DNA of 64,000 bases from positions 128,001 to 192,000 of the IMG/VR virus record IMGVR_UViG_3300002092_001784; one strand, written 5' to 3'. Below, piece by piece: positions 1 through 64,000 of this stretch. Numbering within the stretch: position 1 is the first letter of the stretch; the number at the start of each line of letters is the position of its first letter. Position numbers and translations under genes: made by a program. Below the pieces are notes generated by a model. It was given only the letters and a program-made list of their open reading frames with translations, did not search any database and had not been told where the DNA came from. The stretch comes from a virus. Its lineage: Duplodnaviria; Caudoviricetes.

Positions 1-187
1 CTGTATTTAACTGCTATTTTCACATGCGTATTGGCGTTTACATACCATACATACAAACTACAAAATACCGTTGGTGACCGTTTGGATTACGACAAACACC
101 AATATTATAATAAACGTTCGATTGCATACGGTTCAATGGCTGTTGCACTGACTATTATTGGGTTGTTAATTATAATTTGGATTTAGT

Positions 188-1099
188 ATGAATGGTACAA
201 TTGTAATTTTCATAATGCCGTCCGAAGTAGAAGATTTGGCATTGACTCTGTATAACTTAAAACGATCTTCGATATTTCGTAACACTGATAATATTAAATT
301 GAAAGTTGATATTGGGGTATGTTTATCGGATGAAGTAACCGATTGGTCGGCATCAAAACTTTCACAAGACTATGTGAAAGGACGTGTGACTGAATTATGC
401 TTAAAGTATCTAAATTGGTGTGAATATGATTTGTTTTTTGAGTATGGTGCTGAGGTGTTAGGGTGTGATACGTTTCGTAAACGAAGTTGGAAATCGAATA
501 TAAATACTGATTTTTTCATATGGTTAGATTGTGATATGATATTCCCCGATTCAAGTTTACAGTGTATAGAAAATACATTTGAAACTATCAAATCAAACGG
601 ATATGATGATATGATTATCACACCACAAATAATAAAACATTGGGATTCATCTTGGAATATTATATCAAATAGTCTATATGCTAATCATACATTTGATGAT
701 AGGATGAAGTTAGATGTATATACAGAATGTATTTCACAAAATAGTAATTCTGGCTTCTATGTTACACAGTTGGATACTTTCAAATTCGCAGGTGGGTGGT
801 TTACATTGATTTCCAAATCTCTTTTAGATAAAATAGGAATACCTGATTCATTTGGGCATTATGGTGCATTGGATACATTTATTCAAATATGTGCTAGTAT
901 TATGAAACAAAATGGACATGCGGTATCGCAATATGTAATTATGGATTTGGTTGTGAGTGAGTTATACAATCGTAGATGTAATGAATTTATTTCAACGCAA
1001 TTTGTGAGTATTGGTGACAAGAATGAGTTCTCTAAGCCAACTAAAGATAATTTTACTATTGAGATACAAAACTTTAGGAAACGATGGTGTGATGAATAA
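188..1099 (+). CDS. Glycosyltransferase-like protein (GT-A fold)
   Basis: 303-aa ORF with hydrophobic strand plus DxD-like motif (FFIWLDCDMIFP) and GGWF...FGHYG..D segment. Confidence 0.6.
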   Translation: MNGTIVIFIMPSEVEDLALTLYNLKRSSIFRNTDNIKLKVDIGVCLSDEVTDWSASKLSQDYVKGRVTELCLKYLNWCEYDLFFEYGAEVLGCDTFRKRSWKSNINTDFFIWLDCDMIFPDSSLQCIENTFETIKSNGYDDMIITPQIIKHWDSSWNIISNSLYANHTFDDRMKLDVYTECISQNSNSGFYVTQLDTFKFAGGWFTLISKSLLDKIGIPDSFGHYGALDTFIQICASIMKQNGHAVSQYVIMDLVVSELYNRRCNEFISTQFVSIGDKNEFSKPTKDNFTIEIQNFRKRWCDE

Positions 1100-1490
1100 A
1101 AAGAAAAAGCCAGATTTGGTTGTATGGAGTGAAGAGCGTGGATATTATCAGCAGAGCCTTCCATACGGTACAAATACAGGTGCACCTGCAATTAGTATAG
1201 AAAATGTCCAAGGTTGGAAACAAACACAGGCATTGGAGGTTAATAAACTATTCAGTACAAAATATGATGAACTGAAGTCACAGATGATTAATCTGCTTGA
1301 TGAAGTGAGATGGAATGAGTTAGTATACTCGTCTGTTTTTAATTTTACTCCATTGATAGGTGAAACTTATTATTTATATGAGAAAGATGATGGTACTACC
1401 TTTTTATCATTGATTTCGCCAAATGAATGGGCACAAAAGTTTATAGGAGCAACAAAGGTAGACTCAACTAAAAAATGGATAAAGTTATGA
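1092..1490 (+). CDS. DUF2452-like protein
   Basis: Start reassigned to ATG 1092; PYGTNTGAPAI and F.PLIGETYYLY...FLSLISPNEW resemble the Bacteroidota DUF2452 family (from memory). Confidence 0.6.
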   Translation: MNKKKKPDLVVWSEERGYYQQSLPYGTNTGAPAISIENVQGWKQTQALEVNKLFSTKYDELKSQMINLLDEVRWNELVYSSVFNFTPLIGETYYLYEKDDGTTFLSLISPNEWAQKFIGATKVDSTKKWIKL

Positions 1491-2146
1491 GAGAACAAAG
1501 TGTAAGACATTGGACGGCTGGATTTGATGATGGTTCGTTTTTACATGAGTGGCGTGGGTTTGCGCCATTTTGGCTAGGTTGCTTTTATGGTGAGAGTAAG
1601 TGTAATGGTGGTGAGGAAAAATATTCACATTGTTATGATTTCTGTTCTGGGATTGGTGATGTTGAGTGGTGGATAGCGGACGAGATTGCTAAATTATCAG
1701 TAGCAGAGCAAGAAGAGATGTATCAACTGATGGTACGAAACAAAGCAATTGATGATAAAATCACATACGATGCCATAAATATGATAGCAAGTGTGCTTGG
1801 GGTTGAGAAACATCATATATACCGATTAGGAAATCGCCACATCATTAAATTGGTAGAATGCAAAACAGAATCCATTGAAGATGAATACAAGAGGGCAATC
1901 AAAGGTGTAGGATTAAATACCGTAGCTACCGAGTATGACCCATTTTATAAGTTTATTTGCGAAAAATATACAGATTTGGAAGAACATGAATATACTAATA
2001 AATTTGTAATATCGTACATATCCGGCCACCGGGTAGTAGAAATAAAGGTAAGAGAACGAATCCACAAATTGGTAACAGAACATTTTTCGGAAGATGTTGT
2101 TGAAGTTAGTGAATTGTTGGAATTTATATGTAAAATAGCAGAATAA
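1475..2146 (+). CDS. Hypothetical protein
   Basis: 223-aa ORF in tightly packed + strand run. Confidence 0.7.
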   Translation: MDKVMREQSVRHWTAGFDDGSFLHEWRGFAPFWLGCFYGESKCNGGEEKYSHCYDFCSGIGDVEWWIADEIAKLSVAEQEEMYQLMVRNKAIDDKITYDAINMIASVLGVEKHHIYRLGNRHIIKLVECKTESIEDEYKRAIKGVGLNTVATEYDPFYKFICEKYTDLEEHEYTNKFVISYISGHRVVEIKVRERIHKLVTEHFSEDVVEVSELLEFICKIAE

Positions 2147-2149
2147 GAT

Positions 2150-2437
2150 ATGAACATTATTTACGATATTAACGATTTTTCTTGGAGCAGAGATGATAAT
2201 TCATTTTATGCAGATGCTGCTTTTTTAAGCCCAATCTATGGTGATTATCATTGTGCATTTCCAAATGGAAAGAAACAGTTCTACATTGAGAACTCTGGAA
2301 CGGGTCATTTCAGACGATTTACGTTCGTGTCCGAATTTGAACGAATCAATATGGGTGATGGAGATTTTGAACCACATTCACTTTGGGAATTTATAAGTGA
2401 AGATGGAATATTTTGCCGAATTGGTATAACAATATAA
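2150..2437 (+). CDS. Hypothetical protein
   Basis: Operon-like spacing. Confidence 0.7.
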   Translation: MNIIYDINDFSWSRDDNSFYADAAFLSPIYGDYHCAFPNGKKQFYIENSGTGHFRRFTFVSEFERINMGDGDFEPHSLWEFISEDGIFCRIGITI

Positions 2438-2448
2438 TATTAAACTAA

Positions 2449-2718
2449 ATGAAACGATTTCACGGAATGATGCCTCAAAATGAGGTTAAGATACATAAAA
2501 CTGTTAAAGTAGGTACACCACCTGTTACAGTTGTAATACAAGCTGGTGATAAGGGATGGACAATACTATATGCTGATCATTCTTCTGAATTTGAGGATGT
2601 TGAAGATAGTGCCGAAAACAATTACAATAAAGCATTCGATATTCTAAATCAACACGTTACTGATAACATAGAGTTGGATAAATTAAAAGAAAATACAAAA
2701 ATTGATGATCAAGAATAA
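2449..2718 (+). CDS. Hypothetical protein
   Basis: Operon-like spacing. Confidence 0.7.
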   Translation: MKRFHGMMPQNEVKIHKTVKVGTPPVTVVIQAGDKGWTILYADHSSEFEDVEDSAENNYNKAFDILNQHVTDNIELDKLKENTKIDDQE

Positions 2719-3157
2719 AACAATTGCTTTAATAGCACATGATGCTCGGAAAGCAGATATGGTAGAATGGGTAGACCATAACGCATCTACATTGATGAGA
2801 AATAAAATGGTATGTACTGGAACTACTGGAGCGTTGATAGAAACTGCACTAACAATACATGTGGGAGACGGTGATTATATTCCACCAATAATTAAAATGA
2901 AATCCGGTCCTATGGGTGGTGATGCACAAATTGCGGCTATGGTTGTTGAAGGTAAGGTTGATCTTTGTGTATTTCTAATTGATGATTTGACAGCAAACCC
3001 GCATGAAGCCGATATTCAGATGTTATTGAGGCAATGTAGGATACATAACATTCCTGTTGCATGTAACAGACATTCGGCAGACTTGATGATTACATCGGAT
3101 TTGTGGGGTACGAAATACAAACCAACAGAGCCAAGATATACTAAATTTAACAGATAA
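2705..3157 (+). CDS. mgsA: Methylglyoxal synthase
   Basis: IALIAHD..K, TGTTG, SGPMGGDAQI, D.L...PHEADI..L.R.C..HNIP.A.N motifs all intact. Confidence 0.93.
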   Translation: MIKNKTIALIAHDARKADMVEWVDHNASTLMRNKMVCTGTTGALIETALTIHVGDGDYIPPIIKMKSGPMGGDAQIAAMVVEGKVDLCVFLIDDLTANPHEADIQMLLRQCRIHNIPVACNRHSADLMITSDLWGTKYKPTEPRYTKFNR

Positions 3158-3160
3158 AAT

Positions 3161-3820
3161 ATGAGCAGTAACACATTAACACACGCAGAGAAAGAAATCG
3201 AAATTCTTTTAAGAACATCAACCGATCCAGATGATAGACCGATTATCGAAGAGTTTATACCGGAAATATTGGCATTGGTTGATAAGTTTGGTAACTCCGG
3301 CCAATCTGGAGGTTCAGCACCGTACACTGCCAACGCAATAGCAAATGCGGTCAAAAAGTTATGTTTGCAGGAGACAATAGCTCCATTGACTGGAGAAGAT
3401 AGTGAATGGTATGAAGTGGGACGTTTTGGACCTGATGATAATATTATTCAAAACAATAGAGAATCTGCGGTATTCAAAGATGGTAAGAATGCTAGACCAC
3501 ATTATTTGGATGCCGTTATTTTCAAAGGTGAAGATGAATGGGATCAATTTACAGGTACAGTTGACGATATTTGTAGTAGGCAATATATTAAATCATTCCC
3601 ATTTACACCTAAACGATTTTATATCGATGTGGTAATAGAGCAACTGCCGGAAGATTGGACAGAAGAGCCATATTTTGAAGGCAAGGATTGGTATGATACT
3701 GCCGAGTTTGAGCAAACCGGAGTAAAGAATTGGCATAAAGGTAAGTATCGGTATCACATTAAAGACCGTAGTCAATTGGACGAAGTATTTGAATATTACG
3801 ATAAATTTGAACGGCAATGA
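3161..3820 (+). CDS. Hypothetical phage protein
   Basis: 219-aa ORF. Confidence 0.75.
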   Translation: MSSNTLTHAEKEIEILLRTSTDPDDRPIIEEFIPEILALVDKFGNSGQSGGSAPYTANAIANAVKKLCLQETIAPLTGEDSEWYEVGRFGPDDNIIQNNRESAVFKDGKNARPHYLDAVIFKGEDEWDQFTGTVDDICSRQYIKSFPFTPKRFYIDVVIEQLPEDWTEEPYFEGKDWYDTAEFEQTGVKNWHKGKYRYHIKDRSQLDEVFEYYDKFERQ

Positions 3821-4218
3821 AAGGAGTTACAGCATTATTTATAGTACTTTGGTGTGCTATTACATTTATACCAATGATATTCTTATTGTTGGATTTGGCT
3901 GTTAGTGGCAGAAACAGTTTACTGAACAATCTTATTGATGAAATTAATCGTTTTAATTAAATCCGTATGGAAAAAACTACTATTATGCTCAACGCTAAAT
4001 TGCTATTATGTAAAATGGTAGGTTATGCCATTACCATTTAACACACGGTATGAAGCTGGGTATTACTATTCGAAGTTGGATAGTAATACTGATTATATTC
4101 GTATAACAGATATTCACGATTACTTTGAAGCAAGACGATTGAATAAATTATATGAATATGATGGGTACTCTATGAATAAAATTGATGAAACCTCTATTGG
4201 AATTAAATCTTATATAAA

Positions 4219-4569
4219 ATGCTGACAATCGAAAATATTGAAAAGTTTGTATATAGTATCAATGATATTACTATACGATACGAAGGATCGGAGTATGAAC
4301 TACCTAACAATGGTTTAGTTGCTAACGCATATTATGAGTTCAAAGTAATAGAGCCTATTAATAGTAAACTTGTAAACGGAAATCATTCAGCAGTAAAAGG
4401 ACACATAAAATTACACCGCATTGCTGATCACAAATACAAAGTAGAATGGCTACCAACTTTTGGTAATAATGTGGTACGTTGGATAACACCACAACAGCTA
4501 AAAACACCGGAATCATTTAGAAACTGGATAAGTGAAATAAATTTAACATCAAATAAACAAAGATTATGA
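4219..4569 (+). CDS. Hypothetical protein
   Basis: ORF; ATGA overlap with next gene. Confidence 0.7.
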   Translation: MLTIENIEKFVYSINDITIRYEGSEYELPNNGLVANAYYEFKVIEPINSKLVNGNHSAVKGHIKLHRIADHKYKVEWLPTFGNNVVRWITPQQLKTPESFRNWISEINLTSNKQRL

Positions 4570-4865
4570 GTAGAAGTAACGAATTTAATGAACAAAACGT
4601 TGTGGGAAACTTGCCACAAGATGACCGAATTGTTGGCCAAGATTTCCGACCAGAGACTGTTGTAAATGAACGCCCTAAAATTAGAAGAATTGAAATCAAC
4701 GAACTGGATCATGGGTATACCGTCCAAGTAGGATGCCAACATTTTGCGATTGAAAACGGAAATCGATTGCTGGCACTATTATCTGAATACATTGGAAATC
4801 CAAAGAACACTGAAAAATTATATTTCGATGGTACTTTATTTTCAGACAGACCAAATTATAAATAA
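4566..4865 (+). CDS. Hypothetical protein
   Basis: ATGA overlap with upstream gene. Confidence 0.7.
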   Translation: MSRSNEFNEQNVVGNLPQDDRIVGQDFRPETVVNERPKIRRIEINELDHGYTVQVGCQHFAIENGNRLLALLSEYIGNPKNTEKLYFDGTLFSDRPNYK

Positions 4866-4874
4866 ACAAAGATC

Positions 4875-5060
4875 ATGAAAACAGTAGAAATTAGTGAAGA
4901 TACTCTAAGAGGTGTATTTTTAATCTTATGTGACATGCCAACCGATCACAGTACGGATGAAGTTTATCAGGCAGCAATACCAATTATGAATAAAGCACAT
5001 CAAGATATTATAGATATGGGTAATGCCCGTAGATATGATAGTAGGGGTGCAGATTTATAA
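4875..5060 (+). CDS. Hypothetical protein
   Basis: Short ORF in run. Confidence 0.6.
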   Translation: MKTVEISEDTLRGVFLILCDMPTDHSTDEVYQAAIPIMNKAHQDIIDMGNARRYDSRGADL

Positions 5061-5117
5061 TCAAACAAATCAAATCCGAACTCGGACATACTAGATAAAA
5101 AAAATAAAGCTAATACC

Positions 5118-5543
5118 ATGACTACTAGTAATAAGGCAATAGAGACGACTATAAACATAAATGCAATAGCAAAGATAACACTATATCCAACTAGACCCTA
5201 TATAGAGAATCTTACATATAGGCCAGAAGGAAGGTATGAAGTACCTGATACGTTATTTAATGCATTCAGAAGGTTACTACATCTAGAACCTAAGACCGAA
5301 TACCTAACGGAAGGGTGGATTACGCCAGATGGGATGGAATGGAATCCGGATGAATACCATCCAGTATATCGTCTGGATACCGAAACACGTACAGTGTGGA
5401 AGCAGGCAGTGGTTACGGTAGAATTTAAGAATCATAAGCGGTGGGTGGAAAAGGTGTTCCATACCGATGCCGAAGCCAGAGAGTTTGTCCAACACCTTAC
5501 TATGTTTAGTGATAGTAAGTTCATTACCTTTATAAACGAATGA
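5118..5543 (+). CDS. Hypothetical protein
   Basis: 141-aa ORF. Confidence 0.7.
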   Translation: MTTSNKAIETTININAIAKITLYPTRPYIENLTYRPEGRYEVPDTLFNAFRRLLHLEPKTEYLTEGWITPDGMEWNPDEYHPVYRLDTETRTVWKQAVVTVEFKNHKRWVEKVFHTDAEAREFVQHLTMFSDSKFITFINE

Positions 5544-5855
5544 GATTTAAGAAAGCAATAAGAACCTAAGAACGGAAGTGGGGTGCGAATACGTTATACC
5601 GATAATAGCCGGTAATTCAACGGCTTATGGGGCAGCAATCGTATCCTACGGACGTGGGTAGTGTGTATGGAGACAGGGACAGGAAGTTTTCGGTAGGACT
5701 AGGTATCATATGACACAACGTGACACTTTGTTACACCAAATGATTGAGAGGGGTTATGATGATAGGCAAATATAACGGCCCATATCCCTTATACCAAGCT
5801 GGAGTAAATATATATACCAATTATATTTTTTCCATATACGCGAAGTTTTTCTAGC

Positions 5856-5910
5856 TTATTAGAACTTTATTAGAACTTTATTAGAACTTTTTTTAGAATA
5901 TTTATTAGAA
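5856..5910. repeat. Tandem 11-bp repeat TTATTAGAACT (3 exact + 2 degenerate units)
   Basis: Read directly; exact units at 5856, 5867, 5878. Confidence 0.9.
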
Positions 5911-5935
5911 ATTATAACAATTAAATGATAGGATT

Positions 5936-6175
5936 ATGGATAGGAAATTAATTAGATTAGCCGTAGAAGATATAAATCTAACGGAAGTTGAGAATAGTGT
6001 GCTAGTACAAACGGCTGGCGATACTGATTTTATTTTTGATGCTGAAGTATTCGATGTACTGATTGAACGGTATTTAGAACTGATGGGCTTGGGGATTGAT
6101 ACGAATCATTTTTGCGATTGCGAAGATGGTGAATGTGAAGGATGTGGCGATGATGTAGAGAAGGAAGTGTGGTAA
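5936..6175 (+). CDS. Hypothetical acidic protein with C-terminal Cys cluster
   Basis: CDCEDGECEGC. Confidence 0.65.
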   Translation: MDRKLIRLAVEDINLTEVENSVLVQTAGDTDFIFDAEVFDVLIERYLELMGLGIDTNHFCDCEDGECEGCGDDVEKEVW

Positions 6176-6360
6176 AATAACAATTCGTAAGCGTAAGCAT
6201 ATCAATTACTTACAAAATGTTACACATGTCAACGTGTCGACAGAACACTTTGTTACAAAGCCATTGAATTGGCTATCATTATGTAAATAATTAGTATAGT
6301 TTAACATAATTTAATATAATATCAATTAAAAATAAAAGTTTATGATATTTATTATATATT

Positions 6361-6924
6361 ATGTTAAACTATTTAATTATGGATTGGAAACGCGTATATT
6401 TAGAAATTATAGATAGAGCTCGGACTAGAGTTATACAAAAAGGAATATATAGGGAAACGCATCATATTGTTCCTATATGCATGGGTGGAGAAAACACAAA
6501 AGAAAATAAAGTAGAGTTAACATACAGAGAACACTTTATTTGCCACCGAATATTACATATTATTTTTCCAAAGAATAAAGAATTAGCATCGGCATTTCAT
6601 ATCAGTGCCTATGGGACAAACGCAAGAAAAACTCGTAAGAGTGGAGTGTTGTGGTGTCCTTCTTCACGTGCGCTTGAAGCTGCTCGTATAGCTAAAATCC
6701 ACGCTCGTACTGGTACGCATCATAGTGAAGAAACTAAAGCCAAAATGGCTGAAACTCACCGATTGAGAAAGGAAATGGGTACACCTCGAAAACCCAGCCC
6801 ACCACTTACTGAAGAAACTAAAGAGAAAATGCGGCAGGCCAAATTAGGAAAGAGCCGTGCACCGTTTACCGAAGAGCATAAAGCCAAATTGAGAGAAGCA
6901 CGGGCTAATAGAAAATCCAAGTAA
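6361..6924 (+). CDS. HNH homing endonuclease with NUMOD3 repeats
   Basis: ETHHIVP.CMGG.N...N.V.LT.REHF..H plus HSEETKAKM / TEETKEKMRQAKLGK / TEEHKAKL motifs. Confidence 0.88.
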   Translation: MLNYLIMDWKRVYLEIIDRARTRVIQKGIYRETHHIVPICMGGENTKENKVELTYREHFICHRILHIIFPKNKELASAFHISAYGTNARKTRKSGVLWCPSSRALEAARIAKIHARTGTHHSEETKAKMAETHRLRKEMGTPRKPSPPLTEETKEKMRQAKLGKSRAPFTEEHKAKLREARANRKSK

Positions 6925-7412
6925 ATATTCCATTAGTGTGTTATGTTAAACCGTTTTTGTAACTGATTGATTATCAGCACGTTGATAAATCAATACTATT
7001 TAACCTAATATAAGTTATAAGACACGGATTTAACATAATAATATCCGCACTGATACTCAATGAGTTAGAAGCCTTCTGCATGTGAATATACCGTAATCGT
7101 TTGTAAATGAATGGGTTAGCCCGCTTACGAATTGTTACGGTATTGTGCGTCAATCGGTTACGAAAGCCGGTATGAATAATACCTAACAGTATATAAATTA
7201 TGTTAAGTGAAGCAGATACCGACAATCGTATTATGTTAAACTGAAAGCCAATCAATAAAAATATTATGTTAATGGGGATATACATGCCGGTCGGACAAAA
7301 GATTTAACATTGGCTTAACATTATTTAACAGTTATTATTTGGAATGTCCGCATAAATGTAGTATATTTGAAATATCAGTTTGAGAGTTATTATTCATTAA
7401 AAAACAAAGACG

Positions 7413-7700
7413 ATGACAGCAAATGAGATGATGGAGTTACAGAGTGAGTTAAAGGCATGGTCCGAAAGAGAACGTTCGGTAGAAGAAATCGCAAGGATGG
7501 AAGCGGAGAGTGAAGAGTTCAGAATCATGCTGACCGAAGCGTTATCCCAGCCACCACTAACTCCGGATGCAGAGTTGGACTTGGCGATAGAGAGTTGGGG
7601 CTTATATTCACCCGAAGATTACGAATACTTTTATGTATTGGCAAAGAAGTTGGGCAGATATAATGAGGTAAGAAACCTCAGTTCGGCCTTATTTGAATAA
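7413..7700 (+). CDS. Hypothetical protein
   Basis: First gene after promoter at 7304-7349. Confidence 0.7.
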   Translation: MTANEMMELQSELKAWSERERSVEEIARMEAESEEFRIMLTEALSQPPLTPDAELDLAIESWGLYSPEDYEYFYVLAKKLGRYNEVRNLSSALFE

Positions 7701-7722
7701 GAAACGTTAAGAGAGATGAGTT

Positions 7723-7941
7723 ATGACATATACTGACAGATATGCGTTTTTAGTTAAATTCCTTAAAGATAACGATGCTCATACTAAATGGCAACACAAT
7801 CGTAACGTTAAGGATATTTTGGAAATAATAACAGATGAACCACAACATGCTTTCACAGCCGCCTTTAAGTGGTGGGATACTCCAGAAGGACATGATTATT
7901 GGGAAGCACTGTATTGGAAATGGATGGGTAATTTTAAGTAA
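7723..7941 (+). CDS. AFxWxxTPEG-family paralogue 1
   Basis: AFKWWDTPEGHDYW. Confidence 0.85.
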   Translation: MTYTDRYAFLVKFLKDNDAHTKWQHNRNVKDILEIITDEPQHAFTAAFKWWDTPEGHDYWEALYWKWMGNFK

Positions 7942-7944
7942 GAT

Positions 7945-8205
7945 ATGACGATAGACGAACGACAATTTATGTTTGAACAATTTCTTCAGAGTAAGGATTG
8001 TTATAATGTATTCATACAGAACTGTAAGAAGTATAAGCAGTCGTATGATAACGATATGAAATCATTGGTAATGTCAAGCTTACCATTCAGTTGTATTGAC
8101 CATGCTTTCACATGGAAAGCTACCGATGAAGGACATGATTATTGGAATGATTTGGCAAGAGAATGGTCAGAAAAATTTAAGGTATATGACAATAGAACAA
8201 CGTAA
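7945..8205 (+). CDS. AFxWxxTPEG-family paralogue 2
   Basis: AFTWKATDEGHDYW. Confidence 0.85.
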   Translation: MTIDERQFMFEQFLQSKDCYNVFIQNCKKYKQSYDNDMKSLVMSSLPFSCIDHAFTWKATDEGHDYWNDLAREWSEKFKVYDNRTT

Positions 8206-8437
8206 CGAGTTTGTCATCAATTGGTTACGACAAGAGGGGTTATATGATAGCTACCGTACCGCCTTTAGAGCCAGATGTGCTAAGGACAATGTAGGAGTGG
8301 ATAAAAAGTGGAATGATCTGATGTCGATGGATGAACCATCCGATATATTCTCAGCCGCATTTGCATTTGGTGATACGCCAGACGGGCATCTGATTTGGCC
8401 GGATGCTGCAATTCGATTCTGTAAACAATTTAAGTAG
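8186..8437 (+). CDS. AFxWxxTPEG-family paralogue 3
   Basis: Start reassigned to MTIEQR at 8186; AFAFGDTPDGHLIW. Confidence 0.85.
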   Translation: MTIEQRNEFVINWLRQEGLYDSYRTAFRARCAKDNVGVDKKWNDLMSMDEPSDIFSAAFAFGDTPDGHLIWPDAAIRFCKQFK

Positions 8438-8443
8438 AACACA

Positions 8444-8701
8444 ATGACGATAGAACAACGTAAAAAGTTTTTAATAGAGTTCCTAACCAACAGAGGGGCT
8501 TACACCGGATTTGTGGCAAACATAATAGCACATCATCCTAATGTGATTGTTGGTAGTTTTATTATAGATTTAGTAACTAGCAATAATCCACAGATCGCCA
8601 TAGGTGGTGCATTTCCGTGGGATGACTCACCCGAAGGTCCGACGTATTGGTCGGTATTAAGAGAAGAATTTGTAAATCAATTTAATCCGATAGAAGAATG
8701 A
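8444..8701 (+). CDS. AFxWxxTPEG-family paralogue 4
   Basis: AFPWDDSPEGPTYW. Confidence 0.85.
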   Translation: MTIEQRKKFLIEFLTNRGAYTGFVANIIAHHPNVIVGSFIIDLVTSNNPQIAIGGAFPWDDSPEGPTYWSVLREEFVNQFNPIEE

Positions 8702-8937
8702 CACCAGAACAACGTAAATTAGTATTGTATCGATTCCTGTCCGACCGTGATGCATTGGGGCATTGGAAACAGAATGTGGAGAATAACACAGACAGTATGT
8801 GGCAAAGTGCAGAATCAGCATTTGAGGATAACAATCATCAGAATTGTATAGGTAATGTATTTGGGTGGACTCAAACACCACAAGGTTCGAAGTATTGGGA
8901 AGGACTATATAATGAATGGCATCGTATGTTTGTGTAA
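8698..8937 (+). CDS. AFxWxxTPEG-family paralogue 5
   Basis: VFGWTQTPQGSKYW. Confidence 0.85.
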   Translation: MTPEQRKLVLYRFLSDRDALGHWKQNVENNTDSMWQSAESAFEDNNHQNCIGNVFGWTQTPQGSKYWEGLYNEWHRMFV

Positions 8938-9123
8938 GATTTAACAATTACTTAACATTGAATAGTTGGAATGTCCGAGCTTTTGTTGTATCTTTAGGTA
9001 TTGAGTTTTGAGAGTTACTAATTAAAAATTCGGTATTATGGGTTTAGTTGTGTTGATGTTCGCTGAGTTGTGCCTGTTAGGGCTGGTTACGTTTTTAGTG
9101 TGTTACCTAAGTGGATATGAGAT

Positions 9124-9390
9124 ATGGAAGAATTAGAAATATTTGATAAGGATGGGAAGGCATTGCAACTGGCCGATCTTATATACAGTTTTATTAAAGA
9201 TAAAGCAGAAGAAAATAAAATTGATATAGAAAATGTCTATGTTGGTGTAGATGTTGGATTCCCAAAAGGTAAGACACCTATTTGGATACATACAGTCGAA
9301 AGCGTTGATAACGGCTATGATGCAATAGAATTACACAATTTTGGTAAACCGTATATAGTTTCAAATTCATTAATACACAATAAGTTATGA
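9124..9390 (+). CDS. Hypothetical protein interrupting the paralogue array
   Basis: Unrelated to the array family; N-terminal ALQLADLIYS. Confidence 0.7.
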   Translation: MEELEIFDKDGKALQLADLIYSFIKDKAEENKIDIENVYVGVDVGFPKGKTPIWIHTVESVDNGYDAIELHNFGKPYIVSNSLIHNKL

Positions 9391-9632
9391 GAAAGATAAG
9401 TAATGAGAAGTTCTTAGTATGGCTAAACACACAGGGTGTATATGAACAGTTTTGCAGCAACTGCAAGCTATTGATAGCTGGTGGTACTGATTCTGTTGAA
9501 TGGTATATGAATACGCTACTTGAAGATTTCCGTAATCCAATCATGCCCGCTTTCGATTGGGATTCCTCAGTTGAGGGGTATGATCATTGGTGTGTTATTT
9601 CAGATAACTATGATGCCGAATTTAATCATTAA
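9387..9632 (+). CDS. AFxWxxTPEG-family paralogue 6
   Basis: AFDWDSSVEGYDHW. Confidence 0.85.
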   Translation: MRKISNEKFLVWLNTQGVYEQFCSNCKLLIAGGTDSVEWYMNTLLEDFRNPIMPAFDWDSSVEGYDHWCVISDNYDAEFNH

Positions 9633-9638
9633 TATAGT

Positions 9639-9878
9639 ATGACATATACTGAAAGACATACGTTTTTACTTAAATTCCTTCTCGATAACGATGCTCTTAC
9701 TCAATGGATATACAACCGTACACACATACCACTAAATGGTAAGTTTACAGAACTGTTGGATATTTTAGGCGATAATCCTAGTGATGCAATTTCAATGGCA
9801 TTTGACTGGTCACATACGGTAGAAGGGCATCAATATTGGGGAGAACTACATAGAAAATGGATGAGTAAATTTAAGTAA
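9639..9878 (+). CDS. AFxWxxTPEG-family paralogue 7
   Basis: AFDWSHTVEGHQYW; close to paralogue 1. Confidence 0.85.
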   Translation: MTYTERHTFLLKFLLDNDALTQWIYNRTHIPLNGKFTELLDILGDNPSDAISMAFDWSHTVEGHQYWGELHRKWMSKFK

Positions 9879-9881
9879 GCG

Positions 9882-10139
9882 ATGACAGCACAACAACAAC
9901 GACGATTGGAGATATTAAACAGTTTTTTGGACGAGCATAATTGTAAAGCCAAATTTTTTAAGTATCGTGATGACTACTATACTGGACTTAATTCGTATCA
10001 ATCATATTCGAGTATGGTAACTACCCATAATCCCGCTAATGTGTTTAGTACGGCATTTAGTTGGGCGGATACACCGGAAGGTACACAATTTTGGTCAGAT
10101 TTGGCAGACGAGTTCAAATCTAAATTTATAATACAATGA
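9882..10139 (+). CDS. AFxWxxTPEG-family paralogue 8
   Basis: AFSWADTPEGTQFW. Confidence 0.85.
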   Translation: MTAQQQRRLEILNSFLDEHNCKAKFFKYRDDYYTGLNSYQSYSSMVTTHNPANVFSTAFSWADTPEGTQFWSDLADEFKSKFIIQ

Positions 10140-10384
10140 CACTAGAAGAAAGAAAGCAGTACCTAATCAAGTTCCTATGTGATATGGGGTGCTATGGCCA
10201 ATTCCTATATAACTGTAAATACCATAAGCAAAAATCGTTAGATAACGATTTTGAATCGCTCGTTATGGTAAAGTATCCGTCAGATGCCATTAGCCATGCC
10301 TTTATATGGGGGGATACGGCAGAGGGACATTCATATTGGCAGGACTTGGCAGAGGAGTTTGAATCTAAATTTATACTACAATGA
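10136..10384 (+). CDS. AFxWxxTPEG-family paralogue 9
   Basis: AFIWGDTAEGHSYW. Confidence 0.85.
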   Translation: MTLEERKQYLIKFLCDMGCYGQFLYNCKYHKQKSLDNDFESLVMVKYPSDAISHAFIWGDTAEGHSYWQDLAEEFESKFILQ

Positions 10385-10626
10385 CGGTAGAGCAACGAAA
10401 AGAATATCTAATCAAGTTCCTATGTGATATGGGATGTTATGACCAATTCCTATATAACTGTAAACATCATAAGCAAGGATTCGATAACGATTTGGAATCG
10501 CTGGCGATGGTAGAGTATCCGTACAATGTCATTAGCCGTGCTTTCACATGGATGGATACGGTGGAGGGGCGTCGATATTGGGAAGCATTGGCAAATGAGT
10601 TCAAATCTAAATTTATAACAGAATGA
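10381..10626 (+). CDS. AFxWxxTPEG-family paralogue 10
   Basis: AFTWMDTVEGRRYW; recent duplicate of paralogue 9. Confidence 0.85.
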   Translation: MTVEQRKEYLIKFLCDMGCYDQFLYNCKHHKQGFDNDLESLAMVEYPYNVISRAFTWMDTVEGRRYWEALANEFKSKFITE

Positions 10627-10874
10627 CACCGGAACAACGTAAGGCCTTCACCATTAGATGGTTGAAGCAAGAGTTAGCCTATGATAAGTTTGAAGACAAT
10701 ATTAAAAGTTATTGTATACGCACTAATAGGCCAATCGATGAAGCGTGGGATGCGCTGATGGCAATGAATGAACCACGGGAAGTGTTTATGTCCGCATTTG
10801 TATTTATCAGCACCCCAGAGGGACAGGTCTATTGGGAAGATATAGCAATTCGATTTAGTAACCTATTCAAATAG
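10623..10874 (+). CDS. AFxWxxTPEG-family paralogue 11
   Basis: AFVFISTPEGQVYW; close to paralogue 3. Confidence 0.85.
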   Translation: MTPEQRKAFTIRWLKQELAYDKFEDNIKSYCIRTNRPIDEAWDALMAMNEPREVFMSAFVFISTPEGQVYWEDIAIRFSNLFK

Positions 10875-10879
10875 AACAT

Positions 10880-11116
10880 ATGACACCTGAACAACGAAGA
10901 CAACTTTTTTATAACTTTTTAATTGAAAACGATGCGTGGACCGCATGGTGGAACAATGTAAGTAAAGCCTCCACTATATGGTCAAAACCGGAAACTGTAT
11001 TTGACCAAAATGATTATAATAAATGTATATTTGATATGTTCGGACTAAAGACAACACCGGAAGGTGAAGATTATTGGTCTGATTTGGGACGAGCATGGAC
11101 GGATAAATTTAAGTAA
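10880..11116 (+). CDS. AFxWxxTPEG-family paralogue 12
   Basis: MFGLKTTPEGEDYW; close to paralogue 5. Confidence 0.85.
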   Translation: MTPEQRRQLFYNFLIENDAWTAWWNNVSKASTIWSKPETVFDQNDYNKCIFDMFGLKTTPEGEDYWSDLGRAWTDKFK

Positions 11117-11119
11117 GAT

Positions 11120-11386
11120 ATGACAGTAGAAGAAAGAGTTAAATACCTAAAGGAGTACCTGTATGACAACAGATTGTTGGACAGCTATTACGCTAATCTC
11201 ATAAAGGATAAAGAGTATTTGCACAACACACAAACAATAGATGAAAGACTCCATACCCTATGTAATACAGATACCCCAAGATCATGCTTCGTTAGGGCAT
11301 TCAGTTGGGAACGTTCGCCCGAAGGCTTTAGTTTCTGGTTTAAGGTATCACAGGCCTTCGCAGAACGTCTAATCTATACACGATAG
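11120..11386 (+). CDS. AFxWxxTPEG-family paralogue 13
   Basis: AFSWERSPEGFSFW. Confidence 0.85.
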   Translation: MTVEERVKYLKEYLYDNRLLDSYYANLIKDKEYLHNTQTIDERLHTLCNTDTPRSCFVRAFSWERSPEGFSFWFKVSQAFAERLIYTR

Positions 11387-11460
11387 CTAGAACTTCTAAC
11401 TTTTTAGAATCCTATAATCCTATAACTTCTACACTAGCTAAATTGGAAAAAGCTAAAAAC

Positions 11461-11720
11461 GGTGCCTGACATTTTGTCAGGTGCCGGGCACTGGTTTCTT
11501 GGAACTGGAAAAAGTTCGAGCGGGCGGGGGGAGCGCTGACTCGTTTCCGCCCCGAGCCCGGTTTTTCTCCCTAGGAGAAAGACATACTAACTTCCAATGA
11601 TTGGGACGAGCCTATCATTTGATAGTTGTCATATTGATAGTTGTCATATTGATATGTTTGTTTGGATAGCGTTTTTATAGATAGCTCGGCCCCAATCGTT
11701 ACAATCGTTACAATCGTACT
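11461..11720. repeat. Non-coding island of GC-rich hairpins, palindromes and short tandem repeats
   Basis: CCTGACA-TTT-TGTCAGG; GTGCCGGGCAC; CGGGC...GCCCG stem 11521-11560; TTTCTCC-CTA-GGAGAAA; 15-bp tandem at 11621; 9-bp tandem at 11693. Confidence 0.8.
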
Positions 11721-11783
11721 GAAATTAAATAAAATTATTCAACTTCGATATTTATATAAACATTAACCATTTAACATACTATT

Positions 11784-12080
11784 ATGAAACTGAAAGAATT
11801 GATGAACGAATCCCCTAAACCAAAGAAGGCGATTCTGAACGAAGGCCAAACCGTTAAGCAAATTGAAGCAACGATGTTGGATTACCTAACCGATGAGAAG
11901 GCCATTGAAGCGTGTTTGAGAAAAACCTATAAGAATATTGAATCCATAAAGTTCACATCACGTGGTACTGAATTTGAGGTTTATATCACATTTAAGGATG
12001 GGTTTACACAAAGTAATGATGGTAGTGGTGCCTGTGTGTTGACAATCAATTTACAATCCCGTAGAAGATATACAAACTAA
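11784..12080 (+). CDS. Leader-bearing protein 1 (MKLKELMNE), putative internal virion protein
   Basis: Shared N-terminal leader; ATATTTAT upstream. Confidence 0.7.
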   Translation: MKLKELMNESPKPKKAILNEGQTVKQIEATMLDYLTDEKAIEACLRKTYKNIESIKFTSRGTEFEVYITFKDGFTQSNDGSGACVLTINLQSRRRYTN

Positions 12081-12084
12081 ACGG

Positions 12085-12885
12085 ATGATAAAATTAAAAT
12101 CTCTATTGAACGAAGGATACCTTTGGGACTCGAAGTCACCTCTAATTGGTGGGCTTATTAAAGATATGCAACCTATGATAGATGATATAGTTGCGGCAGC
12201 AGAACGTAAGGCAGAAGAAAAGGGTATACGATTTACTAAGTTCGATAGAGAGTTTATTGAGTTAACCCTACGGTTTGATCTTCTAAAGTCATTGGGGGCA
12301 TATACGAAACCGGGTGATAAAATCGTATCGAAATCGGTATCTAAATCACATAAGGGTTCTCTAACCATAGATGCGGTAATCCAACGTGATGGCGAACGTT
12401 ATCCGTTTCATACGGAAGTGATTTACGCCGGAGGACATAGTATACAAGTTCTACACTTTAGATACCTAACACATACGAAGTTACCAAAGAGTACGAGTAA
12501 TCCGGAAGCCGATAAGGTGAAGGCGGAGTTACAACGGTTATCGAAGGGACAGAAGATTCAAAAGGATATTGATACGAATGGTAGACGAATACAAAATTTG
12601 GAAGCTAAAACAGCAGAGTTAACTGCTCAAACGGATGATGAGGCATTGGCGGCCGATAAGTATTGGAACGATGATTATTCAAAGTTGGATTGGGATGAAA
12701 TAGTACGGCGTGGTGCAGATAAAAACTACAAAGGGCGTAGTGAATTTGAAACGAGTAAGGAAGAATACCGGCAATCAATTTTGGGGCAACGGAAACGGAC
12801 GATTGCCAGTTACACCGATACCATTAAATCAATTAAAAAGGATACTGCCAAACTACAATCCAAATTGGATGCGTTGGCTAATTAA
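12085..12885 (+). CDS. Leader-bearing protein 2 (MIKLKSLLNE)
   Basis: Shared leader; coiled-coil-like C-terminus. Confidence 0.75.
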   Translation: MIKLKSLLNEGYLWDSKSPLIGGLIKDMQPMIDDIVAAAERKAEEKGIRFTKFDREFIELTLRFDLLKSLGAYTKPGDKIVSKSVSKSHKGSLTIDAVIQRDGERYPFHTEVIYAGGHSIQVLHFRYLTHTKLPKSTSNPEADKVKAELQRLSKGQKIQKDIDTNGRRIQNLEAKTAELTAQTDDEALAADKYWNDDYSKLDWDEIVRRGADKNYKGRSEFETSKEEYRQSILGQRKRTIASYTDTIKSIKKDTAKLQSKLDALAN

Positions 12886-12902
12886 ATAACAAAACTAAAG
12901 AT

Positions 12903-13745
12903 ATGATAAAGTTAAAGAGCTTATTAGAAGAAAATAGTTTAGTAACCGAAGCAAGTTTTTGGACTAAATTAGCTCGTAAGTGGAATTGGGCGCAAGATAT
13001 GATGATGTGGGATAAAGAGATGACATCTGGTAAAAATACCGTTGGTCGTGCAGTACCCGCCCAAATGAAAAAATGGGTTACGGGGTTGAGTAACGATAAA
13101 TTACATTCGACGTATGAGGAAGTCAATGACCCTCGCAGTATTTCTTTTCATTATTTAGCAAAGAAAAATTCACCCGAAGAGTTTTTTAAGAAACTCGTTA
13201 ACCTTGAGGTAGAGAAGCGTGGTGGTAATGAAAAAATAAGTGGTGGAAAGTTAACCAAATATTATGTGGTTTCGCATGGAAAACGATATGAGATATCCGC
13301 ATATGGTTTGCAAGATGCGATTAAACAGGCGCAGGATAAATACGGATTATCTAAAAACTTAAATCCACAAGAACTTGGACATGAAGTAGAAAAAGCTAGT
13401 GAAGTTGACAAGTGGGATGAACTTAGATTTTTCACACTAAGGTATAAGGGTAAGGATGTGGAGGTTAAGGCAAAGAATGCATATGATGCTAGGGAGTTGG
13501 CCAATAAAACATTCCACGCACCGGATAATAAATTTGATGAAATTAAAATTATTTGGGCTCAAACACCTATGGCATCGCATTCCAACGGAAAAAAACACGG
13601 AAAAAAACATAATGATGATTCCTATGTGAATCTGAAGTCCAAATCAGGCTATGGTGGTAGTGGTTATAGTGGAGATGATGACGACGATTTTGACGGATTT
13701 GGCGGCGGTTCGTTCGGTGGCGGTGGAGCCGGTGGTGACTGGTAA
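12903..13745 (+). CDS. Leader-bearing protein 3 (MIKLKSLLEE) with Gly-rich FGGG...W tail
   Basis: Shared leader; ends FGGGSFGGGGAGGDW. Confidence 0.75.
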   Translation: MIKLKSLLEENSLVTEASFWTKLARKWNWAQDMMMWDKEMTSGKNTVGRAVPAQMKKWVTGLSNDKLHSTYEEVNDPRSISFHYLAKKNSPEEFFKKLVNLEVEKRGGNEKISGGKLTKYYVVSHGKRYEISAYGLQDAIKQAQDKYGLSKNLNPQELGHEVEKASEVDKWDELRFFTLRYKGKDVEVKAKNAYDARELANKTFHAPDNKFDEIKIIWAQTPMASHSNGKKHGKKHNDDSYVNLKSKSGYGGSGYSGDDDDDFDGFGGGSFGGGGAGGDW

Positions 13746-13768
13746 ATTTATAAAACAAAACTAAAGAT

Positions 13769-14095
13769 ATGATAAAGTTAAAAGGATTATTAACCGAAGA
13801 ACTAACTAAATTTCCCGGTGAAATGGAAGTTAAAAAGGTGTTAAGTGGATACGAACAATATTCACATGGACCTAATGAAATTGGGTTTTTTGGCAAGGGT
13901 GCTTCCGTAAAAGTGTTGGATGCTATTCTAAAAAAATATTATGACCGTAGTGGTTCAAACCCGCAGAAAGTTATGGGATTCCTTAAATGGGGATACCAAG
14001 CGCCAGCATCACCGTATCATTCGTATTGGGTATCGTTTGATTCATCGGATGGCAAAACAGTTCGTAATTTTTCTGCAAGTATAATAAAAGAATAA
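13769..14095 (+). CDS. Leader-bearing protein 4 (MIKLKGLLTE)
   Basis: Shared leader. Confidence 0.75.
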   Translation: MIKLKGLLTEELTKFPGEMEVKKVLSGYEQYSHGPNEIGFFGKGASVKVLDAILKKYYDRSGSNPQKVMGFLKWGYQAPASPYHSYWVSFDSSDGKTVRNFSASIIKE

Positions 14096-14099
14096 GACT

Positions 14100-14507
14100 A
14101 TGATAAAGTTAAGTGGATTATTAAACGAAGAACGTTGGGAGGCCAAAGATGGTCGTATCTCATTGAACGGTAAGCCGATAATGGATTATGAGTTTGATCA
14201 TGGTTCGGATTCGTTTTGGGTTGCTGACCCGAAGAAAAAGCACGGACAGTTATCATTCGATACAAAGGATGAAATGATTGCCTTTGCAAAGAAATCCGGT
14301 ATCCGTACTTGGAAAAGTAGTGTACACGAAGGAAGTGATGACCAAAAAGAAAAGGTCACACAACTACTTATTAAGTGGGGTAACAATCGTAACGATGTAA
14401 AGGATATGGTAGATAAACACTACGATTATGTGTGTAAGCATTATTCAAATGCAAGCCCAAAGATTAAAGCAGAAGTTATCCGAACGATATATTCAAAAGG
14501 AAAGTAA
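14100..14507 (+). CDS. Leader-bearing protein 5 (MIKLSGLLNE)
   Basis: Shared leader. Confidence 0.75.
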   Translation: MIKLSGLLNEERWEAKDGRISLNGKPIMDYEFDHGSDSFWVADPKKKHGQLSFDTKDEMIAFAKKSGIRTWKSSVHEGSDDQKEKVTQLLIKWGNNRNDVKDMVDKHYDYVCKHYSNASPKIKAEVIRTIYSKGK

Positions 14508-14508
14508 G

Positions 14509-14775
14509 ATGATAAAGCTAAAAGAATTACTTGATGAAGATACAAATTATCCGTATATAAATCAACATACTAAAGCTATAAGCAACGCTGATAAACGCCG
14601 TATACCATCAACAGTGCATGCCAACTATAATATAGTGGTAGATAAAAATGGTATATATTATGCGTATACTAAAAACGGGTTAATAACAGGGGGTTCTATC
14701 AATTCCGATTTGGAGTTATTAATTAAAAACCTGCTTAAAAAGATACAACGTAATCGTTCATTAAAATATTATTAG
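14509..14775 (+). CDS. Leader-bearing protein 6 (MIKLKELLDE)
   Basis: Start reassigned to ATG 14509. Confidence 0.75.
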   Translation: MIKLKELLDEDTNYPYINQHTKAISNADKRRIPSTVHANYNIVVDKNGIYYAYTKNGLITGGSINSDLELLIKNLLKKIQRNRSLKYY

Positions 14776-14776
14776 A

Positions 14777-15151
14777 ATGATAAAGCTAAAAGAATTACTA
14801 ACTGAAAAATGTTGGAAGGGATATACTCAATACGGTATGAAGAAAAAGGGCGGTAAGGAAGTACCAAACTGCATACCCGTAAAAGAGATTACCGAAGAAA
14901 TCAAAGATGGCGACGTATTTGGAAATTGGACGGTAGTTCATTTCCGACCATCCTATGATTCTCAACGAATATTGAGAGGTGGTGAGTTTACCATTCAGAA
15001 CCGAGTTGGAAGGCTTGGTGATAAAGATGGTGACCTACTCAAAGTAGAATACGATGGTACAGTATGGCGCACCTCATACCGTAACATTACATATGAAGGT
15101 ACAACACCCGAAGAGTTAATGAGAAAATTATCAGAACACGATACGTTATAA
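14777..15151 (+). CDS. Leader-bearing protein 7 (MIKLKELLTE)
   Basis: Shared leader followed by CWKGY..GMKKKGGKEVPNC motif. Confidence 0.75.
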   Translation: MIKLKELLTEKCWKGYTQYGMKKKGGKEVPNCIPVKEITEEIKDGDVFGNWTVVHFRPSYDSQRILRGGEFTIQNRVGRLGDKDGDLLKVEYDGTVWRTSYRNITYEGTTPEELMRKLSEHDTL

Positions 15152-15171
15152 ACCAAACAAATAAGTTACAT

Positions 15172-15366
15172 ATGAATGAATTAACAATACGACAAATTAA
15201 GGATATTACCTTAAACTATATGTCTATCAACCGACCGGATTTATCGGTTGACACTAAGGATGGACTTTCATGTTTCGTTGATTACTCAATGGGATTGCAG
15301 ATTGGATTCATTATCGGACAACTCCCCGAAGCCGAATGGGATGAATTTATAAACAGTAATATATAA
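15172..15366 (+). CDS. Hypothetical protein
   Basis: Short ORF in run. Confidence 0.6.
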   Translation: MNELTIRQIKDITLNYMSINRPDLSVDTKDGLSCFVDYSMGLQIGFIIGQLPEAEWDEFINSNI

Positions 15367-15372
15367 TAAGTT

Positions 15373-15921
15373 ATGGGAGAGAGAATAGAAGGGTTTTGGG
15401 TTATGCGAACACCATTATATGCGGGTGGATTGCAAGACCTAATCGATTGGATGGGTACATACGGACAGACATCCGATATGAGAATGATTGAAATTGGAAG
15501 TTATGTTGGGGAAAGTACGGTTATATTTGCGGACAGTTTTAGTCAAGTAATTTCGATAGACCCGTATATGGATAATTACGATCCAAACGATATAGCATGT
15601 AAATGTTGGCCATTTAGTATGGTATACAATCAATTCCTATGCAATACATTACTATACCAAAATATTAAATCCATACGATTAACATCTGATGATGCGGTTG
15701 GGATTCTTGCTTTGCAACAGTGGGATATGGTGTATATCGATGGAGTACATACCTACGAAGCCGTTTCTAAAGATATTCAAAATTATAGGAAATTGATTAG
15801 ACCCGGTGGTTTTATAGCAGGACATGATTATACTTGGGAAGGGGTTAAAAGGGCAGTAGATGAGAATCTAACGGTATTGGAAACATTCAAAGATACCAGT
15901 TGGATAGCAAGAGTAGACTAA
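15373..15921 (+). CDS. Class I SAM-dependent methyltransferase (Methyltransf_24-like)
   Basis: IEIGSYVGES, DMVYIDGVHTYEAV..DI, PGGFIAGHDY. Confidence 0.85.
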   Translation: MGERIEGFWVMRTPLYAGGLQDLIDWMGTYGQTSDMRMIEIGSYVGESTVIFADSFSQVISIDPYMDNYDPNDIACKCWPFSMVYNQFLCNTLLYQNIKSIRLTSDDAVGILALQQWDMVYIDGVHTYEAVSKDIQNYRKLIRPGGFIAGHDYTWEGVKRAVDENLTVLETFKDTSWIARVD

Positions 15922-15939
15922 AAACACAAAAACAAAATA

Positions 15940-16335
15940 ATGTCTGAAGAATTAATCGAAGGACCTGATGGTCGGTTCGGTAAGTACCGTAACAAAGAGC
16001 GGCAGGATGTTGCCACCATTGGAGAACGGAATGGTGAGTATTACGTTTGGTTTGAACCGATAAATCAATTATCGGATAAGTTGGGACCGGTTCGTAAGGA
16101 GTACCCCGTAATGGGAAACCGATTGGTACATCCAAAAAAATGGGGCAGACGAAAGGCCGGAAAGTTATTGGTACAAACCCACATCGAAGACCAAAAGAAA
16201 ATCATCCAACGTGCGCAGGAATACCTTGCCGGCCTTGAGATACTTCTATCCGAAATAGAAGGGTGGCCTGATGATGAATTGGAGACGTTGGAACGAAGAT
16301 GGGATGGTCAACCTGCCGTACCCAAACAAAGGTGA
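15940..16335 (+). CDS. Hypothetical protein
   Basis: 131-aa ORF. Confidence 0.7.
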   Translation: MSEELIEGPDGRFGKYRNKERQDVATIGERNGEYYVWFEPINQLSDKLGPVRKEYPVMGNRLVHPKKWGRRKAGKLLVQTHIEDQKKIIQRAQEYLAGLEILLSEIEGWPDDELETLERRWDGQPAVPKQR

Positions 16336-16532
16336 TAACGAACTTGCTGGCTGGCATAATAAAAGCTGGTATAAAAGTATCATATCAAAAAAATCTGAAC
16401 AGAACCCTAATACATATATATTATAAAAATTTTCTAAAGTCTACGACATGGGGGGAACGATTTTTCGTTTGAATTATTTGGATATATGGATTATTTTTTG
16501 TACATTTGTATGTAAAACAAAAACAAATAAAT

Positions 16533-16874
16533 ATGACAACACAAATAAAAAAGATTGCGGAGTTGGAAGATGAATACTTTTCATTATATGAAAAGAAATG
16601 CTGTAAAGCAGAACCTGAAAAAATAAAGTATGAAATATTAGTATTGAAAGAAGGTGATTGGATATATTCTGATTACTTTGAAGAAGCAAATAAAGTGAAA
16701 AGAATCTCTGGTAATTATATCGAATTTTACTTTGCTGAAACGAATGGAATCAGAAGTGGTATGTTGAGTTTTGTTGAAAATCGATATAATATATCATCAC
16801 AGCATAGATATGCAACATTGCAAGAAATTGAAAGGAAGTTGATAAAAGAAATTCAAAATATTAAAAACAAATAA
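16533..16874 (+). CDS. Hypothetical protein
   Basis: Follows TTTG...TACATTTG promoter. Confidence 0.65.
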   Translation: MTTQIKKIAELEDEYFSLYEKKCCKAEPEKIKYEILVLKEGDWIYSDYFEEANKVKRISGNYIEFYFAETNGIRSGMLSFVENRYNISSQHRYATLQEIERKLIKEIQNIKNK

Positions 16875-16876
16875 AT

Positions 16877-17080
16877 ATGATAACGACAAAAACAATTAAA
16901 CACGATTACTTACAGTTAGTATTATCAGCTCCCGGTAAGGAACTGATTGGTAGTTATACCACAAAATCCGGTCAGGTTAAGAATCGGTATCGAAAGAATC
17001 CAAGCGCCGGTGTAGTTAAAGGAATTAGACATCGGTATACAACTACTATTGAAGTTGAACCAAAAGAGAAAGGAGTTTAA
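16877..17080 (+). CDS. Hypothetical basic protein
   Basis: Followed by terminator hairpin. Confidence 0.65.
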   Translation: MITTKTIKHDYLQLVLSAPGKELIGSYTTKSGQVKNRYRKNPSAGVVKGIRHRYTTTIEVEPKEKGV

Positions 17081-17093
17081 GAACTCCTTTTTT
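17068..17093 (+). terminator. Intrinsic terminator
   Basis: AAAGGAGTT-TAAG-AACTCCTTT plus T run. Confidence 0.75.
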
Positions 17094-17106
17094 TATGCCC
17101 AAACAT

Positions 17107-17162
17107 TTAACAATTTCTTAACATTAAAAATTTGGAAAGTCATTCTAAAAGTTGTATATTTG
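17107..17162 (+). promoter_or_regulatory. Bacteroidota sigma-A-type promoter with upstream TTAACA-N5-TTAACA box (type example of 15 copies)
   Basis: TTAACA 17107 and 17118, TTTG 17131, TATATTTG 17155; same 56-bp geometry at 8941, 17965, 19057, 22600, 31076, 32628, 35163, 36180, 39107, 40885, 46340, 54802, 55117, 56721. Confidence 0.85.
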
Positions 17163-17187
17163 TGTATAATCATTAGGGATGTTAGTT

Positions 17188-17673
17188 ATGACAAACGACG
17201 AAATTTTAGAAGGAAACAAACTGATTGCTGAGTTTATGGGGGCAACAATATCAACACAGACATTATTTGAAAACGATGATGACCTTGAAACATTAATAAT
17301 TGAAAAATATTCTCGTCCATTGTTTTTTAATGATACATTATATTCACTGTTTGGCTGGATGTCTTATGAAAATTTAGATAGGATGTGTTATCATTCCTCT
17401 TGGGATTGGCTAATGCCGGTTGTTGAGAAGATTGAAAGTTTAGGATTTTCAGTTTCCATAAATAACGGAAGTTGTTCTGTTTTGTTTTTAGATAATGACC
17501 ATTATGTTATAAGAGTAGCATATAACGAAGATGGGCACTTTATTAACAGATACTTACCAGAAGATTATGATTGGTATCATACGGTATCCGAAAAACAAAC
17601 CATAACAAAAATTGAGGCGTTGTGGGTGGCTGTTATTGAATTTATTAAATGGTATAACGAAAATAAGAAATAA
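17188..17673 (+). CDS. Hypothetical phage protein (NKLIAEFMG...SWDWLMPVVEKIE family)
   Basis: Start at ATG 17188. Confidence 0.75.
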   Translation: MTNDEILEGNKLIAEFMGATISTQTLFENDDDLETLIIEKYSRPLFFNDTLYSLFGWMSYENLDRMCYHSSWDWLMPVVEKIESLGFSVSINNGSCSVLFLDNDHYVIRVAYNEDGHFINRYLPEDYDWYHTVSEKQTITKIEALWVAVIEFIKWYNENKK

Positions 17674-17685
17674 ATTATAAAAATT

Positions 17686-17910
17686 ATGAATAAAACTTGG
17701 AACAAATCAAACCCATCAGAAAATGGTGGTTATATATGCAGAATAAATAATGCATATATAAAAATGTGTTATTGGAATGGAAGTGAATGGTTTGATATGT
17801 GGAAAACCACTTTGGAAGGAATCGTTGTTGAGTGGATGCATATACCTTATGACGAACTGTTTATTGATGAAAATAAATGGAATATTGATAGGGGCGTAAC
17901 GATTCCTTGA
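17686..17910 (+). CDS. Hypothetical protein
   Basis: ORF in run. Confidence 0.65.
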   Translation: MNKTWNKSNPSENGGYICRINNAYIKMCYWNGSEWFDMWKTTLEGIVVEWMHIPYDELFIDENKWNIDRGVTIP

Positions 17911-18059
17911 AATGTTTGCTAATAATTGAGTATAAACAAATGGATGGTTAAATTTGATACGGATTTAACAATTTCTTAACACACTTTATTTGGATTGTCC
18001 AATCTTTTTTTGTATATTTGTGTATTGAGTTTTGAGAGTGTTTAATTAAAACAAAAGTT

Positions 18060-18344
18060 ATGATTCAGATTGAATTAAAAAAAATCCCTTGGTCTTTTCA
18101 AAATGGTATAATTACAATATCCGAAACGGATGTGCGGTTTGCGACACGATATAATGTTATTTCACCAAATACAGGTGTAGGTAAGGAATTTGAGTTTACT
18201 CACGCAACCGGTCCGGAGTTTGATAAGAATACCCAATGGATATACAAAAGTGAAGATGGTATTCAGTTGGCAGTTTGCAACGATGAACAAATGGCTATGG
18301 GGGCAGCAGAAGCATATTTGAAAGCAAAACTAAGAAAAGTATAA
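18060..18344 (+). CDS. Hypothetical protein
   Basis: First gene after boxed promoter. Confidence 0.7.
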   Translation: MIQIELKKIPWSFQNGIITISETDVRFATRYNVISPNTGVGKEFEFTHATGPEFDKNTQWIYKSEDGIQLAVCNDEQMAMGAAEAYLKAKLRKV

Positions 18345-18345
18345 T

Positions 18346-18612
18346 ATGAAAACGTTATTCGCAGTACCGTGGATTGAAATTGAATACGGGTGGGGAGATA
18401 GACCCGAAGGATATAAAGTATTCGATAATATTGATGAATGTATAGCATCAACCAAAGAATCTTCCGCAAATGGAAATTATAAAAGTGGTGGTGGATACTT
18501 TGGACCGGAACGTCCATTACATTATTTTGAAACGCCTGATGAAATTGAAGGGCCTTTTCCAAAATTCGTAGATAAAATAAAATTCAAATCGAAATCAACT
18601 TATATTAATTAA
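18346..18612 (+). CDS. Hypothetical protein
   Basis: ORF in run. Confidence 0.7.
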   Translation: MKTLFAVPWIEIEYGWGDRPEGYKVFDNIDECIASTKESSANGNYKSGGGYFGPERPLHYFETPDEIEGPFPKFVDKIKFKSKSTYIN

Positions 18613-18625
18613 AACCAAAAAACTT

Positions 18626-18868
18626 ATGAAAGTTACACAGTTTGATGTAAAAAACCAATTTATTATCTCCAATGAAGGAGCTACTTATTTTCAATCCTAC
18701 AACTCCGTTATCGCCAAACGTGAAGGTGAACAGGTTATATTGGATGAACGGTATTGGGATTATTCCCGAACAACCGGTAAGTATCGAAACCGTTTTTTGA
18801 ATGAAACAAAAAAAGATACCCAACGAAAAATCGATTCCGGTGAATACAAACTTGCTAATTTGAATTAG
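18626..18868 (+). CDS. Hypothetical phage protein (FQSYNS.IA...YSRTT.KY family)
   Basis: ORF in run. Confidence 0.7.
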   Translation: MKVTQFDVKNQFIISNEGATYFQSYNSVIAKREGEQVILDERYWDYSRTTGKYRNRFLNETKKDTQRKIDSGEYKLANLN

Positions 18869-18869
18869 T

Positions 18870-19067
18870 ATGTATAACAAAGATTTTATAGTATGGTTAC
18901 GACGTAACTGCCTAATCAATTATACCGAACTAGATGGTAAGTATGATTACTATTGGTGTCTGGCGTTTGAGGCCGCTAAAATGTGGGATGGTATACATGA
19001 TGCTGAATTGCAGTTTTATACCGATGAACAAATGTTTGAAATTTACAAAGAAACATTTAACAATTAA
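18870..19067 (+). CDS. Hypothetical protein
   Basis: ORF in run. Confidence 0.6.
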   Translation: MYNKDFIVWLRRNCLINYTELDGKYDYYWCLAFEAAKMWDGIHDAELQFYTDEQMFEIYKETFNN

Positions 19068-19153
19068 TTAACATTAAAAATTAGGAAATACCAAATAAAA
19101 GTTGTATATTTGTAGTATAATAATTAGAGATGTTAGTAACAATTTGAAACAAA

Positions 19154-19606
19154 ATGTTAAAAATAAAAAATGTAAAGATGATTAATGTATCTGATTGGGA
19201 TAAATTAGTATCAGATACCTATGGGAAAATTTATGACTTTCAGCAACAACGAGGTTGCCAGCCAAGAGGTATCGTAAAAATAACTATTCCAGATGAAAAT
19301 TGGGAAGAAGAAGAAATGAATGACAAAATACCAGAGATTATAAATGATGAACGAAATAGGGGTGTTAAATTTGATGTTTGGCTGAATAGAGACCCTAAAG
19401 CTATGTTAAATCCATCTGATGCTGAACTAGAATCTTGCAATTATTATTATTATGACAGTAATAAAAAGGAATGGTGTGAAGATATTGGACACATCCGTTT
19501 ATTTTGGAGAAGAAACTTTTATCCATGTTTACAAAGTGTGGCTAATGACTTATATAAAAAAGGATTGATTGAAGCGGGTGATTACGCAATTGAAATTGAT
19601 TGGTAG
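19154..19606 (+). CDS. Hypothetical protein
   Basis: 150-aa ORF after boxed promoter. Confidence 0.75.
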   Translation: MLKIKNVKMINVSDWDKLVSDTYGKIYDFQQQRGCQPRGIVKITIPDENWEEEEMNDKIPEIINDERNRGVKFDVWLNRDPKAMLNPSDAELESCNYYYYDSNKKEWCEDIGHIRLFWRRNFYPCLQSVANDLYKKGLIEAGDYAIEIDW

Positions 19607-19632
19607 TATAATACACAAAACAAATAAGATTT

Positions 19633-19815
19633 ATGAATAACTTTAATTACTGTTTGTACCAACTTGGATTCATTAAGAAGGACGATGAAAACGTTGCACT
19701 CGTCAAAGTAAAAGGTTGTATCGAAGGTGAAACGAATTGGATGTCTTTGAATAAAGAATCAGCAAAAACACTGATTGAATGGTTAACCGAAAATTATTTG
19801 GGTGATACCGAATAA
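19633..19815 (+). CDS. Hypothetical protein
   Basis: Short ORF. Confidence 0.6.
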   Translation: MNNFNYCLYQLGFIKKDDENVALVKVKGCIEGETNWMSLNKESAKTLIEWLTENYLGDTE

Positions 19816-19881
19816 AACATCATCAAAAATTTGGAAATCTGATATATATTTATTATATTTGTACTTAATATTAAATACGTT

Positions 19882-20145
19882 ATGGAAACGGTAGAATTAC
19901 AAAAAGAAATTGAACAGTTGAAATGGGATATTCAACAACATGATTTTTATTATGAGTATTCCGATGATAGTAGAGCATACCGAAACGGTGGAAATGAAGA
20001 ACGAAACATCATACAATCGATTCGTAGTATCTTAACCAAATCACCGGAAGTTGAAGAATCTTTATTACAAGAATGTGTAACCATTAAAACTGATTCAAAA
20101 CTTCAAAACCAAATCAAAGCGTTCTTTTCAAACGCTAAGAGGTAA
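19882..20145 (+). CDS. Hypothetical protein (HDFYYEYSDD motif)
   Basis: ORF after promoter. Confidence 0.7.
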   Translation: METVELQKEIEQLKWDIQQHDFYYEYSDDSRAYRNGGNEERNIIQSIRSILTKSPEVEESLLQECVTIKTDSKLQNQIKAFFSNAKR

Positions 20146-20156
20146 GTTATTTTAAT

Positions 20157-20228
20157 GGCGAGTTCGTCTAACGGTTAGGACAAATGGTTTTCATCCATTA
20201 AATAGGGTTTCGATTACCCTACTCGCTA
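20157..20228 (+). tRNA. tRNA-Glu (TTC)
   Basis: Acceptor GGCGAGT/ACTCGCT; anticodon arm AATGG-TTTTCAT-CCATT; T-loop TTCGATT; no encoded CCA. Confidence 0.9.
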
Positions 20229-20297
20229 CGATAAACCAAACACGCTAGGTGACGACCACAGGTGATATTGTTGGCAGCTCGGAAAGACGGCAAATAT

Positions 20298-20371
20298 GGT
20301 GCGTTAGGCAAATTGGCTAAGCCGTCAGCCCTTCAAGCTGAAGATTTCGGGATCGTACCCCGAACGCACTA
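20298..20371 (+). tRNA. Atypical tRNA, centred anticodon TTC (Glu-like), C33 and ATCG T-loop
   Basis: GGTGCGT/ACGCACT; TCAGC-CCTTCAA-GCTGA; TCGGG-ATCGTAC-CCCGA. Confidence 0.7.
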
Positions 20372-20389
20372 CACTTAGATAGTTTCATA

Positions 20390-20680
20390 ATTTAAGGTCA
20401 AGCCACATTATGTTGAGTGGAGTTTACTTCATTTGACGCCAGATGAAATTATCGAGGTAACGAAGGATTAGAGGTGGCTGTGACTACTTCGTTACCAGCG
20501 GGATAAATAATGGAAGTTAGTTGACAAACGGCTTAAAGAAAATGTTGACAGATACCGCCTGTATGGTAACCGGCCGCTACCTTAAAGGCTTGAATTGACA
20601 ACCATTGTTTTGAAAAATCTATGAGTAATCATAGTATCTTTGGGGGTAATTAACCAAAGATTAGAAGGTTCGAAACTTCA
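20390..20680 (+). ncRNA. Candidate structured ncRNA
   Basis: No ORF; GGTAACGAAG/CTTCGTTACC and AGCCAC/GTGGCT cross-pairing; 3' TCTTTGG/CCAAAGA hairpin and T-arm-like GAAG-GTTCGAAA-CTTC. Confidence 0.4.
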
Positions 20681-20681
20681 A

Positions 20682-20800
20682 AATGGTTTAGTGTATTGGG
20701 CACGGGTCAAACAGACTATTATAAAATAATATAGAACTGAAATAGCTGTGAGATAAATAATGTTGATTCCAGCATTGGGTTCGAATCCCAATAACCGTTT
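20682..20800 (+). ncRNA. tRNA-like element with 54-nt insert in place of the anticodon loop
   Basis: AATGGTT/AACCGTT acceptor, GTGT-ATTGG-GCAC D arm, ATTGGG-TTCGAAT-CCCAAT T arm. Confidence 0.55.
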
Positions 20801-20807
20801 TTAATGT

Positions 20808-20878
20808 AAAGTTATTAGTGTGAGGTCACACATCGGTATATAACCACTGATGCAAGGTTCGATTCCTTCATAACTTTC
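20808..20878 (+). ncRNA. tRNA-like element with 8-nt anticodon loop
   Basis: AAAGTTAT/ATAACTTT, GTGT-GAGGTC-ACAC, ATCGGT-ATATAACC-ACTGAT, AAGG-TTCGATT-CCTT. Confidence 0.55.
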
Positions 20879-20918
20879 TATACGAAAATTGTTCTTTGTA
20901 TATATTTATATTTAATAT

Positions 20919-20994
20919 GGTCTTAGGGGCTGCATGGAGTGGCCGTCTGCCTGTCACGCAGAATATCAGGAGGGATCGTTACCCTTTGGGACCG
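20919..20994 (+). tRNA. tRNA-Asp (GTC)
   Basis: GGTCTTA/TGGGACC; TCTGC-CTGTCAC-GCAGA; G discriminator; T-loop ATCGTTA. Confidence 0.88.
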
Positions 20995-21094
20995 CAAAAG
21001 AAATGGGATTGAAATAGGAAAACGGCAATTTTCCAATAGTAAATTTGGTTTCACTACTAAAAGGTAAGTTTGCCGACAAACCAAAAAGTAGTTT

Positions 21095-21164
21095 TTCTCA
21101 TTAGTTCAATTGGAAGAACCCCGGTAGGAACTGGGTGATGTAGGTTCGAGTCCTACATGGGAAT
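21095..21164 (+). ncRNA. tRNA-like element with collapsed anticodon loop
   Basis: TTCTCAT/ATGGGAA, GTTC-AATTGGAA-GAAC, CCCGGT-AGGA-ACTGGG, GTAGG-TTCGAGT-CCTAC. Confidence 0.6.
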
Positions 21165-21277
21165 CATAACATAGGTGGGTAGGTAGGATGCACAGAATGT
21201 ACTGTTAAACTAATGTGTAGGGTATCGCTTGTATGATAATAACAGTAGAGGTGTACAGTAACCTATGTTTTTTATTT

Positions 21278-21352
21278 GGGGTCGTAGATTAATTGGCTAA
21301 ATCACCTGATTTGCATTCAGGAGACTTGAGGGTTCGAAGCCCTTCGATTCCA
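21278..21352 (+). tRNA. tRNA-Ala (TGC)
   Basis: GGGGTCG/CGATTCC with G3:U70 identity pair; CCTGA-TTTGCAT-TCAGG. Confidence 0.92.
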
Positions 21353-21621
21353 CGAATACTAACACATTGGCTTTGTGTTGAATTTATCGGATAACATGCC
21401 GTTTACATTATTATGTAATAAAAGAAGCACCGATTGAAAGGAAAGTTCACAACTAAACCTGCTTAACCTTTGGAATGTAAAGGTAACTTATATCTTAAAG
21501 CCGTATTCGGGTTGGTGAGTAATGAGAGAACCTGCCTTTGCCGTTTCCACTAAACGAGTAAAGAAAAATCACATTAAATAACTCTACACAGTGGGGGATA
21601 TATCGGTGACCCACTAATTTC

Positions 21622-21698
21622 GGGCCTGTATCGGCTCTGGCTCATAACCAGTTGAAACCGTAATTGGTAGCATGTAGGTTCAATCCCTACCCGGCCCA
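21622..21698 (+). tRNA. D-armless tRNA-like gene, anticodon CAT, long variable arm
   Basis: GGGCCTG/CCGGCCC; CTGG-CTCATAA-CCAG; ACC-GTAATT-GGT variable stem; GTAGG-TTCAATC-CCTAC. Confidence 0.6.
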
Positions 21699-21750
21699 CT
21701 TTTATTATTTTCTTTTGGATATTTATGATTGAATTTAATTTATATCTGAA

Positions 21751-22386
21751 ATGAAAAAAGTATTAACATTATTATTTGCGGTATCCCTAACAGTATCCGT
21801 TTTTGGACAAGATACGGTTCGTATAGTCCATACAAACTACATAACAACTTTCAGCAAATCTCTAAAATATCCGGTTAAAGTAGAATGGACACTTACTGCT
21901 AATAGAGTTAATTGTGCTAAAAAACTCCCAAGACCAGCAGAGTTTAAGCCAGACCCACAGTTTCCTAACACAAATTATGCGTTGGATTATAAAAAAAGTG
22001 GATATGATAAAGGACACAATTGCCCAGATGATGATAACGCTTGTCAAACAACAGATATATTAGAGCAATCATTTTATTATACCAATGTGATGCCACAACC
22101 ACATAGTTCAAACGCAGGAGATTGGAAATCAGTTGAAACTCTATGCAGAAGTTTGGCAATAAAAGGAAACACAGTTCACATTTGGAGTGGTGGTATCGGT
22201 ATTCAAAAGAAAATTGGAAAAGATGGTATTTGTGTTCCAAAACAAACTTGGAAAGTGGTCTATACCGTAAACACAAAAACATACAAAGCATATCTGTTTA
22301 ACAATACAGATGAACCACAGAAGGGTGCAAACTCTCATTTGGTAGATAAATCAGTAATCGAAAAATTAACAGGTTTTAAGTTCTAA
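21751..22386 (+). CDS. Secreted DNA/RNA non-specific endonuclease (NucA/EndA family)
   Basis: Signal peptide; YDKGHNCP, FYYTNVMPQ..SNAG.W, VPK..WKVV. Confidence 0.88.
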   Translation: MKKVLTLLFAVSLTVSVFGQDTVRIVHTNYITTFSKSLKYPVKVEWTLTANRVNCAKKLPRPAEFKPDPQFPNTNYALDYKKSGYDKGHNCPDDDNACQTTDILEQSFYYTNVMPQPHSSNAGDWKSVETLCRSLAIKGNTVHIWSGGIGIQKKIGKDGICVPKQTWKVVYTVNTKTYKAYLFNNTDEPQKGANSHLVDKSVIEKLTGFKF

Positions 22387-22392
22387 ATACAA

Positions 22393-22596
22393 ATGCTACA
22401 ACTCAATCCCATGATTCCAATTGTCCGAGTAAGTGATAAGATGAAAGGATACGCTTTTCTTATAATTGATTATTCGCAAGAGCATGATTTACTATTCAGT
22501 TGTGCAATGGAAGATGGGCAAATTTGGACATTAAGTAATACCGAAATCAGATTTGATAAAAATATTACAATGGGTAGAACCAAAATAAATTATTAA
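22393..22596 (+). CDS. Hypothetical phage protein
   Basis: ORF in run. Confidence 0.7.
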   Translation: MLQLNPMIPIVRVSDKMKGYAFLIIDYSQEHDLLFSCAMEDGQIWTLSNTEIRFDKNITMGRTKINY

Positions 22597-22692
22597 GATT
22601 TAACAATTATTTAACATTGAAAGTTTGGAAACCCCAAACTTTTTTTGTATCTTTAAGTATTGATTTGAGAGAGTTATTAACGAAAACAATAT

Positions 22693-22959
22693 TTGATTAT
22701 GAAACAGTTTTTCAGTTCGGTTTATGGGATTTTGATGCTGGTGTTTTCACCAATCACATTTGGGTTGGTAATACCGGTTGGAGTTGATTTGTATTTGAAT
22801 AAATTGATTTACGGTGAATATCCAACTTCTTTAAACTACAATGAATATTCAAATTGGGTATCTAATCAATTTGTGTTGGTTGTATCGATTGTTTTATATG
22901 GAGTTATCTGGTTTTCTATTAAGAATTTTTTTGAAAAGCGTAATATTGATATTATCTAA
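22693..22959 (+). CDS. Hypothetical membrane protein
   Basis: Two hydrophobic segments. Confidence 0.6.
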   Translation: MIMKQFFSSVYGILMLVFSPITFGLVIPVGVDLYLNKLIYGEYPTSLNYNEYSNWVSNQFVLVVSIVLYGVIWFSIKNFFEKRNIDII

Positions 22960-23102
22960 TTATAAAAGTTATGAGTACCAAAAAGAAAGGGTTATTAACG
23001 GTATCTGATGAATGGGCTAAACATCTTAGGAAGTTTGGTAAACGATTATTTTGGAAAAAAGAAAGACAGGCTGAACGTGAACTAATTAAAAAACAATAAG
23101 AT

Positions 23103-23363
23103 ATGAGTAAGATTAATAATTTTTTGATGGAAGCGGTTGATGATATTTGTGAAACCATTCCTACCGAAGTATCAATTCACGATGAATATACGGGTACTCG
23201 TGAAATTGAAATTATCCAATTAAGTCCCGCTGATTTGGAAGATGTTGTAGATTTCGCCATCAAACGTTACATCAGTAAGTTGGGTGATGTTCAACATCAG
23301 GAATTGCTTGAACAAAGTAAATGGTATTTGAGAGAATTAATTATTGAACAACTTACATTTTAA
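23103..23363 (+). CDS. Hypothetical protein
   Basis: ORF in run. Confidence 0.65.
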   Translation: MSKINNFLMEAVDDICETIPTEVSIHDEYTGTREIEIIQLSPADLEDVVDFAIKRYISKLGDVQHQELLEQSKWYLRELIIEQLTF

Positions 23364-23505
23364 TAATATGAACCCAGTAGTTTATTTTGACATTTTTTTC
23401 ATTGTGTTGGCGTTTGGTGTGATTTGTTCTGGCGATTATGTTGACCGGAACAAAAAGTTACGAAATTCCATTTACAGATTTTTCACAGAACCAAAATCAT
23501 AAGTT

Positions 23506-23736
23506 ATGACAGAATTAGAACAAATCATTTCCCAAATTGTGGGTGAAGCCGAATTAAAATCGAAAACGGAAATCGGTGAAGGACGACACGGCAGTTCTAA
23601 AGGTGAACCGATTGAATATACTGTGTGGCACAATCCATATTATTGCGAATGGACAACCAAAGAAATGGCATTGCGTGGATATGTTTTTTTGAAACTACTT
23701 CCAATTATCGATAAAGTAATTGCAGAAAATGAATAA
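23506..23736 (+). CDS. Hypothetical protein
   Basis: ORF in run. Confidence 0.6.
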   Translation: MTELEQIISQIVGEAELKSKTEIGEGRHGSSKGEPIEYTVWHNPYYCEWTTKEMALRGYVFLKLLPIIDKVIAENE

Positions 23737-23886
23737 CTACATATTAACGTTATGGTTTGGGTTTTATAAAGTGTACATTGCAGAACGCAGAGGTAATACA
23801 TTTTATTTTGGATATGATGAAGAATGCGGAGCATCTTCTATTGATTGTAGAAACAAAAGTGTTATTGATTATAAAAAACTAAAATA

Positions 23887-24090
23887 ATGGACTTAAAACA
23901 TTACAGATGGATTATGTATGCAAAGCAAAATGGAGTATGTGATGAAACTGGTAAGATGATTAATACCGGTGATAAGATACTTTATATACCTGCTATTCCA
24001 AAATTACACATAAACGCAAAAATATTTTGTGAACAGAGTAAGTTTTACAAAGAAAGTGAAAATCATATTGATACAGGTTGGAAAATATAA
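23887..24090 (+). CDS. Hypothetical protein
   Basis: ORF in run. Confidence 0.6.
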   Translation: MDLKHYRWIMYAKQNGVCDETGKMINTGDKILYIPAIPKLHINAKIFCEQSKFYKESENHIDTGWKI

Positions 24091-24284
24091 AAAATTATGG
24101 AAAATAAATCATTGTTGTGGATTAATTTATTATTTGGTGTGCTTGGAATATTTTTTTGGGAATTATTTGCTTTTGGTAAAATAGATGCACCGTTTTTGGC
24201 GGTTGCATGTAATTCCATTCAAATTATGACATTATGGTTGATGGATGATAATAAATATCGTATTGAATAATTAAAATCATATAA

Positions 24285-24536
24285 ATGAAAACAAAATTAA
24301 TTAAATTAGTGTTAATTGTAACCGTATTATTTTTAACAGCGTGTAATGGCGCATCCGATACTGATAAGTGTTTACAATCAGTAAAAGCTGTTTTTCCTCA
24401 CAGTCAAATTTATAAAAGTCCTAAATCTTCCTTTATTTTTTATGTAGTTGACTCAACTGGTGTAAAGATTGTTACAACTATGAAATTATCCGATACCAGT
24501 ATTGATGGTATTCAATCATTAATTAAAATAAATTAA
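24285..24536 (+). CDS. Putative lipoprotein
   Basis: Basic N-terminus, hydrophobic core, LTAC lipobox. Confidence 0.65.
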   Translation: MKTKLIKLVLIVTVLFLTACNGASDTDKCLQSVKAVFPHSQIYKSPKSSFIFYVVDSTGVKIVTTMKLSDTSIDGIQSLIKIN

Positions 24537-24537
24537 A

Positions 24538-25218
24538 ATGATTATGGAAAGAGATTATGTACAATATGTAGTAGTTAGTAGTGTAGATAAAAGTGATGGT
24601 TGGTTGAGTATTTCAACTGAAAGTGGTACCGGATTTGGATTGGACACCAAATATGGTGTAGTGCCGGAAGTGGGTGATACCATTACATTATATACCGTAG
24701 GTAGTTCATTTGGAACTGTGCGTGGAATGGATTTGAATGGTGTTCCTATTTTTTACAAAACGGATACCGATTTGGAGAATGCACGAACCGAATGGTTACA
24801 AAAGGAGGAAGAGCGAAAACAAAAAGCATTTGCTGATTCCAAATCAACTTTGGATGCTCAATACGAAGCCCTTCCGACTGTTTTTAAGAAAAGAATAGAC
24901 CGGTTTAGGAATAACAATAAACGGTTTAGGGTTGATTATCAATCGTATGAATTGTTTTGTTGTGAACAGGGTATTCTTATTGCCAACAAATGTAAAACAC
25001 CAGAAGAAGTTGATGCCTTTTCCAAAAAAGAATATAAAGAACAAAAAGAACAAATTGCAGAATTATCCGAAGACCATAGCGGAAACACATTTGGGTGTTC
25101 AGTACAATTGGCATATTGGTATTTGAAAGAACCAAATATGGTTTATAAACTACACGGTGCATTGACTCCGTTGGTTGGTTCGGATGCATACGGTGATTTT
25201 CCACTACCGGAAGATTGA
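24538..25218 (+). CDS. Hypothetical protein
   Basis: 226-aa ORF. Confidence 0.75.
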   Translation: MIMERDYVQYVVVSSVDKSDGWLSISTESGTGFGLDTKYGVVPEVGDTITLYTVGSSFGTVRGMDLNGVPIFYKTDTDLENARTEWLQKEEERKQKAFADSKSTLDAQYEALPTVFKKRIDRFRNNNKRFRVDYQSYELFCCEQGILIANKCKTPEEVDAFSKKEYKEQKEQIAELSEDHSGNTFGCSVQLAYWYLKEPNMVYKLHGALTPLVGSDAYGDFPLPED

Positions 25219-25240
25219 AACTAATTAATCATAAAAAATA

Positions 25241-25522
25241 ATGAAAGAATTTATAATATGTGCAGCAGTACGAAATGAAGAAACCGATAAGATACATTAC
25301 GGCCATCGGCATAGTCATTGTTTAGCTGCGGCAAACGATGAATTATCTTGGACATTAAGTAGGCAACAAATCTGTAAAATTAAATTAGAGCAGGGGTTTA
25401 TTACATCCCAAAATCGATTTGTTAACAGAGAGGAAGCCTTAATGATTGCTTTGGATAACAATCAAGTAATTGATAAATCGGAAATTAGAGGTAATCGATT
25501 ATACAGTGAAGATTTGTATTGA
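25241..25522 (+). CDS. Hypothetical phage protein (GHRH..C...QGF.TS.NRFV.REEA family)
   Basis: ORF in run. Confidence 0.75.
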   Translation: MKEFIICAAVRNEETDKIHYGHRHSHCLAAANDELSWTLSRQQICKIKLEQGFITSQNRFVNREEALMIALDNNQVIDKSEIRGNRLYSEDLY

Positions 25523-25525
25523 GGT

Positions 25526-26032
25526 ATGAAACAATTATTACTTTTATTTATGTTTGTATGGATAACCCATACATCATTTTCACAAACATATGTAGCAGTT
25601 GCACCTAGTTTAACAAACATACCCGGTACGATTGCCAATAAATCCAATTTATCATTTGAAGTTGGAAGGCAGTGGGATGTATTTAGTCTTGGGTTGGATT
25701 GGGGAAAAACTTCTTTGGGTAAAATCGTAGGTAGAGATACGACAAACTACATTGAAATACGACCGAACTTAAACATATTTCAGCAAGGTAAGTTTACCAA
25801 TACACTTACTACTGGAATCGGTTATGTATTTGGTGCTCAACAAAATTTAGTTACAGAATTTACATCAGGTATTGAGTATGCATATACACCAACACTACAC
25901 TTTAACATTGTGTTTGGGCAATTTTATTACAGTGGATTACGAATATCAAGTACTGAAACATTTTTTGGAGTTTCTGTAATGTATTTTTTCAAGCCATATC
26001 ACCCACAATCAATTATTAAGCAAAATAATTAA
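25526..26032 (+). CDS. Putative exported outer-membrane beta-barrel-like protein
   Basis: Signal peptide; alternating amphipathic Gly/aromatic-rich strands. Confidence 0.55.
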   Translation: MKQLLLLFMFVWITHTSFSQTYVAVAPSLTNIPGTIANKSNLSFEVGRQWDVFSLGLDWGKTSLGKIVGRDTTNYIEIRPNLNIFQQGKFTNTLTTGIGYVFGAQQNLVTEFTSGIEYAYTPTLHFNIVFGQFYYSGLRISSTETFFGVSVMYFFKPYHPQSIIKQNN

Positions 26033-26075
26033 CTGAAAATTTGGAAATACGAAATATTATTCGTATATTTGTTTT

Positions 26076-26849
26076 ATGAAAAAAAGTATTACACACATAT
26101 CCGACACTCATGGTAAACACCGACAGATAACTGATGATTTGACATCGGGAGATTTCCTAATCCATAGCGGAGATTTAACTACAATAGGAACTCAAAGTGA
26201 AATTGAGGATTTCATTGATTGGTTCAGTTGGGTTGGTGGATATAAGTATAAACTGTTTATTGCCGGTAACCACGATTTATCATTCCAAAGTGCTGAAATG
26301 TGTAGAGTAAAGCAGTTACGGTTGGGAATGAATACGTCTCGAACCAAAACAGTAGATACAAAACCCGATTGGTTACTAAAATTATTGGATGAACTGCCTG
26401 ATAATGTTTTCTATTTGGAAAACAATGGAGCAATAGTTGATGGTATTAAGTTTTGGGGTATGCCAAACACACCGTCGTTTATGGATGGTTGGTCGTTTAA
26501 TACCAATAGAGGTTATGAAATGAATGAAATTTGTAATCTTATACCAAATGATACCGATATTTTAATTACACATGGACCTATGAGATACCATTGTGATTAT
26601 GCAGATTATAGTAGGGATAATGTGGGGTGTGACGATTTATACAACCGAGTTATGGAAGTACAACCACATCTACATTTTTGTGGACATATTCACCCTGCAT
26701 ACGGATATCGCCATATAAATGGTAGCGATGTATGGGGTGGTGCATGGACATTCAATGGAGCAGTATTAAATGGAATACATTCATTTGTCAATAACCCAAT
26801 TAATATTGAATACGATTTTGAAACAAGAGATATAGAATTTAAGATGTAA
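26076..26849 (+). CDS. Calcineurin-like metallophosphoesterase
   Basis: SDTH, SGD, AGNHD, ITHGP, CGHIH motifs. Confidence 0.9.
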   Translation: MKKSITHISDTHGKHRQITDDLTSGDFLIHSGDLTTIGTQSEIEDFIDWFSWVGGYKYKLFIAGNHDLSFQSAEMCRVKQLRLGMNTSRTKTVDTKPDWLLKLLDELPDNVFYLENNGAIVDGIKFWGMPNTPSFMDGWSFNTNRGYEMNEICNLIPNDTDILITHGPMRYHCDYADYSRDNVGCDDLYNRVMEVQPHLHFCGHIHPAYGYRHINGSDVWGGAWTFNGAVLNGIHSFVNNPINIEYDFETRDIEFKM

Positions 26850-26875
26850 AATTTTTTTAATTAAAAAAAGAAGTT

Positions 26876-27196
26876 ATGAATTACAAAAACATTAAATCAG
26901 GTGTAGTTAAATCCGGTATGGTAATCAGTAGTGACGACTATCACCGACTACCACACCGATTACAAAAATTATTTGTAGGTACATATGATAGTGTAACATA
27001 TGGTGCACGTCCATCACAATACAGTAATGATGATGATTTTGGTTGGATTGAAACAGCAATTGGAGTTTCTGCCATCGAATCTACATTTGATACATCAAAT
27101 TTGGATACTGATATTTCATTCGATACAAGCTCAAATGATGATATTGAATTTGGCGGTGGGGATTTCGGTGGCGCAGGCGCAGGCGATAGTTGGTAA
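26876..27196 (+). CDS. Hypothetical protein with acidic Ser/Gly-rich FGGG...W tail
   Basis: Ends FGGGDFGGAGAGDSW. Confidence 0.75.
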   Translation: MNYKNIKSGVVKSGMVISSDDYHRLPHRLQKLFVGTYDSVTYGARPSQYSNDDDFGWIETAIGVSAIESTFDTSNLDTDISFDTSSNDDIEFGGGDFGGAGAGDSW

Positions 27197-27213
27197 TATT
27201 TAATAAAAAAGTT

Positions 27214-27390
27214 ATGGAAAATACAGAATTTACAGAACAGATATCGGCAGTTAATTATTATCTGTTGCGTTCGGCAGAGTACGGACTTCAATCAGAAGTT
27301 GTGGCATACGCATTGAAGTTTATGAAAGAAAATCCTGATTTAAGTATTCGAATGGCTATGGAATACGCATATAACGAATGGATAAAATAG
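27214..27390 (+). CDS. Hypothetical protein
   Basis: Short ORF. Confidence 0.6.
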   Translation: MENTEFTEQISAVNYYLLRSAEYGLQSEVVAYALKFMKENPDLSIRMAMEYAYNEWIK

Positions 27391-27657
27391 AAAGTTATGT
27401 GTGCAGAATGTTCAACATCGTACCCAATATGTGGTACACTTTCGGCCGATTATGAAGTCGGTGGGTGGGATGATTATATTCCACAATAATAAATTAAATT
27501 CATATGATACATTTAGTAAGTTACATTTTTAGATTATTGGTAGCAGCTACATTTGGATTTGCCATCTACCTATTAGGTGCAATCGCATCCGTTTTGATAT
27601 GGAATGGTGAGATATGGGATCATGTTAATGAGATATTTGCGGAAATTATGAATTTTA

Positions 27658-27888
27658 ATGATGATTGATATGACACCTAAAGATACAGCAAATAATATTG
27701 CAATGAAAATGTTTGATTGTGATACCATCACCGAAGATGCGATTGTGGCAGTTGATGTAGTTCTTAATGAATTGCAAACATATAGTGACTTGGAAAGTGT
27801 AATTGTACAGAATGGAATACCTACAACTGTAATTGAACGAATACAGTTTTGGAATGAAGTTAAAAACGAATTGGAGATAATAAAATGA
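27658..27888 (+). CDS. Hypothetical protein
   Basis: ORF in run. Confidence 0.6.
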   Translation: MMIDMTPKDTANNIAMKMFDCDTITEDAIVAVDVVLNELQTYSDLESVIVQNGIPTTVIERIQFWNEVKNELEIIK

Positions 27889-28027
27889 CACCAAAAGAAG
27901 AATATACAGATTTATTACACAGTGGAATGTTTTGGGAATTTTTTCCTAAATATTCTGGCGAATGGAAAACCGATGCATTGTATTTTATTCGGTTTTTAAT
28001 TAAAAGACGTGAACTAAAAATAACAAA

Positions 28028-28693
28028 ATGAAAGTAGAATTTGCAGATACATTTGGTAAAAGCCTTAAACGGTTGATATGGCATGAGGGCCGTATCTATA
28101 AATTTTATTCCATATTCCGATATGGAATATGGCACTTCTTCGCTAACATATGGCGATTTAGAAAAGTTCTATGGAATCATCAATGGTGGGATTATCGATA
28201 CCATTTGGAAGCCATGTATACTTCGCTATCCATTATGGAAAAGGGTATGCATGCTGGAATGGAAGTTCGAGAATCCCGTGATAAGAAGATTCAAAAGATG
28301 CAGCGGGCTCTTAAACTTATGAAAAATAAAATAGATGATAATTACATTGATAGGGCAGAATTGGTGGTAGGTGAGTTGATACATTATGATTGGGAGTTTG
28401 AACCAGTACCAGACCAACCGGGATACAGTAGATTGGTCGATAAGGAAACACCGGAAGAAAAAGAGCATAATCGTAAAGTATATACCTATTCAACAAAATT
28501 GGAAGAAGATGAATGGGCTGAACTATGGGGAATATATAAGGGTAAGGATTACAATGAATTGAAACGATTATCTGATGAAATAGTGGCTAAAGGTGAATCG
28601 GAAGGACTTGATTATGAACAATTATCAAAACTTACCGATGAATTGCATGATGGGTGGTTCGATGGTTCGGGGTTAAATTCATGGTGGGATTAG
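28028..28693 (+). CDS. Hypothetical phage protein
   Basis: 221-aa ORF. Confidence 0.75.
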   Translation: MKVEFADTFGKSLKRLIWHEGRIYKFYSIFRYGIWHFFANIWRFRKVLWNHQWWDYRYHLEAMYTSLSIMEKGMHAGMEVRESRDKKIQKMQRALKLMKNKIDDNYIDRAELVVGELIHYDWEFEPVPDQPGYSRLVDKETPEEKEHNRKVYTYSTKLEEDEWAELWGIYKGKDYNELKRLSDEIVAKGESEGLDYEQLSKLTDELHDGWFDGSGLNSWWD

Positions 28694-28715
28694 AGTTTAA
28701 TAAAATAATAAAGTT

Positions 28716-28901
28716 ATGGCATGGTTGGCAATGGATAGTGATGGGTTTGTTCATATATTTATCGATAAGCCCGAACGGATAGCTGGATTACATGATTGGT
28801 ATGCAGAAACCGATAGATTTGCGGCATTGAAAGATGCAGATGATGTGGAATATCTCATTGGTAGGAAACTCACACCAAATGATGATCCTGTTGAAATTTA
28901 A
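28716..28901 (+). CDS. Hypothetical protein
   Basis: Short ORF. Confidence 0.6.
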   Translation: MAWLAMDSDGFVHIFIDKPERIAGLHDWYAETDRFAALKDADDVEYLIGRKLTPNDDPVEI

Positions 28902-29118
28902 TATTTTTTTGAAAATGGATATTTAATAGTATACACCCTATATGATGTATGTAATTTAATACGATATGTTATGGAAACGATTATGGAAAGCTTTACGGGT
29001 ATGGATTTTGGATACGGTGTTGCCGTGCTATGTGTCATTTATTTGGCGTTAATAACTTCGTTTTCATTCGTAGCAATTAAATCATTTTGGGTGTTAATTA
29101 TATCGTTATATACACACT

Positions 29119-29454
29119 ATGTTAATAAAAAGTAAGTTTTTCCGATTTTTAATTGGAATTGTATTTCTATTTGATGTTATATCATGTACTGATGCAGGTG
29201 TAACAACCGAACGATTGAGTGGAAATGAATCATCGTTACCGCCGGAATTAAAAGGATTAAAGGTTTACAGTGTTCAACTGATTGGTGGCAATTATTGTAG
29301 AGTAGCCATATTAAATGGAAATGTAAATTCATCTACTTATATGGTAGGTAAGATACAAGAAACTACAATTATTGTGAATGGGAATCAGCCACGTACTATT
29401 TTAGCTAAACAAATTCTTTCCGAAACAGATAGTATAATCGTTATTAAAAAATAA
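29119..29454 (+). CDS. Putative lipoprotein
   Basis: Hydrophobic N-terminus ending VISC. Confidence 0.55.
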   Translation: MLIKSKFFRFLIGIVFLFDVISCTDAGVTTERLSGNESSLPPELKGLKVYSVQLIGGNYCRVAILNGNVNSSTYMVGKIQETTIIVNGNQPRTILAKQILSETDSIIVIKK

Positions 29455-29457
29455 GTT

Positions 29458-29682
29458 ATGGCAGCAAAAAGTAAACACCCAATAGATATATTAGATTGGT
29501 TATATCAAGTCTTACAATCATGTAATACAGAAGAACAACAGGAAACCGCAAAGAGTTTAGTTACACAGGGAATTAAATATCTTAAAACTGCCGATGGACA
29601 TTGGCTCTATGATTATACGCAGTTGACGGATGAATATGGATTACCTAATTGGGATTTTTTCGGAGGACTGAAACAATTATAA
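29458..29682 (+). CDS. Hypothetical protein
   Basis: ORF in run. Confidence 0.6.
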   Translation: MAAKSKHPIDILDWLYQVLQSCNTEEQQETAKSLVTQGIKYLKTADGHWLYDYTQLTDEYGLPNWDFFGGLKQL

Positions 29683-29690
29683 TCCACAAT

Positions 29691-29870
29691 ATGAAAACCA
29701 AATTATTAAAAAAATTACGAAAGATGTATTCGGTAGTGTATGAAGATGGACATTATATACTACATTCCAAAACAATGTCACCATATAAATGTAAAACAGA
29801 AAAACGCATAAAAGATGAACGGCGTGAACTCATTTTACAGCATGTACACTCATTACGTCATCACCACTAA
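29691..29870 (+). CDS. Hypothetical protein
   Basis: MKTKLLKKLRK start. Confidence 0.55.
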   Translation: MKTKLLKKLRKMYSVVYEDGHYILHSKTMSPYKCKTEKRIKDERRELILQHVHSLRHHH

Positions 29871-29974
29871 TGTTAATTTATGGAACTATTAAGAATATTA
29901 TACGGAGTTATTGTATTTGGTGCGGCTTTAGTTCTGCTAGCACTATTGTATAAAACAGAACCTAAAAATAAAAA

Positions 29975-30283
29975 ATGAAAAAATTATTGTTACTATTGAC
30001 TTTTGGTCTGATTTCATTATGTACGTCCGCACAAAAGGTGTATGAAGTTAGTTATAAGAGTCAGGCCGATATGAAGGTGTTTGTGGTTAAGTATGAATCA
30101 CAAGCAGACCTTAAAGTGTATGTAGTTGAACACGAAAATGAAGCCGGAAATGGTAAATGGTTTTTTACCAAATATAAAAGCCAATCTCAGCAAACTATTT
30201 ATTATGTGAAAACTGCAAGTGAGGCAGATGTTAAAGTGTATTTTGTACGATACCGGTCTAAAGCAGGGTGGCTAACAGATTAA
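29975..30283 (+). CDS. Exported repeat protein (DUF6150-like)
   Basis: Signal peptide; repeated S(Q/E)AD.KV(F/Y).V units. Confidence 0.7.
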   Translation: MKKLLLLLTFGLISLCTSAQKVYEVSYKSQADMKVFVVKYESQADLKVYVVEHENEAGNGKWFFTKYKSQSQQTIYYVKTASEADVKVYFVRYRSKAGWLTD

Positions 30284-30299
30284 GTAAATAATTAAATTT

Positions 30300-31016
30300 A
30301 TGAAAAAATTACTAATAGTAGTTCTATTATCAATGATGTATATATTTGCATCGGCACAGAAATATGAAGATGCAGTAAAATTCTTACCCATAAATGTTCA
30401 TTACAATTCAGCTAGTGTGGAGTGGGAACACCAAGAAGGTAAAAATTCTTTAGTAGTTGGTATTGGGATACCATATTGGCAATCTATTGTAGGACGTTCA
30501 TATGGACAACTTACATTGAATAGTACGGATTTCAAATCTGCCAGTTTGTATACTTACACTATACGTGTAGCGTATAGACACTATTTTAGTGATACTCCAA
30601 TGGAAGGTATATATTTGGAAGGTTATGCAAAATCTCAAACTTTAGATTGGTGTGCTGAAATAAATAACAATCAAAATAAAATGGCAGCAGGTTCAATTAC
30701 TGGGTATTTTTATAGTGTTAGTCCCGGAGTTCAACTTGGATACCAATACATAATTGATAAACATTTTTTAATAGATTTATATATGTTAGGTGTAGAGGTA
30801 TGTAATACAAATGGAAACGCAGAATCATTTTCAATGACAACAGCCGATAGAGATTATACGATTGATTTTGTTAATAATTTAGCAACACAGTATTTACCCA
30901 AAAATGCACAATCAAAATATTCAGTATTACGGTATGGAAATTCAGCCAAATACCGTTTGCAAGGATTTGCATATCCTTGGTTTAGATGTGGTATAAGTAT
31001 TGGATATAAATTTTAA
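30300..31016 (+). CDS. Outer-membrane beta-barrel protein (DUF3575-like)
   Basis: Signal peptide; GVQLGYQY, C-terminal GISIGYKF beta-signal. Confidence 0.7.
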   Translation: MKKLLIVVLLSMMYIFASAQKYEDAVKFLPINVHYNSASVEWEHQEGKNSLVVGIGIPYWQSIVGRSYGQLTLNSTDFKSASLYTYTIRVAYRHYFSDTPMEGIYLEGYAKSQTLDWCAEINNNQNKMAAGSITGYFYSVSPGVQLGYQYIIDKHFLIDLYMLGVEVCNTNGNAESFSMTTADRDYTIDFVNNLATQYLPKNAQSKYSVLRYGNSAKYRLQGFAYPWFRCGISIGYKF

Positions 31017-31035
31017 TCACTACATATCTTCAAAG

Positions 31036-31064
31036 AAGCGGCTACTACGGTGACCGCTTTTTTT
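31036..31064 (+). terminator. Intrinsic terminator
   Basis: AAGCGG...CCGCTT plus T run. Confidence 0.7.
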
Positions 31065-31149
31065 ATGCCAAAGATTTAACATTAATTTAACATTGAAAAT
31101 TTGGAAATCGCTCAAAAATGTCGTATATTTGAGTATAAGATTGAGAGAT

Positions 31150-31539
31150 ATGAATGATATGATGAGAATGATTGAGAACGGTTCGGATGTTGAAAGTTTG
31201 ATAAATGCTTTTAATCGTTATTCAAATCGTGAAAAACGGTACAGAAGTGAGAAGAAAAAAGTTCAAAAGTTTGAAAGAGCCAAACGTATTTTTTCAGCTG
31301 AACGGTATTTGGTTGAAGTTCATTTTTACCCACATATCGCCAAAATATTAGGTGTTCCCGCCGATACGGCTGAGGTGTTTGGTTTCGAACGTATGCAAGA
31401 ATTGGTTAAACTTCGTTGGGAAAACAACTGTGGTATCAGTAGGTTAAGAATTTATTACGATGGCAAACCATTTAGAAACTTCAACTTCAGTGGTAACGAA
31501 ACCAAAGATATTCGGTATGAACCGTTAAGAATTGTTTAA
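31150..31539 (+). CDS. Hypothetical protein
   Basis: First gene after boxed promoter. Confidence 0.7.
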   Translation: MNDMMRMIENGSDVESLINAFNRYSNREKRYRSEKKKVQKFERAKRIFSAERYLVEVHFYPHIAKILGVPADTAEVFGFERMQELVKLRWENNCGISRLRIYYDGKPFRNFNFSGNETKDIRYEPLRIV

Positions 31540-31555
31540 TTAAAAATAAAAAAAT

Positions 31556-31792
31556 ATGAAAACAATGCTTGTATTACATAAATGTAAAAATTATGAGGTA
31601 ACCCAAGAAAATCCTCGTAACTTCAAAATTGGAGATACTTTTTATTTTAATTGGGGTGGTATATCCGATATACAAACGGTTGATTCTGAAAGAGTATTAG
31701 CTGAAGTTAATGGAACATTAGAACATAATACTGAAGTTATTGATCTATCTTATAATTTTTGGCTATGTGTGCGAAAGGTTATTAACCACTAA
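31556..31792 (+). CDS. Hypothetical protein
   Basis: ORF in run. Confidence 0.6.
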   Translation: MKTMLVLHKCKNYEVTQENPRNFKIGDTFYFNWGGISDIQTVDSERVLAEVNGTLEHNTEVIDLSYNFWLCVRKVINH

Positions 31793-31794
31793 AT

Positions 31795-32163
31795 ATGAGA
31801 TTAAAAATTGTAAATTTTGATAAAGTATTTGGTAAACAAATTAAATGTGTAACAGTTGATGCTACAATGATGTACCCCGAAATGGCGTATACCATAATTA
31901 ACTTGAATTACTCAAAATTAAATTTCAAAGACCATGTATGTTATGATTTTGGAGTAGAGCATGTTGGTTCTGGTACTACATTAGAGTGTTGCTTAACAAT
32001 TTGGGATGCTAATACCGAACACAATCCATCGGATGACCATATTATATCACTTGAAACATTTAATCCGGATAAAGAATACATATTAACACCGGATGATGTA
32101 TCATATGAACAAAATTTTCTTAATGCTATATTCAAAAATATAATAGTTAACCATAATAAATAA
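31795..32163 (+). CDS. Hypothetical protein
   Basis: ORF in run. Confidence 0.7.
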   Translation: MRLKIVNFDKVFGKQIKCVTVDATMMYPEMAYTIINLNYSKLNFKDHVCYDFGVEHVGSGTTLECCLTIWDANTEHNPSDDHIISLETFNPDKEYILTPDDVSYEQNFLNAIFKNIIVNHNK

Positions 32164-32380
32164 AAATATGAATTACGAACTTAAACCAATTCCGGTCCAA
32201 CAATATATTAACGTATATCTTACCGAACACGAAATTTTGTATTTGGGTTTATTAGCTACGGTATCAGAACCATTGGGAATGGATGCTGTATCTGAAATTA
32301 TAAACAAATTTGTGGCAGAGTGTATCGATAGAAAAGCAAGATGGAATTGATTGAAACTATATTTATATTAAAATCAAACT

Positions 32381-32626
32381 ATGAAAAAACAAATATTAAC
32401 ACTAATAGCAATTATTGGATTGCTGATTGCCTGCGACAGACACCCAAACATATCCGATATACAACAAATGGGAGCTATCAACATTAGTCAGTACCGTGGA
32501 TATCAGGTGATTAGTAAGGATGGTGATTCTTTTTATTGGTATATAATGAAGGGTGATACCATTAAAGGAATTATTGTACCGAAATGGTTTAAGACGGTTT
32601 ACAATGTAACCGATACCATTAAATAA
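32381..32626 (+). CDS. Putative lipoprotein
   Basis: MKKQ...LLIAC lipobox. Confidence 0.65.
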   Translation: MKKQILTLIAIIGLLIACDRHPNISDIQQMGAINISQYRGYQVISKDGDSFYWYIMKGDTIKGIIVPKWFKTVYNVTDTIK

Positions 32627-32702
32627 TTTAACAATTAATTAACATTAAATATTTGGAATGTCCAAATAAATGATGTATATTTGAATATTAATCTTAGAAA
32701 CT

Positions 32703-33095
32703 ATGAGTTACAAACTTTTTTTAGATGATGTCCGTATTCCGTATGACGTTTTTGAATATACCGATAACCAAACTTATTGTGATTTTTGGAATATTGTCAG
32801 AAATTATGATGAATTTGTAAATCATATTGAACAATTTGGCCCACCTGATGTAATTAGTTTTGACCACGATTTGGCAGATTTACACTATGGTGTATCTTAT
32901 AACAGTATTGGTAGTTACGGTGATGACCGGTTTAATGAAAAAACGGGCTATCACTGTGCAAGATGGTTTATTAATTGGTGTATGGACAGAGATATTATCT
33001 TTGATACTACCATTCTTATTCACTCTATGAATCCAGTTGGCGCAGAGAACATTCGTTCCTTATTTCAAACATATAATAAAATTTATAAATCTTAA
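32703..33095 (+). CDS. Cyclic-phosphate-processing receiver-like domain protein
   Basis: LFLDDVR.P, VRNYDEF, ISFDHDL, KTGYHCA.W, IHSMNPVG..NI. Confidence 0.8.
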   Translation: MSYKLFLDDVRIPYDVFEYTDNQTYCDFWNIVRNYDEFVNHIEQFGPPDVISFDHDLADLHYGVSYNSIGSYGDDRFNEKTGYHCARWFINWCMDRDIIFDTTILIHSMNPVGAENIRSLFQTYNKIYKS

Positions 33096-33113
33096 AAAGT
33101 AAAAAAAACAGTT

Positions 33114-33419
33114 ATGGAAACATTAATGAAAATGATTGAAGAAATTTTTTCAAATTATGAAGTACGATTTATCGTTGAACAGGCACATTTTGATCAGGAT
33201 AAACCGGTCTTTCGATTGAAACGTCGTAAAGCGGTAAGACTTTTGTGGTCAACAAAGCATTATGATGATTATGAAACAAATTCTATTCATAAAATAATCA
33301 ACTTCAAATCCCTAAAGGAAATTGAGACCTATCTTAAATTCCAATTTTCAGAACCCGAAGGATTTAAGACAAAAACATTTGATTTGAATTATAATAACAC
33401 TAACGTATCGGAGGAATAA
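33114..33419 (+). CDS. Hypothetical protein
   Basis: ORF in run. Confidence 0.65.
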   Translation: METLMKMIEEIFSNYEVRFIVEQAHFDQDKPVFRLKRRKAVRLLWSTKHYDDYETNSIHKIINFKSLKEIETYLKFQFSEPEGFKTKTFDLNYNNTNVSEE

Positions 33420-33420
33420 T

Positions 33421-33690
33421 ATGGAAATCGAAATGAAAGCAAATTACAGCGTACTCTACGATAGAGCACCGCAATTGAAGGTAACGCCAGCAGAACAAAA
33501 AAAGTTGGATGCTAAAGCCGAAAAAGAATATGTGGCAAAGCTGGCAAAATCAAAGAAAACAGCAGATGAACTATTGGCACTACTAAAAGAGTGCTACACA
33601 TTACATTCTAATAGGCATATGGGGGATGCAATCGTAACCGCCCAACTAACTATCAAATCAATAGAAACATTCAGAAATTCGTTGCAGTGA
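33421..33690 (+). CDS. Hypothetical protein
   Basis: ORF in run. Confidence 0.65.
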   Translation: MEIEMKANYSVLYDRAPQLKVTPAEQKKLDAKAEKEYVAKLAKSKKTADELLALLKECYTLHSNRHMGDAIVTAQLTIKSIETFRNSLQ

Positions 33691-33902
33691 TAAGAATAAA
33701 CAAAGATAATTATGTAGATGCCATTAAAACGATGGCAGTTTCTGACAGTAATGCCAAAAGATTGATTTTTAAGAAATCAGATATTCCCAATACTGCAATT
33801 GTACATTTTGCATTTGATTGTGGTATAATAGTAAACATATCCGATTATGGTTCTTATTTTTCTGTGGTTAGTTGTATTGGTACAATAGAAGAGTTAACAT
33901 GA
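33687..33902 (+). CDS. Hypothetical protein
   Basis: GTGA overlap. Confidence 0.6.
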   Translation: MIRINKDNYVDAIKTMAVSDSNAKRLIFKKSDIPNTAIVHFAFDCGIIVNISDYGSYFSVVSCIGTIEELT

Positions 33903-34261
33903 AAATAATCTATACAGAGCCTACATTACAGTATATGTTTGCAAATGGACTTCAAGACGAAGTTACTGAATTAATGGCAATTGGTGAGCATTGTCAAGTT
34001 GGAGATAAATTTCCTTACTTAAAAATTGAACAAAATGAAGATGTCACAGAAGGAAGAATTGAGGATACTCCGGTCAGTTCTTTGGAAGATAGGTAACGGT
34101 TTAATAGGAGTAGAAGCCAAAGGTAAATCAGAGTTACTAACAGCCACCCTGTCCGAAATCCGATATGGATATTGTTATGGACAAAGTAATTCAAACGAAG
34201 GTGATTCATGGAATGATACGGAAAAACGAAGAATACGTTCACTACAAAAATTAGACAAAAT

Positions 34262-34504
34262 ATGAAAAAAGAAGATGTTATAGAAAACGCATTGGCACTT
34301 GGGTTTGTTTTGGATTACGACCAATGGGATGCTGAAGGAAAAGGTTGGATACGATTTCAACTTGAAGAAGCTAATTTACAAGAAAAAGAATTAACACTTA
34401 TTTGGTGGAAAGATGCAAGTTTGGCAGCAAATTTACATCATGCGGGTCAAATCCTATTCAAATCAGGTCGGAAATCTAAAGTAATGGAATTAAATAATTA
34501 CTAA
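34262..34504 (+). CDS. Hypothetical protein
   Basis: ORF in run. Confidence 0.6.
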   Translation: MKKEDVIENALALGFVLDYDQWDAEGKGWIRFQLEEANLQEKELTLIWWKDASLAANLHHAGQILFKSGRKSKVMELNNY

Positions 34505-34568
34505 TATTTCAAATGTATATATTTATATAAAGTAATTATTAAACATTAACACATAGGAGGTAAAAATT

Positions 34569-34769
34569 ATGGGATTTGTATTTGGGTTTATACTAGGGTC
34601 TGCCTTAGTAGCAATAGGATTAATTGTAGCATACAATTTAAGGAAAGTTGAATTTGATAAAGTTGTAACCGAAATAGCAGATAAAGTTACTGGAATTGAA
34701 ACTAAAGTTATTTCCGAATTGGAAGCTCGCATTAAAGAGTTGGAAGATGCAATTAAGAATAAAATCTAA
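34569..34769 (+). CDS. Membrane-anchored coiled-coil small protein
   Basis: N-terminal TM helix; ATATTTAT upstream. Confidence 0.7.
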   Translation: MGFVFGFILGSALVAIGLIVAYNLRKVEFDKVVTEIADKVTGIETKVISELEARIKELEDAIKNKI

Positions 34770-34786
34770 AAAGATTTCAGATTAAT

Positions 34787-35158
34787 ATGAAGTATCTTAA
34801 AATTTTATCTATTGTATTATTATTATCGGTATATGGGTGTAAGGACACAATTACATATTACACCACACCGACTTCAACAATATCAATCACACCAACTTCA
34901 AACAATACGGTTCAAATTGAAACCGATGTAGTTGCTCAATCAAATCCAGTGAGAGGTATTGTAGTATCCAAAACAAAAGATGCTACACTTAACAACTCAA
35001 CCGCTGATATAATTTGGTTGAATAAGGGTATTGGTAAGGAAAGTATCAATATTGCATTGGAAAGTAAAACCGATTATTGGATTACTACTTTTGCATATTA
35101 TTCCGGTCAGGCCAATAACATTGGTTACAGTAAAGTGGTGGAAGTTAAAACAAATTAG
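34787..35158 (+). CDS. Putative lipoprotein
   Basis: LSVYGC lipobox; beta-rich body. Confidence 0.7.
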   Translation: MKYLKILSIVLLLSVYGCKDTITYYTTPTSTISITPTSNNTVQIETDVVAQSNPVRGIVVSKTKDATLNNSTADIIWLNKGIGKESINIALESKTDYWITTFAYYSGQANNIGYSKVVEVKTN

Positions 35159-35267
35159 TTTCTTAACAATTTCTTAACATTAAAAGCTTGGTTATTCCAA
35201 GCTTTTTTTGTATATTTGAATATCAGTTTGAGAGAGTTCATTATTTATTTCACTAATATTCATTTTT

Positions 35268-35558
35268 ATGAGTTTACCTTTTAATCCTTCGTTTCTTTAT
35301 TCCCGTGCTACTTCTATTAACGGGTTTTCCGAAATTGAAACCATTCTAAAATCGAAATGTATTTTTGGAACTGCTGTTTTTAATTCGTTAGAATCGGTTG
35401 TTGAAGATTATTCAGATTGGGATTCCGACCAAGGTTTTGGTGGTTCGGATACTACTTACGCCATTCAATCGTTTTTAGATTACTTAATCAGAGAAGCCGG
35501 TTTGGTTGGTGAGTTTGAAACAAAATTTACTCCCCGTTTATCAGTTGTTAAACTTTAA
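35268..35558 (+). CDS. Hypothetical protein
   Basis: First gene after boxed promoter. Confidence 0.7.
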   Translation: MSLPFNPSFLYSRATSINGFSEIETILKSKCIFGTAVFNSLESVVEDYSDWDSDQGFGGSDTTYAIQSFLDYLIREAGLVGEFETKFTPRLSVVKL

Positions 35559-35573
35559 TTAAAAAACGAAATT

Positions 35574-35945
35574 ATGAAACATCTATTTGTCCCTTATGAG
35601 TTGGCGGTTAAACTCAAAGAAAAAGGGTTTGATGAAGAGTGTCTTGGATATTTTGATGTTGATAAAGGTTATACTTTAGGATATTATTTATGTTATCGTG
35701 AAGAAAGTTTTAATAGTTTCTTGTCTGAAGGGATAGCAGCTCCTCTTTATCAACAAGTATTAGATTGGTTAAGAGAAAAGCATGATATTCATATAGAGTT
35801 ACCAACAGGCGGGCATCCTAAAAAATATTATGTTTTTGTCCATAAAATGGATGGTGGGTGGATATATGAAGGTAATAATCAGAAGGAATTTGATTATTAT
35901 GATGGGTTGGAAGCAGGTATTAACGAAGCATTAAAACTTATTTAA
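35574..35945 (+). CDS. Hypothetical phage protein (FVPYELA..LKEKGFDE...APLYQQV..WLREKH family)
   Basis: ORF in run. Confidence 0.75.
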   Translation: MKHLFVPYELAVKLKEKGFDEECLGYFDVDKGYTLGYYLCYREESFNSFLSEGIAAPLYQQVLDWLREKHDIHIELPTGGHPKKYYVFVHKMDGGWIYEGNNQKEFDYYDGLEAGINEALKLI

Positions 35946-35946
35946 T

Positions 35947-36183
35947 ATGGAATGTCACAAAATAGAACGATACGAAAACGGTAGACCGGTATACCGATTG
36001 AAGAAAAAATTCAATACTTTGGATGAAGCCATTGCACAAGCAAAGTATGTTAATTCCGGAGAGTTTGTAATCCACAAAGTAGTAGCCTATAAATGTAAAG
36101 TATGTTTGAAGTATCATTTGGGCAGAAACGGAAAATTACTGACAGATAAACAAAGATTAAAATACAAATTAGAACATTGTTAA
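35947..36183 (+). CDS. Hypothetical protein with putative Zn ribbon
   Basis: YKCKVCLKYHLG. Confidence 0.7.
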   Translation: MECHKIERYENGRPVYRLKKKFNTLDEAIAQAKYVNSGEFVIHKVVAYKCKVCLKYHLGRNGKLLTDKQRLKYKLEHC

Positions 36184-36276
36184 CAATTTCTTAACATTAA
36201 AAATTTGGAAATCCGTACTAAATGTAGTATATTTGTGTATTGAGTTTTGAGAGTTATTAATTTTAATTTTATTGAT

Positions 36277-36687
36277 ATGAATGTTACTAATATTATTGAT
36301 GCTGATTATTTAGGTACTACTATGGTTGAATTTGTTGATGGTGGTGAAGTTAAGTATCGGGATTACCAATCGTTTGTTAGTGAAAACGGATACTCCGCAG
36401 TTAGGGAGTATGAACGAATTAAAGCCCGTGAACGGGTGATTGAAAAAGAGGCCTCTATTGCTAGAGGTGGGTTTGTTGAAGTTGGTATCTGTGACGTGGT
36501 TGACCGGTTGGGTATTGTTCAGGGTATGATGAATTACGATGAGGAATGTGAGGCCGTTAACAGTTGGTGTCACCGTTGGGATGTTATGTTATACGAAAGA
36601 CCAAAAGAATCCTTTTTCAAATCCGAAGGGCGTGGTTTGGCTAAAGAAGGTGGGTTTAGAGGTGTGTTATTTTCAAATTTATCTTAA
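36277..36687 (+). CDS. Hypothetical protein
   Basis: First gene after boxed promoter. Confidence 0.7.
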   Translation: MNVTNIIDADYLGTTMVEFVDGGEVKYRDYQSFVSENGYSAVREYERIKARERVIEKEASIARGGFVEVGICDVVDRLGIVQGMMNYDEECEAVNSWCHRWDVMLYERPKESFFKSEGRGLAKEGGFRGVLFSNLS

Positions 36688-36698
36688 AAATAAAAGTT

Positions 36699-36941
36699 AT
36701 GAAAGTTAAATTATTAAAAAAAGTTAGAAAACGGTTTACAATTAATAAAGTTACAAAGTATAATAAAACACCATTTTATCGTGTAGAAGATTTGGAACAA
36801 AGCTGGTGGAAATATGGTTCGGATTCATATGATGAAGCGTATGAAGAATTAAAAAAACAGATTCGTAACGAATATGGGTATACCGTAAAAGAGGGGCATA
36901 AGACAAAAATTGAAACGGTTTGGTATAATCAAAACAAATAA
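36699..36941 (+). CDS. Hypothetical protein
   Basis: MKVKLLKKVRK start. Confidence 0.65.
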   Translation: MKVKLLKKVRKRFTINKVTKYNKTPFYRVEDLEQSWWKYGSDSYDEAYEELKKQIRNEYGYTVKEGHKTKIETVWYNQNK

Positions 36942-36946
36942 AAGCT

Positions 36947-37174
36947 ATGAAAAACTTCAATTATAGTTGTGGATTTACAACAGCTAAATGTAAAGCTGGT
37001 ATTTTATCTATCACACATAACGGTAATATGGGTAATTCAATTGATAGGAGCGTTAACCCAAATTTAGAATTATTGGGTATTGAAACCATACAGCAATTGA
37101 AAACGAAATATACTGTTATTAAAGAGACCGGTTATCCTGATTATTCGTACCAAATACAGTTAAAAGTTAAATAG
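36947..37174 (+). CDS. Hypothetical protein
   Basis: ORF in run. Confidence 0.6.
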   Translation: MKNFNYSCGFTTAKCKAGILSITHNGNMGNSIDRSVNPNLELLGIETIQQLKTKYTVIKETGYPDYSYQIQLKVK

Positions 37175-37195
37175 TATTATTAAAAAAATAAAGTT

Positions 37196-37426
37196 ATGAA
37201 TATATCTGAAAAAATTAAGTATTTAGAGAGTCTATTACCTTATCCGGAAGTGGAAGATAAACATTATCCTCGGTTTGAAAAGCAAGCTCGTTATTTAGGT
37301 AATGGTGTATATAGTTTCAATGGTGTGTATGAAACGAATACCAGAGCATTATTTCTTATGGGCGTATTGGTAGCGGAGGGTATTTCATATGAGGTGGAAG
37401 ATGATGCTGAAATTGATGAACTATAA
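37196..37426 (+). CDS. Hypothetical protein
   Basis: ORF in run. Confidence 0.6.
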   Translation: MNISEKIKYLESLLPYPEVEDKHYPRFEKQARYLGNGVYSFNGVYETNTRALFLMGVLVAEGISYEVEDDAEIDEL

Positions 37427-37783
37427 AAATATATAAGTTATGGAAACTGAAATGTTAGGTATTGAATTAGACAACAACGAAGTATTAAACGCATATATGG
37501 ATATGTGGCAATTAATTTCCGATAAGGAACGAAGTAAGGCTATGGATTTGGCCGTTAGATTACGGAGAGCAGATGAACTTATAAAAACAATTTGGAAATT
37601 ATAAATTATGAAAGATTTTTTAATACAATGGTTGGGTTACATTATACTATTTGTGGCAGTTGGTTACAAACGTAAAGAAGATAGTGAGTTAAAAATATTT
37701 TCAGCAGATTGGTGGGTTGTAACATTATTGGTTGGAACTGGTGTTGCTATTTTAGTACATTACTCTAAATAAAATTATAAAAA

Positions 37784-39103
37784 ATGAAATTAAAAGAACC
37801 TAAAAATTCAAACTATGCAGCAATAGTTGTACAAATCAAAACTATTGTTCCTTTGGAAAATTGTGACAATGTAGTTGCTGCACAAATTATGGGAAATCAG
37901 GTTATTGTAAGTAAAGATGTACAAATCGAAGATATTGGTTTGTATTTTCCATTGGAAACTCAACTAACCGAACCATATCTTGCCAACAACAATCTGTATA
38001 AGGATGCCGAACTGAATAAGGATGCAACAAAAAAAGGATATTTTGAAAAGAATGGTCGTATTCGTTGTGTGAAGTTTAGAGGTAATAAATCAGAAGGTTT
38101 ATTTATGCCGATACAATCTTTATCTTTTGTCCTAAAGTCCCCACAATCGTTGGAAATTGGGCAAGAATTTGATGAATTGAATGGTATTGTATTGTGTCAG
38201 AAGTACATAGTTAAACTAAAGGGTGAACCCGGTGTTCCCGGTCAGAAGAAACAGAAAATCGGAAAGAAGGCCAAATCAAAACTGATTGAAAGTCAATTCC
38301 GTTTTCACGAAGATACTTCTATGTTATTCAGAAATCTACATCGTATTAATCCGAACGATATTATTAGTATAACTTACAAAGTGCATGGTACATCTGCAAT
38401 CTCTTCCAAACTGCTATGTAAGCGGCCATTAAAGTGGTATGAAACTGCATTGCAGAAATTGGGTGTAAAAATTGTGGACACTCATTATGATTACATTTAC
38501 TCAAGCCGTAAGGTTGTTAAAAACTCCGAATTGCGTGATACTGATAACTCTTTTTATAAAGAGGACATTTGGGGTATTACTCATACTGAATTGAAAGAGT
38601 TTTTGCAGGATGGTATGACAATCTACTATGAAGTGGTTGGGTATTTACCTAACGGTTCGTACATTCAAGGACCATATGATTACGGATGTGAAGCCGGTCA
38701 GCATAAAATTATGATTTACCGTATTACCTACACTAACCCATCAGGTAAGGTATTTGAGTTTTCAGTGAAGCAGGTTAAAGATTGGTGTAAAGAACGTGGG
38801 TTGGAAACCGTACCGCACCTTTACTATGGATACGCTAAAGATTTCTATGATATATACAATGTAAACGGTGATTTATCCGAAACACACATTGACGGATGGC
38901 GTGACGGGTTTTTACAAACTGTAAAAGATAAATACAACGAAAAAGATTGCTACCTTTGTGAAGCAAGAGTGCCCGAAGAAGGTGTAGTAATCCGTATTGA
39001 AAAGAATGAGTTTGAAGCTTATAAGGCAAAATCAAATCGATTCTATGAGTTTGAGACCAAACTGTTAGATAAAGGTGAATCAAACATCGAAGATGAAAAC
39101 TAA
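37784..39103 (+). CDS. ATP-dependent RNA ligase (Rnl2/DRB0094-like) with N-terminal OB-like domain
   Basis: Motif I TYKVHGTS, motif III YEVVG, motif IV EEGVVIR, motif V YKAKS. Confidence 0.85.
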   Translation: MKLKEPKNSNYAAIVVQIKTIVPLENCDNVVAAQIMGNQVIVSKDVQIEDIGLYFPLETQLTEPYLANNNLYKDAELNKDATKKGYFEKNGRIRCVKFRGNKSEGLFMPIQSLSFVLKSPQSLEIGQEFDELNGIVLCQKYIVKLKGEPGVPGQKKQKIGKKAKSKLIESQFRFHEDTSMLFRNLHRINPNDIISITYKVHGTSAISSKLLCKRPLKWYETALQKLGVKIVDTHYDYIYSSRKVVKNSELRDTDNSFYKEDIWGITHTELKEFLQDGMTIYYEVVGYLPNGSYIQGPYDYGCEAGQHKIMIYRITYTNPSGKVFEFSVKQVKDWCKERGLETVPHLYYGYAKDFYDIYNVNGDLSETHIDGWRDGFLQTVKDKYNEKDCYLCEARVPEEGVVIRIEKNEFEAYKAKSNRFYEFETKLLDKGESNIEDEN

Positions 39104-39187
39104 TTCTTAACAATTTCTTAACATTAAAAGCTTGGATTTTCCAAGCTTTTAATGTATATTTGTGTATAATCATTAGAGATATTAGTT

Positions 39188-39448
39188 ATGGAAAATTCAT
39201 TGAAGTTCACATTTGAGACAGTTGTTAGTTATGAACAGGCTTATTATTCCCGTAAGTTGTTTTTTGAGAGTTTTAACATTGTTCGGTTTCTTGTTAAGAA
39301 TCCGAATGGTTCTACCAACGATTTCCCTGTAAAAAGTAGGGAGGAAGCCCTTAAATTGGCCGTTTCATTGCCTGAACGTGGTTGTGAAATTCTGAAAGTG
39401 TATGAGTGTGAACATCGGGAAGAAGATAAAACGGAATATAGTTATTAA
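39188..39448 (+). CDS. Hypothetical protein
   Basis: After boxed promoter. Confidence 0.65.
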   Translation: MENSLKFTFETVVSYEQAYYSRKLFFESFNIVRFLVKNPNGSTNDFPVKSREEALKLAVSLPERGCEILKVYECEHREEDKTEYSY

Positions 39449-39663
39449 TTATTAAAAAATAAAGTTATGAGATATTTTACAATTCCTTTTTTAAGTATAC
39501 TTTACATTATGTGGAGTTATCGTTCAATTCGTAGTATTTACCGCAATGGTTGGGATATTGAAAATCCGCAGATAATATTATGGTTTATATGCACTATAAT
39601 GGCATTATTAGTTCCGTTTGTATTATTGAATGTTTTTTATTGGTAACATTAATATTAAAAGTT

Positions 39664-39885
39664 ATGATTGTAGAGAAATCAAAAAAGAAACAAAAACGGA
39701 TTGAAATTGACTTATCCGGTCCAGAAGGTAACGCATTTGTATTGTTATCTTACGCCCGACGTTGGTGCAAAGATTTGGGTATGGATTATGAACCGTTACG
39801 AAAGGAGTTAACTACATGTGATTACAGTCATTTACTGAACACATTGGATAAACATTTTGGAAAATATGTAATCTTCTACAAATAG
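39664..39885 (+). CDS. Hypothetical phage protein (IDLSGPEGNAF family)
   Basis: Start reassigned to ATG 39664. Confidence 0.7.
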   Translation: MIVEKSKKKQKRIEIDLSGPEGNAFVLLSYARRWCKDLGMDYEPLRKELTTCDYSHLLNTLDKHFGKYVIFYK

Positions 39886-39889
39886 TAGG

Positions 39890-40234
39890 TTATTTATTTT
39901 CTATATCATCTATGATTTCATCAACATCCTTTTCGATATGTGCGGTTTGTTGTTCTATTTTCATAGAAAGTTCTTCGATTTTTGCTATCACTTCGTCTGT
40001 CCGTTTACCACTTAACTTTGAAGTATAACCCAAAACAGGAAGAGCAACACCTTGGAAAAATACAGAAATGATATACTGTATCCATCCTACTAAATTTGTG
40101 GGTTGATTAAAGTATAATGGTACTAATACCATTAATGTAATTATCCAAAACATTGTCATACTCGATAACGAGTCTGATAATATTTCTGCTAATTTATCCA
40201 TTGCTTTATTTAATTTGCCAATAATATTTTTCAT
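39890..40234 (-). CDS. Membrane protein (DUF1003-like)
   Basis: Two TM helices, QGVALPVL, C-terminal coiled coil. Confidence 0.6.
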   Translation of the reverse strand: MKNIIGKLNKAMDKLAEILSDSLSSMTMFWIITLMVLVPLYFNQPTNLVGWIQYIISVFFQGVALPVLGYTSKLSGKRTDEVIAKIEELSMKIEQQTAHIEKDVDEIIDDIENK

Positions 40235-40292
40235 AGTGTATAAGTTTACTATAAATATTATTTTTACTATCAAACCTTTAATTAAAAAAAAA

Positions 40293-40550
40293 ATGAAAAA
40301 TAAATTGAGTTATGTATTTTCGTTAATAATTGTAGTTGCTTTGTTTACAGCTTGCGATTCATACCCATCTGCCGTAGTTTTGGTGGGTCATCAAAATCTT
40401 ATTGTCTATAAATCCGAACGGATTACCAATCCTAAAAATGGTGATTATAAATATGCTGTAACCGATGCCAGTGGGTACGGTTGGACGTTATATTCATTCG
40501 ATAAATACAGTATCGGTGATACGTTATATATTTCAAACAAAAAACGATGA
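40293..40550 (+). CDS. Putative lipoprotein
   Basis: LFTAC lipobox. Confidence 0.65.
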   Translation: MKNKLSYVFSLIIVVALFTACDSYPSAVVLVGHQNLIVYKSERITNPKNGDYKYAVTDASGYGWTLYSFDKYSIGDTLYISNKKR

Positions 40551-40888
40551 AAGAAATAACAACAAAAATTACAGATTACAAACATTGTTATGTATGTGGT
40601 TCATCCGAAAAACGAAGTGGTGATTCTTTACACATATGGGATATAGAATACCAGTGTGGGTGTCGTTTAGTGGGTGCACTTGGTGACCCCACCGATTATG
40701 TGGAAATACCATGTCCGAATGAAACAAAAACATCGGAAGAATGGAGTAAAGAAGTTAATTATAAGATACTCGATCCCGATGGGTGGGATAGAAGTAATTG
40801 GCAATATTCTTTTTATGAACAACTAATTACACGTGAAGAATTTGATAACAGGTTGTTTCAGTCAACAATAGAAGGACGTATTTCTTAA
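40547..40888 (+). CDS. Hypothetical protein with Cys pairs
   Basis: CYVC, YQCGC. Confidence 0.65.
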   Translation: MKEITTKITDYKHCYVCGSSEKRSGDSLHIWDIEYQCGCRLVGALGDPTDYVEIPCPNETKTSEEWSKEVNYKILDPDGWDRSNWQYSFYEQLITREEFDNRLFQSTIEGRIS

Positions 40889-40981
40889 CAATTTCTTAAC
40901 ATTAAAAATTTGGAAATTCATACTAAAAGTAGTATATTTGAATATTGAGTTTTGATAGTGTTTAATCTTAATACCAAAAAT

Positions 40982-41350
40982 ATGAGTACTTTGAATTTCA
41001 GTGATTTGACCGGAAAGTTGGTTGATGTGGTTGTTTCTGTTGGTAATTTATCAGATGTAAAAAACCTAAAGGTCTGTAAGGTTAAGGCCCGTTCGTTGTT
41101 ATTTATCGAAGTTGATAGAACAAATCGTAAAAACATCTTCCGCAAGGTGGCTATTAAAGATGTAGTAGGGTTTTTTAACTCAAATACCGAAACTCCGGTC
41201 ATCTCCATTAAAAAAGATGTCATTCCAACCAAATGGGAATCGGAGTGGGGCACAATCGGTACATTTTCACCATCGATAGTGAATAACCAACAGAGGGTGG
41301 GTCAATTTACAGGCCGTTCATATCGTAAAAGCCGTTTTTACGGTAGGTAA
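40982..41350 (+). CDS. Hypothetical protein
   Basis: After boxed promoter. Confidence 0.7.
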   Translation: MSTLNFSDLTGKLVDVVVSVGNLSDVKNLKVCKVKARSLLFIEVDRTNRKNIFRKVAIKDVVGFFNSNTETPVISIKKDVIPTKWESEWGTIGTFSPSIVNNQQRVGQFTGRSYRKSRFYGR

Positions 41351-41397
41351 TTTTTTGTTTTAATCATTATGAAATTGTTTAACTTATATCACATATT

Positions 41398-41700
41398 ATG
41401 AAATATTTTGTACCGTTTATTTGGAGATTGATTGTTGTTTTGACTTTCTGTACTTTTGTGTTAATTTTATCAATACCATTTTTAATATTAGCTACTCTAT
41501 GGAATTTTAATCCAAAACAAAATTGGAAATGGTTTAAGGGTGATATGATTGATACTCCATTTATGATTCAAGACTCATTTGAATATTATGCCGAATGTGT
41601 TCTTTATGAACGTGGAGTAGTTACTGAAGAGCCAAAACGTTGGAGGTACAACTCTCCTATGGATTATTTATTTGGTAGAAAAACATATATATCTGAATAA
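41398..41700 (+). CDS. Hypothetical membrane protein
   Basis: N-terminal TM segment. Confidence 0.6.
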   Translation: MKYFVPFIWRLIVVLTFCTFVLILSIPFLILATLWNFNPKQNWKWFKGDMIDTPFMIQDSFEYYAECVLYERGVVTEEPKRWRYNSPMDYLFGRKTYISE

Positions 41701-41881
41701 CACTAAAATATAATACTATGGATAATTATGAATTAATATACGAATTGCAAGATAAAATTATTGATTTGAAAAATCTTATAATAGAACTAAATTTGGAGAA
41801 TCAGTATCTAAAATCCCAAAATGAGCAGTTGAAATCGCAACTTACAACCGAACGGTGTATGAAATCTAATAAATAAATACT

Positions 41882-42082
41882 ATGAAAAATATTGAAGTTG
41901 GAACAAAGTTTGAAAATAATAATGGTGACCAGTTTGAAATCACATATGTATCACCGGCTAAATTTAGTTTGAAAGCAAAAAATGTAAGAACACAAATACC
42001 ATATTCATTTTTGTGGTCGGACAAGTTTGATACATTCGTTATGGAAACCAATGCAAAAGTTCAATTAGGAAATTTAATTTAA
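41882..42082 (+). CDS. Hypothetical protein
   Basis: Short ORF. Confidence 0.6.
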   Translation: MKNIEVGTKFENNNGDQFEITYVSPAKFSLKAKNVRTQIPYSFLWSDKFDTFVMETNAKVQLGNLI

Positions 42083-42095
42083 TTAAAACTGTTAT

Positions 42096-42446
42096 ATGAA
42101 TTTACAATTTAAGTCAGCTGATAAAAAGTTTAATACACCGTACGCAAAGTATCTAAACATTATTATACAGGAATCGTTTACAGATACATTCCCATCTATG
42201 GTTCGTATTGGTAGAGCCCCTGCTTATGCAAAACATCTAATCGGTAAGAGGTATATTGATTTGGAAAAGGCAATCAAAGTCATTGATGCGGTTTACTCCG
42301 AACACCTTATTTCAAAGAATAGAAAAACAGCTTATAAGGATTTGGTTGAGTTGGGTATTGAATCTGATAGTATAACCGAATATGTACCTATCATTCCAAA
42401 GATAGATTATTCACAAACCGTAGTTAGTAGTTCACCTATTGACTAA
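42096..42446 (+). CDS. Hypothetical protein
   Basis: 116-aa ORF. Confidence 0.7.
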   Translation: MNLQFKSADKKFNTPYAKYLNIIIQESFTDTFPSMVRIGRAPAYAKHLIGKRYIDLEKAIKVIDAVYSEHLISKNRKTAYKDLVELGIESDSITEYVPIIPKIDYSQTVVSSSPID

Positions 42447-42609
42447 TACGTTATGTATAACCTGCAGTTTATCAGTAAGTTAACTATATTTTATATATAA
42501 ATTCTTACTAAACTGCAAGCTATGCATTTATTTTACCAGAAAATTGTTATTTAACATAATAAGTTATAGGTTTTCAAAAACCTATACATTAAAGCCATAA
42601 CCTATAATT

Positions 42610-43038
42610 ATGAAATTGACCGTAGAATTAGTCCCAAGAACTGCTTGGTATTCTAACGTTCGTTCTAATGTGTCTACCAAAGAGTGGGATAGACTTAGAC
42701 GTAAGTGTTACGAGCTTGCAAATCGTCGTTGTGAAATTTGTAAAGGTGTCGGAACTAAACACCCAGTAGAATGTCATGAGACTTGGCAATATGATGATAC
42801 CAATCATATTCAAAAACTTATAGGGTTAATAGCGCTATGTCCCAACTGTCATAAAGTCAAACATCCGGGTCTTGCTCAAATGAAAGGGGAAACGAAGCTC
42901 GTAGAGCAACAATTAATGAAAGTTAATGGGATTACTTACTCCGAAGCGATAACCGTTATAAATGAGGCATTTAAGCAATGGGAGCGACGTAGTATGTATG
43001 ATTGGAAGTTGGATATTAGTTACTTAGATACTTATTAA
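42610..43038 (+). CDS. HNH endonuclease-family protein
   Basis: CEIC...ECHE.W...LIALCPNCHKVKH. Confidence 0.8.
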   Translation: MKLTVELVPRTAWYSNVRSNVSTKEWDRLRRKCYELANRRCEICKGVGTKHPVECHETWQYDDTNHIQKLIGLIALCPNCHKVKHPGLAQMKGETKLVEQQLMKVNGITYSEAITVINEAFKQWERRSMYDWKLDISYLDTY

Positions 43039-43039
43039 T

Positions 43040-43351
43040 ATGAATAAAATAGCACAAATATTTAATGCTTGGAAAATCTCATATAACCCAACCGATGAAC
43101 AATCCGAATTGGCAGCTGCCCGTATGGAAATATGCGACAGATGTGAATATAAAACCCAAGCTACTATATATGTACCATATACACATTGTAACCAATGCTA
43201 CTGTAAATTAGATAAAAAGGTATTCTCAACCGATACAGAATATACGCCCGATACAAAATATCAAACATGTCCGAAAGGATTTTGGGCAGATGTAGAGAGG
43301 ACATGGAGTTTGAAAAACAGTAAGAAGAAATACGATAGTTTGAAAAAGTAA
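43040..43351 (+). CDS. Cys-rich hypothetical protein
   Basis: RMEICDRC...CNQCYC...CPKGFW. Confidence 0.7.
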   Translation: MNKIAQIFNAWKISYNPTDEQSELAAARMEICDRCEYKTQATIYVPYTHCNQCYCKLDKKVFSTDTEYTPDTKYQTCPKGFWADVERTWSLKNSKKKYDSLKK

Positions 43352-43362
43352 TATTTATTAGC

Positions 43363-43674
43363 ATGATACGATTAACCGAACTACTGAATGTTAACTTTAA
43401 TAAAGTAAATTGGACTAAACAGTCTGAAAACGATAAGGCTATTATCTATAATATAATGATTAATGGACGTACCGGTGGTCGTATTATTTACGATAAAGCT
43501 CGTAAAATCTACATAGCTACAATGGAAAACTCAGATAATACGTTTCAACCTAAAAGTTTTAAGTCTAAAAAAGATGCAATTACTTATATGAGTTCATTTA
43601 GTGTGTTCTCAAATCCAATTACGGTTATGGGTGGTAGTGAAGAACCATCATATCAATCATATGCAGGTACTTGA
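43363..43674 (+). CDS. Hypothetical protein with MIRLTELL leader variant
   Basis: Leader similar to 11.8-15.2 kb genes; ATATTTAT just upstream. Confidence 0.7.
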   Translation: MIRLTELLNVNFNKVNWTKQSENDKAIIYNIMINGRTGGRIIYDKARKIYIATMENSDNTFQPKSFKSKKDAITYMSSFSVFSNPITVMGGSEEPSYQSYAGT

Positions 43675-43700
43675 TTAATAAAAAAAAAGAATATAAAAAC

Positions 43701-43727
43701 AAAAGGGAGTAAATAACTCCCTTTTTT
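43701..43727. terminator. Bidirectional intrinsic terminator
   Basis: AAAAGGGAGT-AAATA-ACTCCCTTTT between convergent genes. Confidence 0.8.
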
Positions 43728-43984
43728 TAGTCTGTAATCCGTACACCATTATATGGTTTGATAAACTGAAGAAATGCTTTACCTGTTGAATCAGAATCTC
43801 TAAATGCTTCGTAACTTTCAATTTTTACGTTATCATATTGATATTCAGCGATTGGTGCTCCTTCTCTTTTCTTAAAAGTTACAACTAATTGATTATTTTT
43901 TAAGTTCATTACTGAATTTTCAATCATAGATGAATCGTATGTAACCAGTTCTACAATACCTACCGTTTCTACTGCTTTTTTCAT
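43727..43984 (-). CDS. KTSC domain protein
   Basis: SSMI...L.V.FK....Y.Y..V....Y..F..S.S.GK.F...IK. Confidence 0.8.
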   Translation of the reverse strand: MKKAVETVGIVELVTYDSSMIENSVMNLKNNQLVVTFKKREGAPIAEYQYDNVKIESYEAFRDSDSTGKAFLQFIKPYNGVRITD

Positions 43985-44109
43985 ATCTTTAGTTTTTCAT
44001 AGTTATATTTCTTACAAAGATACAAAAAATATTTCACATTTCCAAATATATAGGCAAGAAAAAGGGAGTTAATCACTCCCTTTAACCGAAACCTTATGAT
44101 TTAATTTAT

Positions 44110-44916
44110 TTAGTATTTAGTTCCACAATGTGGGCAGAACTTATAAGATGCTTTTTTAACTTTAGCACCACATTCAGTACAGTAATTTTTTATATCATCG
44201 GATTGATATACTTTCTGTGACATTGGTAAAATTTTCCAAGTTACAATACTATCTGTATGGTGAAGAAATGACCGATTTGAATTTACAAAATGTTGGTCCG
44301 ATTTTTCACCTTTATCAATAATGCCCGTTTCAACTTTGGGTGTTGATGGTGCTGATCTTAAATCCTTATTGAAAAATGTCTTACTATCACATAATAACGA
44401 GTTGGATGATAGCGTATTATTTTTTATTGAATTGATGTGACAATCATTGGTTGTCGTAAACGATGCTACCCCACCAATAAAACCTCCCGTATTTGTTGTA
44501 TATATTGGGTAGTTGGTATAAGTAATCGCACCTACATATGGATTTGAAGTTGGTACATATTCATCAAAAAATTCAATTTGAACATTACCGTTTTCAGATA
44601 TAGCTATAAATGCCTCAACTGTACTATCCACTTCGTAAGTATGGAATACGAATTTATTATTACTATCCAAAAATCTTTCCAAAAATATTCGTTCAGCAGG
44701 ACGTAAAACGATACCACCGCCAGATATATACTGACCGTTTATCTTAATTTGAGCTAAAATGTGAATGTGTTTTGGATTGTATAATTCGATTGTAAATGTA
44801 TCCGAATCTTTCAAGTAAACGGTATTACCGAATTGTTTTAATCTTTGCTTAAATTCGTTGGCAATAAAAGCAGATGGTTTTTTAAGGGATACCCCATCCC
44901 AAATTGATTGTTTCAT
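44110..44916 (-). CDS. Hypothetical protein with C-terminal zinc ribbon
   Basis: CTECG...FCPHCG. Confidence 0.75.
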   Translation of the reverse strand: MKQSIWDGVSLKKPSAFIANEFKQRLKQFGNTVYLKDSDTFTIELYNPKHIHILAQIKINGQYISGGGIVLRPAERIFLERFLDSNNKFVFHTYEVDSTVEAFIAISENGNVQIEFFDEYVPTSNPYVGAITYTNYPIYTTNTGGFIGGVASFTTTNDCHINSIKNNTLSSNSLLCDSKTFFNKDLRSAPSTPKVETGIIDKGEKSDQHFVNSNRSFLHHTDSIVTWKILPMSQKVYQSDDIKNYCTECGAKVKKASYKFCPHCGTKY

Positions 44917-45121
44917 AATTATTTCTCCTTATTTTTTAATTGTATATAAACTTTTATTCGTTGGCCTTTCTCCAACTCAAATGTCACAAAGGACACTAAA
45001 GGTTTAACCACAAGGTTTCATATATAAATATATAGTAGTTATAGAAAACGACAGATTATTGGACATAAAAAATGGGTATATTTGAAAAAAACATACCCAT
45101 TCTTAAAATATTAAAAAATCC

Positions 45122-46258
45122 TTACTGAATAATAACAGATTCGGTTCTACGATTTAATGCATGCTCAGCTTCTGTACATTTAACACCATCTTTACATTTG
45201 TTAACCAATTGGGTTTCACCAAATGCTTGAGCGTTAATTCGATTTACACTAATACCTTTACCCACTAAATAATCGATAACAGATTTACCACGTTTTTCTG
45301 AAAGTTTCATATTGTAGTTTGCCGGTCCTCTTGAATCCGTATGAGATTTAATACTTACATTTACAGTAACATCTTCTTTTAGGTTAGATGCCAAACTGTC
45401 CAAACTTGCAGTAGCTTTATCTGTTAAATTCCATTTATCAAATGCAAAATACACTTTGTATTTATTTCCCAATACAGATGGTTTTACCACCGGTGCTGGA
45501 ATTGGCTTAGGTTCGGGTTTAGGTTCTGGCTTTGGTTGTATCGCTTTTGGCAGTTCAACTATTGGTGCTGCAACTTTTTTGTGAGGTATTACAAAAGATA
45601 TACCTACATAATTGTAAAGTTTTGTACCATACGTTGTAGTCCTTGCGGAGTTTTCAGAAGTTCTACCATCTAATCTATCAGTGTTAACCCAACTCCATTG
45701 AGTACCGATATTAAGCTTAACCGTTTCTGTTAATTTGATACCAATACCCACTCCTAATGGAATTACTGGAAATTCAGTTTTAGTTCCTGTTGTGATTCCC
45801 ACTTTATTATTTAAGTGAGCTATACCCAAGCCAACCTTTCCGTATAGGTAAAGATTTCTATCAAACTTATTTGCGGATAGCAGATTATTGATATTCCATA
45901 CTGAGTTCAAATCATACTCATTTACCAATGTTCTAAAATTAGGTTCACTGTACGGTGTATCAAATCCGTGATAGTTCGTACCCGGTAATAGTGTATTTTG
46001 ATTCCAATTCAGTTCTAATGCAAATGTATGATTAAAATTCTTTTTTACATTAGCCCCAAATCCAATACCCGCTTGGCTATCCCAATCGTAGGTTGAATGT
46101 GATTTTAGTCCATTGAATTGATATTCTCCGGAATAATTGGCAACTCCACCATTTACTCCAATTTCCCATTTATTAAATGGTTCGGTGTTTGTTTTATCTT
46201 GTGCTGATAAAAAATTGAATGAAAGCAATAACGCAATCATAAAAAACAGTTTTTTCAT
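45122..46258 (-). CDS. OmpA-family outer-membrane protein
   Basis: Signal peptide, beta-barrel, PK/PE linker, YFAFDK, HTDSRG..YNMKLSEKR, A.NRRTE. Confidence 0.92.
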   Translation of the reverse strand: MKKLFFMIALLLSFNFLSAQDKTNTEPFNKWEIGVNGGVANYSGEYQFNGLKSHSTYDWDSQAGIGFGANVKKNFNHTFALELNWNQNTLLPGTNYHGFDTPYSEPNFRTLVNEYDLNSVWNINNLLSANKFDRNLYLYGKVGLGIAHLNNKVGITTGTKTEFPVIPLGVGIGIKLTETVKLNIGTQWSWVNTDRLDGRTSENSARTTTYGTKLYNYVGISFVIPHKKVAAPIVELPKAIQPKPEPKPEPKPIPAPVVKPSVLGNKYKVYFAFDKWNLTDKATASLDSLASNLKEDVTVNVSIKSHTDSRGPANYNMKLSEKRGKSVIDYLVGKGISVNRINAQAFGETQLVNKCKDGVKCTEAEHALNRRTESVIIQ

Positions 46259-46418
46259 ATCTACTTAATTTTTAGTTAATTATATACAAATATATATAAA
46301 ATATCCGAATTTTCCAAATGTTTTCATATTTATTTTTAATTAACAATTATTTAACATTTAACATTTGGAAATGTGGATTTTTTTTATTACATTTACAATG
46401 TAATAATTAATTAGAGTT

Positions 46419-46769
46419 ATGGCAACAAACAATGAAAAGACCGAAAAGTATTTAGAAGGTAATCCGATTGTTAGTAAATTTATTGATGAGGTTAACACCA
46501 AAATCAAAAATTATTATGAAACCTCCTTACGAGGATTGGAATTTGAACCAGTTGTGGTTGAAGTTGGAAATAAATTTATTCGAGTTTGGCATAATCGTTC
46601 GTGTTGGGGGTTTATCAGTAGAGTGGATGGTGTATTAAAAGGTTCACCAATTAAAAAAGGTGATTTATTGATGGCCGCAAGTTGGAAATCACCAGCTAAA
46701 CATTCCCGTGGTAACATCATCGAAGGCAATGCAAGATGGGGAGTATACGGCCCCGAATACCTAAAATAA
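46419..46769 (+). CDS. Hypothetical phage protein (GDLLMAASWK.PAKH.RGNI family)
   Basis: After boxed promoter. Confidence 0.75.
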   Translation: MATNNEKTEKYLEGNPIVSKFIDEVNTKIKNYYETSLRGLEFEPVVVEVGNKFIRVWHNRSCWGFISRVDGVLKGSPIKKGDLLMAASWKSPAKHSRGNIIEGNARWGVYGPEYLK

Positions 46770-46774
46770 TAAAT

Positions 46775-48160
46775 GTGATATTAAGAGAAAATCAAATCAC
46801 ACCTGTGCAAGTGGGTGTGAATTTTTTTAAGCAAAAGAAGGCAGACCCTTCTATTATAGTTGCTCCAACGGCATTTGGTAAATCGATTGTCATCGCAAAA
46901 ATATGCCATGAAGTTGGTGAAAAAATGGTTATAATTCAACCATCAAAAGAGTTATTAGAACAAAATTATAATAAGTTCATAAATTTGGGTGGGGTTGCTT
47001 CAATATATTCTGCTGCAATGAAAGAAAAAGAAATTGGTGAAGTTACATATGCCACCATTGGTTCTATTGTTAACATTGCTCACAAATTCAAATCATTGGG
47101 AATTACAAAAGTAATTATCGATGAGTGTGATAGATTCCCACGTGAGCCTGATGGTATGCTTCGTAGATTTTTATCAGCATCTGGAGTTACGCATGTATTG
47201 GGATTAACAGCAACACCATTAAAACTACAAACCAATATGGGAGAAGATGGTCGTCCGTTTTCCAAATTAGTAATGTTAACATCACCTTCTAAGAAAGGTA
47301 TATTTTTCAAACATATTATCCATGTTGCCCAAATTGAAGAAATGGTTCGTTTAGGATTTTGGTCACCGTTGGAATATGAATCATATGATTTTAGTACAGG
47401 TGAGTTAGTATATAATTCAACTAATGCTGATTTTACGGAAGAATCAATACAGAGGGCTTACAAAAATCAAGATATTGGCGGAAAGATAGTACGAAGAATT
47501 GCTGATATGCCCGAACGAAAATCTATACTAATCGCAGTACCATCGATTGCCGCAGCAAAGGAGTTATCAACTCGGTTACCATCGTGCGAAGCAGTATTTT
47601 CGGATATGCCAAATGCTGATAGAAAACGTATTATTGAGGAATTTAAGGAACTGAAACTCAGAATCGTTGTGCAGGTAAATATTCTTTCAGTTGGATTTGA
47701 CCACCCGCAGTTAGATTGTATTATAACGGGTCGCCCAACCGCTTCATTGAGTTGGTGGTATCAATTTGTAGGTAGAGTAACTCGTATTCATAACGAGAAG
47801 CTAAATGGGCTTGTTGTGGATTTTGTAGGTTCAGTTCCGAAGTTTGGAAAGGTTGAAGATTTATTGTTCAAAAAAGATAGTATGAATTGGAAACTTTTTG
47901 GCGAAGGAGATAAATTATTGACTGGTATACCTTTACATGAAATTGGATTACATATTGATGGTCAACCTTCACCGCAAGAAAAAGTTATTATGGGTGCGCC
48001 GGAAGAGACTGTAATTATGACATTTGGTAAATATAAAGATATTGAAGTTATAAAAATTCCAAAGTGGTACAGAGATTGGATGCTGAACAACATTAAGAAA
48101 ACGACATACAATTCTCCAATAATGAATGAAATAGAAAGATTAAAAGAAATTGGGATTTGA
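46775..48160 (+). CDS. Superfamily 2 DExD/H helicase
   Basis: PTAFGKS, IIDECD, TAT, GFDHPQLD, QFVGRVTR; GTG start at 46775 preferred. Confidence 0.9.
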   Translation: MILRENQITPVQVGVNFFKQKKADPSIIVAPTAFGKSIVIAKICHEVGEKMVIIQPSKELLEQNYNKFINLGGVASIYSAAMKEKEIGEVTYATIGSIVNIAHKFKSLGITKVIIDECDRFPREPDGMLRRFLSASGVTHVLGLTATPLKLQTNMGEDGRPFSKLVMLTSPSKKGIFFKHIIHVAQIEEMVRLGFWSPLEYESYDFSTGELVYNSTNADFTEESIQRAYKNQDIGGKIVRRIADMPERKSILIAVPSIAAAKELSTRLPSCEAVFSDMPNADRKRIIEEFKELKLRIVVQVNILSVGFDHPQLDCIITGRPTASLSWWYQFVGRVTRIHNEKLNGLVVDFVGSVPKFGKVEDLLFKKDSMNWKLFGEGDKLLTGIPLHEIGLHIDGQPSPQEKVIMGAPEETVIMTFGKYKDIEVIKIPKWYRDWMLNNIKKTTYNSPIMNEIERLKEIGI

Positions 48161-48381
48161 CGCTTAGTTATTCCGTGTCTGCAGTCAAGCTTTATTTTAA
48201 GTCTGCTTTCTTTAACAGGCTAGCCGCTTTTCCGTTGCTGTCAACCCCTAAATAGATATTCAGACATTTTCAAAACGACAGAAAAAATATGTTAAAAAAT
48301 GTTAAAATGGAAATATACATGAAATCGTTTGGAAATCTCAAAAATTTTTAGTAACTTTGTAAAAACTTAAATAGTGTAGTT

Positions 48382-48621
48382 ATGGATGAAGCAGCAAAAG
48401 AGATGGTAAATCACCCACAACATTACGGTGGAAATGATAATCCATATGAAGTTGTTAAAGTGTGTGAAGCCTGGGGTTTGGATAAAGATGCATATATTTT
48501 CAATGTAGTTAAGTATGTGGCAAGAGCTGGTAAAAAAGACCCGAAAAAGGAATTGGAAGATATGAAAAAAGCATTGTGGTATTTGGAAAGAAAGATACAG
48601 AGATTATCTGAAATAAAATGA
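48382..48621 (+). CDS. DUF3310-like protein
   Basis: VNHPQHY...NVVKYVARAGKK...EDMKKALWYL. Confidence 0.85.
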   Translation: MDEAAKEMVNHPQHYGGNDNPYEVVKVCEAWGLDKDAYIFNVVKYVARAGKKDPKKELEDMKKALWYLERKIQRLSEIK

Positions 48622-49055
48622 GAAAATTAGAATACTTCAAGACAATAGCAAATATTGCCAAATTAAATTCAAATGATATAACAACTCAGACGGGGTGTGT
48701 TATTGTGGATGGTTCTGATATGGTAATATCAACGGGTTGGAATACGTTTCCATATGGTGTTAATACTAATATATCAGAACGACAAGAACGACCGGAAAAG
48801 TATTATTGGTTTATTCATGCCGAAATTTATGCGATAACGGAAGCCGCTCGTAACGGATTATCTACGGATGGATGTACAATGTATATGACGTGCGGATTAC
48901 CGTGTTGTGATTGTGCTAAAGCTATAATTAACGCAGGTATTAAACGAATTTATTGTGTGGATGGTGAAGGAGCTAAAGGTCCTATTTGGCAGGGGCATTT
49001 TGAACGTAGCGTTGTAATGTTAGAAGAAGCAGGTGTTGAGGTAATTTATTATTAG
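48618..49055 (+). CDS. dCMP deaminase
   Basis: HAE and PCCDC zinc motifs, STGWN. Confidence 0.88.
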   Translation: MRKLEYFKTIANIAKLNSNDITTQTGCVIVDGSDMVISTGWNTFPYGVNTNISERQERPEKYYWFIHAEIYAITEAARNGLSTDGCTMYMTCGLPCCDCAKAIINAGIKRIYCVDGEGAKGPIWQGHFERSVVMLEEAGVEVIYY

Positions 49056-49072
49056 GTTGGATATTTATTGGT

Positions 49073-49705
49073 ATGAAATATATAAGATTAACGGAATTAG
49101 ATAACAAATATCCATCCATCGATAAGTACACACGTGGTACTACCGATGGTAGTATTGTATTATATGGACAAACACCAACAAAGCAATTGGTATTTAATAT
49201 ATCAGATTATAAAACAATAACTCCGGTAGCAGGAACTACTTTTAGGTTTATTTTAGCTATTTCCAAAGATATAAATGATACTACTCCTAAATTATTTACG
49301 TCACAAGGATATTTCGATGATTTGGCAGATAGTTTTAAGACCCACAATCCATATTTTATAACTGAAAGTTTTGGATTCAAAGTAAATTTTTATTACAATG
49401 ATTTATTGGCATTGTATACATCATTATCTGCGAATGAAACTGCGGAAAGTGTTCAGATGAAACAAAATATTTCTATCAATGCCGGTGTGATTGATTATGA
49501 AACATTGGTACGATATATTGATTGGTGCGTTGCAACGGCAAATCTGAACGATCTAAATACAAATGGTGTATTACCAGCAAATTCATTAGGAAGCTGGAAT
49601 ATTACCGTTCCAAATACAACAACACAGACATCCAATGTAGTTATATCACCCTCTCAAATTACAACAGGTAATACGAATAATTTATTAGTTACTGGTTCGA
49701 TTTAA
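49073..49705 (+). CDS. Hypothetical protein
   Basis: 210-aa ORF; ATATTTAT upstream. Confidence 0.7.
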   Translation: MKYIRLTELDNKYPSIDKYTRGTTDGSIVLYGQTPTKQLVFNISDYKTITPVAGTTFRFILAISKDINDTTPKLFTSQGYFDDLADSFKTHNPYFITESFGFKVNFYYNDLLALYTSLSANETAESVQMKQNISINAGVIDYETLVRYIDWCVATANLNDLNTNGVLPANSLGSWNITVPNTTTQTSNVVISPSQITTGNTNNLLVTGSI

Positions 49706-49741
49706 TTTTTCTTTTCCATATTTATTAATAAATCAATACGA

Positions 49742-50092
49742 ATGTATATGACATATTCTAAGGTAAATTGGAAACAATACTTGGATAGTTCTAACCCAAC
49801 TATCAATGCGTATTTAAGTGAGTTTGGGGATGATTTTATTAGACAAACTGCCCGACGAATAGAACTGGCACACAAACTAAAAAAACCACAAATAATTTTA
49901 TTTAGATTCAGAGATTCGGAAATACTTTCTGTGATGGAAAGTAGGGATTATTTGATTGCTCTTAAATATTTACTTAATTTATGTATTAAGTTGGAAAAAT
50001 ATGAATTATGTAGGGATATAACTAATGTAATACATTCGGTTGAGGTTCGAAAGAAAATTAAACTAATACAAAGAGATAGTGTATTTGTTTGA
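49742..50092 (+). CDS. Hypothetical protein (UVR-like EKYE.C..I motif)
   Basis: ORF; ATATTTAT upstream. Confidence 0.65.
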   Translation: MYMTYSKVNWKQYLDSSNPTINAYLSEFGDDFIRQTARRIELAHKLKKPQIILFRFRDSEILSVMESRDYLIALKYLLNLCIKLEKYELCRDITNVIHSVEVRKKIKLIQRDSVFV

Positions 50093-50126
50093 TAGAGTTT
50101 ATAATTTTTAACTAATTTAACTAATT

Positions 50127-50957
50127 ATGTCTAAAAAAGGGGAAGTAAAACCACAACCGTCAGAAACAACTAAAGATTCTGTACTACCTGTTCCTAAAAT
50201 TATTAAAAGAATTAAATTCAAATCAAAAAATCAGAAACGATTTTATAAAGCAATTGAGCAAGAAAATAATCAAATTATTATGGCTCATGCTTTGGCAGGG
50301 GCTGGTAAAACACATGTATCAATACAAAAGGGATTAGAATTACTCTTAAATAGGGCATCCAACATACAAAAAATCATAATAATAAATCCAACCGTGGATG
50401 TTGGTAATGAAGATAAACTTGGATTTCTACCCGGTGATTTAATGGAAAAAATTGAAGTACATAATGAATCATCGGTTTTTATTTTGAATCAAATAATAGG
50501 TGCAGCTGAAACAAAGAAATTAATAGAAAAGGGTAAGATCGAATTTAGAGTTCTTAATTTTTTAAGAGGTATAAATTTTCAAAACTCTTATATTATTATG
50601 GATGAAGCTCAAAACGCATCACCTCAACAGTTAAAAACTTTAGTAACCCGTATTTCTGATGATTCAAAACTTATTATGCAGGGTGACCTTTCGCAATGTG
50701 ATAAGTATCGCACTAACGGAACACCTGCCTATGAAAAAAGTGGGTTTTATGATGTGTGGACTAGATTAGCAATGGTTGAAGGTGTATATCAGATAGAATT
50801 TCAGCGAGAAGATTGTATTCGTTCTGGAATTGTAAAACGTGTTCTTGAACAATATGAATTAGAGGAACAAATATATCTGGGAGAACGTAATCCATATGAA
50901 TTGAATTATATTCAGAACGGTCAAACCGAATGGGATGATCCATATGAACCACAATAA
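50127..50957 (+). CDS. phoH: PhoH-family ATPase
   Basis: AGAGKT, LGFLPG, FLRG, IMDEAQN, GDLSQCD, RSGIV. Confidence 0.92.
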   Translation: MSKKGEVKPQPSETTKDSVLPVPKIIKRIKFKSKNQKRFYKAIEQENNQIIMAHALAGAGKTHVSIQKGLELLLNRASNIQKIIIINPTVDVGNEDKLGFLPGDLMEKIEVHNESSVFILNQIIGAAETKKLIEKGKIEFRVLNFLRGINFQNSYIIMDEAQNASPQQLKTLVTRISDDSKLIMQGDLSQCDKYRTNGTPAYEKSGFYDVWTRLAMVEGVYQIEFQREDCIRSGIVKRVLEQYELEEQIYLGERNPYELNYIQNGQTEWDDPYEPQ

Positions 50958-51088
50958 AATTATCAAATTAGTACAGTAGAATAACAGATATAGCCTATGA
51001 AAATAGGCTATATTTTTTTAGTTAAAAAATGTTAAAATATTAGGAAATACGAATTATATTTTGTATATTTGAGTATTAATTATTGGTT

Positions 51089-51553
51089 ATGACAGAGAAA
51101 GAAAAAAAAGTAATTTTTATTGACATGGACGGTGTCATTACCGACTTCCTCGGAGGGGTCGATACTTATTGGGAGAAACATCATAATAAGAGTAAAAAAC
51201 GTACAGAGCCCGATACAATTCCCGGTATTTTTAGAGATTTATTACCAATCGAAGGAGCAATTGATTCAATCAACCGATTGGCCGAAAGTGGTAAGTATGA
51301 ATTATACATAGCAACCACCGCTCCTTGGGGGCATCCTGAGGCGGCAACTGATAAACGATATTGGATTGAAAAATATTTCGGAGAACTGTTTCACAAACGA
51401 TTAACAATTACTCACAATAAAGATATGTTATATGGTGATTATCTTATTGATGATAGAACTAAGAATGGTGCCGGAGAATTTAGAGGTGAACTAATTCATT
51501 TCGGTACAAAAAAATTCCCTGATTGGGAAGCAGTGTTAAAATATTTAGTATGA
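51089..51553 (+). CDS. 5'(3')-deoxyribonucleotidase (HAD superfamily)
   Basis: FIDMDGVITDF, K..WI...F, GDYLIDD. Confidence 0.88.
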   Translation: MTEKEKKVIFIDMDGVITDFLGGVDTYWEKHHNKSKKRTEPDTIPGIFRDLLPIEGAIDSINRLAESGKYELYIATTAPWGHPEAATDKRYWIEKYFGELFHKRLTITHNKDMLYGDYLIDDRTKNGAGEFRGELIHFGTKKFPDWEAVLKYLV

Positions 51554-51948
51554 GAAAATCAGAAATAAAGTTACCATTAACTCCGATAACGGAGAACACC
51601 TTTAAGAGACAAGGTTGGATAAAACATACATTTTCAACAACTACAATGTCAGTTGATGAACTTGATGAAATGGATGATGACGATGATGATATAACACCAT
51701 CTGATCCTAATTCAAATGAAGCGTATTTTTATATTCTACCAATACCAAAAGCCAGAACTGATAATTACGCACCATTATTCGTTTCTAATGCATCAAATGA
51801 ACTTTCTGTTCTAAAAGAAATGGGTATTAACCCCGAAAATTTCTTTGTGGAAATTATGAATATGGATGGATTAGGATATTGTGATACCGAAGAAGATTTA
51901 GAAATTTTGTACAGAGCATTAACTGGAGATGATATAAACGCAAAATAA
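51550..51948 (+). CDS. Hypothetical acidic protein
   Basis: ATGA overlap with upstream gene. Confidence 0.7.
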   Translation: MRKSEIKLPLTPITENTFKRQGWIKHTFSTTTMSVDELDEMDDDDDDITPSDPNSNEAYFYILPIPKARTDNYAPLFVSNASNELSVLKEMGINPENFFVEIMNMDGLGYCDTEEDLEILYRALTGDDINAK

Positions 51949-51955
51949 GTTATAA

Positions 51956-52612
51956 ATGAGAAATTACAATGAAGTTCAATTGGCTGAAAACTATGAAAAA
52001 TTTATTGATTTCATAAAGAAAGCCTTCGTTTCAAATCCAACCAGATTGGAACAATTATTATTTATGTATTCGGAAGAAGAGTTAGGTTCTGAGTTGGTGG
52101 TAGCTCCTGCGAGTGGTAAATTACATTTTCATTCGGCATATGTTGGTGGGTACATTGATCACGTTATGAATGTGTGTAAAAACGCATACAAACTTAAAGG
52201 AATTTATGAAGCCGGCGGTGGTACTATTGATTTTACAAATGAAGAATTGATATTTGCCGCATTGCATCATGATTTGGGAAAGCTTGGTGATGGAAAACAA
52301 CCATATTATATCCCACAAGAAAGTGATTGGCATCGGAAAAATAAGAATGAAATTTTCCAGTTAAACGGAGAACTTCACTATATGGATGTTACTCACCGTG
52401 CGTTATGGTTACTCAATCAATATGGAATAAAATATTCTCAAAAAGAAATGTTGGGAATAATGCTTGCTGATGGAATTTACAATGAAGCAAATAAAAAGTA
52501 TTTAGTTGCATATTCGGAAGATTTTCAGCTTAAAACAGAGTTACCTTATATTTTACATTGGGCAGATCATATGAGTTGCCGAATTGAAACATCTGAATAT
52601 AGAAATGGCTAA
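51956..52612 (+). CDS. HD-domain phosphohydrolase
   Basis: H.AY.GGYIDH, LHHDLGK, HWADHM. Confidence 0.85.
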   Translation: MRNYNEVQLAENYEKFIDFIKKAFVSNPTRLEQLLFMYSEEELGSELVVAPASGKLHFHSAYVGGYIDHVMNVCKNAYKLKGIYEAGGGTIDFTNEELIFAALHHDLGKLGDGKQPYYIPQESDWHRKNKNEIFQLNGELHYMDVTHRALWLLNQYGIKYSQKEMLGIMLADGIYNEANKKYLVAYSEDFQLKTELPYILHWADHMSCRIETSEYRNG

Positions 52613-52720
52613 TATGTAAAAAAATTACAGATAGCTATATTTATATATAATAGTGCCCGGCCGGCATATTAACCGCATCAGCCCATTATGGGGGATGTTT
52701 AACTTAAAAAACAAAAAAAG

Positions 52721-53200
52721 ATGAAAGACAATTTGACAAGAGGGTTTCCCACCCGTATTAATAGGGATGAGTTTCTTACACCATTCGATACAATTTTCGA
52801 TAGGTTTTTCAACGAAAGTTTCCCACAACTTTCAAAAGAGGTTGGTGTAAATGTGTTTCAATCATCATCGTATCCAAAATGTGATTTCATAGATTATGAT
52901 GATAGAATAGAAATCATAGCAGAGATTCCCGGATTATCTAAAGAGCAAATCGCAATTGATGTTGATGGTGATCAAGTTTCAATCAAAGGAAACAAATCAC
53001 AAACTTCACCGATGAAAGAAGGTGGAACTGTATTACATAGAGAATTAAAAAAATCTACATTCCAGCGTTCATTTATGGCGGATTCTAAGATATTTAACTT
53101 GGATAAAATTTCCGCAAAATTCAGTGATGGGATGCTTGAATTAGTAATTCCTAAAAGAGAAAAAGTAGTTCCGACTAAACGAATAATCGAAATCCAATAA
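52721..53200 (+). CDS. Small heat-shock protein (Hsp20)
   Basis: EIPG..KE.I, F.RSF, A.F.DGMLE..IPK. Confidence 0.92.
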   Translation: MKDNLTRGFPTRINRDEFLTPFDTIFDRFFNESFPQLSKEVGVNVFQSSSYPKCDFIDYDDRIEIIAEIPGLSKEQIAIDVDGDQVSIKGNKSQTSPMKEGGTVLHRELKKSTFQRSFMADSKIFNLDKISAKFSDGMLELVIPKREKVVPTKRIIEIQ

Positions 53201-53224
53201 CCTTAATTTAGGTGATAAAATCGA

Positions 53225-53252
53225 AAGGGTGGGTTAAAAACTCACCCTTTTT
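53225..53252 (+). terminator. Intrinsic terminator
   Basis: AAAGGGTGGG...CTCACCCTTT plus T run. Confidence 0.75.
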
Positions 53253-53293
53253 CACATTTTTAATATTTATAGTATATAACTAATAACGAAATT

Positions 53294-53473
53294 ATGAAAC
53301 CAGAATACCAACAAAGAGCAATTGAAAATCTAAGTGCTATTGATAAAAGGGCAGATATTGTTCAACAAATGATGGAAGGAACACGCCCTGCAAATCCAGC
53401 CGAAGCGCTTAGATTGATGAAAGAAATCAAAAGGTTAGTAGAATTAACAAACAATTTAGTGGATTTATCGTAA
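53294..53473 (+). CDS. Hypothetical 59-aa protein (below track cutoff)
   Basis: ATG 53294 to TAA 53473; ATATTTAT upstream. Confidence 0.6.
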   Translation: MKPEYQQRAIENLSAIDKRADIVQQMMEGTRPANPAEALRLMKEIKRLVELTNNLVDLS

Positions 53474-53474
53474 G

Positions 53475-54518
53475 ATGAATTGGCTTAAATATTTAGTAGG
53501 ATTTTCCGCACTTCTTGTAGCAGGATGTGCGGCATTTTTTTCTGTAAGTGGGCTTGGTGTGTTATTTAGTGGCGCATCTATGGCGGTTATGGTAATGGCG
53601 GGTTCGTTGGAATTTGCCAAATTAGTGGCTGCAACTTATCTGAAACAAACGTGGGATACTATTAAAGGATTTAATAAATGGTATTTAACTTTGGCAGTTG
53701 GGTTACTAATGTTAATTACATCTGCCGGTATCTTTGGTTATCTTTCAAATGCCTTCCAACAACAAAATATAAAGTTGGAGCAAGTGGAGAGGGAGATTTC
53801 AGTATATGATACTAAAATAAAACAAAATGAGAGTGAGATTGCAAGATACACTGAACAGTTGAAAAACTTACAGCAAATTCGTAATTCTCAGGAATCAAAC
53901 ATATCAAAGATAGTAGATAAGAATGGTTCAACTTCACGTTTGTCACAAATGGTGGGTTCTGCTGATAAGGAATTAACATCAATTTCGGCAAAAATAAATA
54001 CGCTTACAGATACCAACAATAAAAATTTTGAAAAAATAAATGAAATAAAAAATACTAACATTGATTTGGAAAAGGAAGTTGGGGGATTTAGATTTGTAGC
54101 CAAAGCCTTCAATGCCGATTTGAATACCGTTGTTAAGTTTTTTATATTTCTAATTGTATTTGTATTTGACCCATTGGCAATCGCACTCATTATAGCATTT
54201 AACGGGTTGATTGGTACAAATTTAACAAAATCTGAAATTCCCATTGAACCATCGGATGATATTAAGAGGTATAGAGTATATGGTGAAAGAGAATCAGATA
54301 AAACCGATGCTGAGATTCTTTTGGATACCATTGATAACCCAATCGAACCAAATGATGAGTTAAAAGCAGCAGCTGAAGAATATCAAAATGAAACGGAGGA
54401 GGTATCTACTCAACCAGAAGTGTGGCCTGATATACAAACAACACCGGCCGAAGAACCCGCAGTAAAAAAAAAATTGAAGAACCCACTGAAGGGCATAGTG
54501 AATTGGTTTCACCGTTAG
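53475..54518 (+). CDS. Membrane-anchored coiled-coil protein
   Basis: Several N-terminal TM helices, long heptad region, further TM, acidic linker. Confidence 0.8.
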   Translation: MNWLKYLVGFSALLVAGCAAFFSVSGLGVLFSGASMAVMVMAGSLEFAKLVAATYLKQTWDTIKGFNKWYLTLAVGLLMLITSAGIFGYLSNAFQQQNIKLEQVEREISVYDTKIKQNESEIARYTEQLKNLQQIRNSQESNISKIVDKNGSTSRLSQMVGSADKELTSISAKINTLTDTNNKNFEKINEIKNTNIDLEKEVGGFRFVAKAFNADLNTVVKFFIFLIVFVFDPLAIALIIAFNGLIGTNLTKSEIPIEPSDDIKRYRVYGERESDKTDAEILLDTIDNPIEPNDELKAAAEEYQNETEEVSTQPEVWPDIQTTPAEEPAVKKKLKNPLKGIVNWFHR

Positions 54519-54799
54519 ATGGTTTAACTCAAGACTTCTCACGTAGAGCGATTGATATTGATGGCAATGGAATCATAGATGGTTATGATACGAATGGTGA
54601 CGGTATTATAGATGAAATACAGACATTTAGTTCAGCAAGATATGGATATGTTGAGCATGAAAAACCATATTACGCCCGCCCTAACTTTGATTGGAGTAAT
54701 ACCGAAGGGTGGATACACAACCAAAATGCAGTGAATTATTGGATAACCCATATCAGACCTCACATATATCCTACTGATTTTACATCAAAAACTTATTAA
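54503..54799 (+). CDS. DxDxDG (Ca-binding-like) domain; probable -1-frame continuation of 53475 gene
   Basis: DIDGNGIIDGYDTNGDGIIDE; frame open back to A10 run at 54464-54473. Confidence 0.65.
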   Translation: MVSPLDGLTQDFSRRAIDIDGNGIIDGYDTNGDGIIDEIQTFSSARYGYVEHEKPYYARPNFDWSNTEGWIHNQNAVNYWITHIRPHIYPTDFTSKTY

Positions 54800-54899
54800 A
54801 CTTAACAATTTTTTAACATTGAAAGCTTGGATTTTCCAAGCTTTTTTTGTATCTTTAAGTATTGATTTGAGAGAGATATTAACCACAAAAATAAAAGTT

Positions 54900-55100
54900 A
54901 TGATAAAATTTATAAAAAGGATAATAAAACAGTACATCACTTGTAAACACGAACAGTATAAAGTGATACGAAAAATAATGTGTGTTGGCGAATCATACCA
55001 ACCTAAATGGTTGGATGTCTGTAAATGTAAAATTTGTAGTAAAGAATATTACTCCGATTATTACTATGAATATGGTAACGAAAAACACTATGTTAAATAA
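54900..55100 (+). CDS. Hypothetical Cys-containing protein
   Basis: After boxed promoter. Confidence 0.55.
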   Translation: MIKFIKRIIKQYITCKHEQYKVIRKIMCVGESYQPKWLDVCKCKICSKEYYSDYYYEYGNEKHYVK

Positions 55101-55214
55101 TATTGGTCATAACGATTTAACAATTTCTTAACATTAAAAATTTGGAAATCGTTAATAAATGTGTTATATTTGAATATCAGTTTGAGAGTTGTTAATCACT
55201 AAAAATTTTGAGTT

Positions 55215-55397
55215 ATGAAAGTTTCAGTTTCCAAAAGAACCAAATCAGTTAAGGGTAAAGAATCTTATGAATCAGTTGCAGCTAAGTTCGGTTTCAAAAA
55301 ACCGGTCTACCAAAAGTACATTATCATCAACGGTGTTCCCCACAAAGCTACGGCTGAAGGTTTAGTTCCATTAACCAAAGTTGTTAAATCCATTTAA
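55215..55397 (+). CDS. Hypothetical basic protein
   Basis: After boxed promoter. Confidence 0.65.
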   Translation: MKVSVSKRTKSVKGKESYESVAAKFGFKKPVYQKYIIINGVPHKATAEGLVPLTKVVKSI

Positions 55398-55407
55398 TTT
55401 TATTGTT

Positions 55408-55587
55408 ATGAAAAGAGAAGAAATTTTGAGTGTATTGGAAACATTATCACATTCACAGGGATTTTATAGTGGGATTATGCGTGGTTATTATAGAGCAACC
55501 GAAGAACAACGTGATGAGTTCCTTTCCGGATTGGAAGAACAGAATTTTGGTGGACCTGTTGATTTAGTTATGTATTTGGAATGTTAA
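55408..55587 (+). CDS. Hypothetical protein
   Basis: Short ORF. Confidence 0.65.
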   Translation: MKREEILSVLETLSHSQGFYSGIMRGYYRATEEQRDEFLSGLEEQNFGGPVDLVMYLEC

Positions 55588-55829
55588 AAAAAGAAATCTA
55601 TCAATGTATTACTAACTTTAATTAGAAACAAAATGGATAAAGAGAACAAAATTGCGGAAAACCCAAAAACAGGCAATGATTTTATAGCCGATGTTAGTAG
55701 TATGTTAGTTGCTAACGGACTACCTGCTTTTGGTACAAAAGAATTTAATTATATGTGTAGTCAGTTTTTTGGTGGAAACCCTAAAAGCAACTAATTAGTG
55801 CTAACGATTGTAAATAAAAAAATAAAAAT

Positions 55830-56033
55830 ATGATTAAAGAACTTAAAATTGGGGACAAGGTTAAACTTGAAGGTTATGATGAAGCTTGGATAGGGTGGGT
55901 TACAAATTCTTCATATCAAATTAGTAAGATAAAAAGTAGGTTTGATGAAAACGGTAAAATATCAGTAGGTTGGTTGCTGAAGAATTTGGAAGTGCGTTGG
56001 GTTTCAAAGGAGGAGTGGCACTATAAAAATTAA
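55830..56033 (+). CDS. Hypothetical protein
   Basis: Short ORF. Confidence 0.6.
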   Translation: MIKELKIGDKVKLEGYDEAWIGWVTNSSYQISKIKSRFDENGKISVGWLLKNLEVRWVSKEEWHYKN

Positions 56034-56038
56034 TATTT

Positions 56039-56170
56039 CATATAACGGTCACAGATATATGTAGTTTTTCTTAAATTGAAACATAAAACTTAAATAAAAA
56101 TGGAAGAAGTAAATAAGAACACAGAAGTTGATAACACGGATAAAAAATTACATATATCTGATGTTATATG
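56039..56170. repeat. attC-like imperfect inverted repeat
   Basis: CATATAAC/GTTATATG outer pair; CAGATATATGTA/TACATATATCTG inner pair. Confidence 0.65.
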
Positions 56171-56333
56171 CAGTGTTTGTGGAGGAAAAAATATCCAAAT
56201 CACAGAACACAAAAAGATAACTGGGCCACCCGCAGGAACAAAAAGAAATCCACATAGAAAAACGACTTATGGATATTTTTTTAAGAGATATACTTGTGAA
56301 TGCGGCAGTGTGTGGGAAGAAAAGGAAAGTTAG
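56100..56333 (+). CDS. Hypothetical Zn-ribbon protein starting inside the hairpin
   Basis: CSVCG...CECG. Confidence 0.6.
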   Translation: MEEVNKNTEVDNTDKKLHISDVICSVCGGKNIQITEHKKITGPPAGTKRNPHRKTTYGYFFKRYTCECGSVWEEKES

Positions 56334-56471
56334 TGTGATTGGAACATTGTATATAACTCATCGCTACACGCAATAATACCTAAGATTATATATCATGAAA
56401 TCAATCAATTATACCATTGAAATTAATTAAAATCATGAAACAAATTCATAAACTCATAAATTTGAATTAAA

Positions 56472-56678
56472 ATGGGATATTTAGTCGAAAAACAAATATT
56501 AAGCGGATTTGCGTTCCATCCTATGAATGCGGTGGATAGCTGGGAACAAAAAGAAAATAAGTTGTCAGTTGAAGATGCAAAGAAATCCGCTATTGAATAC
56601 GCAACTAAAATTGAAAAAGGTAAATACAGAGTAAGGGATATTTATTCCGGCAAAGTGTTGTTTGAAGTATCTTCGTAA
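56472..56678 (+). CDS. Hypothetical protein
   Basis: Short ORF. Confidence 0.55.
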   Translation: MGYLVEKQILSGFAFHPMNAVDSWEQKENKLSVEDAKKSAIEYATKIEKGKYRVRDIYSGKVLFEVSS

Positions 56679-56817
56679 GTATTTACAGCGAATACCTAAA
56701 TCAGAATGTCCATTTGATTCTTAACAATTTCTTAACATTAAAAATTTGGAAAGCTAAATTAAAAATAGTACCTTTAGGTATTGATTTGAGAGAGTTATTA
56801 ATTTTAATTTTGTTATT

Positions 56818-57027
56818 ATGAATACTGATTTTTTGAATACATTGAGTGGTGTTGATAAGGTTCTGTACAAATCGGCTTATCAGTTTACCGAACGGTATTG
56901 TAACGGAACTCCAGAAGAGTGTCACGCTGAAGGTCTTAAAAAAATTAAAGATACCCACAAATTGGCTTCTAAAAAAGAAGTTTGGGTAGATATTACCACC
57001 GGTCGTAAAGTTAGAGGCCAATTTTAA
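56818..57027 (+). CDS. Hypothetical protein
   Basis: After boxed promoter. Confidence 0.65.
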   Translation: MNTDFLNTLSGVDKVLYKSAYQFTERYCNGTPEECHAEGLKKIKDTHKLASKKEVWVDITTGRKVRGQF

Positions 57028-57115
57028 TTAAAATAATTATTAAAAATAAATCAATCCGGTATTGTTTATATCGGATTTTTTTTGTATATTTGTATTAATC
57101 AATAAATCATAAAAT

Positions 57116-58009
57116 ATGAATTTAGGATATGCTTGCATAAATATGACAATGGGTAAAACGGTTACTACCAATCGTTCAATGGTTAAACGTACATTCAATC
57201 TAAGGGGACTGGATTATGTTTCCGAACTTACACTACTCAATGCAAAAGATATTATTAAAATATTGCAATGGAATCTTAAAAATAGTATTAAATTTTTCCG
57301 ATTATCATCTGCCATTGTACCGTGGGGTGATAAGTTAGATTTAACACAACTAAAAGATTACAAACAAATTTCGGATGCACTTAAAAAAGCCGGTGATTTC
57401 GCAACTCAAAACGATATTCGTATCACATCGCACCCCGGTCCGTTTGTAGTGCTTGTTTCACCAAACGAAACAGTTGTTGACAACGCAATCGCAGATTTGG
57501 AAATGCACGGTAAAATATTCGATATGATGGGGTTATCCAAATCAGTTTACAATAAGATTAATATCCATTGTAACGGTGTTTACGGAGATAAGTTATCAGC
57601 AATGGATAGATTCTGCACTAACTACCAAAGGTTATCAGAATCGGTTAAAACACGTCTTACTATTGAGAATGATGATAAAGCATCAATGTATTCTGTGGCA
57701 GACCTTATGTATATCCACAATAAAATAAAAATCCCTATTGTGTTTGATTATCACCATCACCAATTCTGTACCGGTGATTTATCAGAAGAGGCAGCATTAT
57801 CACTTGCTGTTTCAACGTGGCCGGACGGTATCACACCTGTTGTTCACTATTCAGAAAGTAAATCATCACACGAAAACAATACAAAGTTAAAACCACAAGC
57901 ACATTCAGATTATATCAAATCATTACCAAACACCTACGGTAATTCAGTTTCGATTATGGTGGAAGCAAAAGCTAAAGAACTTGCAATATTACCGTTTATA
58001 AAAAAATAA
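57116..58009 (+). CDS. uvsE: UV-damage endonuclease (UVDE)
   Basis: LGYACIN, FRLSS, HPGPF, NIH, IENDDK, FDYHHH, HYS, HSDYI, MVEAK.KE. Confidence 0.93.
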   Translation: MNLGYACINMTMGKTVTTNRSMVKRTFNLRGLDYVSELTLLNAKDIIKILQWNLKNSIKFFRLSSAIVPWGDKLDLTQLKDYKQISDALKKAGDFATQNDIRITSHPGPFVVLVSPNETVVDNAIADLEMHGKIFDMMGLSKSVYNKINIHCNGVYGDKLSAMDRFCTNYQRLSESVKTRLTIENDDKASMYSVADLMYIHNKIKIPIVFDYHHHQFCTGDLSEEAALSLAVSTWPDGITPVVHYSESKSSHENNTKLKPQAHSDYIKSLPNTYGNSVSIMVEAKAKELAILPFIKK

Positions 58010-58012
58010 ATT

Positions 58013-58210
58013 ATGAGTAAAAAAATAAAATATAGTGTTGATTGTTATATTCCTGGACAACATCATAGTAATATAATAGAATGTAGAGAAATGGCAATAT
58101 ATGGAGGGGCATATACTTTTTGGGATTGTGAATATGGTGAAACAAATAGACTAATAGCCTCGTACCCGATAATGTTTACGATTATTGAAAATACGGAAAC
58201 CGATGAATAA
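58013..58210 (+). CDS. Hypothetical protein
   Basis: Short ORF. Confidence 0.6.
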   Translation: MSKKIKYSVDCYIPGQHHSNIIECREMAIYGGAYTFWDCEYGETNRLIASYPIMFTIIENTETDE

Positions 58211-59459
58211 TTTAGATAAAAAATACACCGATTTACTTCAAGATATTTTGGATAACGGTGTTAAAAAAGAAGATAGAACTGGTACTGGTACTATATCAGT
58301 GTTTGGAAGACAAATAAGGCATAAAATGTCTGAAGGATTTCCTTTGCTAACTACCAAAAAGATGTATTTCAAAGGTATTGTAACCGAACTACTATGGTTT
58401 TTGCGTGGAGATACAAATATTGAGTATTTGGTTCATAATGATTGTCACATATGGGATGGGGATGCCTATAAGAGATACGTTAAAGAAAATCAATTTAACT
58501 CAAATGCAAAATGGTTGAAACCTGTACTGTTAGAAAATGGACATTATGGAGCAGATTTATATACAAAAGAAGAATTTATCAACAAAATAAAAACCGATAA
58601 TGAATTTGCTGAGGAATGGGGAGAACTTGGACCAGTGTATGGGAAGCAATGGCGAAAATGGGAAAGGTATGGTCATAGGGGGGTTCAGAATGGAGCATTG
58701 GACTGTGGATTTATTACCCAAGAAGATGTCGATAAAGAAATGTATATAGATCAAATCGCAACCCTAATCAACGACCTTAAAACAAATCCCGATAGCAGAA
58801 GATTGATGGTTAATAGCTGGAACGTAGGTGAAATTGACCAAATGGTTTTACCACCATGTCATTACGGATTTCAATGTTACACTAGAGAGTTGAGTCACAA
58901 AGAAAGGTGTGATTTATTTGGACATAATGATGATCCAAACCGAAAAGACTCTTATTCCAAATGGTTGGATGATAACGGATTTCCGAAAAGAGCTATCTCT
59001 TTAATGTGGAATCAACGTTCAGTAGATACACCATTGGGACTTCCATTCAATATAGCATCTTATGGGTTACTACTTACTATGATTGCCGATGAAGTTAATA
59101 TGGTGACTGATGAAGTTATTGGTAATTTAGGGGATTGTCACATATACCTTAACCAAATCGAAGGTGTTAAAGAACAAATTGGACGTGAATTTACATTAGA
59201 AGAACGAATTGATATGGCATCTAAATGTAACGGTTTTGACCCGTTTGATTTTGGTATTGGAGAACATAGAACTAACGCAATTCAAAAATATCATGACCAT
59301 GAAGTTTGTGATGCTTATGAAGTTCCCCGACGAACAAGAGAACCATATCCATTACCAACCGTTAAAGTTCAAGATGGTATAGAGTGTTCATCTATTAATG
59401 ATGTAATATTATTGGATTATAAATCACATCCAACAATTAAATTTCCTTTAAGCAACTAA
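58203..59459 (+). CDS. thyA: Thymidylate synthase with several insertions
   Basis: DRTGTGT, ELLWFL, LGPVYGKQWR, PDSRR, LPPCH, QRSVD, GLPFNIASY, HIYLNQ. Confidence 0.95.
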   Translation: MNNLDKKYTDLLQDILDNGVKKEDRTGTGTISVFGRQIRHKMSEGFPLLTTKKMYFKGIVTELLWFLRGDTNIEYLVHNDCHIWDGDAYKRYVKENQFNSNAKWLKPVLLENGHYGADLYTKEEFINKIKTDNEFAEEWGELGPVYGKQWRKWERYGHRGVQNGALDCGFITQEDVDKEMYIDQIATLINDLKTNPDSRRLMVNSWNVGEIDQMVLPPCHYGFQCYTRELSHKERCDLFGHNDDPNRKDSYSKWLDDNGFPKRAISLMWNQRSVDTPLGLPFNIASYGLLLTMIADEVNMVTDEVIGNLGDCHIYLNQIEGVKEQIGREFTLEERIDMASKCNGFDPFDFGIGEHRTNAIQKYHDHEVCDAYEVPRRTREPYPLPTVKVQDGIECSSINDVILLDYKSHPTIKFPLSN

Positions 59460-59486
59460 AAAATTCAATAAATAAATTACAAAACC

Positions 59487-59771
59487 ATGAAAGAATTATT
59501 TGAAAAACAATTAAAAAACGACACTCTAACTGAGGATAATATTGGTGAACTACATAATAAAACATATTTTAATGGGGAAGAAATACAAGTTGGCGATGTT
59601 ATACTATTTGCAATGTTAATGAGTGAAGTAATTGACAAAGAAGGTGAAATCCCAGAATTGCCAATGAAAATAATAATATTAAATGAAAGACATTTTAATT
59701 TGTTTGAATATGATGAACGACTTAATAAAAACAATGATTGGCCAATAATTAAATTTCCTTTAAGCAACTAA
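59487..59771 (+). CDS. Hypothetical protein ending in a copy of the ThyA C-terminus (IKFPLSN)
   Basis: 31-bp repeat of thyA 3' end. Confidence 0.7.
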   Translation: MKELFEKQLKNDTLTEDNIGELHNKTYFNGEEIQVGDVILFAMLMSEVIDKEGEIPELPMKIIILNERHFNLFEYDERLNKNNDWPIIKFPLSN

Positions 59772-59775
59772 ATTT

Positions 59776-59985
59776 ATGAAAATAACAATAAACGGAAAAG
59801 AACTTCTAAAACATTTAACGGAGTTTCACAATATAACTGATGAGGAAATTGAAAAAAGAGCCAACGGCGATGTTCAAAAACATTTACTATTGTTAATGGA
59901 AAGAGATTTTGTTCTAGAAATTAATACTGGAATTATTAAAGATTTGTTAAAATGGAGAAATGAAAGCGATAATAGCAAAAAATAA
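59776..59985 (+). CDS. Hypothetical protein
   Basis: Short ORF. Confidence 0.6.
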   Translation: MKITINGKELLKHLTEFHNITDEEIEKRANGDVQKHLLLLMERDFVLEINTGIIKDLLKWRNESDNSKK

Positions 59986-60346
59986 CAAAGATTTTATCGG
60001 GTTAGATGGAAATCTACCATGGAAGTGTTCAAGCGATTTAACACACTTCAAACACCTAACTATGGGTAGCACATTATTGGTAGGTTGGAAAACCGCTCAA
60101 ACGTTACCAAAACTGAAAGGTAGAACGGTTATAGTTTATGATAAAAACAATACCGAAACTGATTACACTAAAGCTGATTGGTGTATTGGTGGAAAGGATA
60201 CATACGAAAGATTTTGTGATAAATTTACAGAATTATATATATCACATATAGATGATGATACGATTGGAGATACCTATTTCCCTCGACTGGAAAAACTCAA
60301 TGTTAACTGCAAGATATATCATTACTATTTTAACCCAAATAAATAA
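59960..60346 (+). CDS. folA: Dihydrofolate reductase (short)
   Basis: IG.DGNLPW...DL.HFK.LT, VG.KT, L.GR, LYISHI, GDTYFP. Confidence 0.88.
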   Translation: MKAIIAKNNKDFIGLDGNLPWKCSSDLTHFKHLTMGSTLLVGWKTAQTLPKLKGRTVIVYDKNNTETDYTKADWCIGGKDTYERFCDKFTELYISHIDDDTIGDTYFPRLEKLNVNCKIYHYYFNPNK

Positions 60347-60351
60347 TAGAT

Positions 60352-60600
60352 ATGACACTTAAAGAGTTAAAAGAATGGATTAACGGTTTACCGGAAGAGT
60401 TTTCTGAATTTGAAGTAGTAAATGGTGAAGAAGCTGAATTAGATGGTCAGTATTGGTATCGCAAGGATAAACCGATAGTTTCCGCAATGGTAGATGATGA
60501 AAATCAAGAAGTATGCCTGTTTAATGGTGCTACAAGCGAATTATCGGATGAAGATATTGCTGAAATTAATAAATTAAAGGAAGAACAATCCACAAATTAA
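60352..60600 (+). CDS. Hypothetical protein
   Basis: ORF in run. Confidence 0.65.
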   Translation: MTLKELKEWINGLPEEFSEFEVVNGEEAELDGQYWYRKDKPIVSAMVDDENQEVCLFNGATSELSDEDIAEINKLKEEQSTN

Positions 60601-60614
60601 AATAAAAAAAAGTT

Positions 60615-61187
60615 ATGAAAGTAAAAAAAATTGAAGAATCCGTAATTTCCGATAAGGATATTAAATTATATACGGAGTCCGTTTCTAAATTAAATGGTGT
60701 TGTATTTACCGCAGCGGATGTGAATATAGATAAACGGATTATAACAGTTCGTATTGGGGCTAAAGAAGATGAATTGACTATGATCAATCCAAAGGTTATT
60801 GAATCTGCCGATAAATTTGTTGTTTATTTTGAAATCGATGACAGAAAGAAAAAGGTTAGAAAAACCAAACGGTCACCTTATTTAGTTGTAGAAACTGATA
60901 ATTTGGGCAAGGTGGAGTTTAAGGCAGAGAAAGAACATTGGAAAAATGCTGAAGAATTTATGACAGATGCTGGACTTGCAGAGTGTGTATTGGTTCAGAG
61001 AGCAATTGATGCGATTGACGGAATATCAATAATGGATTCTGTACGCAAGTATTCGGATACGGTTGTTAATAATTATAAACCCGGTCGTAACGAAAAGATT
61101 TTAATGGAAAGCGGTGATGGTGAAATGGTTTTTGTTAAAAGTAAATATTCACCAAACTACGAGCAAAAAGGATATAAACTTTTATAA
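60615..61187 (+). CDS. Peptide deformylase-like protein, catalytic motifs degenerate
   Basis: INPKVI and fold-order motifs present; GVVFTAAD, no EGCLS, QRAIDAIDG in place of QHExDHLxG. Confidence 0.65.
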   Translation: MKVKKIEESVISDKDIKLYTESVSKLNGVVFTAADVNIDKRIITVRIGAKEDELTMINPKVIESADKFVVYFEIDDRKKKVRKTKRSPYLVVETDNLGKVEFKAEKEHWKNAEEFMTDAGLAECVLVQRAIDAIDGISIMDSVRKYSDTVVNNYKPGRNEKILMESGDGEMVFVKSKYSPNYEQKGYKLL

Positions 61188-61189
61188 TT

Positions 61190-61438
61190 ATGGAAGGAAT
61201 TGATACAACTGCATTTTTACAAATGCAAAAGGATTTATTAACAGTTCAAATTATAGTTGAATGTCTGGTTGATGAACTCATTGAAACCAATGTTATATCT
61301 AAAGAAACGTTTTCGGTTAGATTGGATTCTAAAATAAAAATTATTACTGGTATTTTGGATAAGATGAAAACTGATGCTGTTGGGTTAGATACATTATTGA
61401 AATCGCCAATGGCATCGAATAAAGTTGGACAAGCATAA
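61190..61438 (+). CDS. Hypothetical protein
   Basis: ORF in run. Confidence 0.7.
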   Translation: MEGIDTTAFLQMQKDLLTVQIIVECLVDELIETNVISKETFSVRLDSKIKIITGILDKMKTDAVGLDTLLKSPMASNKVGQA

Positions 61439-61446
61439 TTTTTATA

Positions 61447-61731
61447 GTGATGGCAATATTTTTAACAATATGTATATTATTGGTATTATCATTGATTAGT
61501 AATTTTATACTTCTTATATTCGGTATTCGAATGGTTAAAAAAAATGAAGTATTGGCTGATTACATAAATGAATTTGATAATAGACAAGATAATACATTAC
61601 ATCAGCTGGAAACTATGCTTTCAGAAATGAGAGAAATTGATCTACGTGGTTCATTTGAATCGGATGATGAAGTTGGTGGTGTTTTTTCTGAATTGAAAGA
61701 CATCATAGAACAGTACAAAAACTTAATTTAA
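61447..61731 (+). CDS. Membrane-anchored hypothetical protein
   Basis: N-terminal TM helix. Confidence 0.7.
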   Translation: MMAIFLTICILLVLSLISNFILLIFGIRMVKKNEVLADYINEFDNRQDNTLHQLETMLSEMREIDLRGSFESDDEVGGVFSELKDIIEQYKNLI

Positions 61732-61733
61732 CC

Positions 61734-62483
61734 ATGCCAAGAAAGAAAAAAAGTAGAATATATTTCACAGATGATACCGAACAAGCTATTATAGAATATA
61801 ATAAAACTACGGATGGCACACTTCGAAATCGAATTTATAAAGAACGGATTCAATATCCATTTGAAAAATTAGCAGAAAACATATTAAATACATTTAAGTT
61901 TTCGTATTTCGATATTTCAAAAGCAGATGTACAGTCCGAAGTAGTATCTACGTTGATTGAAAAAATTCATATGTTTAAGGAGGGTAGGGGTAAGGCATTT
62001 TCATACTTTAGTATTGTGGCTAAAAATCACCTAATACTAAAAAATAATGGAAATTATAAACGATTTAAGAAAGTTACTCCTATATCGGAAATGCCGGAAA
62101 CTTGGAATCCAGAAAACGATTTCAGAGAAGTTGAAATGAATGATGAATATTCGGAGTTCAAACAACTGATGTTAAATTATTGGGACAAAAATCTGACAAG
62201 AGTATTTACCAAAAAAAGGGACATACAAATAGCAGATGCAGTTCTTGAATTATTTAGAAGAAGTCAATATATTGAAAACTTTAATAAGAAACATTTATAC
62301 CTTTTAATTCGTGAAATGACCGATTGTAAAACGCATTATATTACAACCGTTGTTAATGAAATGAAAAAACATCAGGTAAAAATGTTAAATAGTTATTTCG
62401 AAACCGGAATGTTTGAAGAACAAAATATTCCTTTTTGGGAAGAACCATATTTATTAGAAGAAACAAATAACGAAGAAGATTAA
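61734..62483 (+). CDS. Phage sigma-factor-like protein (gp55-like)
   Basis: YFT..TEQAI..YN, KLAENI, GKAFSYFSIVAKN resembling sigma region 2. Confidence 0.65.
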   Translation: MPRKKKSRIYFTDDTEQAIIEYNKTTDGTLRNRIYKERIQYPFEKLAENILNTFKFSYFDISKADVQSEVVSTLIEKIHMFKEGRGKAFSYFSIVAKNHLILKNNGNYKRFKKVTPISEMPETWNPENDFREVEMNDEYSEFKQLMLNYWDKNLTRVFTKKRDIQIADAVLELFRRSQYIENFNKKHLYLLIREMTDCKTHYITTVVNEMKKHQVKMLNSYFETGMFEEQNIPFWEEPYLLEETNNEED

Positions 62484-62484
62484 T

Positions 62485-62856
62485 ATGGAACGGATAGCAT
62501 CGATGTTTTTTCACAGTAGAACCCAAGCGCATGTATTTCACTTGAGAGTTAAAGGACCTGGAGCATATGCAGCTCATAAAGCATTGCAAGATTATTATGA
62601 TGGTATTGTAGACCTTATCGATGGGTTGGTTGAATCATATCAAGGAAAATATGGATTAATTGAATTTAAGAATGTATCAAATATAGATAATAATGCGGAA
62701 GCGGATAATATAATTTCTTATTTCAAAAATCTATGTATTTTTCTTGAAAAAGAAAGACAAGATGAAAAGTTAAAAGATTCTTGGATTCAAAATCAAATTG
62801 ATAATGTGTGTGAATTATTAAATTCCACTTTATATAAGTTAACTAACTTACAATAA
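62485..62856 (+). CDS. Dps/ferritin-like four-helix protein (DUF5856-like)
   Basis: HVFHL..G.YAAHKAL..YY...D...ESYQGKYG, TLYKL. Confidence 0.75.
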   Translation: MERIASMFFHSRTQAHVFHLRVKGPGAYAAHKALQDYYDGIVDLIDGLVESYQGKYGLIEFKNVSNIDNNAEADNIISYFKNLCIFLEKERQDEKLKDSWIQNQIDNVCELLNSTLYKLTNLQ

Positions 62857-62951
62857 TACATCATTTTTATTATTTGGGGGTATCTGATATTTATTATTGG
62901 ATACCCTTTTTTTGTGTCTAATTGTACAATTTTATGTAAAATATTAAAAAT

Positions 62952-63242
62952 ATGTCATATTTACAAAAACTTTTAAGTAAATTACTGAATGATAATAATC
63001 ATTTCAATGAAAAAATATTCGTTGGATTGTTATCGTTTTTATTAATTGCAGTTACTATGATTTTGGATTTAGTTACTGGGTATGTAGGCAAACCGTTGGT
63101 TATTAATGAGTTTGTATTTAATGGGGTATTGATATTGTGTTTGGGTTCTCTTGGAATTTCAAGTGTGGATAAGTTTACAAATAAACACAATCCGGCGAAT
63201 GGTGAAGATGATGCTGATATACAAGACCCACCTGTTCAATAA
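62952..63242 (+). CDS. Two-TM membrane protein (possible holin)
   Basis: Two hydrophobic helices, charged tail. Confidence 0.55.
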   Translation: MSYLQKLLSKLLNDNNHFNEKIFVGLLSFLLIAVTMILDLVTGYVGKPLVINEFVFNGVLILCLGSLGISSVDKFTNKHNPANGEDDADIQDPPVQ

Positions 63243-63283
63243 TTATAAATCATATATTTATATATATAATTAACATTGATAGT

Positions 63284-63928
63284 ATGTGGAAGAGTTTATT
63301 TGATTTGAAAAATATAGTAATTGCAGTATTGGCTGGTATAATTCTATGGCAAACATTTGTAGTGATTCCTAATAAGAAAAAAGGTGACACTGTTTATATA
63401 GATGGTAAACCATATGAAGTGGTAGTACATAAAGTAGATACTGTATATAAATGGAAAGAAAAAATTGTATTTAAGGATGGTTCTAAAATCCATTATGATA
63501 CAGTATACATTCAGCTTCCAATTAATATAGATACATTCAAAGTAGTCAGAGATTATTATGCAAAATATATAGCTACCGATACATTGGTTCTTGATAATAA
63601 AATGGGTACTATAACAATTCGTGATACGATTACTCAAAATAAAATACTAAACAGATGGTGGCATTCCAATATAAAAGAAACTACTATAAATGATGTAACG
63701 ATAGTTAAAGAACCCGCAAGAACTCAATTATATTGGGGAATTGATGGTTCGTTTAATTCAACAACATTTATGAACGCAGCATCGGTAGGTGTTATACTAA
63801 AAACAAAATCAGATATGCTATATAAATTGGGAATTGGTATTGCTGATTCGCATATTGGTACATCGATAAATGGGGTAACGCCATATGTTGGTGCTGGGGT
63901 ATACTGGAAAATAAAATTAAAAAAATAA
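63284..63928 (+). CDS. Membrane-anchored hypothetical protein
   Basis: N-terminal TM, DTV repeats, beta-rich C-terminus. Confidence 0.7.
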   Translation: MWKSLFDLKNIVIAVLAGIILWQTFVVIPNKKKGDTVYIDGKPYEVVVHKVDTVYKWKEKIVFKDGSKIHYDTVYIQLPINIDTFKVVRDYYAKYIATDTLVLDNKMGTITIRDTITQNKILNRWWHSNIKETTINDVTIVKEPARTQLYWGIDGSFNSTTFMNAASVGVILKTKSDMLYKLGIGIADSHIGTSINGVTPYVGAGVYWKIKLKK

Positions 63929-63931
63929 AAA

Positions 63932-64000
63932 ATGTCAACCGATTTTGAATTATTTAAGGGAAAATCATTAAGCTCTTTGTTTAAGGATATATACACCAAT
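63932..64000 (+). CDS. Hypothetical protein, truncated by window edge
   Basis: MSTDFELFKGKSLSSLFKDIYTN... Confidence 0.6.
   Translation, partial: MSTDFELFKGKSLSSLFKDIYTN

Follow-up and report, generated by a model that had tools for sequence, protein, structure and literature searches.

Thirteen anciently diverged paralogues of a small, predicted all-helical phage domain form a two-operon array in a freshwater jumbo phage

Several described systems resemble the locus analyzed here in part. Paralogue expansions of jumbo phages and giant viruses likewise place many diverged copies of a small domain side by side in the non-structural part of the genome, with a content that varies between relatives. 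In poxviruses, the genomic accordion multiplies one gene in tandem. Phage anti-defence loci and sponges, for example Tad3, likewise comprise genes for small soluble proteins, driven by host-type promoters and located in an accessory region, and they evolve fast and vary in relatives. At the level of sequence, the PHROGs 16354, 25460, 10949 and 20568 are related to our array by profile matches to its copies, mainly in their C-terminal part. Our analysis started from a stretch of 64,000 nucleotides (the window; positions 128,001 to 192,000 of IMG/VR record IMGVR_UViG_3300002092_001784), and all positions below refer to it. It belongs to a 266-kb freshwater jumbo phage with a Bacteroidota host. 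In the non-structural accessory part of this genome, 13 paralogues that diverged long ago form an array of two operons; each is a version of one small (~80 aa) domain that is largely phage-borne and predicted to be all-helical (Table 1).

A sequence-only reading of the window had counted 13 divergent paralogues at 7723-11386, all with intact frames. The ORF list bears out this count, with 13 intact copies of one domain on the plus strand, each ORF where it had been placed. Searched across all 266,153 bp of the genome, a profile built from them hits exactly those 13 places (E 4e-23 to 6e-34), and none of the 13 has an internal stop. The copies measure 72-88 aa, share 15-69% pairwise identity and are mildly acidic (pI 4.3-6.7), with 13-21% aromatic residues. 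When all 13 are aligned over their full length, M1, L14, an F, a G and a W are invariant and the mean column identity is 40%. Copy c6 stands out as both the most divergent and the most acidic (pI 4.3), and it does not begin with MTxEQR; for c3, the start was set at an ATG inside the listed TTG ORF. Of the junctions within the family, four are ATGA overlaps, one is an overlap of 20 nt and six are gaps measuring 3-6 nt. The unrelated 88-aa ORF also runs into c6 through an ATGA overlap, the fifth of its kind. Judging from these junctions, the array genes are packed for coupled translation, as had been supposed for many of them. Between c5 and c6 lie both this 88-aa ORF and a 32-codon ORF (9038-9136), which possibly encodes a small membrane peptide. 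The 88-aa ORF and the 95-aa ORF heading operon 1 show no similarity to each other, and neither has a Pfam or PHROG match.

Table 1. Features of the array region, in window positions
Feature	Position	Strand	Description	Basis
Promoter 1 + leader	7304..7412	+		Consensus match in sequence; predicted
95-aa ORF	7413..7700	+	First ORF of operon 1, acidic, non-family	ORF; family HMM score ~0
c1	7723..7941	+	72 aa, type A, 53% identity with c7	ORF, alignment, genome profile
c2	7945..8205	+	86 aa, type B, 49% identity with c9, 43% with c10	ORF, alignment, genome profile
c3	8186..8437	+	83 aa, type C, 45% identity with c11, 20-nt overlap with c2	ORF, alignment, genome profile
c4	8444..8701	+	85 aa	ORF, alignment, genome profile
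c5	8698..8937	+	79 aa, type D, 38% identity with c12, ATGA overlap with c4	ORF, alignment, genome profile
Promoter 2 + leader	8941..9028	+		Consensus match, two mismatches; predicted
32-codon ORF	9038..9136	+	Hydrophobic, head of operon 2	Read from sequence; gene in one assembly's table (L015)
88-aa ORF	9124..9390	+	Non-family, ATGA overlap with c6	ORF; family HMM score ~0
c6	9387..9632	+	81 aa	ORF, alignment, genome profile
c7	9639..9878	+	79 aa, type A	ORF, alignment, genome profile
c8	9882..10139	+	85 aa; 62% orthologue in related phage	ORF, alignment, genome profile
c9	10136..10384	+	82 aa, type B; copy used for AF2 model	ORF, alignment, genome profile
c10	10381..10626	+	81 aa, type B, 69% identity with c9	ORF, alignment, genome profile
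c11	10623..10874	+	83 aa, type C; 78% orthologue in related phage	ORF, alignment, genome profile
c12	10880..11116	+	78 aa, type D	ORF, alignment, genome profile
c13	11120..11386	+	88 aa; 71% orthologue in related phage	ORF, alignment, genome profile
Two strong hairpins past c13	11460..11570	+	Second GC-rich, then U run	RNA fold

Bacteroidota housekeeping-sigma promoters combine a -33 TTTG with a -7 TAnnTTTG element, 19-21 nt apart. The two promoters of this type proposed for the array both match, but the stretch first assigned to promoter 1 (7304-7349) stops before its -7 element. Promoter 1 fits the consensus exactly: three TTAACA boxes (7304-7309, 7315-7320, 7325-7330) precede the -33 TTTG (7338-7341), a 20-nt spacer and the -7 element TATATTTG (7362-7369), and the leader downstream includes CAGTTTGAGAGTTATTA. 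Promoter 2, with the architecture of the genome's other class-A promoters, begins 3 nt past the c5 stop codon, and no terminator lies in between. Its two TTAACA boxes (8941-8946, 8952-8957) are followed by a -33-like GTTG (8965-8968), a -7-like TATCTTTA (8989-8996) and, from 8997, the leader GGTATTGAGTTTTGAGAGTT. A genome-wide scan found about 20 promoters of a class with TTAACA boxes, a TTTGGAA -33 and a TAnnTTTG -7 element, and the two array promoters are counted in this recurring class. Exact consensus matches in the whole genome number 48 on the plus and 9 on the minus strand, and about 40 of the 48 carry the extended TTTGG..GTAT(A/C)TTTG consensus. Both array promoters are predicted to be of the host housekeeping-sigma type of Bacteroidota. 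Past c13, the RNA fold of 11440-11590 reaches -64.8 kcal/mol (z = -4.5 against shuffles), and the hairpins at 11460-11570 likely form the end of the transcription unit.

The AlphaFold2 model of c9 has five helices (pLDDT 92.5, pTM 0.80). This is a high-confidence prediction of the domain's fold, and a counterpart among solved structures was not found. Foldseek returned nothing from the PDB at E <= 0.001, its best row having E 7.2, and VIA-align against 48,161 chains reached a Z of 4.5-4.8 at best, a noise-level score at which HAD cap domains, bromodomains, BrxC and HRDC are tied. A distant relationship to a solved fold may nevertheless exist. Structural matches of the model are uncharacterised proteins from crAss-like and other phages. 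In agreement with the conserved aromatic scaffold proposed by the sequence-only reading, the conserved aromatics are spaced i, i+3/4, i+7 on the predicted helices, and conservation across 299 domains of the family falls on one helix face. Taking this periodicity as a sign of burial, we assume that columns F10, F13, L14, F23, I55, F59, W61, Y70, W71, I74 and W78 make up the hydrophobic core, while T-P-E-G would be a turn or cap preceding the last helix. The conserved motif would therefore build the scaffold. A fast-changing surface is probably provided by the middle loop and short helices (about residues 28-62), together with the x positions of the motif.

The family, which had been left unassigned, matches PHROGs 16354, 25460, 10949 and 20568, all four of 'unknown function'. 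Eight of the first ten copies do so at E <= 0.01 (best E 5.1e-8), and phrog_16354 matches 37 of 58 aligned family members at E <= 1e-3 (best E 5e-8). Because these matches are mostly limited to the C-terminal AFxWxxTxEGxxYW part, the copies are distant members of these PHROGs. A profile search, earlier suggested as a check, yielded 5,487 cluster representatives at E <= 1e-3, many with 2-9 domain copies within a single polypeptide; moreover, of the 80 IMG/VR loci that carry the motif, 79 are true family matches, 65 of the 79 with a single copy. Outside this phage, one usually finds 1-3 genes for the domain or a polypeptide with 2-9 repeats of it. Its carriers are phages of many bacterial phyla, and one tblastn match is a Microviridae record. 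From these thousands of relatives and the four PHROG families it follows that the family is not confined to this phage; the domain itself is widespread, and special here is only its degree of expansion. A match to a well-characterised domain, considered earlier as an outcome, did not appear: no curated Pfam-A threshold was reached by any copy or any of the 58 aligned relatives, NCBIfam gave zero matches at E <= 0.1, and the profile search of PDB sequences stayed at noise (best E 0.64-1.3). In the papers searched, neither the PHROG numbers nor the motif are mentioned. We found no catalogue entry holding the 13-gene array, the multi-repeat architecture or the predicted fold.

The array is old. 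Parallel pairs follow the same gene order (c1/c7 53%, c2/c9 49%, c3/c11 45%, c5/c12 38% identity), and this identity pattern in conserved order indicates that a block of genes was duplicated long ago, c2 being paired with c9-c10. Paralogue dS ranges from about 0.5 to saturated, and the youngest duplication is c9/c10 (69% identity, dS 0.60). No paralogue in the array comes as close to c11, c13, c8 or c5 as their respective orthologues in related phages do (78, 71, 62 and 54% identity). By sequence comparison, the copies predate the split from related phages, and the array is an old, fixed family. The accordion-style expansion once proposed does not agree with these distances, and we reject an active genomic accordion, as the copies are not near-identical. 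In seven separate assemblies of this phage, made from different samples and compared where contigs were long enough, the array is the same (99.4-100% identity), and copy-number variation within the population was not seen among them. Array content varies among more distant related phages; in one, c12 is absent between c11-like and c13-like genes. Pseudogenisation in relatives, a further outcome considered earlier, was not observed: single-type orthologues are intact in all relative fragments seen.

We tentatively favour, at somewhat less than even confidence, that the array supplies binding modules, each acting on its own, with which the phage takes over the host or counters defence. Each copy would be a soluble, mildly acidic module, expressed early from the host-type promoters. 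Every module might bind a different protein of the host, or of a competing element, stoichiometrically and block or redirect it. Under this view, there would be 13 specificities, one per type, retained over the long term. For the family, we found no homology to any characterised inhibitor.

The variable middle noted by the sequence-only reading is in line with fast evolution. Orthologue dN/dS is 0.93 for c11 and 0.56, 0.61 and 0.40 for the others, compared with 0.14, 0.20 and 0.32 for neighbouring genes; these controls lie on the same relative's contig for c8 and c5 (L211, L213), while the L210 contig (c11, c13) holds no control gene. Changes in c11 concentrate in residues 28-62, with 15 non-synonymous versus 1 synonymous codon changes, small counts that are not significantly above neutral expectation. 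Relaxed constraint, instead of an arms race, may account for the raised dN/dS (0.4-0.9). The copies could then be largely dispensable, weakly constrained accessory genes that persist because they duplicate and spread horizontally, none having a strong function of its own, as their gain and loss among relatives and the lack of a recognisable function in Pfam, NCBIfam or PDB-sequence searches would also allow. Yet all 13 frames have stayed intact despite a synonymous divergence of about 0.5 to saturated, whereas a random 80-codon frame would be open only ~0.3% of the time at ~36% GC (base-composition estimate). Strict conservation of the core positions over 299 domains, intact orthologues in relatives and thousands of family members further speak against such drift, which we regard as rather improbable.

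Gene neighbourhoods suggest another role. In smaller phages, the family resides inside replication and recombination modules, next to primase-helicase, SNF2 and DnaB helicases, DNA polymerase A, VRR-NUC and DNA methylase genes. The domain might hence be a general adaptor or accessory of phage DNA metabolism that docks on some universal component, for example a helicase, primase, SSB tail or clamp, and the array a lineage-specific expansion of it. Its spread over many phyla would be expected with such a universal partner and agrees with a general role no less well than with host-specific inhibitors. However, no conserved partner or target gene was found across family loci, and the commonest neighbour cluster occurs in only 6 of 79 loci, apparently of one phage group that has other neighbour clusters in common as well. 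Pfam and PHROG scans show no recognisable replication gene adjacent to the array in this phage, the acidic pI speaks against direct DNA binding, and one partner hardly explains thirteen diverged types; we thus consider an adaptor role unlikely. The array is adjoined by an HNH/NUMOD3 gene. Scans of neighbouring ORFs against Pfam and PHROGs revealed no toxin domain and, as the family lies beside replication genes in other phages, an array of polymorphic-toxin immunity genes was rejected.

A homologue of the Thoeris inhibitor Tad3 (PF25185, E 9.6e-23) is encoded 4 kb upstream of the array. The association is weak because of this distance and because the region is full of unrelated dark genes; still, its proximity would suit counter-defence by the binding modules, and also a sponge for a small molecule or nucleotide signal, in which the invariant F/W/T/E/G/Y/W cluster forms a ligand pocket and additional copies raise the binding capacity against a host immune signal. 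One universal ligand would explain the same motif in all copies and in phages of many phyla better than many proteins, and multiplying the domain, as genes and as repeats within proteins, would be a gain for stoichiometric binding. On the other hand, the conserved residues show core-type helical spacing, T-P-E is compatible with a helix cap, and dosage alone needs neither divergence to 15-50% identity nor separate upkeep of types in relatives, which makes a sponge quite unlikely in our view. Very improbable, finally, is a hetero-oligomer in which coupled genes (ATGA overlaps, 3-6 nt gaps) give equimolar paralogous subunits that pack like the fused relatives with 2-9 domains per polypeptide: a 163-aa type-C + type-B fusion in a related phage hints at domain packing (pTM 0.71, pLDDT 92.6), but a single-model pTM is weak evidence, the multi-repeat linkers are long, variable and often acidic or low-complexity, like beads on a string rather than a fixed solenoid, most phages (65 of 79 loci) have a single copy, and array content differs among close relatives, unexpectedly for a fixed complex.

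Returning to the binding modules, a bolder version, which we regard as doubtful, would see a previously unrecognised, phage-wide mini-scaffold with a new helical fold, a fixed core and a middle free to evolve new binding specificities; this jumbo phage would keep 13 such binders in stock, against different host defence or housekeeping proteins. If true, the family would offer a large and so far unexploited supply of natural inhibitors, among them new anti-defence proteins for Bacteroidota.

In comparison with the described systems, the array stands apart in several respects. No sequence or fold similarity was detected between its domain and anti-defence proteins that are solved or listed in Pfam. 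The four related PHROGs are split, unannotated and made up of single genes, whereas 13 genes stand together here. The poxvirus accordion is a recent, reversible amplification under selection; in contrast, the array copies are 15-69% identical and older than the phage split. Expansions in jumbo phages and giant viruses are lineage-specific, whereas thousands of phage protein clusters, across many host phyla, contain the domain of this array, usually only once.

Our analyses showed that the array consists of 13 intact small ORFs sharing one domain, as had been read from the sequence alone. All 13 copies (c1 to c13) were found as first described and could be aligned from end to end. M1, L14, F, G and W are invariant among them, and their common pattern is MTxEQR...FL...N...AFxWxxTPEGxxYWxxL...F. 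Scanned with a profile of the 13 copies, the genome gave exactly 13 sites (E 4e-23 to 6e-34), all without internal stops, and no further family copy. The proteins have 72–88 aa, an aromatic content of 13–21% and a mildly acidic character (pI 4.3–6.7). Within the family, four junctions are ATGA overlaps, one is a 20-nt overlap and six are gaps of 3–6 nt, and a fifth ATGA overlap joins an 88-aa ORF to c6. This ORF, unrelated to the copies, lies in the 449 nt that divide operon 1 (c1 to c5) from operon 2 (c6 to c13), together with the second promoter and a 32-codon hydrophobic ORF whose product may be a small membrane peptide. Operon 1 is headed by an acidic 95-aa ORF, also unrelated; it resembles the family in a SPEDxxYF stretch, yet its HMM score is about 0. 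With scores of this order, both leading ORFs were rejected as family members.

Bacteroidota promoters follow the consensus TTTG-N19-21-TAnnTTTG, to which the genome contains 48 exact matches on the plus and nine on the minus strand. Most of them lie on the plus strand at 28–183 kb of the genome, which is the part that bears the array. The phage very probably infects a member of the Bacteroidota, since dozens of these exact matches are intergenic. The two Bacteroidota-type promoters proposed for the array stand as sequence matches. In promoter 1, three TTAACA boxes 10–11 nt apart are followed by TTTG at 7338–7341, a 20-nt spacer and TATATTTG at 7362–7369; the promoter 2 element (8941–9028) repeats this arrangement, with mismatches at two positions. 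A genome-wide scan separated two promoter classes. Class A, to which both array promoters belong, comprises about 20 promoters with two or three TTAACA boxes, spaced by 10–11 nt, just upstream of TTTGGAA, and in many cases the transcribed leader GTATTGAGTTTTGAGAG. Class B is similar in number and has neither boxes nor leader. The TTAACA boxes could be the binding site of a regulator that marks a temporal class. Downstream of c13, two strong hairpins follow, the second GC-rich and succeeded by a U run (z = −4.5).

The source is an IMG/VR virus record of 266,153 bp, of which the window spans bases 128,001–192,000. The record is complete by CheckV, has a G+C content of about 31–39% and carries nearly all ORFs on the plus strand. 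The same phage was recovered in many freshwater metagenome assemblies at 99.4–100% identity. The full stretch is contained in four public freshwater DNA runs and a small part of it in a fifth; no public RNA run carrying the array stretch is listed. Named phage records gave no blastn match to the array region. The array is surrounded by dark accessory genes, except for a Tad3 homologue and an HNH/NUMOD3 endonuclease (table). By its profile match, the former is a likely anti-Thoeris gene, carried here by a jumbo phage of Bacteroidota, and the latter likely encodes a homing endonuclease.

Features in and around the array (positions in the window)
Feature	Position	Strand	Remarks
DUF2452	1011-1490	+	Precomputed Pfam, identical gene in other assemblies of the phage
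MGS (methylglyoxal synthase-like) domain, weak	2702-3157	+	Precomputed Pfam, identical gene in other assemblies
Tad3 homologue	3161-3820	+	219 aa; residues 3-130 match PF25185 ('Type I Thoeris inhibitor Tad3'), E 9.6e-23, 80.7 bits (cut-off 27)
HNH-type endonuclease with NUMOD3 motifs	6361-6924	+	Pfam NUMOD3 at E 5e-5; directly precedes array promoter region
95-aa ORF	7413-7700		Heads operon 1
Array, c1 to c13	7723-11386	+	
Small ORF	9038-9136	+	32 codons, strongly hydrophobic; directly after promoter 2 leader; overlaps start of 88-aa ORF
88-aa ORF	9124-9390		Between c5 and c6
c9	10136-10384	+	Modelled copy
ORF-free structured region	11440-11780		Between array and next gene block; two hairpins, further on short tandem repeats
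Methyltransf_24	15373-15921	+	Precomputed Pfam, identical gene in other assemblies of the phage
Bacteroidota-type promoters	~7338, 8966, 17131, 17989, 31100, 32652, 36204, 40909, 55141	+	Genome-wide scan

The sequence-only reading had left the family unassigned, which was not borne out: it is catalogued in PHROGs and very widespread. Most copies match four PHROG profiles annotated 'unknown function' (phrog_16354, 25460, 10949 and 20568), and the first of these also matches 37 of 58 aligned relatives. None of the 13 copies or the 58 relatives reaches any Pfam threshold, and neither NCBIfam nor a PDB sequence search returned a match to the copies. Weak rows (Anp1, DUF6019, Carb_bind, APOBEC4-like, SH3_15) lay below the cut-off and were rejected as noise. 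When 1.84 billion cluster representatives were searched exhaustively with the profile, 5,487 proteins passed E ≤ 1e-3, of which 230 passed E ≤ 1e-10; the highest domain count was nine, in one 964-aa protein. When 153 proteins (the best 150 of the 5,487 plus three window copies) were re-scanned locally, 49 had one domain, 64 had two and 40 had three to seven. Linkers between the repeats are variable and often acidic, and the non-domain parts of multi-domain relatives had no Pfam match.

Searching IMG/VR by protein pattern gave no relatives from a single copy or a five-sequence alignment, and the full alignment was too variable; loci were hence gathered by a degenerate DNA pattern for FxWxxTxEGxxYW, and 79 of 80 contained a true HMM match. 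An array of 13 copies is exceptional, because 65 of these 79 loci have a single family gene and most others two (10 loci) or three (3 loci), with five hits in the remaining one. In species-representative prokaryote assemblies, the same DNA pattern gave 52 true matches, mostly in Bacteroidota MAGs; the other carriers were Proteobacteria, Firmicutes, Patescibacteria, Acidobacteriota, Bdellovibrionota and one archaeal MAG. Any of the 52 may lie in prophages or mis-binned phage contigs. Against named phage records, tblastn of c8 and of the relative P0002 gave no matches, and the five-repeat member P0004 gave three weak ones only (E 7e-5 to 2e-4), namely two records of a 735-kb uncultured phage (LR756501.1 and LR756503.1) and a 5.8-kb Microviridae sp. 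(MG945453.1). These matches suggest that phage genomes at both ends of the size range contain the domain. A full-text literature search for jumbo-phage paralogue arrays, the PHROG numbers and the motif strings found no paper.

An AlphaFold2 model of c9, computed from the 58-sequence alignment (pLDDT 92.5, pTM 0.80), shows five helices at residues 3–16, 20–29, 39–43, 50–53 and 65–77. Foldseek found no PDB match to this model. An exhaustive VIA-align search over 48,161 chains ended at Z 4.5 in a tie of HAD cap domains, bromodomains, an HRDC domain and BrxC; such a tie belongs to the noise class for helical models. Matches in AFDB clusters and BFVD (TM about 0.7) were uncharacterised proteins only, some from crAss-like phages, and are probably members of the family. 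From the ESM Atlas, whose models of these proteins are poor, feature searches yielded no usable match. We hence state only that a known-fold match was not found for the predicted structure, and do not claim a new fold.

Highly conserved columns among 299 non-redundant domains, a set partly biased by sequences collected via the motif itself, are F10, F13, L14, F23, N26, I55, A58, F59, W61, T64, E66, G67, Y70, W71 (100%), I74, W78 and F82. On the predicted helices they follow i, i+3/4, i+7 spacing and so form one face, and T-P-E-G occupies the turn that leads into the last helix, presumably as a helix N-cap. From this spacing and turn, the motif is best read as a hydrophobic core plus cap. Columns 28–54 of the same domains show almost no conservation and contain all length variation. 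The scaffold with a variable surface that had been proposed may thus be upheld by inference from the shared face and the varying middle.

Identities between the operons are 53% for c1/c7, 49% for c2/c9, 45% for c3/c11 and 38% for c5/c12, in the same gene order, and c9 and c10 share 69% (dS 0.60). These pairs indicate that a block in which four or more types had already diverged was duplicated in ancient times, and that c9/c10 arose later by a single further duplication. Orthologues from related phages resemble c11 (78%), c13 (71%), c8 (62%) and c5 (54%) more closely than any other array copy does, so the types are older than these phages and individually kept. In one relative, a c11-like gene is directly followed by a c13-like one, without c12; in a second, the array end consists of a c8-like gene and one unmatched member; in a third, family genes adjoin homologues of window genes at 16.4–17.1 kb. 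In a fourth, known from short Logan contigs, a type-C copy (as c3 and c11) and a type-B copy (as c2, c9 and c10) are fused into one 163-aa protein, P0001. All family ORFs on the 0.6–2.6 kb fragments of related freshwater phages (L210, L211/L212 and L213) are intact. Maintenance of the copies, as first proposed, thus agrees with the individually kept types and intact frames; the "accordion-style" expansion does not hold as an active process, the array being ancient by identities, dS and orthologues.

The paralogue pairs c9/c10 and c1/c7 had dN/dS values of 0.30 and 0.65; older pairs were saturated. Between orthologues dN/dS was 0.93 for c11, 0.56 for c13, 0.61 for c8 and 0.40 for c5, as against 0.14, 0.20 and 0.32 for three neighbouring non-family genes; these controls share the L211 and L213 contigs with the c8-like and c5-like genes, and L210, with c11 and c13, carries no control gene. 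In c11, residues 28–62 have 15 non-synonymous and one synonymous codon change (omega 1.24), against three and two in residues 1–27 and 63–83. By our binomial estimate, the 15:1 ratio has p ~0.07 against neutrality, and we therefore speak of rapid protein evolution concentrated in the middle region, a pattern compatible with diversifying selection without proving it. That the copies are weakly constrained, dispensable genes seems rather unlikely to us; orthologue dN/dS above that of the neighbours speaks for it, and the persistence of individual types with intact frames against it.

Tentatively, and short of an even chance, we favor the copies as stand-alone modules that bind proteins and together form a repertoire for host takeover or counter-defence, in line with the binder repertoire first suggested. 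This reading is preferred because the proteins are small, soluble and acidic, stand under host-type promoters in an accessory region, and combine a fixed core and a fast-changing surface with individually conserved types and an array content that varies between relatives. A single scaffold would be reused in such modules against many targets. A replication adaptor appears unlikely: family genes in the 79 IMG/VR loci neighbour primase-helicase, SNF2 and DnaB helicases, DNA methylase, VRR-NUC, an HTH protein and terminase, and a five-repeat member is flanked by replication genes in a 48-kb phage, but no neighbour family recurs in more than six of the 79 loci. Still less probable, in our estimate, is a ligand sponge. 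A hetero-oligomeric assembly is the most doubtful reading, slightly favoured by the AlphaFold2 model of the fused two-domain P0001 (pLDDT 92.6, pTM 0.71), which gives a hint of packing between adjoining domains, while a c10 plus c11 complex prediction (score 0.00, run without controls) is evidence neither way.

The majority of early and accessory phage genes lack an assigned function, and within this group the family is unusually tractable, with thousands of clusters, a length of about 80 aa, a confident model without a known fold, and faster evolution than its neighbours. The 13 natural variants in one genome provide material for side-by-side comparison. Should the copies be inhibitors, they would join the very few counter-defence or takeover proteins known from Bacteroidota phages and exemplify one scaffold serving many targets; as replication adaptor or sponge, they would give a function to a domain spanning phages of many phyla. 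Under either outcome, the family merits a Pfam/DUF entry and a structure. In the array itself, an uncharacterised phage domain has expanded into tandem paralogues, an expansion of a known kind.

Follow-up and report, generated by a model that had tools for sequence, protein, structure and literature searches.

Seven adjacent genes of an uncultured, distantly T4-like phage with a 266-kb genome encode otherwise unrelated proteins that share an N-terminal leader, MIKLKxLLxE. In this lineage the leader probably plays the part of the T4 capsid-targeting sequence (CTS), by which the proteins would be loaded into the capsid and delivered together with the DNA. The genes lie on the plus strand at 11784–15151 of the window (the whole 64,000-nt stretch of DNA that was analysed); coordinates below are window positions unless assigned to the genome. 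The features are as follows.

11748–11757, plus strand: promoter-like motif ATATTTATAT, 36 nt upstream of the array's first gene
11784–12080, plus strand: candidate cargo gene 1, 98 aa; nine-residue leader MKLKELMNE; a further L-x-E (LNE) ends at residue 20
12085–12885, plus strand: candidate cargo gene 2, 266 aa; leader MIKLKSLLNE
12888–12916, plus strand: 29-nt identical stretch, copy 1 (upstream region and leader start), matching 13754–13782
12903–13745, plus strand: candidate cargo gene 3, 280 aa; leader MIKLKSLLEE; Gly/Asp-rich C-terminal tail; orphan
13754–13782, plus strand: 29-nt identical stretch, copy 2, matching 12888–12916
13769–14095, plus strand: candidate cargo gene 4, 108 aa; leader MIKLKGLLTE
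14100–14507, plus strand: candidate cargo gene 5, 135 aa; leader MIKLSGLLNE
14509–14775, plus strand: candidate cargo gene 6, 88 aa; leader MIKLKELLDE; start set at the leader ATG
14777–15151, plus strand: candidate cargo gene 7, 124 aa; leader MIKLKELLTE, followed by a CW..G.K.KGG..VPNC motif
43363–43674, plus strand: degenerate leader MIRLTELLNV, without Glu10, on a 103-aa ORF

The intergenic spacing within the array is 1–23 nt; the mechanical ORF of gene 6 begins at 14428, and its leader ATG is one base past the gene 5 stop. All seven leaders end in LLxE or LMxE at residues 7–10, which is the L/I-x-Glu motif of the T4 prohead protease gp21. The products are small (88–280 aa) and mostly basic (body pI 7.9–9.8), and past residue 10 their bodies are mutually dissimilar (pairwise BLASTP, best E 0.5). 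The preliminary description of seven consecutive unrelated proteins with a common leader is thereby confirmed, with every ORF present, as is its report of DNA-level conservation ahead of 12903 and 13769, where the 29 identical bases comprise 15 upstream bases and ATGATAAAGTTAAA. The variant that it placed at 43363 is leader-like and lacks the terminal Glu; the syntenic gene of a related 270-kb phage reads MIRLKSIMNE.

The array resembles the internal proteins of T4 and other T-even phages (IPI, IPII, IPIII and the polymorphic ip loci), in which an N-terminal tag of about ten residues that ends in hydrophobic-x-Glu, the gp21 cut site, is carried by unrelated, small, mostly basic proteins encoded in tandem, with a leader partly conserved as DNA; T4 ipII and ipIII lie in tandem, and their leader DNA, coding for MKTYQEFIAE, is identical at 30 of 30 nt. 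Diverse internal proteins with nothing but a CTS in common are on record (PMC3012670 and PMC9026906, both citing Repoila et al. 1994), the gp21 cleavage motif is a hydrophobic (L/I)-x-Glu (PMC9026906, PMC5694885), and gp21 removes propeptides of 10–20 residues after Glu, as at ITE-6 and LTE-619 of Alt (PMC5694885). The only matches between MKTYQEFIAE and MIKLKxLLxE are Met1, a hydrophobic residue at position −3 and the closing Glu, and a ten-residue stretch is too short to establish homology. On the gene 2 body family, other lineages that encode an S77 protease have tags that look intermediate between the two (MNKFKTYGQFLNE, MKKVKLFEQFVNE).

T4, like this phage, encodes both a gp21-family protease and gp23. 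Here the protease is a gp21-type S77 prohead protease (PF03420; 94 bits in a profile search of the genome) with invariant His and Ser motifs, GELDHP and GISSRG. The gp23 capsid protein (PF07068; 251 bits) is about 50% identical to that of Flavobacterium phage immuto and matches T4 gp23 only locally; no near-identical DNA was found in the phage collection. Within the 266-kb genome, the strict leader pattern is found only at the array ORF starts and at one other ORF (MIKLKRLLKE, genome position 37517); with an 11-residue form, MIKLKSLLIKE, at genome position 37289, two tagged ORFs thus lie elsewhere besides the array's seven. A reversed control pattern gave no match in 20 related contigs, which, together with the near-confinement of the strict pattern to array ORF starts, excludes chance.

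[LI]xE ends at residues 10, 11 and 12 in 16, 12 and 10 proteins of the genome, against 4.3 expected per position. These endings are found on the protease, the putative scaffold, the capsid protein and four more head-module ORFs. Neither the putative scaffold nor the accessory ORFs of the head module had a PHROG match, and the label 'scaffold' therefore rests on position, acidity and a homologue in the related contig L075.

A scan of IMG/VR recovered at least 132 tagged ORFs with at least 74 unrelated body families, nearly all tags standing at ORF starts. The peptide is constant and the DNA variable: 124 tagged proteins have 121 distinct 30-nt leader sequences, all six Leu codons are used in the tag, and about 3% of its YTN codons specify Phe. 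Conservation ends right at Glu10, and positions 11–14 are unconserved. These sequences indicate that selection acts on the tag peptide, not on the DNA. S77 is encoded in 14 of 20 tagged contigs, most of the rest being fragments; one tagged contig rated 'complete' (G004) has no S77 match. Tagged arrays sit in differing contexts: beside a methyltransferase (MTase) gene in this phage, within the head module of L075 and among unrelated genes in L133–L139. The one partner that they consistently have is the S77 protease of the genome. No single enzyme gene adjoins them, contrary to what an enzyme-linked leader with RiPP-like logic would predict. Among cultured relatives, Microcystis phage Mel-JY01 has four MIKLK genes at 60276–62762 of its genome, and Flavobacterium phage immuto has MIKLIDLLTE at 24977; of the phage papers searched, none contains 'MIKLK' or names Mel-JY01.

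Domains behind the tag in other IMG/VR proteins include Zeta_toxin/AAA_33, ART-PolyVal (in L122), Phage_lysozyme and MPTase-PolyVal. The T4 protein Alt is a packaged ADP-ribosyltransferase. Alt is also processed by gp21, and the tagged ART-PolyVal protein parallels it, whereas none of the seven array proteins has an ART or other recognizable domain. This phage further differs from T4 in its distant relationship, in the far larger tagged repertoire and in the location of relatives' tagged genes inside the head module. ART-PolyVal and MPTase-PolyVal are otherwise domains of the polyvalent proteins of phages and conjugative elements, whose effector domains are thought to be delivered along with incoming DNA; polyvalent proteins are giant multidomain fusions, whereas separate small proteins bear one tag each here. 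In the phiKZ-like giant phages (201phi2-1, SPN3US), many head-internal proteins are cut after Glu by a distant gp21 homologue, and the ejection or inner-body proteins carry identical N-terminal 15-mers on diverged paralogues (PMC5694885). Their motif, however, is S/A/G-x-E and their propeptides often exceed 100 residues, in contrast to the short T4-type L-x-E tag and T4-type gp23 of this phage.

The bodies behind the tag were also compared with their homologues. Gene 2 belongs to a conserved family (29 homologues, 66 IMG/VR loci) whose body has MIKLKDLLNE at its head in this lineage, has MNKFKTYGQFLNE or MKTVKLFEQFVNE in others that encode S77 and is untagged in a few; MNKFKTYGQFLNE resembles T4's MKTYQEFIAE. 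An AF2 model of gene 2 (pLDDT 86) renders the tag as a low-confidence appendage (residues 1–13 below 50) on a confident fold that has no match in PDB or Atlas. A complex prediction of the S77 protease with residues 1–45 of the gene 2 product, run with no controls, scored 0.00 and favours neither side. Homologues of the gene 4 body bear MPKLKSLLTE, MKRFSETLFE or MTISKYIKIIE, each with an [LI]-x-E ending at residue 10–11. By alignment, the gene 5 N-domain is common to relatives with different C-domains, and in P0038 and P0039 it is joined to the body family of the gene at genome position 37517; gene 5 homologues carry the nine-residue variant MKLKDLLNE, of the same form as the gene 1 leader, and this body too, like those of genes 2 and 4, bears other lineage-specific tags elsewhere. 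The gene 7 motif also follows this same leader elsewhere, in L021 and L101 among others. For lineages with other tags, a leaderless homologue in Tenacibaculum phage pT24 was the sole cultured relative found. A search of 5.8 billion proteins with gene 3 returned only itself, with no Pfam or PHROG match, and nothing useful came from Atlas for either gene 3 or gene 7. None of the seven proteins has a Pfam match at E ≤ 0.01, and PHROGs matches are weak or of unknown function.

The cargo bodies are also relatively poor in [LI]xE, in favour of the packaging reading. The observed/expected ratio of [LI]xE is 1.00 in cargo bodies and 1.40 in control ORFs from the same loci (permutation p ~2e-4), and VxE, LxD and IxD are not depleted in the bodies. 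The depletion is moderate, LxE ranking 9th and IxE 12th among 237 residue pairs, and could be due in part to differing secondary-structure content. The seven bodies of the array contain four internal [LI]xE against 7.6 expected, with none in the two largest (2.7 expected for gene 2).

We propose that the seven genes would be transcribed as one tight unit from ATATTTATAT, which also precedes tail genes, each product bearing a short amphipathic tag at its N terminus. By this tag the protein would dock onto the scaffolding core during prohead assembly; the S77 protease would then cut after Glu10 (L-x-E) and so set the mature and mostly basic protein free within the shell, where it would be retained with the DNA until ejected into the host at infection. 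ATATTTATAT occurs 29 times on the plus strand of the genome and three times on the minus strand and, with at most one mismatch, lies 12–66 nt upstream of 40 genes. These include tail sheath, baseplate hub, head–tail adaptor and tail fibre genes, which suggests that timing may be late, although the motif also precedes non-structural genes (GIY-YIG endonucleases, a nucleotidyltransferase). A scan of the array for sigma-70-type promoters found fewer sites than in shuffles (12 versus 17.6), and an Rfam scan of 9–23 kb found nothing besides tRNAs.

The tag could instead target the prohead core and be cut as proposed, on proteins that are assembly parts (accessories of core or scaffold), degraded or expelled at maturation; we consider this unlikely. 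It draws on an arrangement that counts for the packaging reading as well, namely relatives whose tagged genes lie within the head-morphogenesis module, five of them between the protease and scaffold genes in L075, where the scaffold starts MASSKLLKEA, and likewise between protease and scaffold in G003. A tagged family with the motif HFLEIISTYG is also kept beside the protease in many contigs and in this genome, and the putative scaffold has a tag-like start. The seven genes here, however, are remote from the head module, are poorly conserved or orphans and vary between relatives. The few internal [LI]xE sites also set their products apart from T4 core proteins, which are cut into short fragments (PMC5694885), and tagged relatives include an ART, a zeta-like kinase and a lysozyme, without obvious assembly role.

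A still less probable account gives the common N terminus a role outside packaging: it might be recognized by another enzyme, direct localization or degradation, or act as RNA in translation initiation or regulation. N-terminal tags common to unrelated phage proteins can indeed have other partners, and the DNA of the start region is conserved in two genes. Yet no other conserved gene travels with the arrays, whose contexts differ, and a Sec or lipoprotein signal would be longer and less polar than the tag. That L-x-E closes the tag, falls at residues 10–12 and also occurs on head proteins points specifically to the prohead protease, and the variability of the DNA at synonymous sites under a fixed peptide argues against an RNA or DNA element. 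That the genes are old tandem paralogues, diverged beyond recognition except at a retained N terminus and without any modular tag, is scarcely credible: the tandem arrangement fits it, and a nearby tandem paralogue family, unrelated to the array, shows that gene amplification does occur in this genome, but the proteins span 88–280 aa and have no similarity that could be detected, other phages have the gene 2, 4 and 5 bodies under different tags or none, and the same tag stands on at least 74 body families, including unrelated Pfam domains.

Taken together, these comparisons support a T4-style capsid-targeting leader on modular packaged cargo, with which each indirect test that was run is compatible. 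Two extensions in the preliminary description are weaker. As a recombination handle, the leader DNA has in its favour only one identical 29-nt pair in the array; elsewhere, synonymous differences reduce identity to about 14 nt or less. As for a programmable packaging tag, the T4 CTS is already in regular use as one (PMC9026906, PMC3012670); the packaging principle, like its engineering use, is established for T4.

One cargo body carries MIKLKxLLxE in one lineage and MKKVKLFEQFxNE or MNKFKTYGQFLNE in others, T4 using MKTYQEFIAE. The chances seem evenly balanced that short N-terminal tags are lineage-specific 'zip codes' co-evolving with the scaffold and protease of each T4-like lineage, and tag-swapping on single body families offers a natural experiment on such co-evolution. 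Should the tag be a packaging address, its ten residues would mark the proteins delivered before any phage gene expression in a large group of uncultured, aquatic T4-like phages whose relatives infect Flavobacterium, Tenacibaculum and Microcystis. By analogy, the seven cargo proteins would act in anti-defence or host take-over, and the tagged pool, rich in unknown families, is a likely source of such proteins. If the zip-code reading is true, sequence alone could reveal every protein that uncultured T4-like phages inject; the enzyme cargo would include zeta-toxin-like kinases, ADP-ribosyltransferases and metallopeptidases, and the gene 2 family would be a widely conserved, previously unrecognized internal head protein.

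Among the genes of this 266,153-bp genome (G+C about 33%) are those for a major capsid protein of T4 type (PF07068, 251 bits) and a prohead protease of gp21 type (Peptidase_S77, or S77; PF03420, 94 bits). Its capsid protein is 54% identical to that of an uncultured 484-kb phage, about 50% identical to those of Flavobacterium phage immuto and Microcystis phage Mel-JY01 and 40% identical to that of Rhodothermus phage RM378, and matches T4 gp23 only locally. On these grounds, the phage is a distant T4-like myovirus. All seven consecutive ORFs that the preliminary description had credited with a common leader and unrelated bodies are present, and pairwise comparison revealed no similarity between their bodies past residue 10.

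Tagged ORFs of the array (window coordinates) and elsewhere (genome coordinates)
Gene 1, start 11784, + strand, nine-residue form MKLKELMNE
Genes 2–7, starts 12085, 12903, 13769, 14100, 14509 and 14777, + strand, MIKLKxLLxE start
Outside the array, genome 37289, MIKLKSLLIKE, adjoining 37517
Outside the array, genome 37517, MIKLKRLLKE, adjoining 37289

The array proteins have 88–280 aa and pI 7.9–9.8, and their genes are separated by 1–23 nt; for gene 6, an in-frame ATG further upstream (14428) was not taken as the start. The gene 2 product is confidently predicted (pLDDT 86) to fold into helices, a sheet of four strands and a long coiled coil, its tag being floppy, and no fold relative of this model was found. 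Gene 3 is an orphan, and a small motif containing Cys is common to the gene 7 product and other tagged proteins. A variant leader does occur at window 43363, but it reads MIRLTELLNV and lacks the Glu. Directly before that gene is a small ORF rich in Cys (the two span window 43040–43674). A 270-kb relative (L212, 10934–13428) has a homologue of this ORF and, about 1.7 kb downstream of it and beyond one other ORF, a gene that starts MIRLKSIMNE, at roughly the same place but with the Glu intact. Immediately upstream of the array, window 7723–11386 (genome 135723–139386) holds a tandem family of at least 7–9 small paralogous ORFs (72–88 aa) that start MT(P/V/I)EQRK... or MTYT(D/E)R... and carry a conserved PEG..YW motif near the C terminus.

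Selection acts on the tag peptide, not on its DNA. When IMG/VR was scanned with a fully degenerate back-translation, nearly all of the matches listed lay at ORF starts, and among them 124 distinct tagged proteins have 121 distinct 30-nt leaders. All six Leu codons are used, Phe, also permitted by the pattern, occurs in only about 3% of cases, and positions 6 and 9 are variable yet polar. Conservation is absent from positions 11–14, so the conserved unit stops exactly at the Glu. Extended DNA identity of the leader, proposed as a recombination handle, is seen in genes 3 and 4 alone, which share 29 identical nt from upstream into the gene; synonymous differences separate the remaining leaders. 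The array locus is variable, because the 270-kb relative has no array beside its homologous methyltransferase gene. Shuffling through leader DNA was reportedly proposed for T-even ip loci by Repoila et al. in 1994 (cited in PMC9026906), and is possible in this phage.

Among the matches listed, at least 132 tagged ORFs group by body into at least 74 families, of which 55 have a single member, and the Pfam domains behind the tag include Zeta_toxin/AAA_33 (two proteins), ART-PolyVal, Phage_lysozyme, MPTase-PolyVal and another putative metallopeptidase. The cultured phage Mel-JY01 has a run of four tagged genes, and the 484-kb phage an array of tag variants. In Mel-JY01 (L129, 60276–62790), one array combines three tagged paralogues (216, 60 and 220 aa; motif ISDRVWH(L/V)T) with a remnant of 18 codons that is unannotated and starts MIKLKQLLNE, which suggests recent duplication and decay.

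Conversely, one cargo can carry many tags. Searched for by its conserved core rather than its tag, the gene 2 body is present in 66 IMG/VR loci. It starts MIKLKDLLNE or MIRLKDLLSE in this lineage, MNKFKTYGQFLNE or MSKIKTYSQFLNE in other S77-encoding lineages, and MKTVKLFEQFVNE in locus L190, where it belongs to an array of at least ten genes sharing the start MK(K/H)(V/I)KLFExFxxE; in a handful of relatives, among them Tenacibaculum phage pT24, it is untagged. The gene 4 body occurs behind MPKLKSLLTE, MKRFSETLFE and MTISKYIKIIE, and the gene 5 N-domain, with various C-domains attached, behind MIKLSDLLNE or MKLKDLLNE. T4 ipII and ipIII resemble the array in being tandem genes with a common leader, their identical first 30 nt encoding MKTYQEFIAE instead of MIKLKxLLxE. 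Because these bodies carry different tags and the T4 pair shares its own, the tag appears to track phage lineage, not cargo.

The tag terminates in L-x-E. T4 gp21 cuts after Glu at such motifs, removing propeptides of 10–20 residues (in Alt, ITE-6 and LTE-619), and for packaging the ten N-terminal residues of IPIII are enough (PMC5694885, PMC9026906). GELDHP and GISSRG are invariant in the genome's own protease and nine relatives, all of which have [IL]-x-E close to their own N termini. S77 is encoded in 14 of 20 tag-carrying contigs, five of the remaining six being fragments, and an S77-like protease in all five tested genomes of lineages with other gene 2 tags; a reversed control pattern gave no matches in 20 related contigs. 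Locus L075 has a set of five tagged genes flanked by the protease gene and an acidic scaffold-like gene upstream of gp23, whose product starts MASSKLLKEA, as does its counterpart here. Across the genome, 16, 12 and 10 proteins have [LI]xE ending at residues 10, 11 and 12, respectively, where 4.3 would be expected at each position. Among them are the scaffold-like protein and the capsid protein, the precursors that the preliminary description had proposed checking, together with the protease and four further head-module ORFs. In contigs G021–G025 (of L151, L166, L169, L147 and L190), from lineages using MKKVKLFEQF or MNKFKTYGQF tags, the S77 match lies inside 600–650-aa open frames in four of five cases (the G023 frame is cut to 240 aa by the contig end), suggesting fusion to another large domain. 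Two other shared leaders, both outside the window, end in [LI]-x-E: MK(K/T)QNSYLIMEG, on two ORFs right after the protease gene (genome 250488–251407), and the approximately 20-residue MKL(H/K)E(F/I)K.I(L/I)REE.R.V(L/I)(R/K)E, carried by three neighbouring ORFs that precede two large proteins (genome 30756–32370).

Tagged bodies also seem to avoid the cut site. The observed/expected ratio of [LI]xE is 1.00 (CI 0.85–1.15) in tagged bodies and 1.40 (CI 1.34–1.46) in other ORFs of 70–350 aa from the same loci (permutation p about 2e-4), and this lower value is suggestive of bodies that encounter the protease and are under selection to withstand it. VxE, LxD and IxD are not depleted in tagged bodies, LxE and IxE rank 9th and 12th lowest of 237 residue pairs, and the two largest array proteins have no internal [LI]xE; differing helix content may be part of the cause. 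The most serious alternative is that tagged proteins are assembly-only core components, and for conserved tagged families inside head modules this alternative may hold. Ranked below it are a tag serving some other process, against which the tag's L-x-E ending speaks, and seven decayed paralogues, against which the dissimilar bodies speak.

The genome has 29 copies of ATATTTATAT, a candidate phage promoter, on the + strand and 3 on the − strand, with copies 36 nt ahead of gene 1 (window 11748), 24 nt ahead of genome gene 37517 and, for example, at genome 14295, 17468 and 245588. If up to one mismatch is allowed, about 40 genes have the motif 12–66 nt ahead of them, among them those for tail sheath, baseplate hub, head–tail adaptor and tail fibre. 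Some non-structural genes have it too, which makes 'late promoter' a tentative name. Read on the opposite strand, the motif includes the T4 late-promoter box TATAAATA. The paralogue family is separated from the array by a region (window 11455–11720) in which a G+C-rich, strongly structured stretch of 136 nt (MFE −61.8 kcal/mol, z −4.3), with no Rfam match, precedes short direct repeats (catattgatagttgt twice, caatcgttac three times); the stretch may represent a terminator block or an RNA not yet described. Within a cluster of five tRNA genes (two Glu, Asp, Ala), the tRNA at window 21095–21165 has an irregular anticodon loop ('gg') according to ARAGORN and an Rfam tRNA score of 42 bits.

Fusions to the T4 capsid-targeting sequence (CTS) are already used for engineering. 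A literature search found no paper describing the MIKLKxLLxE tag. The principle is a known one, supported here by sequence association: in T-even phages, diverse internal proteins with the CTS as their sole common feature are textbook knowledge (PMC3012670). That the tag follows lineage is what would be predicted if it were an address that each lineage's own assembly machinery reads.

Follow-up and report, generated by a model that had tools for sequence, protein, structure and literature searches.

Why should a phage whose own decoding tRNAs already serve every one of the 20 amino acids also carry three genes with the body of a tRNA and an anticodon loop that cannot decode? The question is raised by an ORF-free tRNA locus (20146-21750) in a complete 266-kb genome of a freshwater T4-like phage, within the 64,000-nucleotide stretch analyzed here (the window; positions are those of the window unless they are given as genome positions). 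The three elements, E1, E2, and E3, sit inside one of the phage's tRNA operons, and the 20 amino acids are covered without counting them. The locus contains the following features.

20157 to 20372, plus strand: two tRNA-Glu(UUC) genes at the start of the locus, with C33 and the T loop AUCGUAC in the second; a homologous pair is present in L134, an IMG/VR contig described below.

20610 to 20637, plus strand: sigma-70-like promoter match (TTGAAA-16-TAGTAT), approximately 45 nt 5' of E1; a consensus match only.

20682 to 20800, plus strand: E1, a tRNA frame in which 54 nt (20710-20763) split a weak anticodon stem (from the sequence, ARAGORN with introns allowed, and the predicted fold).

20808 to 20878, plus strand: E2, with an 8-bp acceptor, a 4-bp T stem, and an 8-nt loop (AUAUAACC); the string GUAUAYAACCA is common to E2 and a phage tRNA-like family.

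20919 to 20995, plus strand: tRNA-Asp(GUC) called by ARAGORN, with the unusual T loop AUCGUUA; the functional neighbor between E2 and E3.

21095 to 21164, plus strand: E3, an otherwise canonical tRNA body with a 4-nt loop, AGGA (6 nt in the ARAGORN register).

21278 to 21353, plus strand: tRNA-Ala(UGC), after which the locus has no further canonical tRNA.

21622 to 21698, plus strand: tRNA-like element that has no D arm and whose loop is CUCAUAA (27.5 bits on the Rfam tRNA model RF00005); the fourth aberrant member of the locus.

An independently assembled ENA scaffold is identical to this region over 5.7 kb, except for a run of N near 19362-19380, and the DNA contigs of four sequencing runs held no variants in 20600-21400. 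Given this identity, E1, E2, and E3 are not assembly errors. Their approximately 260 nt are identical across samples from at least four studies. Because the ENA copy is identical, it carries no comparative signal. None of the RNA runs searched for a stretch of the locus contained it.

An earlier note on this DNA had described the three elements as tRNA look-alikes with intact arms and destroyed anticodon loops. We located all three on the plus strand, and coordinates re-derived by hand agreed with that description, as did the loops (i.e., a 54-nt insert in E1, 8 nt in E2, and 4 or 6 nt in E3). The acceptor, D, and T helices and the elbow nucleotides (G18G19 and the T-loop UUCRANY) are present in each element, and E1 and E2 have short D loops (5 to 6 nt) plus one extra base beside the T stem. 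The lesions are confined to the anticodon loop. The canonical set of a 7-nt loop, U33, and a purine at position 37 is absent from E1 (54 nt, A33), E2 (8 nt), and E3 (4 or 6 nt), so that normal decoding is impossible, as had been claimed. None of the three encodes CCA. A further element of the genome (genome positions 103251-103320) is likewise lesioned in the 7-nt loop, and the four elements together have three mismatches among 64 combined acceptor, D, and T stem pairs. No close paralogue of E1, E2, or E3 was detected among the tRNAs of the genome. Regarding odd-sized loops, ARAGORN reported them in 2 of its 24 calls in this genome, to which E1 and E2 are additional, versus 5 of 1,508 tRNAs in 120 other phage tRNA arrays. 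Genes of tRNA-like form with a defective anticodon loop are over-represented in this genome, more than by chance.

E1 has a 7-bp acceptor (AAUGGUU/AACCGUU, including one G-U pair) that could be extended outward by A20681-U20800, a D arm with the stem GUGU/GCAC and the loop AUUGG, and a T arm with the stem UUGGG/CCCAA and the loop UUCGAAU; the T stem is separated from the acceptor strand by one additional U (20792). The anticodon stem, GGUCA (20705-20709) paired with UGAUU (20764-20768), consists of three Watson-Crick and two G-U pairs and encloses exactly 54 nt. RF00005 did not match E1, and ARAGORN called it only with introns allowed, by an implausible model in which the anticodon is AUU, another stem is used, and the D arm is broken. 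The earlier note had the insert as self-pairing, for which we found little: the insert is AU-rich and shows no structure beyond that of shuffled sequence, bases 20716-20768 folding at -1.1 kcal/mol versus a shuffle mean of -2.6 (z, +0.91). In the minimum free energy fold of the whole element, a variable-arm-like hairpin (AUGUUG/CAGCAU) is favored over the GGUCA/UGAUU stem. As a maintained RNA, E1 is the weakest supported of the three and may simply be a disrupted gene.

Several other candidate signals around the elements were rejected. A terminator-like match at 20774-20792 is the T arm of E1 followed by its U-rich acceptor strand, and a direct repeat (GAGATAAATAATG; 20750 versus 20500), a 14-codon frame from 20760, and an inverted repeat (21099/21205) are at the chance level for AT-rich DNA.

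E2 lies 7 nt 3' of E1 and 40 nt 5' of tRNA-Asp. It combines an 8-bp acceptor (AAAGUUAU/AUAACUUU), the D stem GUGU/ACAC, an anticodon stem (UCGGU/ACUGA) carrying the 8-nt loop, and a T arm with the stem AAGG/CCUU and the loop UUCGAUU; one C (20869) is unpaired. It was not called by ARAGORN and scored 23.6 bits on RF00005, under the 29-bit gathering cutoff.

E3 is closest to an ordinary tRNA in score, reaching 42.1 bits on RF00005 (E value of 1.5e-5 for the window), which is over the 29-bit cutoff and a few bits short of the weakest decoding tRNAs of the genome (range, 43.6 to 68 bits). All 21 of its stem pairs are intact, and it retains U8, A14, G18G19, A21, and the T loop UUCGAGU. Read in the canonical register, CCGGU/ACUGG forms the anticodon stem and closes on AGGA; in the ARAGORN register, which is reported as "tRNA-??? 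(gg)," the loop is UAGGAA and position 26 is missing. The support for maintenance of E3 is intermediate between that of E2 and that of E1.

Relatives were sought by IUPAC pattern scans of viral and metagenome collections. A blastn search of 20100-21800 against GenBank phages returned generic tRNA pieces only. When the flanking endonuclease (21751-22386) and ORF 19154-19606 were used to find syntenic regions, the relatives obtained (46 to 64% identity) had protein genes, not a tRNA locus, beside the endonuclease. A 234-kb relative contained normal tRNAs only, and the tRNA locus of E1, E2, and E3 was absent from a 288-kb relative bearing a GOLLD RNA and from four other records. No E1 relative was found in the viral and metagenome collections searched. 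The E1 pattern recovered other tRNA-like families that carry inserts and have the D arm of E1; we rejected kinship with these, as no insert sequence was held in common and the fit to a consensus fold rested on AU pairs. The metagenomes yielded no match to a pattern spanning the E1-E2 junction and two matches, both unrelated, to the E2 motif with T. Scans with the D-arm and T-arm pattern of E3 recovered mostly ordinary tRNAs, and the same pattern with a short center matched seven contigs, none of them related to E3. By comparison, the anticodon-arm and T-arm pattern of the neighboring tRNA-Asp(GUC) matched at least 119 IMG/VR contigs.

For E2, these scans led to a tRNA-like family of uncultured phages, present in approximately 14 IMG/VR contigs and always within tight tRNA arrays, of which we found no published description. 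Its 15-nt center, GGUCCGUAUACAACC, is invariant and folds as a 3-bp stem with a 9-nt loop, and its variants end in GCCA (five of six) or GCUA (one). Covariation, which the earlier note had proposed to look for in related phages, was found within this family: four pairs change on both sides, versus none in all slid controls. The family pattern had no match in prokaryotes (one genome per species; 185,579 species), and the family therefore looks phage specific. E2 and the family have in common an 8-bp acceptor with a 4-bp T stem, the D arm UAGUGU..ACAC, the T arm AAGGUUCGAUUCCUU, and GUAUAYAACCA, and their central motifs (GUAUAUAACCA in E2 versus GUAUACAACCA in the family) are equal at 10 of 11 positions; E1 and E3 do not have the motif. 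The position within tRNA arrays and the Glu and Asp neighbors, which are of the same unusual types, are also alike; in L134 and L131, the locus with the family includes homologues of the Glu, Glu(AUCGUA), and Asp(AUCGUU) genes and two more odd tRNA-like genes.

The likeness has its limits. The acceptors are unrelated (AAAGUUAU in E2 versus CCCGGUUG in the family), E2 has a 5-bp anticodon-like stem with an 8-nt loop whereas the family has a 3-bp stem with a 9-nt loop, and E2, unlike the family, encodes no CCA. A covariance model of the family, built on six near-identical sequences and biased to their GC-rich acceptor stem, gave E2 18.7 bits, under tRNA-Gln (26 bits), tRNA-Asn (23.7 bits), and E3; it paired UCGGUAUAUAA of E2 with UCCGUAUACAA. 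The genome element at 103251-103320 scored 34 bits on this model. Judged by these comparisons, E2 resembles a conserved phage RNA family, membership not being established by the covariance model, and appears to be the best supported of the three as a maintained element.

We favor, with a probability of roughly 0.4, the reading that E1, E2, and E3 are non-decoding tRNA-body RNAs made with the operon. They would be tRNA-derived genes that have lost decoding and whose RNAs keep the "top half" of the molecule (i.e., the acceptor/T-arm helix and the D/T elbow). Co-transcription with tRNA-Asp and tRNA-Ala would start from the promoter-like sites just 5' of E1, where three TTGACA hexamers (20521-20600) lie in one stretch with the sigma-70-like match; the number of promoter-like matches in the region is not above that in shuffles. 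RNase P and 3' processing enzymes would then release the elements, and CCA would presumably be added after excision because none of the three encodes it. The matured RNAs would meet proteins that recognize the tRNA body and would pair with no codon. Their likeliest use may be competition with real tRNAs for a tRNA-binding factor, which could be a host tRNA-cleaving defense nuclease or a modification or repair enzyme. A binding or decoy role against anticodon nucleases, suggested in the earlier note, is something that we purely infer.

This reading is favored because the defects sit in the anticodon loop only, because features of E2 recur in a covarying family, and because odd-loop genes are over-represented in the genome. 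The genome holds no close tRNA, which indicates that E1, E2, and E3 are not recent copies, and an old pseudogene would also show broken stems, so the integrity of their stems speaks for maintained RNAs. The phage RNA ligase encoded at 37784 in the window represents an investment in tRNA repair, which fits pressure from tRNA-cutting defenses. The proposal of non-decoding tRNA mimics gains comparative support for E2, as a maintained RNA, while E1 and E3 have no detectable relatives. That lack of relatives in the searched collections counts against the tRNA-body reading, as do the E1 insert that folds no better than shuffles, the family model that ranks E2 below two tRNAs and E3, and the state of the neighboring tRNAs. 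The evolution of this phage's tRNAs is rapid and loose: the genome's Tyr and Pro tRNAs have odd D arms, and the second tRNA-Glu has C33. In a 14.1-kb contig of a co-occurring phage, which matches 21488-21611, a canonical D arm appears to stand at the place corresponding to 21622-21698, so that the D-armless element looks like a tRNA, normal in that phage, from which the D arm was deleted, and decay does occur in the locus.

The same evidence bears on a strong rival, quite possibly the correct one, in which the elements are young pseudogenes, i.e., redundant tRNAs of a rapidly evolving locus, inactivated by small anticodon-loop indels (E2 and E3) or by an insertion (E1) and not yet decayed or deleted. 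Redundancy is provided by the coverage of all 20 amino acids, the AU-rich, unstructured insert of E1 is as expected of such a gene, neither E1 nor E3 has an orthologue in any collection searched, the D-armless element of the same locus seems to have a counterpart with a normal D arm in the co-occurring phage, and the family membership of E2 is not established at 18.7 bits. Chance inactivation is harder to reconcile with four elements that are all lesioned in the 7-nt loop and nearly free of stem mismatches, with the absence of close paralogues that fresh duplicates would have, and with a "broken" loop in E2 that bears the invariant motif of a covarying family. The elements also persist without change in the samples, which come from at least four studies; dead DNA is usually lost fast from phage genomes.

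A quite improbable alternative is that E1 and E2 form one unit with the ORF-free 290 nt at 20390-20680, after which E1 begins directly, as part of or a handle for a larger structured RNA comparable to GOLLD. The GOLLD RNA of this genome (275 bits) is followed after 120 nt by a tRNA-like gene with a 6-nt loop, whose frame is the genome's best match to the model of the E2-like family, and in the related 288-kb phage the GOLLD is directly followed by an element with an 8-nt loop. GOLLD loci are known from phage tRNA islands, with tRNAs and aberrant tRNA-like genes or pseudo-tRNAs within or beside them (PMC6582537; bioRxiv 10.1101/2024.12.08.627333). Unlike these GOLLD-linked pseudo-tRNAs, E1, E2, and E3 are 45 kb distant from GOLLD and belong to a second tRNA locus, in which no large RNA was detected. 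The stretch 20390-20680 matched no Rfam family even at E values up to 10, neither a paralogue elsewhere in the genome nor a relative among the loci retrieved was found for it, and its several promoter-like hexamers fit a plain promoter region.

Decoding with nonstandard loops, in which the 8-nt loop of E2 would read a four-base codon (+1) and the short loop of E3 would promote a -1 shift where certain sites occur in genes of the phage, is very unlikely. The E2 loop is compatible with the reading A32-U33-AUA-A37 and additional bases, and 8-nt loops are known from laboratory frameshift-suppressor tRNAs. Against this, position 37 or 38 of E2 would be C, E3 has only four loop bases in the canonical register, E1 has no loop at all, and the 9-nt loop of the related family, on its 3-bp stem, is not an anticodon arm. 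Genome-wide, a crude test found no excess of +1 overlaps (36 reading-frame pairs overlapping at +1 versus 53 at -1).

The suggestion that E1 is an intron-containing tRNA, its 54 nt excised and its halves joined by the ligase at 37784, is hardly credible: the insert does lie between two anticodon-stem halves and the phage does encode an RNA ligase, but this is a phage RNA ligase of repair type, the flanks (GGUCA-AACAGA...AUGU-UGAUU) offer neither U33 nor, at the stem, a plausible anticodon, the post-stem bases AACAGAC place A at 33 so that no canonical 7-nt loop can be restored, 54 nt cannot accommodate a group I core and matched no Rfam intron family at E values up to 10, the sole ARAGORN solution is the implausible one described above, and genes for a tRNA-splicing endonuclease (PF01974) and RtcB (PF01139), both detected in control genomes, are absent from the complete genome. 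A role as processing punctuation is not supported, because a locus without ORFs has nothing to punctuate.

Phage tRNA genes are now seen as anti-defense weapons, and every case known to us is still a working tRNA. Decoding tRNAs of phages escape or replace the targets of anticodon nucleases, as described for mycobacteriophage tRNAs (PMC10264068), T5 tRNA-Lys versus PARIS (PMC11464382), and T5 tRNA-Tyr versus the retron PtuAB (PMC11555353). Like E1, E2, and E3, they are array genes with anticodon loops unlike those of the host, conflict with tRNA-cutting defenses being the proposed driver; they keep a 7-nt loop and decode, whereas E1, E2, and E3 could act only as competitors. We found no published phage RNA shown to be a non-decoding competitor.

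The species 1 and 2 RNAs of T4 (rnaC, 139 nt, and rnaD, 119 nt; NC_000866, 70908-71171) are small stable RNAs of unknown function whose genes lie beside ordinary tRNAs in a T4-type tRNA cluster, a setting like that of E1, E2, and E3. The last part of rnaC is a tRNA-like T arm (CCGGGUUCGAAUCCCGG), which a terminal helix closes. Beyond a T arm, neither RNA has sequence or structural similarity to E1, E2, or E3; they have no recognizable D arm and score 17.5 bits on a tRNA-Sec model, whereas E2 and E3 are tRNA-sized complete cloverleaves. The fold of T4 rnaC is much more stable than those of its shuffles (z, -4.6), which is not true of E1 (z, -1.6). A bacterial non-translational pseudo-tRNA is tRNA-Other of Bacillus cereus, which undergoes tRNA-like processing, is aminoacylated, and does not serve the ribosome; its anticodon loop is of normal size, in contrast to the abnormal loops of E1, E2, and E3.

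If non-decoding tRNA shapes are kept by selection, phages would exploit the tRNA body as a competitor, sponge, or scaffold, which would give a possible role to the "pseudo-tRNAs" discarded by pipelines and perhaps to the stable RNAs of the T4 tRNA cluster. If the elements are only pseudogenes, the locus would be a snapshot of the speed of tRNA-gene turnover in giant phages. The E2-like family is a concrete experimental target, with approximately 70 nt, covarying stems, an invariant center, and an encoded CCA in five of six variants. A broader proposal, which we consider unlikely, is that in large phages a class of tRNA-body RNAs devoid of an anticodon is maintained, with E2, the GUAUAC family, and the GOLLD-adjacent elements as members, and that these RNAs would mature like tRNAs and act as non-cleavable competitors or sponges for tRNA-targeting defense nucleases or other tRNA-binding factors. 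The loops of the family (GUAUAC) and of E2 (UAUAUA) are palindromic and might, speculatively, pair with each other as kissing-loop dimers.

The three tRNA look-alikes described in the earlier note were confirmed as observations, and their interpretation as non-decoding mimics was partly supported. They are located in a stretch (20146 to 21750) that contained no plausible open reading frame (ORF) and constitutes a tRNA locus of the virus record (266,153 bp; rated complete by CheckV; G+C content of the window, ~33%). The phage has its main tRNA arrays 20 to 50 kb upstream (genome positions 97 to 114 kb), adjoining a tmRNA and a GOLLD RNA. The features of the locus are as follows:

20157-20229, +, tRNA-Glu(UUC)
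20298-20372, +, second tRNA-Glu(UUC) (Glu2)
~290 nt between Glu2 and E1, ORF-free, without an Rfam match
20682-20800, +, tRNA-shaped element E1
20808-20878, +, tRNA-shaped element E2
20919-20995, +, tRNA-Asp(GUC)
21095-21164, +, tRNA-shaped element E3
21278-21353, +, tRNA-Ala(UGC)
21622-21698, +, D-armless tRNA-like element with a perfect loop (CUCAUAA)

The sequence of the locus was identical over 5.7 kb in an ENA scaffold from a separate assembly, and no variants across E1 to E3 were found in the contigs of four sequencing runs. The sequence of these elements is not an artefact. Given that it was identical in all samples, population data were uninformative on selection. In the tRNA-Asp(GUC), the T loop is AUCGUUA rather than UUCRANY, and the Rfam tRNA model did not detect this gene; its anticodon-arm and T-arm pattern was present in at least 119 IMG/VR contigs, indicating a widespread phage type. 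AUCGUA T loops also occur in Glu2 and in both Gly tRNAs (genome positions 112785 and 112974). Position 33 of Glu2 is C (loop CCUUCAA), compared with the usual U in its homologue in phage contig L134 (loop CUUUCAA).

All three elements retain acceptor, D, and T arms and have defective anticodon loops. E3 is a textbook cloverleaf except for the anticodon arm (42.1 bits on the Rfam tRNA model): its 7 + 4 + 5 + 5 stem pairs are all intact, and U8, A14, A21, and the reported elbow features (G18G19; T loop UUCGAGU) are kept. Its loop, described as 4 to 6 nt, is AGGA (4 nt) in the canonical register and UAGGAA (6 nt) in the ARAGORN register, in which position 26 is dropped. E2, which was not called by ARAGORN and fell under the Rfam cut-off (23.6 bits), folds as a cloverleaf in which the acceptor helix has 8 bp, the T stem has 4 bp, and a 5-bp anticodon-like stem closes the expected 8-nt loop, AUAUAACC. 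The frame of E1 is complete, with GGUCA and UGAUU exactly 54 nt apart. The length of this insert was as claimed, but its self-pairing was not borne out: the insert by itself folded no better than shuffles (z, +0.91), the GGUCA/UGAUU stem is weak (two G-U pairs), and the minimum free energy fold has a variable-arm-like hairpin in its place.

A pattern scan for the D and T arms of E2 matched 15 contigs, 8 of which carried the same single tRNA-like gene. Its center, GGUCCGUAUACAACC, includes GUAUACAACCA (E2 counterpart, GUAUAUAACCA). A second scan (motif and then T arm) brought this GUAUAC-centered family to ~14 contigs with six sequence variants. All copies lie within dense tRNA arrays, a few bases from their neighbors (e.g., Thr-element-Arg in contig L140), and the 3′ end is G-CCA in five of the six variants and G-CUA in the other. 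Across the variants, pairs 1-72 (CG/UA), 4-69 (GC/AU), and 10-25 (GC/AU) and the first T-stem pair (AU/GC) change on both sides, while slid controls gave zero double changes in all cases. The 15 central bases, forming a 3-bp stem and a 9-nt loop, are invariant. The four covarying pairs and the invariant center are hallmarks of a structured, functional RNA with a sequence-constrained center and no anticodon arm. The family pattern was absent from prokaryotes (185,579 species, each represented by a single genome). The family locus in L134 and L131 also contains homologues of three genes described here, namely, Glu, the Glu with an AUCGUA T loop, and the Asp with an AUCGUU T loop, as well as two more odd tRNA-like genes. 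In L134, the motif GTGTGTTC(C/A)TATATG occurs at 1383-1400, 1612-1628, and 2598-2612, just 5′ of tRNA-like genes of that locus, and may be a promoter or processing site.

Covariation was seen for the E2-like family, but the membership of E2 itself was not secured. A covariance model from the six variants aligned E2 end to end, with UCGGUAUAUAA opposite UCCGUAUACAA; E2 scored 18.7 bits, below E3 (21.7), tRNA-Asn (23.7), and tRNA-Gln (26), a test that E2 did not pass and that is weak because the model consists of few, near-identical sequences and is biased to their GC-rich acceptor stem. The top match in the genome was the 6-nt-loop gene after GOLLD (34 bits). E2 is probably a diverged relative of the family, not a proven member. 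The D arm UAGUGU-AAUGGUA-RCAC, typical of phage tRNA-Gln, is common to E1, E2, the family, and the GOLLD-adjacent genes, which suggests descent of all of these from Gln-type tRNAs.

For E1 and E3, relatives were sought by pattern scans, which require every specified letter to match exactly and may therefore miss diverged relatives. E3, whose D arm is generic, had none; when a short center was required, seven IMG/VR contigs were matched, all unrelated. Among them were 3-nt loops on a normal stem and one four-contig family with a 13-nt center:

L105:1687-1736 and L025:2594-2644, short-loop phage tRNA frames (UGU and UUA)
L013:3729-3771, with L029, L169, and L170, 13-nt segment replacing the anticodon arm

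These contigs demonstrate that tRNA frames lacking an anticodon occur repeatedly among phages and are uninformative on E3 itself. A scan for the E1 frame with a long center found no relatives, and two metagenome scans gave no relevant matches. The E1-frame scan detected other insert-bearing tRNA-like families, whose inserts are GC-rich and clearly structured. Families of phage RNAs of ~125 nt that combine a tRNA-Gln-like frame with ~75-nt structured inserts, with CCA encoded in some, were noted at these positions:

L289:2428-2554, L292:9806-9931, L299:9199-9322, and L305:1238-1358; also L291, L293, L297, L300, and L302

One insert hairpin (AUCCUG-N4-AAGGAU) is conserved in these families, and the stems covary (small alignment). 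The AU-rich insert of E1 had no sequence in common with the families from the E1-frame scan and fitted their consensus fold unconvincingly.

ARAGORN reported odd-sized loops in 5 of 1,508 tRNAs across 120 other phage tRNA arrays versus 2 of 24 in this genome, namely, E3 and a gene with the 6-nt loop AUUCCA (genome 103251-103320; L168:8252-8324 in the upstream tRNA region). The latter lies ~120 nt after the GOLLD RNA (275 bits; genome 102724-103131; L168:7725-8132). Beyond these two, the genome has E1, E2, the D-armless element, and three insert-bearing genes at 97 to 101 kb. A related complete 288-kb phage has approximately four aberrant tRNA-like genes, and its GOLLD RNA (L132:4217-4628) is directly followed by a tRNA-like gene of the same frame with an 8-nt loop (L132:4636-4706). 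Loop-defective tRNA-shaped genes are thus rare generally and concentrated in this lineage.

That E1 to E3 are pseudogenes is a serious rival explanation. Without them, the phage still has a decoding tRNA for each of the twenty amino acids; among these are Tyr(GUA) and Pro(UGG) genes (genome 103904-103972 and 112128-112202) with canonical anticodon loops and aberrant D arms, which both ARAGORN and Rfam missed. The tRNAs of this phage clearly evolve loosely. Moreover, a 14.1-kb contig of a co-occurring phage matches 21488-21611; beyond the match it reads GGGCCCTTAGCTCAGCCTGGTCA, in which acceptor and D arm are normal, at the place where this genome has the D-armless element. However, the lesions of E1 to E3 and of the 6-nt-loop gene after GOLLD are all in the loop, with the other helices nearly untouched; none of these four has a close paralogue; and the E2 loop contains the family motif. 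Among E1 to E3, E2 is the best candidate for being maintained as a tRNA-shaped RNA that does not decode. E3 is undecided, and gene disruption may well explain E1.

The proposal of an intron-containing E1 served by the ligase at 37784 did not hold: the bases flanking the stem provide neither U33 nor a canonical loop, an insert of 54 nt is too short for a group I core, Rfam matched no intron, and splicing endonuclease and RtcB were both missing from the complete genome. The ligase (37784-39103), a member of a phage RNA ligase family (phrog_968, RNA_ligase domain), fits tRNA repair and not splicing. A larger RNA including E1 is unlikely, as the 290 nt 5′ of E1 has no Rfam family and no relatives; with several TTGACA-type hexamers (three inside 80 nt, 20521-20600) and a promoter-like site ~45 nt 5′ of E1, it would more simply be a promoter region. 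Quadruplet or doublet decoding was not supported: +1 overlapping reading-frame pairs were not in excess (36 versus 53 for -1; crude count).

E1 to E3 would probably be cotranscribed with tRNA-Asp and tRNA-Ala. The acceptor/T-arm half of a tRNA suffices for RNase P, 3′ processing enzymes, and the CCA-adding enzyme, so these RNAs should be matured and receive CCA in tRNA fashion. The mature RNAs would pair with no codon, leaving a tRNA body to occupy proteins that recognize tRNA shape. Several bacterial defenses cleave tRNA anticodon or variable loops (PMC10264068, PMC11464382, PMC11555353, PMC13096335). Given these defenses and the RNA ligase encoded by the phage, we infer that competition for a tRNA-cutting defense nuclease would be the most attractive role.

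The nearest described counterparts include GOLLD-linked pseudo-tRNAs and phage tRNAs that escape anticodon nucleases and are able to decode, which E1 to E3 are not. The species 1 and 2 stable RNAs of the T4 tRNA cluster resemble E1 to E3 in setting and in having no assigned function, without similarity. No description of the GUAUAC-centered family or of loop-less phage tRNA mimics was found in the open-access literature.

Further features were seen in the upstream region. The tmRNA (83 bits; genome 95624-96005; L168:625-1006) has a counterpart in the 288-kb relative (L132:2364-2738). Three tRNAs with Leu anticodons (CAA, UAA, and UAG; genome 104250-104323, 104411-104486, and 108155-108229) are only 74 to 76 nt and lack the long variable arm that, to our knowledge, is always present in bacterial tRNA-Leu. 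Directly before the normal tRNA-Trp lies a tRNA-like gene (genome 105011-105092) that scored 31.8 bits on the tRNA-Sec model; its anticodon loop is of the Trp type (CCA), its variable arm is long, and its D arm is odd.
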